Shown here one piece after another: positions 1 through 16,549 of a stretch of 16,549 nt of DNA; the first letter of the stretch is position 1; every line of letters begins with the position of its first letter. The stretch covers positions 1 to 16,549 of the forward strand of contig CAYSDH010000019.1 of NCBI GenBank assembly GCA_964429805.1. The letters run 5' to 3'. Below the pieces are notes generated by a model. That model saw nothing but the letters and a program-made list of their open reading frames with translations. It did not search any database and was not told the origin of the DNA. This DNA is from an uncultured Flavobacteriales bacterium (GTDB taxonomy: Bacteria > Bacteroidota > Bacteroidia > Flavobacteriales_D > JABDKJ01). Both the position numbers and the translations under genes were made by a program.

Positions 1-380
1 ATGTATCCTCGCACTTTGAGCTTGCCGTCTTCCACCCAGATTTTACAGTCATAGGTTTTTCCTTCTTCACAGTCTAGTATGGTTCCGTCATCCCATTCCT
101 CATCGTCTTTGACCATGTTGCGGATAATCTCCATGCCAATTATTTTCTGGTCTTTGTCAGCGCCTTTACACTTGTCACATATCGGGTCAACAGGGTCTCC
201 TGGATCTGGGAAAGTTTGAATTATCTTACCGAAGACCTTGCCATCTCGCTCGAAAATCTCGACTACTGCGCGCGGCTTTCCTGTTTTGTCATCTATGGTC
301 TTCCATTTCCCTATCACACTCTGACCATAGCTCAGTGAGTAGAGACAAGTGAAAGCTAATAATACAAGTAGATTTTTCAT
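1..380 (-). CDS. DUF2147-family secreted protein, partial (start codon at 378-380; C-terminus lies beyond the window start)
   Basis: The minus-strand translation from the ATG (complement of 378-380) gives MKNLLVLLAFTCLYSLSYGQSVIGKWKTIDDKTGKPRAVVEIFERDGKVFGKIIQTF...CDKCKG...DCEEGKTYDCKIWVEDGKLKVRGY. It has a signal-peptide-like N-terminus and the GxW..D..TG...v.Ei...g..GKI / CxKC / DP..GktY...l...dgkL.vRGY pattern typical of DUF2147. It is absent from the ORF track because no stop lies inside the window. Confidence 0.7.
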   Translation of the reverse strand, partial: MKNLLVLLAFTCLYSLSYGQSVIGKWKTIDDKTGKPRAVVEIFERDGKVFGKIIQTFPDPGDPVDPICDKCKGADKDQKIIGMEIIRNMVKDDEEWDDGTILDCEEGKTYDCKIWVEDGKLKVRGY

Positions 381-399
381 GCTGTAAAAGTATCAAAGG

Positions 400-1620
400 T
401 CATGCCTCATTCGTATCCTCCACTCGTTTTAATGCGATAAACACGATAATAGTGGCGAGGCCCAGCAGCAAAGCGGCAAGAGCAAATGATGCTCCAGGGA
501 AATAAAACGGTGCCGAGTCTCCTACAAAATATGAAAAGGTCGACATGTATATAGTATAACCGAGCATGGTTGTGATGCTGGTCAGACCAGTGAGAGAGCC
601 CTGCAGATTTCCTTGCTCATTCTCTGGCACCTGATTAGAAATAAGAGACTGGAGCGTTGGCCCGGCTATTCCACCAAGCGCATAAGGTATTAAGAAGGCA
701 TAAAGCATCCACGGTTGCATCGCCATGCTAAAGAATACCATGCCTATGGTCCAAAGACAGAAGCCAATCTTGATGGTTGTTTTCGGTCCCCATTTGTCTA
801 CTGCTTTGCCGATGAGTAAGCCTTGCACTAACGACACCAGAGCACCAACAGCAACTAAGCTCCACCCTATTTCTGCTTCTGACCAGTTAAACGCCTCAAT
901 GGTGAAATAGCTCCACACGGCTGGCAAGACTTGTCCCGCCATGTTGACTAAGAAGAAGGCGAACACGAGCAAGCCTATGCCTGAAAATCGTCTAAGATGA
1001 AACAGCGATACGCCTGGTATCATTTTCGACACGTCAATATCTCTTCGATTTTCAGGCGCCAATGATTCGGGCACAAGGAAAAGACCAAACAGGAAGTTGG
1101 CAAAAGTCAGTCCAGCTGCTATGAGAAAAGGTAGACGAATGTCGACCACTCCAAAAATGCCACCAATGGCGGGGCCAATGATAAAGCCAAGGCCAAAGGC
1201 TGCACCAAGCACTCCAAAGTTTTTGGCTTTGTTTTCTGGGGTAGAGATATCGGCTATGTATGCCGAGGCCACGGTATAACTGGCGCCTGTAAATCCGGCA
1301 ACAAACCTCCCAACAAATAACCAGGCAAGGGTAGGCGCATAGGCATGGAGTAAAAAGTCTATGCTCAGCACAAATAGCGCACTCAGCAGGATTGGCCTAC
1401 GGCCAAATCGGTCACTCAATTCTCCCATAAAGGGAGCAAATAAAAACTGGGTTCCTGCATAGGCCAAGGTCAACCACAACCCATGAATGACCGCCTTATC
1501 AATTCCTTCTCCGGTGAGTTCCATAATCAAAGAAGGAATAACTGGAATGATGACCCCAAAGCCGATCATCTCGACCATGACCGTGATGAAAATGAATAGA
1601 AGCCGTCTGTTATTATTCAC
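400..1620 (-). CDS. MFS transporter, Tet/TCR-like drug:H+ antiporter family
   Basis: The 406-aa ORF has about 12 hydrophobic segments and the MFS signature GELSDRFGRRPILL after TM2. Overall layout (MNNNRR...IPVIPSL...GxLSDRFGRRP...GPxxGG) resembles TetA-class tetracycline efflux pumps. Confidence 0.85.
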   Translation of the reverse strand: MNNNRRLLFIFITVMVEMIGFGVIIPVIPSLIMELTGEGIDKAVIHGLWLTLAYAGTQFLFAPFMGELSDRFGRRPILLSALFVLSIDFLLHAYAPTLAWLFVGRFVAGFTGASYTVASAYIADISTPENKAKNFGVLGAAFGLGFIIGPAIGGIFGVVDIRLPFLIAAGLTFANFLFGLFLVPESLAPENRRDIDVSKMIPGVSLFHLRRFSGIGLLVFAFFLVNMAGQVLPAVWSYFTIEAFNWSEAEIGWSLVAVGALVSLVQGLLIGKAVDKWGPKTTIKIGFCLWTIGMVFFSMAMQPWMLYAFLIPYALGGIAGPTLQSLISNQVPENEQGNLQGSLTGLTSITTMLGYTIYMSTFSYFVGDSAPFYFPGASFALAALLLGLATIIVFIALKRVEDTNEA

Positions 1621-1726
1621 GGCCCCGAAGGTCTACATAATAATATTCTCGCAGGCGATTTTTACGCGCGGTGGTGATTGGCTCTTCTCAAGCAAGTGTA
1701 TATGCTGCCGTGCGGGCCACGCGCTC

Positions 1727-3451
1727 CTATTTAATATCCTTCTTCTCCAACCAATCTACACCCTTCGCCAGTTCTACTGAGCTAAATTCTAACTGGATGA
1801 CTCGCCTCTTTTTTTGCTTCGTTATTCGGCCAGACCGGTGCAGTGTTAGTGGTCTAAAAACATGCACTCCACCAGCTCCAACTTCACAGAGTGATGGGCT
1901 ACAGTTTTCTGTGATAAGTGTAATCTCTTCTGGGCTCAACTGTTTCTTGTGTGAGCCCGGCACCACTTCCAGTGCTCCGTTTTTTGCATCAGTGTCATTG
2001 AGGTGGACTCTAATACTGAACATACTTTTTGAGATGTCTAGAGGAGGCAGCACCTTAGTCACGCCATCACTCTCAGTCCAGGCGCGATAGCCTCTGAGGT
2101 TTCTCTTCTTGTCGACATTAATCATGATGTCTTGATGCCACGAGACAAACCAGTTGACATCCTTACTTTTTTCAAAAAGTGTAGCCTTCACCAAAAAAGC
2201 GTTGGGGTCTATTTTCGAGATTATGCGTTTCAGATTTTTATTGAAAAGGAGGTTTTCCAGTGTCGGTATTTCCTTTAGCAGTTGACGGATGCCAGCACTT
2301 TTCTTGCTGCTTTTAGTGACATACTGGTCTACTTGAGTGCCAATCTTGCGCAGTTCACGTCTGCTGTATATATGATTTAGCACACTGCTTCCTCGCTGGG
2401 TGAGGGTCATCATGGCGCGGTTGAGGCCCTTCACACTCAGTTCTGTATTGTAATTATCGACAGCACCTTCTACACGAGTTTTGATTCGTCTTCTGAGCGA
2501 TGCAGGAGATAGCACGTTGACTCCTTCACCAAAGCCCAGTATCTCTTTCTCAAGCTCAAAGTTATGTTGCACCGTTAATCCGATTATAAGTCCATGTGCG
2601 TCTTTGTGTATGGTGCGCTGCGAGTGGTGCAGCGGTTTGGTTATGACATATGGCGCATGCTGATGCGTGAAAAAAAGTTGGATGTCTTCGGCCTCTACAT
2701 TCTCACTGACTGAGACGCCTATCACATCACTAAAGTGCCAGTCCGAGTCAAAGACTTCATCTTCTAGATATACATCATTGCTATGTTTCATACTATGTAT
2801 TCTGTCTAAGGCGAGTGTGACGACTGGTGAGCGCTTCTTTCTCCTCCCGATTAAAAACCATCTGTTTCTAAACTCCTTAAGAAGGTACGGTCTAAATCGA
2901 AAAGAATTTGCCTGCCTCGCCTTAAATGATTGATAGGTGATCTCAATCACCTTTCGCTGAATGATGCTCTGATAGAGCGTGTCCAGATGCTCGAGACCTT
3001 TAAGGTTTTCATTTTTCTCAAAGTCGATGACTGATCGGGTAGACGTTTTTTGAGAATAAATATGGTCTTCTAGTTTTTGAACCATACCGTCTAGTCCGCG
3101 AAAGTGTGAGAATCCTTGAAACTGCTTCATGAATTCTACTGCCTCACTCAGCATGCCAAGGTCCTGTGTGCTGAGTGGAATATTTGTGATGGAATAGTCC
3201 GCGTCTTCATACGTGTAGTATCTCTTGTCAATGACAATAATGGGTGCGTTATACCCCAATTTGTCACTTCGCATGACTTGTATGTCGGCCTGTACGGTGC
3301 GCTTACTTACCCCTTTGTCAATTCCTTCATATTCGTAAAGTGCATCAGAGCAAGCATCGATAAGGTCTTCTAGAGTCCACTGTTTAAAGCGGTTTTGCAA
3401 GCATTTGTCTAGTGTTTTGTATCGTATGAGAGCGTTTCTGTTAACGGGCAT
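1727..3451 (-). CDS. Fusion protein: N-terminal HTH + WYL + WCX regulator module joined to a C-terminal PhyH-like Fe(II)/2-oxoglutarate dioxygenase domain
   Basis: A single uninterrupted 574-aa ORF. Residues ~1-70 look like a DeoR/WYL-type HTH (NALIRYKTLDKCLQ...LEDLIDACSDAL...SKRTVQADIQVM). Residues ~180-250 carry the WYL core (RNRWFLIGRRKKRSPVVTLALDRI). Residues ~290-335 carry a WCX-like tail (GLIIGLTVQHNFELEKEILGFGEGVNVLSPASLRRRI). The C-terminal ~230 aa carry PhyH hallmarks: W-x-WHQD, ALEVVPGSH and a distal H in LTLHRSGRITKQKKRRV. Confidence 0.7.
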   Translation of the reverse strand: MPVNRNALIRYKTLDKCLQNRFKQWTLEDLIDACSDALYEYEGIDKGVSKRTVQADIQVMRSDKLGYNAPIIVIDKRYYTYEDADYSITNIPLSTQDLGMLSEAVEFMKQFQGFSHFRGLDGMVQKLEDHIYSQKTSTRSVIDFEKNENLKGLEHLDTLYQSIIQRKVIEITYQSFKARQANSFRFRPYLLKEFRNRWFLIGRRKKRSPVVTLALDRIHSMKHSNDVYLEDEVFDSDWHFSDVIGVSVSENVEAEDIQLFFTHQHAPYVITKPLHHSQRTIHKDAHGLIIGLTVQHNFELEKEILGFGEGVNVLSPASLRRRIKTRVEGAVDNYNTELSVKGLNRAMMTLTQRGSSVLNHIYSRRELRKIGTQVDQYVTKSSKKSAGIRQLLKEIPTLENLLFNKNLKRIISKIDPNAFLVKATLFEKSKDVNWFVSWHQDIMINVDKKRNLRGYRAWTESDGVTKVLPPLDISKSMFSIRVHLNDTDAKNGALEVVPGSHKKQLSPEEITLITENCSPSLCEVGAGGVHVFRPLTLHRSGRITKQKKRRVIQLEFSSVELAKGVDWLEKKDIK

Positions 3452-3544
3452 TCACTAATAATTTCAAGAAAAATAAAGAAAAATATTTACTACGCAGAAA
3501 GAGTGCGCAGTTACACGTCAGCTTTGTACTGTCAACGGATGAGA

Positions 3545-3590
3545 ACGGCCCCGTTATCAAGTTTTTGCATTTGTAAGATGACGGGGCCAT
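3545..3590. promoter_or_regulatory. Imperfect inverted repeat (14-nt arms, 12/14 complementary, 20-nt AT-rich spacer) 94-139 nt upstream of the WYL-PhyH start; candidate operator
   Basis: ACGGCCCCGTTATC ...aagtttttgcatttgtaa... GATGACGGGGCCAT, read directly from the sequence. It lies in the promoter region of the minus-strand gene that starts at 3451. Confidence 0.3.
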
Positions 3591-3797
3591 ATCAAGACAA
3601 GCGTTCTTTAAATAAGGAAAAGACATTGTACTCGGTGCGCAACACAAGGCACCGAGAACTAAAGACGATGTATGGAAGGGTATCGACAGACCGGATGAGG
3701 GTCTCTGTATGGCCCCGTAGTATGATCTCGCTCTGCGATGTCATGTGCTGCTGGTCGAAATCAGTCCTATATCACCATGCTCTGTGGGTCGGAGGTT

Positions 3798-3940
3798 CGA
3801 TTCCTCCCTGGATGTGAAATCCAGTAGTTCAGCTAGGTTAGAACAACAGAATGGAAAACGCGGGTTCGAGCCCCGCCTCGACATCAATCGAGTAGCTCAG
3901 TTGGTAGAGCACTACACTTTTAATGTAGTGATACGTGAAA
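3798..3940 (+). pseudogene. Cluster of degenerate tRNA-like fragments: two T-arm plus 3'-acceptor remnants and a 5' half resembling tRNA-Lys(TTT)
   Basis: GGAGGTTCGATTCCTCC+CTGGATG (3798-3824). GTTCAGCTAGGTTAGAAC D-arm ... GCGGGTTCGAGCCCCGC+CTCGACA (3829-3893), with an anticodon arm about 7 nt too short. Then TCAAT followed by CGAGTAGCTCAGTTGGTAGAGCAC TACAC-CTTTTAA-TGTAG (3898-3940), which lacks a T-arm. The short linkers (T-CAAT) match the spacing in the intact array at 5558-5784. No fragment folds into a complete cloverleaf. Confidence 0.4.
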
Positions 3941-4253
3941 TGAAAATTCACAAATCAAAAGGTCTGACTTCGCCTTAAGTAAGTCAAAAAAGGAATAAAG
4001 CAATGTCTTCTGTCGAGTGTGAATTTCATACATGACAATCCGCAAAAGACCGTGTAACGGAGGATGCGCTTTTTGGCATCTATCACTTCAGCACTCAGAG
4101 TCCTTGTCACGCATGCTCACACAGTGTATATGCCAACTTGGATATGAATGCTCAACTGACAGAGAAAGAAAAGCTCAATCCAGCGCACCTCTCTAGTGGA
4201 TGAAGACTTGCTGAGTTCCTGTATTAAAAAATTAAAGAGTAAAAACAAATAAG

Positions 4254-5348
4254 ATGAATAGAGTAAGAATCAATCAAGGTAAAGTCGGTGTAGTCACCTA
4301 TAAAAGAGACTATAACAGACTGATAACAGCCGGTACACACTGGTTGAGTTGGGGCGAATCTTACGTACTGTATGACGTGAGTGTCATTTATAGCGCGGAT
4401 AAGGATTTCGACCTGAGAATGAGGCGTCCTGCTTTTGCTGGGCGTGTAGAGCTTATCGAAGTCAATGATGGTGAATTGGCCATGGTCCAGTTGCACGGAG
4501 CGTTTGTGAGACTGCTCGAAGTTGGTAGATACTTCTTCTTTAAAAGTCATCTCGAGTTCAAGGTGACGATGATTGACATCACTTCCACAAAGCAGATTGC
4601 TGGTTGGAATTCTGAGTTGCTTAACAGAACCGATTTGGTGCGGCATCAGCGAGTCTATGCGGTAGAGCCTTTTGAAAAAGGACTCATGTTCATCGATGGA
4701 GATTTTGTCGGCTTGCTCGACAAGGGTATCCACAGATTTTGGAAAAATGCGTCTGTGATTCAAGTCTTCAAGGCTGATATGAGACAGATGACTCAAGAGG
4801 TTAATGGTCAAGAAATCTTGACTAAAGACAAGGCGGCCATCAGAATCAATTTCAGCACGCAGTACCACATCACAGATGTGCAAAAGGCGCTCTTGGAGAA
4901 TAAAGATCATGAGAAGCAGCTCTACATGTTGACTCAATTGGCGTTGAGGTCTTATGTCGGTGGGCTTACGCTTGACGAGTTGTTGGAAAACAAAGAGTCA
5001 GTGAGTGACTACATCGTGAGCAGATTGAAAACAGAAATCTCTGATCTTGGTATCGCAGTAGATCACTGTGGTATAAAGGATGTCATTCTTCCAGGAGAAA
5101 TGAAGGAGATCATGAATCAAGTCATGATTGCTCAAAAGCAGGCTCAGGCCAACACCATCACAAGACGTGAAGAAACAGCATCTACGAGAAGCTTGCTCAA
5201 CACGGCCAAGCTGATGGAAGACAACCAGATGCTCTATAAGTTGAAGGAAATGGAGTACTTGGAAAGGATCGCAGACAGAATCGGTGACATCACCGTCTCT
5301 GGCAACGGTCAAGTAGTAGATCAGCTCAGGCAGATCTTTGTGAAGTAA
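4254..5348 (+). CDS. SPFH/band-7 (stomatin/prohibitin-like) domain protein, apparently soluble (no N-terminal TM helix)
   Basis: The 364-aa ORF has an SPFH core: QEILTKDKAAIRINFSTQYHITDVQKALLE ... LRSYVGGLTLDELLENKESV ... LGIAVDHCGIKDVILPGEMKEIMNQVMIAQKQAQANTITRREETAS, followed by a coiled-coil-like tail. The first ~140 aa have no hydrophobic segment. The opposite-strand ORF 4224-4937 is regarded as spurious. Confidence 0.75.
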   Translation: MNRVRINQGKVGVVTYKRDYNRLITAGTHWLSWGESYVLYDVSVIYSADKDFDLRMRRPAFAGRVELIEVNDGELAMVQLHGAFVRLLEVGRYFFFKSHLEFKVTMIDITSTKQIAGWNSELLNRTDLVRHQRVYAVEPFEKGLMFIDGDFVGLLDKGIHRFWKNASVIQVFKADMRQMTQEVNGQEILTKDKAAIRINFSTQYHITDVQKALLENKDHEKQLYMLTQLALRSYVGGLTLDELLENKESVSDYIVSRLKTEISDLGIAVDHCGIKDVILPGEMKEIMNQVMIAQKQAQANTITRREETASTRSLLNTAKLMEDNQMLYKLKEMEYLERIADRIGDITVSGNGQVVDQLRQIFVK

Positions 5349-5355
5349 AGAAAGT

Positions 5356-5379
5356 GGGCCCCGAAAAGGGTCGGGGCCC
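5356..5379 (+). terminator. GC-rich hairpin (9-bp stem GGGCCCCGA/TCGGGGCCC, 6-nt loop) directly after the SPFH stop and 7 nt before tRNA-Lys
   Basis: The stem-loop is visible in the sequence. No U-run follows it (the sequence continues atatatg), so it may be an insulator or processing hairpin rather than a classical intrinsic terminator. Confidence 0.4.
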
Positions 5380-5385
5380 ATATAT

Positions 5386-5458
5386 GTATTCGTGGCTCAA
5401 TTGGTAGAGCACCGTGCTTTTAACACGGGGGTTGAAGGTTCGATTCCTTCCGGGTACA
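5386..5458 (+). tRNA. tRNA-Lys (anticodon TTT)
   Basis: Cloverleaf read by hand: acceptor GTATTCG/CGGGTAC (two G-U pairs), D-arm GCTC-AATTGGTA-GAGC, anticodon stem CCGTG/CACGG, loop CTTTTAA, T-arm GAAGG-TTCGATT-CCTTC, discriminator A. CCA is encoded (5459-5461). Confidence 0.85.
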
Positions 5459-5493
5459 CCAAAATAATAATTGTGTCTATTGCCCAGTGCATA

Positions 5494-5547
5494 AGACTTC
5501 GCTCATAGAGCGAAGTCTGTCCTGAGCTTGTTGAGGGGATTCCTTTT
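5494..5547. repeat. Conserved tRNA-array spacer element containing the hairpin AGACTTCGCTC-ata-GAGCGAAGTCT; an inverted homolog lies at 12651-12700
   Basis: An 11-bp perfect stem with a 3-nt loop at 5494-5518. The downstream stretch ...tcctgagcttgttgaggggattcctttt is about 84% identical (42/50) to the reverse complement of 12651-12700. Confidence 0.6.
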
Positions 5548-5557
5548 AGGCACATGT

Positions 5558-5629
5558 GTATCCGTAGCTCAGTGGTAGAGCGTTTGTTTGTTAAGCAAAG
5601 GGGCGGAGGTTCGAACCCTCCCGGATACT
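5558..5629 (+). tRNA. tRNA-Asn (anticodon GTT)
   Basis: Acceptor GTATCCG/CGGATAC, D-arm GCTC-AGTGGTA-GAGC, anticodon stem TTTGT/GCAAA, loop TTGTTAA, T-arm GGAGG-TTCGAAC-CCTCC. Confidence 0.8.
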
Positions 5630-5633
5630 CAAT

Positions 5634-5705
5634 GGTCTATTGGTCCAATGGCTAGGATTCCTCACTGTCGATGAGGTGGAAAGGGTTCGATTCCCTTATA
5701 GACCG
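5634..5705 (+). tRNA. tRNA-Asp (anticodon GTC)
   Basis: Acceptor GGTCTAT/ATAGACC, D-arm GTCC-AATGGCTA-GGAT, anticodon stem CCTCA/TGAGG, loop CTGTCGA, T-arm AAGGG-TTCGATT-CCCTT, discriminator G. It sits only 4 nt after tRNA-Asn. Confidence 0.85.
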
Positions 5706-5713
5706 CAATTTAC

Positions 5714-5784
5714 TGCCCGGTCGTCTAATGGCAGGACACCTCACTTTGACTGAGATTGTAGAGGTTCGAGTCCTCTCTGGGCAA
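5714..5784 (+). tRNA. tRNA-Gln (anticodon TTG)
   Basis: Acceptor TGCCCGG/CTGGGCA (one G-U pair), D-arm GTCT-AATGGCA-GGAC, anticodon loop CTTTGAC, T-arm AGAGG-TTCGAGT-CCTCT. There is one C-A mismatch at the top of the anticodon stem. It sits 8 nt after tRNA-Asp. Confidence 0.75.
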
Positions 5785-5862
5785 CATAGAGTCAAAATAA
5801 ATTTTACTGCGCATAAAGACTGCGTAGTGCCTCTTTTAATTTGTACTCAGAATGAAGAAATC

Positions 5863-7266
5863 ATGAAAGCACAAGAATTATTGACACTCGGTTATCCCGA
5901 ATCAAAGAGCATAGGAATCGCATTGACTCTTTCAGGTCAAATGAAAGAATGGACTAAAAAAGATCAATTGAAGGAATTCAAAAGAATCTTGGATCGTCCG
6001 ATTAATTATCTTAAAGATCCTTTGTTTAGTGAGTTAGCCAAATCGCTCATCGAGCCTGAAGCGCCTGAATTAGGTGTGCTCCGAGACAAGGCTTTGGACT
6101 ATACTATCTATGGTTCAGAAGGAATAGAAAACGGGGCACTGGAGCAAATCAGAATAGCCATGTCCTTGCCAGTAGCAAAGGCAGGAGCACTTATGCCTGA
6201 CGCCCATCAGGGTTATGGACTTCCTATTGGTGGAGTTCTCGCCACAGAAAATGCCGTGATACCTTATGGCGTGGGAGTAGACATAGGTTGCCGAATGTGT
6301 ATGAGCATATACGAGTTGCCTGCCTCTGCGACCAGAGAGCGAAAAGAAGAGTTGAAGAAAATGCTTCTGACTAATGCAAAGTTTGGTCGTGAAACATTTA
6401 AGCGGCCTAAAGATCATGAAGTGCTGAGCAACTCGCTCTTTGATGAGATACCTCTTTTGAAGACCTTGAAGAAAAAGGCCTACTCACAGATTGGTTCATC
6501 GGGCGGTGGAAATCACTTTGTAGAATTTGGTACGGTAGAGATTTTTGAAGAGGACGATCAGATTGGCCTAAAGCCTGGAAAGTACCTCTCGCTATTGACG
6601 CATTCTGGTTCTAGAGGATTTGGTGCGACCATTGCTAATCACTACACACGATTGGCACGAGAACTTTGTCCTCTTCCTTCAAGAGCCAAGAACTTGGCTT
6701 GGCTAGACTTGGATACAGAAGCTGGTCAAGAGTATTGGTTAGCCATGAATCTTGCCGGTGATTACGCCTCGGCATGTCATCATCAGATTCATGAGCGCAT
6801 GGCGGTCGGCTTAAGAACCACTCCGTTGGCCATGATTGAGAACCATCACAATTTTGCCTGGAAGGAAAAAGATGTTGATGGAAACCAAATCATAGTGCAC
6901 CGTAAAGGTGCCACGCCAGCTGGTGAGGGAGTTTTGGGAATCATTCCTGGTTCGATGACCGCTCCGGGTTTCATAGTCAGAGGAAAAGGTAATCATGAGT
7001 CCATTAACTCTGCCTCTCATGGTGCCGGTAGACAGATGTCAAGATCAAGAGCGAAGTCAAGCATCAAGCGATCTGACATGAATGACCTTCTTGGAAAAGT
7101 AGGTGTCGAAGTCATCGGTTCTGGTCTTGATGAAGCGCCACAGGCCTATAAGGATATCCATCAAGTAATGGAGCACCAAAAAGACCTGGTTGATGTCATT
7201 GGCAAGTTCCAGCCAAAGCTTGTCAGAATGTGTGGTGATAAAGAGTTGAGAAAAATCGACTCGTAA
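5863..7266 (+). CDS. rtcB: RtcB family RNA 3'-phosphate/2',3'-cyclic phosphate-5'-OH ligase
   Basis: RtcB motifs are present: GALMPDAHQGYGLPIGGV, GVDIGCRM, SSGGGNHF, HSGSRGFG, NHHNF, HRKGAT, IPGSMTAPGFIV and SHGAGRQMSRS. The ATG at 5863 was chosen because the 192 nt of the ORF-track ORF before it overlap the tRNA-Gln and tRNA-Asp genes. Confidence 0.9.
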   Translation: MKAQELLTLGYPESKSIGIALTLSGQMKEWTKKDQLKEFKRILDRPINYLKDPLFSELAKSLIEPEAPELGVLRDKALDYTIYGSEGIENGALEQIRIAMSLPVAKAGALMPDAHQGYGLPIGGVLATENAVIPYGVGVDIGCRMCMSIYELPASATRERKEELKKMLLTNAKFGRETFKRPKDHEVLSNSLFDEIPLLKTLKKKAYSQIGSSGGGNHFVEFGTVEIFEEDDQIGLKPGKYLSLLTHSGSRGFGATIANHYTRLARELCPLPSRAKNLAWLDLDTEAGQEYWLAMNLAGDYASACHHQIHERMAVGLRTTPLAMIENHHNFAWKEKDVDGNQIIVHRKGATPAGEGVLGIIPGSMTAPGFIVRGKGNHESINSASHGAGRQMSRSRAKSSIKRSDMNDLLGKVGVEVIGSGLDEAPQAYKDIHQVMEHQKDLVDVIGKFQPKLVRMCGDKELRKIDS

Positions 7267-7324
7267 TATATCTTTAATGCCAACCACAATAAGGTCAGTG
7301 GCCCTCTGGGTCGCTGGCCTTTAG

Positions 7325-8101
7325 TTGGTCTCAATGCCTAGTAAAATGAAAGAGGAAATAATGCAGGTGCTACAGCGCTTGCAAGAACAAACTGGAGTAA
7401 ACGTGTTGCTCGCTTGCGAAACAGGTTCAAGGGCATGGGGCTTTCCATCACCTGACAGTGATTATGACGTGAGGTTGATATACATGCATGAGTCGGCATG
7501 GTACAGCACACTCTTTGAGGCGAAAGACAGTCTGGAGTATATGTCAGATGATGGTGAGATAGACCTTACGGGCTGGGAGCTGCGCAAGTCTTTGCGCCTT
7601 CTGTGTAAGTCTAACGCTTCGCTCTTAGAACGACTTCAGTCACCCATAGTCTATTCGGAAAACGAAGTGTTCATGAAAAAGTTGAGGGAGCTAGTTCCTC
7701 AATTCTACTCCAAGCGAACCACGCTATATCACTATTTAAGCTTAGCCAAAAAAAGTTTGGCCCTCTGTGCCGATGACGAATACCGCTTGAAGACCTTTTT
7801 TTATGCGCTCAGAGCTACATGTGCTTGCCGATACATCTACTCCTTTGACTGTTCTCCGCCAATAGTTTTTCAAGAGATGCTTGATGGAATTGACATGAAA
7901 GATTCGCTTAAAACTCGGATACTTGAGCTTGTGAGTATGAAAGCGAATTTGAGTGAATCATATATGCATACAGGTGAACAAGAACTGATAGACTGGATGA
8001 GTCTAGCATTAGATCAATCCGAGCAAGAAGCCGATTCATTAGAAGTTTCTAATGCTGACGTGAAGGAACTAGATAAACTCTTATTTGAATCCATATCATG
8101 A
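7325..8101 (+). CDS. Pol-beta superfamily nucleotidyltransferase (COG3541-like 'predicted nucleotidyltransferase'), copy 1
   Basis: It carries the N-terminal NTase signature LLACETGSRAWGFPSPDSDYDVRLIYMH (G[GS]x9-13 D-x-D). It is about 258 aa with an alpha-helical C-terminal half. The start is uncertain; in-frame ATGs also occur at codons 4, 8 and 13. Confidence 0.7.
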   Translation: MVSMPSKMKEEIMQVLQRLQEQTGVNVLLACETGSRAWGFPSPDSDYDVRLIYMHESAWYSTLFEAKDSLEYMSDDGEIDLTGWELRKSLRLLCKSNASLLERLQSPIVYSENEVFMKKLRELVPQFYSKRTTLYHYLSLAKKSLALCADDEYRLKTFFYALRATCACRYIYSFDCSPPIVFQEMLDGIDMKDSLKTRILELVSMKANLSESYMHTGEQELIDWMSLALDQSEQEADSLEVSNADVKELDKLLFESIS

Positions 8102-9153
8102 CCATCTCTGAGTTAAAATCGAGTAATTGTATCGTGTTTGAATGCCTGAGTGGGAGTAAGGCACAAGGCTTAGCCACTGCCGATTCTGATACCGATATAC
8201 GGGGAGTATTTGTACTTCCCGCCAAGCAATTTTTCGGCAATTCTTACCTCCCTCAAGTAAGTGATGAGCGAAATGATACCGTGTATTATGAACTCGGACG
8301 GTTCGTGGAGTTACTGTCTAAGAACAATCCTAATGCGCTGGAGCTACTGTGCACTCCCGATGAGTTCGTGCTGAAGAGAGCGCCTATGATGGATTTAATT
8401 CCACCAGCGTTGTTTATGAGTAAACGCTGTCATAAAACATTTGTCGGATACGCATCTACGCAGATTGGAAAAGCCAAAGGCCTGAATAAAAAAATAAATA
8501 ATCCTATGCCTAAAACACGGCCAACGGTACTTGATTTTTGTTTTGTCACCGACCAGCGCCATACTAAAAGTTTAACTCAGCTGCTCGAAGAGAACAGCTG
8601 GAGGCAAGAAGATTGCGGCTTGAGTAAAATGGCCAAGATGCCTGACATGTATGCGCTTTTTCATCATTCTGAAAGCATCTATGAAGGCATTTTTAAGGGT
8701 GATAACGCCAATGATGTCTGCTTGAGTAGTATCCCCAAAGAGGAAAAGATGGTGGCCTATGTGCACTTCAGAAAGTCTGCATATTCAAAGTACTGCAGGA
8801 AGCACAGAGAGTATTGGGATTGGGTAGAGAAAAGAAATGAGAGTAGATATCAATCCACAATATCGCATGGTAAGCAGTATGATGCAAAGAATATGATGCA
8901 CACCATCCGTCTGCTTCGCATGGCCAAGGAGATTGCTGAAACGGGAGCGGTTGTTGTAAAAAGGGAAGACAGAGATGAGTTGTTAGCCATACGGTCAGGT
9001 GAGTTCTCGTATGAAAAGCTGATTGAAATGTCAGAAGCATTGATGTCAGAAATTGAATGTTCTTTTGCTACATCAGACCTTCCTGCAACACCTGATTTAA
9101 AAGCGATAAATCAAGCGCTTGTGCAGATTAGAACAGACTATTACGGACATTAA
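8098..9153 (+). CDS. Pol-beta superfamily nucleotidyltransferase, copy 2 (351 aa), translationally coupled to copy 1
   Basis: Signature IVFECLSGSKAQGLATADSDTDIRGVFV. Its start codon overlaps the upstream stop (ATGA at 8098-8101). It has a longer C-terminal region than copy 1, and the two are only distantly related paralogs. Confidence 0.7.
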   Translation: MTISELKSSNCIVFECLSGSKAQGLATADSDTDIRGVFVLPAKQFFGNSYLPQVSDERNDTVYYELGRFVELLSKNNPNALELLCTPDEFVLKRAPMMDLIPPALFMSKRCHKTFVGYASTQIGKAKGLNKKINNPMPKTRPTVLDFCFVTDQRHTKSLTQLLEENSWRQEDCGLSKMAKMPDMYALFHHSESIYEGIFKGDNANDVCLSSIPKEEKMVAYVHFRKSAYSKYCRKHREYWDWVEKRNESRYQSTISHGKQYDAKNMMHTIRLLRMAKEIAETGAVVVKREDRDELLAIRSGEFSYEKLIEMSEALMSEIECSFATSDLPATPDLKAINQALVQIRTDYYGH

Positions 9154-9376
9154 AGAATACTGATCGGTTTCCTTTATTATGCGAGGCATGTTCATCTAGC
9201 TGATTGCTCCTTTGATATAATGTTGACCAATTGCTCTTTAAGACGAGGGTGATTTTGTGCGCTAATTGTAAGTGTCTCAGTGATCACTTAATCACCTTAT
9301 TCAGTCGCTATCAGCTGTTTGATTGAAGCAAAAAAAGAATGTACTACCATAAAGTCCATTTAAAGGCAATTAGACG

Positions 9377-9393
9377 AAAAAATAAAAAAAAAA
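9377..9393. repeat. Homopolymeric tract A6-T-A10 in the promoter region of the T9SS repeat-protein gene
   Basis: gaaaaaataaaaaaaaaagg, read directly; it lies 70-86 nt upstream of the ATG at 9463. Confidence 0.9.
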
Positions 9394-9462
9394 GGAGATT
9401 CAGGTAAGCGTATTTAGGCTCAATTGCATCTAGGAGGGGTAAATCATCAAATCCCATCAAAA

Positions 9463-12400
9463 ATGAAAATTGAATCAAACTCCATATTCGCCAAAAGTAT
9501 TACCCCTTTTCTGAGTGCATTGTTCTTGCTCTTTTCTGTGCAAGCAAATGCCTGTGCAGATATTGTTCAGTTCCAATTTACTAATGGAACTCAAACAATT
9601 CTCATCTCAGATGGTGCAGCATATAACCTAGATGATTTACCAGATGATTTTTATCTAGAGGCAGTTGTCAATGGCAATGAAGAAAGTGTTTCTTTTCACG
9701 TCTCTTCATCAAACAACTCCTTCACCTACAGCGTAGTTGAGAATTATGTTCCTTACACTTTTCCAGCTGGAAACGGGGCATGGCATCTTGGAGATGGTCA
9801 TTTTAGTGTTTCCGCCAGTGCTTATTCTCACCCTTATGCTGGTGGCACTTTTTGTGATCATGAGTCAATAAACTTTACGCTGTCTGAAGGAGTGGAGACG
9901 TGCTCAGCACTTGCCGGAACACTCAGTGGAGGCGGAGATATTTGCAATATCAATGAGACGCACTTGACGGCAACTCCAAACGGAGATGCGGTTATTCCTA
10001 ACGGATATCAGACAGTCTTTGTGCTTACTCAAGGTTCTGAGTTAGTTATAATAGGAGCGGGAGCCGAAGCTGATTTTACAGTCGCTGAAGATGGTATGTA
10101 CACCATCCACTCTTTAGTGTATGACCCTTCTACTTTAGATTTGAGTATAGTCGTACCAGGTGTGACTACTGGTTTTGATGTCTTTGGATTATTGCAAGAT
10201 GGAGGCGGAGATATCTGCGCTTCACTAGATGTGGCCGGAGCACAGTTTCAGGTCGCAAATCCAAGTGCGGGTACCTTGACAGCAAATCAAAGTGAAGTGC
10301 CACTTGATGGAGGTGCAGCAACAATATCAGCCACTGCCAATGGAGACATCAATGTGCCAATGGGTTACTCTTCAATTTTCGTGTTGACTCAAGGAAGCGA
10401 GTTGACTATTGTTAATGCAGGAGGCGAGCCAAGTTTTGAGGTAACAGAATCAGGAGACTACACCATCCACACCTTAGTCTTTGACCCAACAACTTTAGAC
10501 CTGAGTATAGTTGAGCTAGGAGTAACTACAGGAGTAGATGTCTTCGGCCTTATCGTGCCAGGTGGAGGTGCAATCTGTGCCGATCTTGATGTGGCCGGGG
10601 CGCCTATTACAGTCTCTGCAGATGAGTCATGCTCAGCACATGCCGGAACACTCAGCGGAGGAGGAGATATTTGCAATATCAATGAGACGCACTTAACGGC
10701 AACACCAAACGGAGATGCAGTTATTCCTAACGGATATCAGACAGTCTTTGTGCTTACTCAAGGTTCTGAGTTAGTTATAATAGGAGCGGGAGCCGAAGCT
10801 GATTTTACAGTCGCTGAAGATGGTATGTACACCATCCACTCTTTAGTGTATGACCCTTCTACTTTAGATTTGAGTATAGTCGTACCAGGTGTGACTACTG
10901 GTTTTGATGTCTTTGGATTATTGCAAGATGGAGGCGGAGATATCTGCGCTTCACTAGATGTGGCCGGAGCACAGTTTCAGGTCGCAAATCCAAGTGCGGG
11001 TACCTTGACAGCAAATCAAAGTGAAGTGCCACTTGATGGAGGTGCAGCAACAATATCAGCCACTGCCAATGGAGACATCAATGTGCCAATGGGTTACTCT
11101 TCAATTTTCGTGTTGACTCAAGGAAGCGAGTTGACTATTGTTAATGCAGGAGGCGAGCCAAGTTTTGAGGTAACAGAATCAGGAGACTACACCATCCACA
11201 CCTTAGTCTTTGACCCAACAACTTTAGACCTGAGTATAGTTGAGCTAGGAGTAACTACAGGAGTAGATGTCTTCGGCCTTATCGTGCCAGGTGGAGGTGC
11301 AATCTGTGCCGATCTTGATGTGGCCGGGGCGTCAATCACAGTAGTTTCAGCAGATGTGTGTACAGCTTTTGCAGGTACTTTAACGGCCGATGCTGATGAA
11401 TATGCATGGAGTGGAAGCCCCATTACCGTGTCAGCTACCCCAAATGGTGATGTCAATGTACCAAACGGATACGGATCAATATTTGTGCTTACGCAAGGAC
11501 CAGACTTGGTCATAGTTGGAGCAGGAGCTTCGCCAGAATTTGAAATCAATCAGCCTGGGCAGTTCATCATTCATACGTTAGTCTATGACCCGAATACACT
11601 TGACCTTGGAATAGTAGAACTTGGTGTGACGACAGGTTTTGATGTCTTTGGACTTATAGTGCCAGGTGGAGGTTCCATTTGTGCAGATCTTGATGTTGCA
11701 GGAGCAGCTATTGTGGTTGTTGAAACTGACGGATGCGCAGCAGATGCCGGAACATTAGTCAGTCATCCAACCATCACATGTTTAAACGAAGGCACTGGTG
11801 ATATTTTTGCCCAAGAGGACATTGAGCCTGTAATTCCAGCTGGTTATGAAGTGCTGTATGTACTTACGAATGCATTCGGACTAACTATTGAAGATGTCAG
11901 CGCCTCACCAGAGTTTACAGTTGAGCACGCTGGGTTTTACAGAGTGCATACTCTCGTCTATGACCCTGCAACGCTAGATTTGAGCATCGTAGAGTTTGGC
12001 GTGACTTCAGGTTTTGATGTCAATACTCTTCTGATTCAAGGTGGTGGCGAAATTTGTGCATCGCTCTTATTGCATGCCCCATTGACGCTCGTTCTTCCAG
12101 AATATTTCTGCAACACATTCGTCTGGCACTTCCTCAACAACAAAGCGGCAGACGCAGTTGACCTCGAATCTATAGTTGATTCATACGAAGATTATGCCTC
12201 ATTTGAGAAGTCTCTTATGGTCATGAATGTGAGTGTTTATCCAAATCCTGTGACAGATGTTTTGTCCATAGACTTGCAGCTCTTAGATGATGAGCTTATC
12301 CAGATTCAGGTCATAGACCTTAGTGGGAGAGTAGTCATGGACAGAAGAATAAACAATGCTGAAGGGTTAAATCAATTAGACCTTTCTTCACTGTCAGACG

Positions 12401-12468
12401 GTCAGTACGTATTAAACATTCAGTCACAGTTTAGAGCATTCACTAAATCCATTCAAGTGAGTAAATAA
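9463..12468 (+). CDS. Secreted cell-surface repeat protein with a T9SS (Por) C-terminal sorting domain
   Basis: The start was moved to M14 of the track ORF, giving a signal peptide MKIESNSIFAKSITPFLSALFLLFSVQANA. The C-terminal ~80 aa match the T9SS CTD (NVSVYPNPVTDVLSIDLQ...GQYVLNIQ...). The central part consists of about six copies of a ~120-aa domain (GY..FVLTQG..L.I..AG....F.V.E.G.YTIH.LV.DP.TLDLSIV..GVTTG.DVFGL...GG.IC..LDVAGA). Confidence 0.8.
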   Translation: MKIESNSIFAKSITPFLSALFLLFSVQANACADIVQFQFTNGTQTILISDGAAYNLDDLPDDFYLEAVVNGNEESVSFHVSSSNNSFTYSVVENYVPYTFPAGNGAWHLGDGHFSVSASAYSHPYAGGTFCDHESINFTLSEGVETCSALAGTLSGGGDICNINETHLTATPNGDAVIPNGYQTVFVLTQGSELVIIGAGAEADFTVAEDGMYTIHSLVYDPSTLDLSIVVPGVTTGFDVFGLLQDGGGDICASLDVAGAQFQVANPSAGTLTANQSEVPLDGGAATISATANGDINVPMGYSSIFVLTQGSELTIVNAGGEPSFEVTESGDYTIHTLVFDPTTLDLSIVELGVTTGVDVFGLIVPGGGAICADLDVAGAPITVSADESCSAHAGTLSGGGDICNINETHLTATPNGDAVIPNGYQTVFVLTQGSELVIIGAGAEADFTVAEDGMYTIHSLVYDPSTLDLSIVVPGVTTGFDVFGLLQDGGGDICASLDVAGAQFQVANPSAGTLTANQSEVPLDGGAATISATANGDINVPMGYSSIFVLTQGSELTIVNAGGEPSFEVTESGDYTIHTLVFDPTTLDLSIVELGVTTGVDVFGLIVPGGGAICADLDVAGASITVVSADVCTAFAGTLTADADEYAWSGSPITVSATPNGDVNVPNGYGSIFVLTQGPDLVIVGAGASPEFEINQPGQFIIHTLVYDPNTLDLGIVELGVTTGFDVFGLIVPGGGSICADLDVAGAAIVVVETDGCAADAGTLVSHPTITCLNEGTGDIFAQEDIEPVIPAGYEVLYVLTNAFGLTIEDVSASPEFTVEHAGFYRVHTLVYDPATLDLSIVEFGVTSGFDVNTLLIQGGGEICASLLLHAPLTLVLPEYFCNTFVWHFLNNKAADAVDLESIVDSYEDYASFEKSLMVMNVSVYPNPVTDVLSIDLQLLDDELIQIQVIDLSGRVVMDRRINNAEGLNQLDLSSLSDGQYVLNIQSQFRAFTKSIQVSK
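9901..10629 (+). repeat. Tandem direct repeat unit 1 (729 bp, encoding two domain copies)
   Basis: 9990-10601 is 100% identical to 10719-11330 (612 bp, checked line by line). The first ~90 nt differ at 6 positions. Confidence 0.95.
10630..11358 (+). repeat. Tandem direct repeat unit 2 (729 bp)
   Basis: See unit 1. Identity drops after 11330 but homology continues into the next, diverged domain copy. Confidence 0.95.
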
Positions 12469-12566
12469 ACCTCTGGACTAATGTCCTTATTGAGGCCCCT
12501 TGCATTTTTGCAAGGGGCCTTTTATTGATGTGTCTTGGTAAATTAGGACAGCTCGTATGCCTACTG

Positions 12567-12639
12567 TTGATCTGGCTGGACTTGAACCAGCGACCTCTTG
12601 CGTATAAGGCAATTGCTCTGACCACTGAGCTACAGATCA
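12567..12639 (-). tRNA. tRNA-Ile-like with anticodon TAT (reads AUA)
   Basis: Minus-strand sequence: TGATCTG-TA-GCTC-AGTGGTCA-GAGC-A-ATTGC-CTTATAC-GCAAG-AGGTC-GCTGG-TTCAAGT-CCAGC-CAGATCA-A. The backbone (GAGGTCGCTGGTTCAAGTCCAGC) resembles bacterial tRNA-Ile. Loop positions 34-36 are T-A-T with U33 and A37. There is an A-G mismatch at 27-43. Confidence 0.65.
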
Positions 12640-12650
12640 TTGTCGCGCAT

Positions 12651-12700
12651 GAAGGAATCCCTTCGGCAAGCTCAGGATAAACTTCGCTCTGTGAGCGAAC
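12651..12700. repeat. Inverted homolog of the tRNA-array spacer hairpin element (partner at 5496-5547)
   Basis: The minus-strand sequence GTTCGCTCACAGAGCGAAGTTTATCCTGAGCTTGCCGAAGGGATTCCTTC matches 5496-5547 at 42 of 50 positions. It contains the hairpin TTCGCTC-aca-GAGCGAA. Confidence 0.6.
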
Positions 12701-12750
12701 CTCCATCTACCCATAATGAGTGGGTCGCCTTACCATTGGACCAATGCACG
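12696..12750 (-). pseudogene. Truncated tRNA pseudogene (CAT-anticodon-like; the 3' part from the T-loop onward is missing)
   Basis: Minus-strand sequence CGTGCATTGGTCCAATGGTAAGGCG-ACCCA-CTCATTA-TGGGT-AGATGGAGGTTCG. It has a perfect 5-bp anticodon stem, but position 37 is T. It runs straight into the spacer hairpin at the TTCG of its T-loop, and its D-stem is degenerate. Confidence 0.35.
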
Positions 12751-12760
12751 TTTTGTTTTG

Positions 12761-12832
12761 TCACGCCTAGGGGAATCGAACCCCTGCCTACTCATAGAAA
12801 GTGAGCCGTCCTGACCGTTAGACCAAGGCGCG
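12761..12832 (-). tRNA. tRNA-Glu (anticodon TTC)
   Basis: Minus-strand sequence: CGCGCCT-TG-GTCT-AACGGTCA-GGAC-G-GCTCA-CTTTCTA-TGAGT-AGGC-AGGGG-TTCGATT-CCCCT-AGGCGTG-A. The D-arm and T-arm closely resemble bacterial tRNA-Glu. T at position 37 is atypical. Confidence 0.75.
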
Positions 12833-12858
12833 TTAGATTTCTCGTCCCTGAATTCTGA

Positions 12859-12876
12859 ATTTGACCTTGGTCAAAT
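12859..12876. promoter_or_regulatory. Perfect palindrome ATTTGACC-TT-GGTCAAAT in the spacer between tRNA-Glu and tRNA-Tyr
   Basis: Read directly from the sequence: 8-bp arms around a 2-bp centre. Possible dimeric protein-binding site or processing hairpin. Confidence 0.3.
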
Positions 12877-12938
12877 CAGAAAGCACTATTTCTCCCACCC
12901 GTGCTGACCTCTTTACGAGGCCCCAAGAAATCGACTCG

Positions 12939-13023
12939 TGGGGTTGGCAGAATTCGAATCTGCTCAGCCTATCAGGCAACGGATTTACAGTCCGCTCCAG
13001 CTCTCCAGCTCTGGCGCATCCCC
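12939..13023 (-). tRNA. tRNA-Tyr (anticodon GTA), type II with a long variable arm
   Basis: Minus-strand sequence: GGGGATG-CG-CCAG...CTGG-A-GCGGA-CTGTAAA-TCCGT-TGCCTGATAGGCTGA-GCAGA-TTCGAAT-TCTGC-CAACCCC-A. It is 85 nt long. There is one A-A mismatch at acceptor pair 5-68. Confidence 0.7.
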
Positions 13024-13034
13024 TTTTTGAGACA

Positions 13035-13066
13035 TAAAAAACCCGGCTTCAAAAGTGAAGCCGGGT
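13035..13066 (-). terminator. Intrinsic-terminator-like hairpin on the minus strand (11-bp stem ACCCGGCTTCA/TGAAGCCGGGT followed by T6 on the minus strand)
   Basis: The plus strand reads aaaaaa-acccggcttca-aaag-tgaagccgggt. On the minus strand the stem is followed by TTTTTT. It sits immediately 5' of the minus-strand tRNA-Tyr. Confidence 0.5.
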
Positions 13067-13225
13067 CAATAACATCTATCGTATTATTGATTAATTCGGT
13101 TCACATATATTCATGCCTTCTTGCTCTTCATTCATGAAAAGCACATCCATGCATATCTCTTGTATGCTCGATAATTTTGGATAATCTGTATGTAGCTTAT
13201 TTGTTTTCATTGCGAATTGTTGTCA

Positions 13226-13253
13226 TAAAAAAAGCCCAACATCTGTCGGGCTT
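13226..13253 (-). terminator. Second terminator-like hairpin on the minus strand (AAGCCC-aac-atct-g-GGGCTT preceded by A7 on the plus strand, which is T7 after the stem on the minus strand)
   Basis: The plus strand reads cataaaaaaagcccaacatctgtcgggcttataaatt. The stem has one internal mismatch. Confidence 0.35.
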
Positions 13254-13481
13254 ATAAATTGAAATTCTTGAGTATCAATATATCAACACGACCATAGTCC
13301 TATCTCTAGGAGAGGCATGAATATGTATTGATTTGAATTTTCCATTTACATAGCTTTTTTAATCCGCGTAGCGAACGTACTTTAATAACGAGTCACAAAA
13401 AGCAGGGTTGCCTTTTTGATTAAAGTTTTTCTTAAAAAGCCTACTTGACGTACATTGTAGAGGAATAATTTCTTTTCAAAA

Positions 13482-14030
13482 ATGACGGAAGCGTTAGATG
13501 ACTCGCCAGACATGTTGCAATACTCAAGCGGTAATCAAGTGCCCTTTAACATGAGGGTTTTTGGATACTGCATTCTCCTTGGTGGTTTCATTACGATTCT
13601 TGCAAATGTCATTGTTGGCCTGCTCGTAGCGCTTGTTGGAGTGCGATTGGCGTTCACGTATAATGGAGTTCAAATTGACGTAGTTAAAAAGAGATACCGT
13701 GTCTACACGGCCTATGCCTATTTTTTGAAACAAGGGAAATGGAAGTCTTTGGAGTCCATGCAATTCGTATCGGTACTTGGCACCAATGCTGGGTTTGAAG
13801 GGTTCTCTAGGGGAGGTGCTTATACTAAACTTACCGAAAAAGTATGGGACGTGATGTTACTCTCTGAAAATCATAGGGTGAAGTGGTACGTCTGTCGCCA
13901 GAAGAGTGAGGAGCATGCATGGGCAGAGGCAGGCCATATTGCAGGGATTCTTGACAAGAAGACAGCTAAGTATGCTCCGGTATTATCAGCCAAGAGTAAA
14001 GCGAACAGAGAAAGAGGACGTAAGCGGTAG
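13482..14030 (+). CDS. Hypothetical small membrane protein (one or two N-terminal TM helices, basic C-terminal tail)
   Basis: A 182-aa ORF. The hydrophobic stretch YCILLGGFITILANVIVGLLVALVGV is followed by a soluble region with no motif I recognise. The C-terminal residues KSKANRERGRKR are highly basic. The start is ambiguous, with alternative Mets at codons 11 and 24. Confidence 0.5.
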   Translation: MTEALDDSPDMLQYSSGNQVPFNMRVFGYCILLGGFITILANVIVGLLVALVGVRLAFTYNGVQIDVVKKRYRVYTAYAYFLKQGKWKSLESMQFVSVLGTNAGFEGFSRGGAYTKLTEKVWDVMLLSENHRVKWYVCRQKSEEHAWAEAGHIAGILDKKTAKYAPVLSAKSKANRERGRKR

Positions 14031-14058
14031 AGCGATGCTTAATTGATACTTTTGTAAT

Positions 14059-14364
14059 ATGGCTTCATTTAAAGAACTCACATCCTCATCTACACCCACA
14101 TTAGTTGACTTTTTTGCAACATGGTGTGGGCCATGCAAGACGCTTGCACCCATTCTCAAAGACTTAAAAAAAGAGCTTGGAGAATCAGTGAGAATCCTCA
14201 AAGTAGATGTCGACAAGAACCCCAAGGCGGCTCAGAAGTTTGGAGTCCGTGGAGTGCCACTTCTTATTCTATTTAAAAACGGAGATATAGTTTGGAAAGA
14301 GAGTGGAGTAAGGCCAATGGCTGAATTAAAAGAAATAATTCTTCCTCACACAGAGGCGTCCTAA
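14059..14364 (+). CDS. trxA: Thioredoxin
   Basis: A 101-aa ORF with the canonical WCGPC active site (FFATWCGPCKTLAPIL) and the thioredoxin-fold pattern (VDVDKNP...FGVRGVPLLILFKNG). It lies 28 nt downstream of the previous ORF. Confidence 0.9.
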   Translation: MASFKELTSSSTPTLVDFFATWCGPCKTLAPILKDLKKELGESVRILKVDVDKNPKAAQKFGVRGVPLLILFKNGDIVWKESGVRPMAELKEIILPHTEAS

Positions 14365-14470
14365 TCAATTCTGTTTTACGGAATAGTTCAGAGGATAATC
14401 AGTCTCTAGTGGGTTTTCGCTTACGTAGCGTTTAGTGTTGCATGCTGCAACATGCGGCAGAAAAACTTCT

Positions 14471-15268
14471 TCAAGACACCTCCATATAAAAAATAATGCC
14501 GGCCATGATGATGATGAACACGGCAAAACCTTTTTTCAGTTTTCGTCCGTTGATGTATCTGTTTAAGTGGGTGCCAAGCAGTATGCCAATCACAGTCACT
14601 GCCGTTATGGTAAAGAGAAACTGCCAATCAATAACCCGCAATTGAAGGTCGGCTAAAAACCCCACCAGAGATTTCATAGCGATAATAAACAGCGATGTAC
14701 CAATGGCAACCTTGACAGGGAGCCTAGCTAGAAAAATCAGCGCAGGTACTATTAAGAATCCACCACCGGAGCCAACTAGCCCGGTCACCAGACCGATTAG
14801 TATTCCTTGAAAAGAAACCTTCGCATAATTTAAATTGACGACTTCTGAGCCATCAGGATCTTCACGCTTGGTAGTCAGCATAGAGTAAGCAGCCGCGAGC
14901 ATGACAAATGCGAAAAAGAAAATAATGGCCATGTTCTTAGCCAATACATAGTCACCCCAGAGGGGTATGAGGTCTGGAATAGCGGGGAGCACATACACAC
15001 GTGCGAGTAACACACCCAGTATGGTGGGAATTCCAAAAATCACGGCATTCTTCTTAGAGATGGTCTTTGATTTATGATTGCGATACGTGCCTACACATGC
15101 TGCCACACCAACTATGAAAAGTGCGTAAGCCGTAGATAGCTCAGTGTCTACACCCATGGCGTACACCATGACCGGCACTAGGATAATACCGCCACCACCA
15201 CCAACTAGTCCCATGACCACTCCGGCCAGGAGGGCAAACACTAGTCCCATGATCATCAAAAACTCCAT
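14471..15268 (-). CDS. TauE/SafE family sulfite/organosulfonate exporter (DUF81 membrane protein)
   Basis: A 265-aa polytopic membrane protein with duplicated halves. Each half starts with a glycine-rich motif (GLVGGGGGIILVP and GLVGSGGGFLIVP), as is characteristic of TauE/SafE. Confidence 0.85.
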   Translation of the reverse strand: MEFLMIMGLVFALLAGVVMGLVGGGGGIILVPVMVYAMGVDTELSTAYALFIVGVAACVGTYRNHKSKTISKKNAVIFGIPTILGVLLARVYVLPAIPDLIPLWGDYVLAKNMAIIFFFAFVMLAAAYSMLTTKREDPDGSEVVNLNYAKVSFQGILIGLVTGLVGSGGGFLIVPALIFLARLPVKVAIGTSLFIIAMKSLVGFLADLQLRVIDWQFLFTITAVTVIGILLGTHLNRYINGRKLKKGFAVFIIIMAGIIFYMEVS

Positions 15269-15297
15269 TAGTTCTATTATCCTAAGGGGTAAAGATG

Positions 15298-16185
15298 TTA
15301 TTTATCCTTAGACGGAACTAGTCCATGTACTATTTGATTACCAAAGGACTTGGGGAATTCTTCTACGCCCTCAAATCCGAGCTCAATGTCTCGTCCGTCA
15401 GACGGAATGTAGCTGGTGCCAAACAGATAGTCCCACAAACTGAGGGAGATGCCAAAGTTGACCCCGCGAAAGCGATCGCTAGGCAGCGCATAGGCGTGAT
15501 GCCAGATGTGCATTACGGGGTTGTTAAAGATATACTTCAATGGCCCGTAGCTCCAGTTGAGGTTGGCATGATTGAGGTGGCCAATGGCGATGGCCGCGTA
15601 AAATACGATGTATGCCTGCTCTGGCGTAAAACCACCAATAAGCATGACGGCAATGTACTTCATGGGGGTGTAAAAGACATTTTCCATCCAGTGGTAACGC
15701 AGGTGAGCCGCAAAGCCCATCTCTTTTACAGAATGATGCACTTTGTGAAAATTCCAGAGGAATTCGAATCGGTGCAACATGCGGTGAGTGAACCACTGCA
15801 CAAAATCTGTAGCCACAAAAAAGATAATCAACTGGAGTGCCCAGTTCATCTCGCTCAAGTCAAACAAGGACAAGCGACTTATGTCTCCTCCGACTAGGTC
15901 TTTAAAGAGACGCTCGGTGACATTTGAGAACGCGAAAAAGATGACAATCTTAAAAATGTAAAAGTTGAAGAACATGTAGAAGGCATCGAGCCAAAAGTCT
16001 TTTCTGAAGATCGATTGATTTTTTCTCCAAGGAAAAAGAATCTCTAACAGCCAGACGGCAAGTGACAGCGCTATGAGCCACCAGAAATAATTGACATACC
16101 AAGGCTCTGTGGCAAATGTTACTTCTGACCACGTGTACTGTGCGTAATGCTTAAACGAATCGATAAAGAGTTCCCAATAATTCAT
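15298..16185 (-). CDS. Sterol desaturase / fatty-acid hydroxylase superfamily membrane protein
   Basis: Three histidine boxes are present: HRMLHRFEFLW, HKVHH and HIWHH. There are multiple TM segments. The length and spacing are typical of the ERG3/ERG25-like FA_hydroxylase family. Confidence 0.85.
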   Translation of the reverse strand: MNYWELFIDSFKHYAQYTWSEVTFATEPWYVNYFWWLIALSLAVWLLEILFPWRKNQSIFRKDFWLDAFYMFFNFYIFKIVIFFAFSNVTERLFKDLVGGDISRLSLFDLSEMNWALQLIIFFVATDFVQWFTHRMLHRFEFLWNFHKVHHSVKEMGFAAHLRYHWMENVFYTPMKYIAVMLIGGFTPEQAYIVFYAAIAIGHLNHANLNWSYGPLKYIFNNPVMHIWHHAYALPSDRFRGVNFGISLSLWDYLFGTSYIPSDGRDIELGFEGVEEFPKSFGNQIVHGLVPSKDK

Positions 16186-16204
16186 CGGGGTAAAGATAAG
16201 AAGC

Positions 16205-16549
16205 TTAGGGCCTCAATGTGCCCATGCCTCCATCAACAGCCATAACCTGACCAGATATCCACGTTGAGCGCTCACTCAAGAGGAGACAGGCCATACTCGC
16301 TATGTCTTCAGCCGTACCGATGCGCTTGAGCGGATGCTTTTGAACAGAGGCTTCGCGCATTTTCTCATTTGACACGATGCGCGCGGCTAGCGGAGTTTCT
16401 GTGAGAGAAGGTGCCACTACATTGACTCTGATTTTGGGCGCTAACTCTGCGGCAAGTGCGCGTGAGAAGCCTTCTACCGCTCCTTTGGCTGCAGCCACAG
16501 AACTGTGAAATGGTAGTCCTAAACTAACGGCTACCGTGCTAAACAGGAC
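16205..16549 (-). CDS. Short-chain dehydrogenase/reductase (SDR) family oxidoreductase, partial (N-terminus beyond the window end)
   Basis: A C-terminal SDR segment: SSVAAAKGAVEGFSRALAAELAPKIRVNVVAPSLTETPL ... GQVMAVDGGM. The frame stays open to the window edge. Confidence 0.8.
   Translation of the reverse strand, partial: VLFSTVAVSLGLPFHSSVAAAKGAVEGFSRALAAELAPKIRVNVVAPSLTETPLAARIVSNEKMREASVQKHPLKRIGTAEDIASMACLLLSERSTWISGQVMAVDGGMGTLRP

Follow-up and report, generated by a model that had tools for sequence, protein, structure and literature searches.

A WYL-type transcription factor fused to a PhyH-type oxygenase as a probable regulator of RNA repair in Bacteroidota

DriD and PafBC are activators of DNA-damage responses, CapW and BrxR are WYL repressors, and DriD, PafBC and CapW are sensors of single-stranded DNA. 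To our knowledge, every characterised WYL regulator senses single-stranded DNA and not RNA. RtcR senses tRNA fragments, and Ada couples a repair enzyme to the activation of transcription in E. coli. The induction of RNA repair outside Proteobacteria is, as far as we know, largely uncharted, and the only rtcB regulators that we found described in the literature were RtcR and the cyanobacterial TrcR.

DriD sites overlie the -35 element at a fixed distance from -10, and the target is a divergent operon (PMC13004042). In Anabaena, the TrcR repressor controls rtcB together with a slipin (SPFH) gene and an array of silent tRNAs (PMC10272220, PMC8421152). RNA-repair systems composed of SPFH/Band-7, b7a-tRNA, RtcB and RlaP were described by Burroughs and Aravind in 2016, according to two later sources that cite them (bioRxiv 10.1101/312249, PMC7824862). 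We analysed a 16,549-nucleotide stretch of DNA from an uncultured Flavobacteriales bacterium (the window), which encodes a protein that combines features of these systems with an oxygenase domain.

The N-terminal 335 aa of this protein have the same three-domain wHTH-WYL-WCX scaffold as DriD of Caulobacter and PafBC of Actinobacteria, and its predicted target resembles theirs in being a palindrome at the -35/-33 element, at a fixed distance from the -10/-7 element, and in serving a divergent operon. The fusion differs from DriD and PafBC in that its predicted regulon is RNA repair, not DNA repair, and in carrying an extra C-terminal Fe(II)/2OG oxygenase of ~235 aa; the identity is 12-15%, and HMM-detectable similarity is confined to residues 154-330. 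Mapping of the DriD ligand contacts by sequence was tried and rejected, as only residues 213-330 align and the alignment (E ~1e-4) is too weak. RtcR of Proteobacteria and TrcR of Anabaena have the same inferred job, the control of rtcB and associated genes, but both are unrelated to the fusion, RtcR being a CARF and sigma-54 AAA+ activator and TrcR a ribbon-helix-helix repressor, and neither bears an enzyme domain. No Pfam or NCBIfam match to the CARF or sigma-54 AAA+ domains was found in the fusion protein, which would be a functional analogue of RtcR only. Ada is a conceptual parallel without homology, in that a single protein serves both as damage-processing enzyme and as regulator.

The fusion is a genuine single polypeptide that is conserved across Bacteroidota. 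Pfam supported both halves (Table 1), bearing out the WYL-WCX and PhyH assignments of the preliminary description, and the PhyH profile PF05721 matched residues 418-550 (41.7 bits, cut-off 22, E 2e-10) over profile positions 86-212 of 213. The PhyH motifs quoted there were all present (W438-H439-Q440-D441, V496-V497-P498-G499-S500-H501 and the distal H538), and the domain junction was found where it had been placed, at residues ~335-340 (nt 2434-2446). The PADLOC WYL model also matched the protein (E 8e-26). No Pfam HTH profile matched it, and the winged HTH is predicted from the AF2 model (mean pLDDT 83.9), in which helices at residues 2-19, 27-42 and 50-61 are accompanied by a beta hairpin at 71-81. 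Foldseek searches with the N-terminal half returned DriD (E 4.5e-13) and PafBC as the best matches, with ~336-350 columns aligned, and a profile of the family matched the DriD and PafBC chains in the WCX region. The best 120 database clusters were all ~570-600 aa long, with 55-63% identity to the query and 95-100% coverage of it, and the three Pfam domains were all present in every cluster except one. More than 120 protein clusters contain the fusion. It was present in 43 of the 81 species-level loci. Carriers of the gene include Olleya, Winogradskyella, Psychroserpens and Flexithrix. A full-text literature search found no description of a WYL-oxygenase fusion and the main text of a PafBC architecture survey describes none, in agreement with the earlier view of the domain combination as undescribed.

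Table 1. Positions of the genes, domains, RNA features and predicted operators in the window.
Feature	Position	Strand	Evidence
MFS protein resembling Tet(A/B/C)	400..1620	co-directional with the fusion gene	318.7 bits
wHTH-WYL-WCX-PhyH fusion gene	1727..3451	(-)	ORF with ATG start, 574 aa; Pfam; full-length homologs; AF2
PhyH-type Fe(II)/2OG dioxygenase domain, residues ~340-574	1730..2434	(-)	PF05721, Foldseek, residue conservation
WCX domain, residues 254-330	2462..2692	(-)	PF25583, 42.2 bits (cut-off 23.9), E 1e-10
WYL domain, residues 154-222	2786..2992	(-)	PF13280, 50.6 bits (cut-off 21.8), E 2e-13
Predicted N-terminal winged HTH, residues ~1-90	3182..3451	(-)	AF2 and Foldseek
Predicted operator 1, CTACGCAGAAAGAGTGCGCAG	3490..3510	(+)	Shared intergenic region; core-pattern match
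Conserved non-coding RNA region, tandem permuted tRNA-like modules	3530..3960 (boundaries approximate)	(+)	Rfam, nhmmer
YrlA-like modules	3783-3850, 3851-3918	(+)	Sub-threshold Rfam, 37.6 and 35.8 bits
tRNA-like module	3893-3951	(+)	Rfam tRNA, 33.9 bits, above cut-off 29
SPFH/Band-7 protein gene	4254..5348	(+)	PF01145, E 5e-31
Four tRNA genes: Lys-UUU, Asn-GUU, Asp-GUC, Gln-UUG	5386..5785	(+)	ARAGORN; Rfam tRNA, 57-72 bits
Predicted operator 2, CTGCGCATAAAGACTGCGTAG	5807..5827	(+)	Before the RtcB start; core-pattern match
RtcB RNA ligase, 467 aa, in-frame ATG at 5863	5863..7266	(+)	PF01139, E 6e-83
RlaP nucleotidyltransferase	7325..8101	(+)	PF10127, E 1.4e-68
Second, divergent RlaP-like nucleotidyltransferase	8098..9153	(+)	PF10127, E 3.5e-21, N-terminal part only

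The conserved partner of the fusion is the divergent upstream set of RNA-repair genes, which the preliminary description had not considered. RtcB, SPFH or RlaP was encoded upstream on the opposite strand in 63 of the 71 loci whose upstream flank reached 5 kb or more, and the eight exceptions included one locus with Hen1 and one with Ro60 and a T4-type RNA ligase; in a further locus a T4-type RNA ligase was paired with RlaP. Six of the 71 loci had no recognisable RNA-repair gene within 10 kb, and two of these six, both from Aureivirga, carried an AlkD-like DNA-alkylation repair gene instead. Unbiased clustering of the neighbours in 81 loci recovered RtcB (58), SPFH (46), RlaP (9), RlaP-like (8), PrfH-like (8) and Ro60 (7), all upstream and divergent save one SPFH copy (45 of the 46 loci carrying SPFH).

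Judged by Pfam, Rfam and conservation at the DNA level, the divergent unit of the window contains all parts of the SPFH/tRNA-like RNA/RtcB/RlaP system as a citing paper portrays it, namely SPFH, an adjacent tRNA-like ncRNA, RtcB and RlaP. It differs from the b7a-tRNA systems, as portrayed there, in that its ncRNA consists of tandem permuted tRNA-like modules and that genuine tRNA genes are embedded too. The ncRNA region was conserved at the DNA level in 35 loci (nhmmer) and adjoined SPFH in the relocated cases checked. The mechanical ORF start of RtcB at 5671 would overlap two tRNA genes, and the in-frame ATG listed in Table 1 was used. PADLOC gave generic WYL matches only for the regulator and none for SPFH, RtcB, RlaP or the MFS protein, and membership in a defence system was rejected on this result.

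The pattern TRCGCA-N7-TGCGYA had two exact matches in the window (0.00 expected). A CTTTG at 3522-3526, 12 nt past operator 1, constitutes a -7-like box facing the ncRNA/SPFH unit, and an ATTTG at 5839-5843 lies 12 nt past operator 2 and is followed by the RtcB start. Across the family, the palindrome CTGCGCA-N7-TGCGCAG (7-N7-7) was present in 71 of 80 loci, and CAAAG stood at an identical offset from it in 76 of 99 sites. Many loci contained second operator copies directly before RtcB or other RNA ligase genes, and in two of the four loci with a relocated ncRNA-SPFH unit that were checked, an exact operator copy had been relocated as well. We infer that the fusion protein binds this palindrome as a dimer. 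The palindrome would occupy the position of the -33 promoter element at a fixed distance from the -7-like box, with promoter P1 predicted to drive the tRNA-like ncRNA, SPFH and the four tRNA genes, and promoter P2 to drive RtcB, RlaP and the second RlaP. Predicted operator 1 would also overlap the regulator's own divergent promoter, implying autoregulation.

We propose, with a probability of roughly 75%, that the fusion serves an RNA-repair/translational-stress regulon of Bacteroidota as its dedicated transcription factor, with a C-terminal PhyH-type oxygenase added to a DriD/PafBC scaffold. Its most likely targets are the neighbouring RNA-repair genes (RtcB, SPFH, the tRNA-like RNA and the spare tRNAs) and not the adjacent drug pump, and we regard it as the equivalent in Bacteroidota of RtcR and TrcR, on a scaffold of the DriD/PafBC type. 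By analogy with DriD, PafBC, CapW and RtcR, the WYL/WCX module would sense a single-stranded nucleic-acid damage product. Activation is slightly favoured over de-repression; a site over the -33 position would suit a repressor just as well.

Two readings of the locus compete with this proposal at the level of the gene and its neighbours. An assembly or sequencing error could have joined two separate genes through the loss of a stop codon or through an indel at their junction, and one locus, L018, does carry an in-frame TAA there, in place of the invariant Y334. Yet the homolog search, which addressed the artefact raised in the preliminary description, recovered the fusion widely as an uninterrupted frame and not as separate genes: the same junction recurs in more than 120 independent clusters and in 42 further species-level loci, its residues are conserved, and the AF2 model has a continuous helix across the WCX/PhyH boundary. 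The recurrence in database clusters excludes chance in-frame read-through or assembly error, and the artefact hypothesis was rejected, its probability being negligible. The other reading, put forward in the preliminary description, is that the fusion senses and hydroxylates a xenobiotic or signal that is exported with the help of a Tet-like MFS pump and a secreted DUF2147 protein. Both genes are present downstream and co-directional as described, the DUF2147 gene (92 bits) running past the end of the window. The MFS gene is separated from the fusion gene by 106 bp without a terminator-like site on that strand and may be co-transcribed with it in the source genome alone; the nearest folds of the PhyH domain are small-molecule oxygenases, and an exporter operon belongs to the Anabaena translational-stress regulon (PMC10272220). 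Against this reading, in none of 80 species-level loci did tblastn place a gene for the window's MFS or DUF2147 protein within 10 kb of the homolog, no downstream family occurred in more than 7 of 81 loci when neighbouring ORFs were clustered without bias, and no operator copy was found near the MFS gene in a search of the window allowing up to 3 mismatches. The MFS score of 318.7 bits also falls below the NCBIfam Tet equivalog cut-off of 475, so that neither the conserved pairing nor the score expected of a cassette for xenobiotic modification and export was found. The sensing, modification and export unit is therefore not conserved, and we rejected the partnership with the pump on the tblastn, clustering and operator results; as an account of the fusion it is very unlikely.

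Judged from its residues, the oxygenase domain of the window protein looks catalytically competent. The metal triad is intact (H439, 2135-2137; D441, 2129-2131; H538, 1838-1840), as it is in 39 of the 43 full-length orthologs (class A, ~570-584 aa) and in all 169 standalone relatives. The distal H538 is followed by R549 (1805-1807) and R550, which are both invariant in class A and align with the RR of FtmOx1 (phmmer), and by homology they would bind the C5 carboxylate of 2OG. Nineteen active-site positions are near-invariant in the fused domains and the 169 standalone relatives. The window protein deviates at two near-invariant positions, D485N and H553Q, and its activity may therefore be altered. 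In the AF2 model, pLDDT in this domain is mostly ~85-95, and the predicted DSBH fold matched FtmOx1, SnoN, SnoK, AviO1 and others at E ~1e-11 (Foldseek; target TM-scores at most 0.73), with proline hydroxylase, TlxI and AsqJ also among the matches. These PhyH small-molecule oxygenases share with the fusion domain the DSBH fold, the HxD...H motif and the post-His arginine, but the identity is 12-21%, and the fusion domain is compact, strongly basic and joined to a transcription factor. Since the nearest folds are small-molecule oxygenases, a small-molecule substrate is possible.

The nearest true relatives of the domain are uncharacterised standalone Bacteroidota proteins of ~240 aa. The oxygenase was probably recruited from such enzymes, which have the same active site, and would then have gained its strongly basic surface: the median pI is 9.46 and the net charge +9 in the fused domains, against 7.2-7.7 and 0 to +1 in the standalone relatives. 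Residues 364-380 of the window protein form a basic helix. No consistent gene partner of the standalone relatives was found in the exact look-up contexts or in a metagenome scan of 80 loci. Their contexts included PorZ-PhyH-RecO and a set made up of a cNMP-binding regulator, a hypothetical gene, PhyH and a Macro-domain gene. CcmF-PhyH accounted for 9 loci and O-methyltransferase-PhyH for 7, the latter probably from one lineage because many other neighbours are shared.

The catalytic residues were lost in 20 of the 59 domain-bearing orthologs, and catalysis is therefore dispensable for the conserved role. The oxygenase was lacking altogether from the orthologs of 21 loci, including L018, in which a nonsense codon interrupts the ORF (20 if L018 is not counted). 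Oxygenase-less orthologs and the 16 degenerate ones were 56-72% identical in the N-terminal half and had the same operator and the same neighbours. These results place the oxygenase as an accessory module and not as the core of the switch, and most likely it adds an enzymatic or ligand-processing step dependent on O2, Fe and 2OG at a nucleic-acid-bound regulator.

What this step might be was weighed against the decay pattern and the gene contexts. A mainly non-catalytic or sensory domain, serving as a surface for oligomerisation or nucleic-acid binding or as a gate for O2, Fe(II) or 2OG without a separate substrate, is a possible though less probable explanation. The triad or the 2OG arginine was lost in all 16 class B orthologs (~519-548 aa, with a degenerate domain) and in four of class A, and these orthologs still retained the domain, which was still basic. 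In a rough NJ tree, class B has at least four separate origins, many of its carriers are facultatively anaerobic Marinilabiliales or Bacteroidales, and the domain is missing from Spirosomataceae orthologs that kept the operator and neighbours. However, 39 of the 43 class A orthologs kept the triad, the arginine and the full substrate-pocket set common to the standalone enzymes, which points to purifying selection for catalysis wherever the domain is intact. We consider it improbable that the oxygenase is an enzyme directed at RNA repair or tRNA, such as an oxidative dealkylase or a tRNA nucleoside hydroxylase, which would couple the engagement of damaged RNA to induction in an Ada-like manner. 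The basic character of the fused domains, with charge reversals at 353, 365 and 368 relative to the standalone relatives, is consistent with such an activity, as are the operon-embedded tRNA genes in 19 of 45 class A loci against 2 of 36 others (Fisher p = 2e-4, not phylogeny-corrected), the AlkD-like alkylation-repair gene adjoining two loci and the family-3 O-methyltransferase preceding seven standalone relatives. The tRNA association is, however, confounded by taxonomy and the O-methyltransferase pairing is probably that of a single lineage; the fold neighbours are small-molecule oxygenases, with no AlkB, TET or JBP among the 50 best Foldseek matches listed, and an identical active site is found in near-neutral standalone enzymes, which have no RNA link in their gene contexts. 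A similarly low probability attaches to an enzyme-regulator of the Ada type in which the oxygenase oxidatively processes either damaged tRNA or the very signal, a nucleic acid or nucleotide, that the WYL/WCX module holds. If this were true, the induction of RNA repair and spare tRNAs in aerobic Bacteroidota would require O2, Fe(II) and 2OG, and anaerobes and other lineages with a dead or missing domain would have lost the coupling. The system would then be the first RNA-damage response gated by an oxygenase, and would give the PhyH enzymes a new class of substrate.

As a regulator of RNA repair, the fusion family would provide Bacteroidota with a control system for which an operator and two promoters per locus are predicted, and these predictions make the question of regulation directly testable. 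It would extend WYL regulators from the control of DNA-damage responses and phage defence to RNA repair, and would give a second phylum in which RtcB is linked to inducible arrays of tRNA genes. It is also the first case that we found of a WYL transcription factor bearing an enzyme domain, and the repeated decay of the oxygenase amounts to a natural experiment on the contribution of that domain.

Translation of the reverse-strand ORF gave a 574-aa protein in which the WYL and PhyH assignments made for the respective halves by the preliminary description were borne out, with the Pfam WYL, WCX and PhyH domains all scoring above their gathering thresholds; no NCBIfam model matched the whole protein. 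The PhyH motifs that it had quoted were all present (WHQD at residues 438-441, VVPGSH at 496-501 and the distal His at 538), followed by arginines 549/550. The AlphaFold model that it had proposed was built with AlphaFold2 from 54 homologs and had a mean pLDDT of 83.9; in the C-terminal domain, most blocks of 10 residues scored ~85-95. Foldseek placed DriD and PafBC closest to the N-terminal half (wHTH-WYL-WCX), and the PhyH-type small-molecule oxygenases FtmOx1, SnoN/SnoK, a proline hydroxylase, AviO1, TlxI and AsqJ closest to the C-terminal half.

Features of the fusion gene and its surroundings (nucleotide positions unless residues are stated)
Feature	Position	Strand	Remark
Fusion gene	1727..3451	-	ORF, 574 aa
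WYL	residues 154-222		Pfam, above gathering score
WCX	residues 254-330		Pfam, above gathering score
PhyH	residues 418-550		Pfam, above gathering score
Tet-like MFS gene	400..1620		downstream, co-directional with fusion gene; score under Tet equivalog cut-off
DUF2147 gene			downstream, co-directional with fusion gene
Conserved ncRNA region	3530-3960	+
SPFH gene	4254..5348	+
tRNA-Lys(UUU), tRNA-Asn(GUU), tRNA-Asp(GUC), tRNA-Gln(UUG)	5386-5785	+
RtcB gene	5863..7266	+
RlaP-family genes	7325..8101; 8098..9153	+

WYL regulators have been studied extensively in the settings of DNA damage and defence. The architecture had not been recognised as a described one, and no study of a WYL-oxygenase fusion was found in full-text literature searches or in the main text of a PafBC architecture survey, though genome pipelines annotate the combination automatically (e.g., JGI "YafY / ectoine hydroxylase-related dioxygenase"). 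The fusion is real and recurrent. The best 120 database clusters were all ~570-600 aa and 55-63% identical over 95-100% of the query; 119 of them contained all three domains, and every named source belonged to the Bacteroidota. One genome per species was scanned, which yielded 80 loci, and each gene was translated to its stop codon. Class A proteins (n=43, including the window; ~570-584 aa) contained the oxygenase domain. Class B proteins (n=16; ~519-548 aa) all lacked at least one of H439, D441, H538 and R549, most of them having a ~30-residue deletion that takes out D441, and class C proteins (n=20; ~336-349 aa) stopped directly after WCX. A triad residue was also missing in four class A proteins. 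A rough NJ tree of the N-terminal halves nested class B within class A at least four times and placed class C mostly in one clade, so the fusion looks ancestral in the family, with repeated decay and loss of the oxygenase domain. One locus from another genome (L018, 10001-11707), otherwise near-identical to the fused locus L013, carried an in-frame TAT-to-TAA change at the invariant Y334, precisely where WCX meets the oxygenase domain; this stop is either a snapshot of short-form origin or a MAG sequencing error.

We investigated the gene neighbourhood. The preliminary description had correctly observed a Tet-like MFS gene and a DUF2147 gene downstream, and from them had proposed a sensing, modification and export unit. 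Relatives of these two proteins occurred within 10 kb of a homolog in none of the 80 loci, and clustering of all neighbouring ORFs without prior labels gave no downstream family that exceeded 7 loci. The proposed functional account needs to be replaced. Upstream, on the opposite strand, the window contains genes for an SPFH/Band-7 protein, four tRNAs, RtcB and two RlaP-family nucleotidyltransferases, and RtcB, SPFH or RlaP was upstream and divergent in 63 of the 71 loci whose upstream flank extended for 5 kb or more. Of the eight exceptions, two carry either Hen1 or the pair of Ro60 and T4-type RNA ligase, and one further locus has a T4-type ligase alongside its RlaP. The same unlabelled clustering recovered RtcB (58 loci), SPFH (46), RlaP (9), RlaP-like (8), PrfH-like RF-1 (8) and Ro60 (7) proteins, and all of these RNA-repair families were upstream and divergent, bar one SPFH copy. 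RtcB and SPFH were again upstream of fused versions in an independent metagenome sample. The regulator family appears to be common to the whole range of RNA-repair cassettes; the SPFH/tRNA-like/RtcB/RlaP system is itself already known from comparative genomics, as outlined in bioRxiv 10.1101/312249.

Several individual loci had further features. PrfH-like RF-1 proteins (L014, L021, L022, L024, L029, L032, L053 and L080) were paired with a lysine-rich ~180-aa partner without a Pfam match, Ro60/TROVE proteins were encoded at L002, L007, L011, L014, L041, L060 and L080, and Hen1 at L025. The two Aureivirga loci (L031, 9277-9936 (-); L040, 9278-9937 (-)) had an AlkD-like DNA-alkylation repair gene directly upstream of and divergent from the fusion gene, Pfam-confirmed in L031 and identified in L040 by matching position and length; RNA-repair genes and an exact operator match were not found at these two loci. 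After the repair genes of the window, a 1014-aa protein (9424-12468 (+)) carries a type IX secretion C-terminal sorting domain, which supports a Bacteroidota chromosomal origin.

Alignment of the 130 nt preceding the start codon across loci revealed the motif CTGCGCA-GTCTTTT-TGCGCAG, a candidate operator common to classes A, B and C. Its core, TRCGCA-N7-TGCGYA, matched the window twice (3491-3509 and 5808-5826, versus 0.00 expected) and was present in 71/80 loci and in 0/6 standalone-oxygenase loci examined. The first window palindrome precedes the ncRNA/SPFH/tRNA unit. The second follows tRNA-Gln, ahead of the in-frame start of RtcB at 5863, and has ATTTG at the matching offset. In many loci a second copy stands immediately before RtcB or a T4-type ligase, and in L055 and L061 an exact copy adjoins the relocated ncRNA-SPFH unit. 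CAAAG was found exactly 17 nt before the site in 76 of 99 palindrome sites, an arrangement that becomes TGCGYA-N12-CTTTG on the repair-gene strand. CTTTG with its preceding A is similar to the Bacteroidota -7 element TAnnTTTG, and on that reading the palindrome sits at the -33 element position. The geometry matches that of DriD, which acts on an operon divergent from its own gene and whose sites cover -35 and keep a constant distance to the -10 element (PMC13004042), as the palindrome would overlie -33 at a fixed spacing to -7.

DNA-level conservation was detectable over 3460-3960 in 35 loci, with all three classes represented, and in the SPFH-relocated loci checked the conserved region adjoined SPFH, not the regulator. 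In Rfam, the permuted tRNA-like domain of YrlA matched twice in tandem below threshold (3783-3850 and 3851-3918), and the tRNA model matched a segment (3893-3951) whose anticodon loop is Lys-like (UUU). The region is probably the "band-7-associated tRNA" that Burroughs and Aravind predicted (described in bioRxiv 10.1101/312249). That predicted RNA is not known to have been validated. The RNA-repair units embed up to 17 consecutive tRNA genes on the strand of SPFH and RtcB (17 each in L019 and L023, 8 in L017, and 7 each in L007, L021 and L055), most commonly Pro-UGG, Tyr-GUA, Phe-GAA, Lys-UUU and Asp-GUC. A strong GC-rich hairpin without a clear T-run (GGGCCCCGAAAAGGGTCGGGGCCC, 5354-5381) separates the SPFH stop codon from tRNA-Lys and may serve for processing or attenuation of the transcript from P1, the predicted promoter ahead of this unit. 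A tRNA-Ile with the anticodon UAU, uncommon in bacteria, adjoins tRNA-Glu(UUC) ~3.5 kb past the repair genes (12566-12639 (-) and 12760-12832 (-)), and L014 also has tRNA-Ile(UAU), within a 10-gene array. The embedded arrays parallel the stress-induced tRNA array of Anabaena that is co-regulated with rtcB (PMC8421152).

A search of the C-terminal 239 aa against 1.84 billion representative proteins yielded 1,299 relatives with E <= 1e-10; among the best 150, most were standalone proteins of ~225-255 aa, and many were from Bacteroidota. Fused and standalone oxygenases probably have the same chemistry, because 19 positions (R389, K422, K428, W438, H439, Q440, D441, W458, R481, H483, D485, N491, G492, H501, H538, S540, R549, R550 and H553) are near-invariant in both class A domains and 169 standalone relatives. 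The window protein deviates at two of them, D485N (nt 1997-1999) and H553Q (nt 1793-1795); D485 is kept in 42/43 fused orthologs and 164/169 standalone relatives, and H553 in 42/43 and 163/169. No consistent functional clue came from the genes around the standalone relatives examined. Some of these relatives directly followed CcmF (9 loci) or a family-3 O-methyltransferase (7 loci that probably represent a single lineage), e.g., in L119, L128 and related metagenome loci, and such a hydroxylase and O-methyltransferase might act sequentially on one substrate.

The oxygenase may be a small-molecule enzyme induced along with the RNA-repair regulon, as suggested by its fold neighbours and by an active site shared with neutral standalone enzymes (pI 7.2-7.7, net charge 0 to +1). 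The basic surface of the fused domains (median pI 9.46, net charge +9; class B, 9.28 and +5), with positions 353, 365 and 368 in the first helices switched from acidic to basic, points instead to a domain that may act on RNA, tRNA or the regulator's bound signal. Consistent with this, embedded tRNA genes occurred in 19 of the 45 long class A-form loci (~570-584 aa, four lacking a triad residue) versus 2 of the 36 others (p = 2e-4, uncorrected for phylogeny). Alternatively, the domain may play a mainly structural or sensory part. Catalytic residues have been lost repeatedly, which shows that catalysis is inessential to the conserved role.

Judged from these comparisons, that conserved function is most probably regulation of the RNA-repair genes, with the oxygenase as an add-on, because the N-terminal half, candidate operator and neighbourhood are shared by members whose oxygenase is intact, dead or absent. 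An activator seems somewhat more probable than a repressor, given the analogy with DriD/PafBC and because the operator contains no TTTG -33 motif on the regulated strand. In cyanobacteria, the repressor TrcR controls rtcB together with a slipin (SPFH) gene and a silent tRNA array, the last of which is induced by translation inhibitors (PMC10272220, PMC8421152). We take the fusion protein to fill, in Bacteroidota, the role of RtcR and of cyanobacterial TrcR.

Follow-up and report, generated by a model that had tools for sequence, protein, structure and literature searches.

Within the 16,549-nt stretch of DNA analysed here (the window), from an uncultured Flavobacteriales bacterium, a gene for the RNA ligase RtcB lies among tRNA genes, raising the question of why genes for RNA repair and genes for tRNAs should be placed together. 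Seven tRNAs and one tRNA-like unit are found within 7.6 kb, a density far above a typical genome average of about one tRNA per 100 kb.

Gene content and layout

The earlier note had picked out rtcB, two nucleotidyltransferases (NTases) and the tRNA arrays, all of which are present (Table 1), although these are only half of the system. The system starts ~3.6 kb upstream of position 5386, and the gene order runs from a divergent WYL-WCX-PhyH gene through operator 1, a YrlA-like mimic, Band-7, tRNA genes for Lys, Asn, Asp and Gln and operator 2 to RtcB, RlaP1 and RlaP2. With this gene order the locus belongs to the Band-7/tRNA-like-RNA/RtcB/RlaP repair operons, a prediction of Burroughs & Aravind (2016), to whom both these operons and the association of b7a-tRNA, Band-7 and RtcB are credited in bioRxiv 10.1101/312249. 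The proposal of a new architecture had missed the regulator, the YrlA-like tRNA mimic and Band-7; once these are counted, the class is one predicted in 2016. The link between tRNA arrays and rtcB is no novelty either, since the neighbourhood, the co-regulation and the idea of a reservoir or sponge were already published for cyanobacteria (PMC8421152). The setting does differ from the canonical rtcR-rtcBA operon.

Table 1. Positions of the genes, RNAs and predicted sites in the window.
Feature	Coordinates	Strand	Remarks
WYL-WCX-PhyH regulator	1727..3451	-	divergently transcribed; Pfam
Operator 1 (predicted)	3489..3511	.	palindrome ACTACGCA-N7-TGCGCAGT; 38 nt 5' of regulator start codon
YrlA-like ncRNA core	3740..3960	+	two tandem circularly permuted tRNA-like modules; Rfam, RNAalifold, covariance model
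ncRNA module 1	3790-3845	+	T-arm, closed acceptor hairpin, D-arm
ncRNA module 2	3859-3911	+	same arms, then anticodon-like arm, loop CUUUUAA
Band-7/SPFH protein	4254..5348	+	PF01145, 5.2e-31
G+C-rich hairpin	5354..5381	+	between Band-7 and tRNA-Lys; U tract not clear
tRNA-Lys(UUU)	5386..5461	+	ARAGORN, Rfam; CCA end encoded
Degenerate tRNA-like remnant	5472..5554	+	holds 48-nt hairpin element; z-score -4.2
tRNA-Asn(GUU)	5558..5630	+	ARAGORN, Rfam
tRNA-Asp(GUC)	5634..5706	+	ARAGORN, Rfam; atypical anticodon loop CUGUCGA (G37, A38)
tRNA-Gln(UUG)	5714..5785	+	ARAGORN, Rfam
Operator 2 (predicted)	5806..5828	.	ACTGCGCA-N7-TGCGTAGT
RtcB RNA ligase	5863..7266	+	PF01139, 280.5 bits, E 3.8e-83
RlaP1, full-length RlaP Pol-beta NTase	7325..8101	+	PF10127, 231.8 bits, positions 1-248 of 249
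RlaP2, RlaP-type NTase core	8098..9153	+	PF10127, 76.5 bits, residues 11-123
T9SS-sorted repeat protein	9424-12468		3 kb, unrelated; between RlaP2 and minus-strand array
tRNA-Ile(UAU)	12566..12639	-	ARAGORN, Rfam 71.7 bits
tRNA-like unit, CAU anticodon arm	12643..12750	-	7-bp acceptor stem; 37-nt T-loop insertion
tRNA-Glu(UUC)	12760..12832	-	ARAGORN, Rfam; atypical anticodon loop CUUUCUA (U37)
tRNA-Tyr(GUA), class II	12938..13023	-	profile of related Tyr genes; one A:A mismatch, acceptor pair 5:68

Two sets of related loci were compared, set 1 comprising 80 genome loci anchored on RtcB and set 2 comprising 80 metagenome loci anchored on Band-7. Identification of the ligase as RtcB was upheld by its Pfam match; the first in-frame ATG yielding the full protein is at 5863, and the catalytic motifs DIGCRM, GGGNHF, HSGSRG, NHHN and HGAGR are intact in the translation. 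The NCBIfam RtcB models match below their equivalog cut-offs. RtcB ligase joins 3'-phosphate or 2',3'-cyclic-phosphate ends to 5'-OH ends. The two overlapping Pol-beta NTases, which had been tentatively linked to the ligase, both proved to be RlaP (PF10127), the 'RNA ligase-associated Pol-beta' family (PMC12776372), and NCBIfam and PADLOC scans gave no matches to the antibiotic NTase, CD-NTase or AbiEii/MenT families. RlaP1 carries a GS...DxD motif and probably starts at ATG 7334 or 7346, while RlaP2 has a distinct C-terminal region of ~230 aa joined to its core and matches the RlaP1 family over the core only (hhalign, 96.9% probability). The two genes are translationally coupled through an ATGA stop-start overlap at 8098-8101 and recur as a pair with their order kept, at 11 loci in set 1 and at 8 in set 2; full-length RlaP2 homologues occur in 297 phage records.

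In 37 of 81 sources the gene directly 5' of RtcB is a Band-7 homologue. The ncRNA upstream scored 37.6 and 35.8 bits against Rfam YrlA, both below the gathering score of 69. Its structure across 15 loci (RNAalifold and pair counts) comprises 36 pairs with 93.6% of cells paired and compensatory changes at 31 pairs, and none of 500 shuffles was equally good; this covariation supports the structure. A covariance model (R1) scored the window RNA at 57.3 and 63.5 bits, with strong matches in ~40 of the 81 sources.

The plus-strand tRNAs were all called by both ARAGORN and Rfam RF00005 (57-72 bits; gathering score 29), as had been read from the letters, although the gap to rtcB is 77 nt and not 78. 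The minus-strand reading Tyr-Glu-pseudo(CAU)-Ile was also sustained, Ile and Glu by both tools and the pseudo(CAU) member as a T-loop-interrupted tRNA-like unit. The Tyr gene was not called by ARAGORN, nor by Rfam at E<=1; an HMM of 19 ARAGORN-called Tyr(gta) genes, taken from related loci only, matched it over its full length (13023-12938, 55.1 bits, E 6e-17), and it is homologous to a Tyr gene found 3' of the operator in many relatives. Anticodon loops of the Lys, Asn, Gln, Ile and Tyr genes look canonical. The T-loop insertion is a second copy (88% identity) of the 48-nt element, whose hairpin pairs with the T-loop, and the two arrays have in common this duplicated element and paralogous Asp/Glu backbones. 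The notion that the arrays bracket one unit did not survive, as the T9SS repeat protein gene intervenes and the inverted bracket is not conserved.

A predicted WYL-family regulator and its operators

The regulator consists of a conserved N-terminal region (putative HTH) followed by WYL, WCX and PhyH-type 2OG/Fe(II) dioxygenase domains (Pfam E-values 2e-13, 1e-10 and 2e-10), the nearest solved sequence being the PafBC-type regulator 7p5x. The oxygenase residues HxD...H...R are invariant across 26 homologues, and the gene adjoins the operon in 31 of the 80 related loci.

Two copies of a predicted 23-bp palindromic operator are present in the window, and each has a Bacteroidetes-type -7 box in fixed phase (11 nt). 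Operator 1, with TTTG at 3523-3526 downstream of it for the plus-strand unit, precedes the YrlA-like tandem tRNA mimic, Band-7 and the Lys/Asn/Asp/Gln array; operator 2, which lies 35 nt 5' of the rtcB start codon and has TTTG at 5840-5843, precedes RtcB, RlaP1 and RlaP2. The motif was found in 38 of 80 loci at equivalent sites upstream of WYL-PhyH, RtcB or RlaP1 (one match in shuffles), with TTTG exactly 11 nt 3' in 88 of 99 operators, and in six related loci a tRNA begins 84-90 nt past the operator.

Several observations count against the regulon proposed below. Neither array showed a promoter of either type in the promoter search. The hairpin at 5354-5381, possibly a 3' stabiliser or weak terminator, could end the Band-7 transcript ahead of the array. 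The minus-strand array is without an operator and is separated from the operon by its orientation and by a gene that has nothing to do with the system.

tRNA arrays in related loci

The tRNA association is non-random and is seen again in relatives, where the two independent sets hold 5.8 and 27.6 tRNAs per 100 kb; because the loci counted are related to one another, these figures lack phylogenetic independence. It had been asked whether rtcB and the two NTases always travel with tRNA arrays. They do not: the arrays follow the Band-7 unit, and tRNAs are absent from roughly every second locus with the RlaP pair. In set 1, 58 tRNAs were found in 39 Band-7-positive loci versus 19 in 41 Band-7-negative loci, with at least one tRNA in 26 of 39 versus 8 of 41 (Fisher p=3e-5). 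Set 2 held 233 tRNAs in 843.5 kb, in arrays of up to 19 genes, and 229 were on the Band-7 strand. Arrays occur after the operator, after Band-7, 3' of the regulator or after RtcB. Their content differs among relatives and shifts fast even between members of one genus (in Roseivirga, loci L035, L042, L043, L049, L052 and L053), so that the block is not an invariant core.

Across the 160 loci the 322 array tRNAs are strongly biased to split-codon-box species (among them Lys, Gln, Glu, Asn, Asp, Tyr and His), and Gly, Ala, Val or Thr account for only 3 of 323 when both sets are taken together. The bias seen in the window therefore generalises, but so many tRNA species are by now published as tRNase targets that its agreement with 'known anticodon-nuclease targets' is post hoc. 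N73 agrees with the rules of the anticodon's cognate synthetase across 20 specificities (His C 21/23, Cys U 19/20, Asp G 22/22, Ser G 14/14, Tyr A 30/30, Pro A 19/19), and since these discriminator bases are kept the array tRNAs look chargeable. Anticodon triplets are standard sense anticodons in >97%. Position 37 is often atypical, with A37 in 0 of 22 Asp and 18 of 19 Pro tRNAs and U37 or G37 often in Glu, the window copy included; position 33 also shows unusual bases, and some arrays contain odd anticodons (tta, aaa, att, atg, aca). With U37 or A37 replacing the usual base, such tRNAs could be poor decoders rather than nuclease-resistant ones, which counts against the replacement model.

Proposed repair and replacement, and competing readings

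We consider it somewhat more likely than not that this chromosomal locus is an RNA-damage regulon of the Band-7/Y-RNA-like/RtcB/RlaP type, under a single predicted WYL-family repressor, in which repair is paired with replacement tRNAs. The regulator would occupy the promoters in unstressed cells and be released via its WYL domain, possibly by RNA fragments, when tRNAs are damaged by anticodon nucleases or other tRNases, whose source could be a competitor, a phage-triggered defence or a toxin of the cell itself. After derepression RtcB would reseal 2',3'-cyclic-phosphate/5'-OH breaks and the RlaP pair would restore one or two nucleotides lost from the 3' fragment, with the Band-7 protein and the tRNA mimic perhaps acting as scaffold, cofactor or decoy. 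Co-transcribed tRNAs would replenish the most vulnerable species, some perhaps being poorer nuclease substrates owing to altered anticodon loops, and the minus-strand array (Tyr, Glu, CAU-like, Ile) would be a displaced piece of the same evolving tRNA island rather than a unit boundary. Precedents include the Salmonella rsr-yrlBA-rtcBA operon, induced by tRNA halves (PMC7790460), a cyanobacterial tRNA array co-regulated with rtcB during translational stress (PMC8421152), and phage tRNAs that replace or evade host tRNAs depleted by nucleases (PMC10264068, PMC11464382, PMC12673091). RlaP extends damaged RNA 3' ends by 1-2 NMP, over-trimmed tRNA regaining aminoacylation; its products end in 3'-OH, however, and joining by RtcB needs a further step, as the authors note (PMC12776372), which counts against the model.

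It is less probable, and on balance unlikely, that the embedded tRNAs are cofactors, baits or sponges (the 'b7a-tRNA' idea) rather than replacement decoders, binding Band-7 or RtcB or absorbing anticodon nucleases, much as is probable for the permuted YrlA-like mimic. Linkage to Band-7 exceeding that to RtcB/RlaP speaks for this role, as do the non-chargeable mimic with an anticodon-like arm on the same transcript, the unusual 37/33 bases and odd anticodons, and the published array-tRNA sponge (PMC8421152) and YrlA competitive inhibitor (PMC7790460). Cognate N73 bases would nevertheless be superfluous in a pure decoy, and the standard anticodons also argue against one.

An absence of any functional coupling is improbable. 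Supernumerary arrays that move horizontally (L-array-like), or RNase P/Z 'punctuation', building up by happenstance where the non-coding DNA beside the operon is permissive and highly structured, would account for the rapid turnover within Roseivirga and the varied array positions, and L-arrays do spread by HGT with Bacteroidetes among the phyla (PMC8421152). Against this stand the co-orientation of 229 of 233 set 2 tRNAs, the fixed operator-tRNA spacing in six loci, the confinement of enrichment to Band-7-positive loci and the Gly/Ala/Val/Thr exclusion in two independent sets, which neither punctuation nor hitch-hiking predicts.

Very improbable is the self-contained, undescribed 'countermeasure island' of the earlier note, spanning 5386-13023 with the inverted arrays as limits and RtcB and two NTases as its whole protein content. 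Every listed element exists, and the arrays do share sequence; yet the conserved unit starts at the regulator and operator (1727/3489) and also holds Band-7 with its upstream ncRNA, the 'island' encloses an unrelated T9SS gene, relatives lack the bracket, and the system class is already described (PMC12776372, PMC8421152, 10.1101/312249). This version is largely refuted already. Bacterial RtcB-dependent tRNA splicing, in which RtcB, the splicing ligase of archaea and animals, would ligate tRNA-like genes after excision of a short T-loop intervening sequence, is scarcely credible: two copies of the 37-48-nt insertion lie in tRNA-like units, but one host is clearly degenerate, the window lacks a splicing endonuclease, a bulge-helix-bulge motif is not evident, and the element is missing from the 160 related loci, all of which retain RtcB.

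Three observations resting on the 160 related loci may add to what is known, namely the recurrent Band-7-linked co-oriented arrays, the scarcity of Gly/Ala/Val/Thr alongside an abundance of split-codon-box species, and the cognate N73 combined with an often atypical position 37. The building of tRNA genes into a repair cluster suggests that the cell replaces as well as mends toxin-cut tRNAs.

Genes and tRNA-like RNAs of the window

The ligase identified as RtcB in the earlier note is confirmed as such: its catalytic domain matched PF01139 above the curated threshold (280.5 bits, cut-off 27, E 3.8e-83). The translation retains the motifs DIGCRM, GGGNHF, HSGSRG, NHHN and SHGAGR, which contain the Cys and His residues that bind metal and, in HGAGR, the His that accepts GMP. 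Two Pol-beta nucleotidyltransferase (NTase) genes lie 3' of RtcB. The first, RlaP1, begins 58 nt 3' of the rtcB stop codon and is coupled to the second, RlaP2, by an ATGA overlap at 8098–8101. Profile searches placed both in the RlaP family (PF10127), RlaP1 over its full length (231.8 bits, profile positions 1–248 of 249, motif GSRAWG...DSDYD) and RlaP2 over the NTase core, with a match confined to positions 19–137 (76.5 bits, cut-off 23). Alignment of RlaP2 to the RlaP1 family with hhalign covered an 80-aa core only. The C-terminal ~230 aa of RlaP2 returned no family and no solved relative in NCBIfam and PDB sequence searches, and the PDB searches gave no match for either protein. Assignment to the AbiEii/MenT, CD-NTase or antibiotic (ANT) families, raised in the earlier note, found no match in Pfam, NCBIfam or PADLOC; the sole other NTase match was to MntA (E 0.0013, 18.6 bits, cut-off 60). 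RlaP was named from its linkage to RNA ligases, and appends one or two NMPs at the 3' ends of damaged RNA, with over-trimmed tRNA regaining function (PMC12776372; PMC7824862).

The protein content is wider than the ligase and two NTases first described, which left out a Band-7/SPFH gene, a non-coding RNA and a WYL-PhyH gene upstream. Between RlaP2 and the second, minus-strand tRNA array lies the gene for a T9SS-sorted repeat protein of 1014 aa, with two 729-bp tandem copies that are 97–98% identical and further, diverged repeats. It has the appearance of a recently expanded cell-surface repeat protein, and its domain content bears no relation to RNA repair.

Features of the window, with positions of two groups of features in related loci (L numbers denote individual related loci)
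Feature	Position	Strand	Evidence or remark
WYL + WCX + PhyH-type 2OG/Fe(II) dioxygenase gene	1727–3451	- (divergent)	Pfam
Operator 1	3489–3511		38 nt upstream of regulator start codon
YrlA-like non-coding RNA, modules 1 and 2	3740–3960	+	
Band-7/SPFH gene	4254–5348	+	Band_7 match 5.2e-31
tRNA-Lys(UUU)	5386–5461	+	ARAGORN + Rfam
tRNA-like unit	5472–5554		hosts 48-nt element
48-nt element, copy 1	5498–5545	+	
tRNA-Asn(GUU)	5558–5630	+	ARAGORN + Rfam
tRNA-Asp(GUC)	5634–5706	+	ARAGORN + Rfam; loop G37/A38
tRNA-Gln(UUG)	5714–5785	+	ARAGORN + Rfam
Operator 2	5806–5828		35 nt upstream of rtcB ATG
RtcB	5863–7266		PF01139
RlaP1	7325–8101	+	PF10127
RlaP2	8098–9153	+	PF10127
T9SS-sorted repeat protein gene	9424–12468	+	
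tRNA-Ile(UAU)	12566–12639	-	ARAGORN + Rfam
tRNA-like unit 'pseudo(CAU)'	12643–12750	-	37-nt insertion within T-loop; hosts 48-nt element
48-nt element, copy 2	12652–12699	-	
tRNA-Glu(UUC)	12760–12832	-	ARAGORN + Rfam; loop U37
tRNA-Tyr(GUA)	12938–13023	-	HMM of 19 related Tyr genes
Loci with Rsr-like gene	L007, L012, L014, L031, L047, L062, L065, L066		
tRNAs with odd anticodons	L107:11151, L101:8967, L160:6802, L019:5532, L044:6007		

ARAGORN and Rfam were concordant on six tRNAs of the window, and neither called the Tyr(GUA) gene there. An HMM trained solely on 19 Tyr(gta) genes from related loci matched it end to end, from 13023 to 12938 (55 bits, E 6e-17). Given this full-length match to a profile of related Tyr genes, the gene is taken to be real; its acceptor stem has a single A:A mismatch. 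A pseudogene with an 8-nt D-arm duplication was considered and rejected, the D-arm being normal class II in the 19-gene alignment and the HMM. The tRNAs, RtcB and coupled NTases of the original description thus stand (ARAGORN, Rfam, Tyr HMM, Pfam). The arrays hold four and three to four genes in the window and up to 19 in relatives, and the window tRNAs are just 71–85% identical to the best tRNA of the same anticodon in 80 related loci. Two tRNA-like units, each with a 7-bp acceptor-like closing stem, host copies of a 48-nt element (88% identity) inserted in the T-loop, where the element's hairpin, TTCGCTC-AYAG-GAGCGAA, is paired to the TTCG of that loop. The element, which had no Rfam match, may be a mini-insertion, an intervening sequence or a decay product.

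The 800-nt non-coding region carries sub-threshold Rfam YrlA and tRNA matches at 3783–3951, with YrlA (RF02553) scoring 37.6 and 35.8 bits against a gathering threshold of 69. Alignment of the window with 14 loci gave two tandem, circularly permuted tRNA-like modules, each consisting of a T-arm, a loop-closed acceptor stem and a D-arm, with a closing stem enclosing module 1 and an anticodon-like arm 3' of module 2. This two-module structure was recovered by RNAalifold unaided. In the alignment 93.6% of cells were paired, compared with 74% in shuffles and 41–50% with partners slid, and compensatory changes were present in 31 of 36 pairs (shuffles as good: 0/500). A covariance model of the module found strong matches (at least 45 bits) in ~40 of 81 sources, 25 of them non-training loci, all on the operon strand and beside Band-7 or Rsr. 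Matches of 20–35 bits were discarded as junctions of tandem tRNAs. The permuted fold is the YrlA architecture (PMC4201824; 10.1101/312249), and the tandem-tRNA artefact warned of in PMC4201824 could be excluded because the acceptor hairpin is closed and covarying. In module 2 the anticodon-like loop imitates that of ANN-decoding tRNAs, being of Lys, Asn, Ile or Met type depending on the locus. No TROVE (Ro60/Rsr) gene was present in the window, and no b7a-tRNA family in Rfam. The D-arm and anticodon-like arm of module 2 (3892–3923) are 81% identical to positions 5392–5423 of tRNA-Lys(UUU), which suggests that the tRNA mimic may derive from, or have been homogenised with, a Lys-type tRNA.

Related loci and the predicted operator

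Two sets of related loci were compared: set 1, 80 GTDB species-genome loci from Cytophagales and other Bacteroidota found by RtcB (56–67% identity), and set 2, 80 metagenome loci found by Band-7 (45–57% identity). The recurrent layout in set 1 is a divergent WYL-PhyH gene, a non-coding region, Band-7, RtcB and sometimes RlaP1–RlaP2. Eight loci have an Rsr-like (Ro60/TROVE-vWA) gene instead of or beside Band-7, with the same operator, and in five related loci Rsr-like genes occur together with the same permuted RNA modules. A TPR-like gene of 174 aa lies just upstream of RtcB in 21 loci, and a P-loop kinase-like gene of 147 aa recurs in four. Within set 1, the 39 Band-7-positive loci hold 58 tRNAs and the 41 Band-7-negative loci 19, with at least one tRNA in 26/39 versus 8/41 (Fisher p=3e-5). 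The presence of tRNAs follows Band-7 more than the RlaP pair; tRNAs were found in only about half of the loci with that pair. Set 2 replicates the enrichment more strongly, with 233 tRNAs across 843.5 kb and arrays of up to 19; 229 of these tRNAs share the strand of Band-7. The window itself matches a metagenome scaffold of 61.6 kb at 99.8% identity, in which the flanks are tig-clpP-clpX, an MFS gene and thioredoxin. Since the near-identical scaffold carries tig-clpP-clpX, the context is chromosomal and not phage. Twelve of the 19 substitutions between window and near-identical ENA scaffold fall within 110 bp (14094–14202) inside the thioredoxin gene, a clustering suggestive of either a short tract of recombination or a segment that varies between strains.

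The adjacent regulator is a WYL-WCX-PhyH protein, and the locus is not a canonical rtcR-rtcBA operon; RtcR (CARF-AAA+-HTH) and RtcA had no match among the ten large ORFs of the window. The WYL (50.6 bits) and WCX (42.2 bits) domains scored above threshold, and the best PDB matches were PafBC-type chains. A search for HTH families gave none at E 0.01 or better; conservation across the protein is highest in its N-terminal 80 aa. PADLOC returned generic WYL matches only on the window. The HxD, distal His and Arg residues of the PhyH domain are invariant in 26 homologues, a conservation that suggests that the domain still catalyses a reaction or senses a ligand.

A palindrome, ACTRCGCA-N7-TGCGYAGT, is present twice in the window, as predicted operators 1 and 2. 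This motif was found at an equivalent site, upstream of WYL-PhyH, RtcB or RlaP1, in 38 of the 80 set-1 loci, compared with one match in shuffles. Exactly 11 nt downstream of 88 of the 99 predicted operators (window and both sets) lies TTTG, which forms the last four bases of TAnnTTTG, the -7 promoter box of Bacteroidetes. A predicted operator locked into the promoter core in this way argues that the regulator is a repressor, as BrxR and CapW of the WYL class are known to be. The order in the window is operator 1, non-coding RNA, Band-7, four tRNAs, operator 2, RtcB, RlaP1 and RlaP2. In several set-2 loci, too, the array closes an operator unit on its 3' side and directly precedes the next operator, and in six loci the first element of the predicted regulated transcript is a tRNA, usually Tyr(GUA), 84–90 nt after the operator. 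A sigma-70 promoter scan gave fewer sites than in shuffles, and a strict TAnnTTTG search found no promoter ahead of either window array.

Composition of the arrays and competing readings

The locus is best read as a WYL-repressor regulon for tRNA damage that combines repair with embedded tRNA resupply, a reading held with slightly better than even confidence. RtcB would seal breaks, the RlaP1/RlaP2 pair would restore trimmed nucleotides, Band-7 and the tandem tRNA mimic may act as scaffold or decoy, and the embedded chargeable tRNAs would resupply vulnerable species. Repression would be relieved by RNA damage, and the arrays would be co-transcribed with the operon to serve as replacements.

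The arrays are rich in Lys, Gln, Tyr, His, Phe, Asp, Glu, Asn, Cys, Pro, Arg(ACG) and Leu(UAG). Gly, Ala, Val and Thr account for only 3 of 323 array tRNAs, for which P is ~5e-27 if these make up as little as 20% of genes, in counts that are not phylogenetically independent. The anticodon pattern seen in the window thus generalises across related loci, while its mapping to 'known nuclease targets' in the earlier note remains post hoc. Cognate synthetases follow discriminator-base rules, and these are obeyed by the array tRNAs: His C73 (21/23), Cys U73 (19/20), Asp G73 (22/22), Ser G73 (14/14), Trp G73 (7/7), Tyr A73 (30/30) and Pro A73 (19/19). This adherence argues for array tRNAs that are chargeable rather than mere mimics. 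A role for them as decoys or cofactors, to which their association with Band-7 and a tRNA mimic could be fitted, is accordingly unlikely.

Array Asp tRNAs never have A37, carrying U37 or G37 instead, and U37 or G37 is common in array Glu tRNAs. A37 is present in 18 of the 19 array Pro tRNAs, although bacterial tRNA-Pro is considered always to carry, and to need, m1G37. A few arrays include the odd anticodons UUA, which would read the UAA stop, AAA, AUU, AUG and ACA. Taken together, the biased composition, cognate discriminators, unusual loops and 71–85% identity suggest a fast-evolving, non-housekeeping lineage. That the arrays reflect passive horizontal transfer or processing punctuation is distinctly improbable.

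The interpretation in the earlier note is supported in part; its bounded tRNA-damage countermeasure island is very improbable, the regulator and Band-7 gene lying outside its limits. RtcB-dependent splicing of the T-loop-interrupted units is the least credible reading, the 48-nt element having no copy in 160 related loci.

Published counterparts and implications

RtcB operons with Band-7 and a 'b7a-tRNA' closely resembling real tRNA were predicted by Burroughs & Aravind 2016, as cited in 10.1101/312249 and PMC12776372; per Wang et al. (10.1101/312249), they also noted occasional swaps of YrlA/Ro60 with b7a-tRNA/Band-7. The window has this layout, with Band-7 adjoining RtcB and flanked by tRNA-like modules and tRNAs, RlaP next to the ligase, and Band-7 alternating with Ro60/TROVE in relatives. 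It differs from those operons, as described second-hand, in a non-coding part made of the tandem YrlA-like mimic and arrays of 1–19 apparently chargeable tRNAs of many specificities, in a regulon defined by the WYL-WCX-PhyH regulator and operator, and in two different, translationally coupled RlaP paralogues.

The Salmonella rsr-yrlBA-rtcBA operon (Chen 2013/2014; Hughes 2020) is under RtcR/sigma-54 control. Like the locus described here it joins RtcB with a scaffold protein and with a Y-like RNA that mimics tRNA, and the fold of YrlA is the same (T-arm, closed acceptor, D-arm). Unlike it, the window is without RtcR, RtcA and Ro60, has Band-7 in place of Ro60, a predicted WYL-type repressor in place of a CARF-bEBP activator, and real tRNA genes within the operon; its RNA scores below the Rfam threshold and retains an anticodon-like arm in module 2. 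The Salmonella operon is induced by tRNA halves via RtcR (PMC7790460).

In Santamaria-Gomez et al. 2021 (PMC8421152), supernumerary cyanobacterial tRNA L-arrays adjoin rtcB, share promoter repeats with it, are co-regulated under translational stress and are proposed to act as reservoir/replacement or sponge; L-arrays are also recorded in Bacteroidetes. Clustered tRNA genes adjoin rtcB in both cases. Supernumerary status, shared regulation and a replacement or sponge role, published there, would apply to the window by extension. The cyanobacterial L-arrays are long, up to 43 genes, and their repeats are different direct repeats, whereas the window has 4+4 genes of biased composition and a palindrome.

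Phage counter-defence sets offer a further comparison, among them T4 against PrrC, T5 tRNAs against PARIS and Retron-Eco7, and the altered-loop tRNAs of mycobacteriophages. By analogy with these sets of tRNAs and RNA ligase/Pnkp/RlaP, variant tRNA copies would replace depleted ones while ligases and NTases repair; unlike them, the locus is chromosomal, under a predicted cellular repressor and with no phage genes nearby. Phage tRNAs replace nuclease-depleted host tRNAs and bear anticodon-loop changes (PMC10264068, PMC11464382, PMC12673091). RlaP2-type NTases are widespread in large phages, with full-length homologues in 297 phage records (e.g. NC_049340.1 111802–112920, NC_024354.1 107846–108967), and Band-7 had no homologue in the phage collection. 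A phage RlaP1–RlaP2 pair was sought in Tenacibaculum phage PTm1 and rejected, as the gene upstream of its RlaP2 homologue shows no relationship to RlaP1. Neither in PTm1 nor in Cronobacter phage CR8 is there a tRNA within 8 kb of the RlaP2 homologue; in CR8 the homologue is ~2 kb from a CCA-adding enzyme gene.

Given the RlaP, b7a-tRNA, Salmonella, L-array and phage literature, both the system class and the replace-plus-repair idea are already published, and the architecture, put forward earlier as new, represents a variant within an established type of RNA-repair operon. What may be new is the WYL-PhyH regulator with its phased predicted operator, the multi-tRNA arrays with their skewed composition and unusual bases at position 37, and the tandem arrangement of the tRNA mimic. 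A more specific proposal is offered tentatively, as possible rather than expected: free-living Bacteroidota would hold inducible, chargeable back-up tRNAs limited to anticodon-nuclease targets, with altered loops (U/G37 in Asp/Glu, A37 in Pro) that weaken recognition by nucleases or recognition that depends on modification, in the same WYL-repressor regulon as RtcB, the RlaP heteropair, Band-7 and the tandem mimic, and the WYL or fused dioxygenase domain would sense tRNA damage. If true, this would be a cellular counterpart of phage 'replace and evade' and the first RNA-repair regulon under a WYL regulator.

The physiological substrates of bacterial RtcB are unsettled, as is what Y-like RNAs, Band-7 and RlaP do in the cell. 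The tRNAs of the regulon point to a substrate list, that of split-box tRNAs with hardly any Gly, Ala, Val or Thr, and operator and regulator together offer a direct way into induction experiments with Cytophagales in culture. Should the array tRNAs not be nuclease-evading replacements, the locus is one more member of the operon class predicted in 2016; should they prove to be such replacements, cells too would use the phage replacement strategy, as a defence against tRNase toxins of other bacteria.
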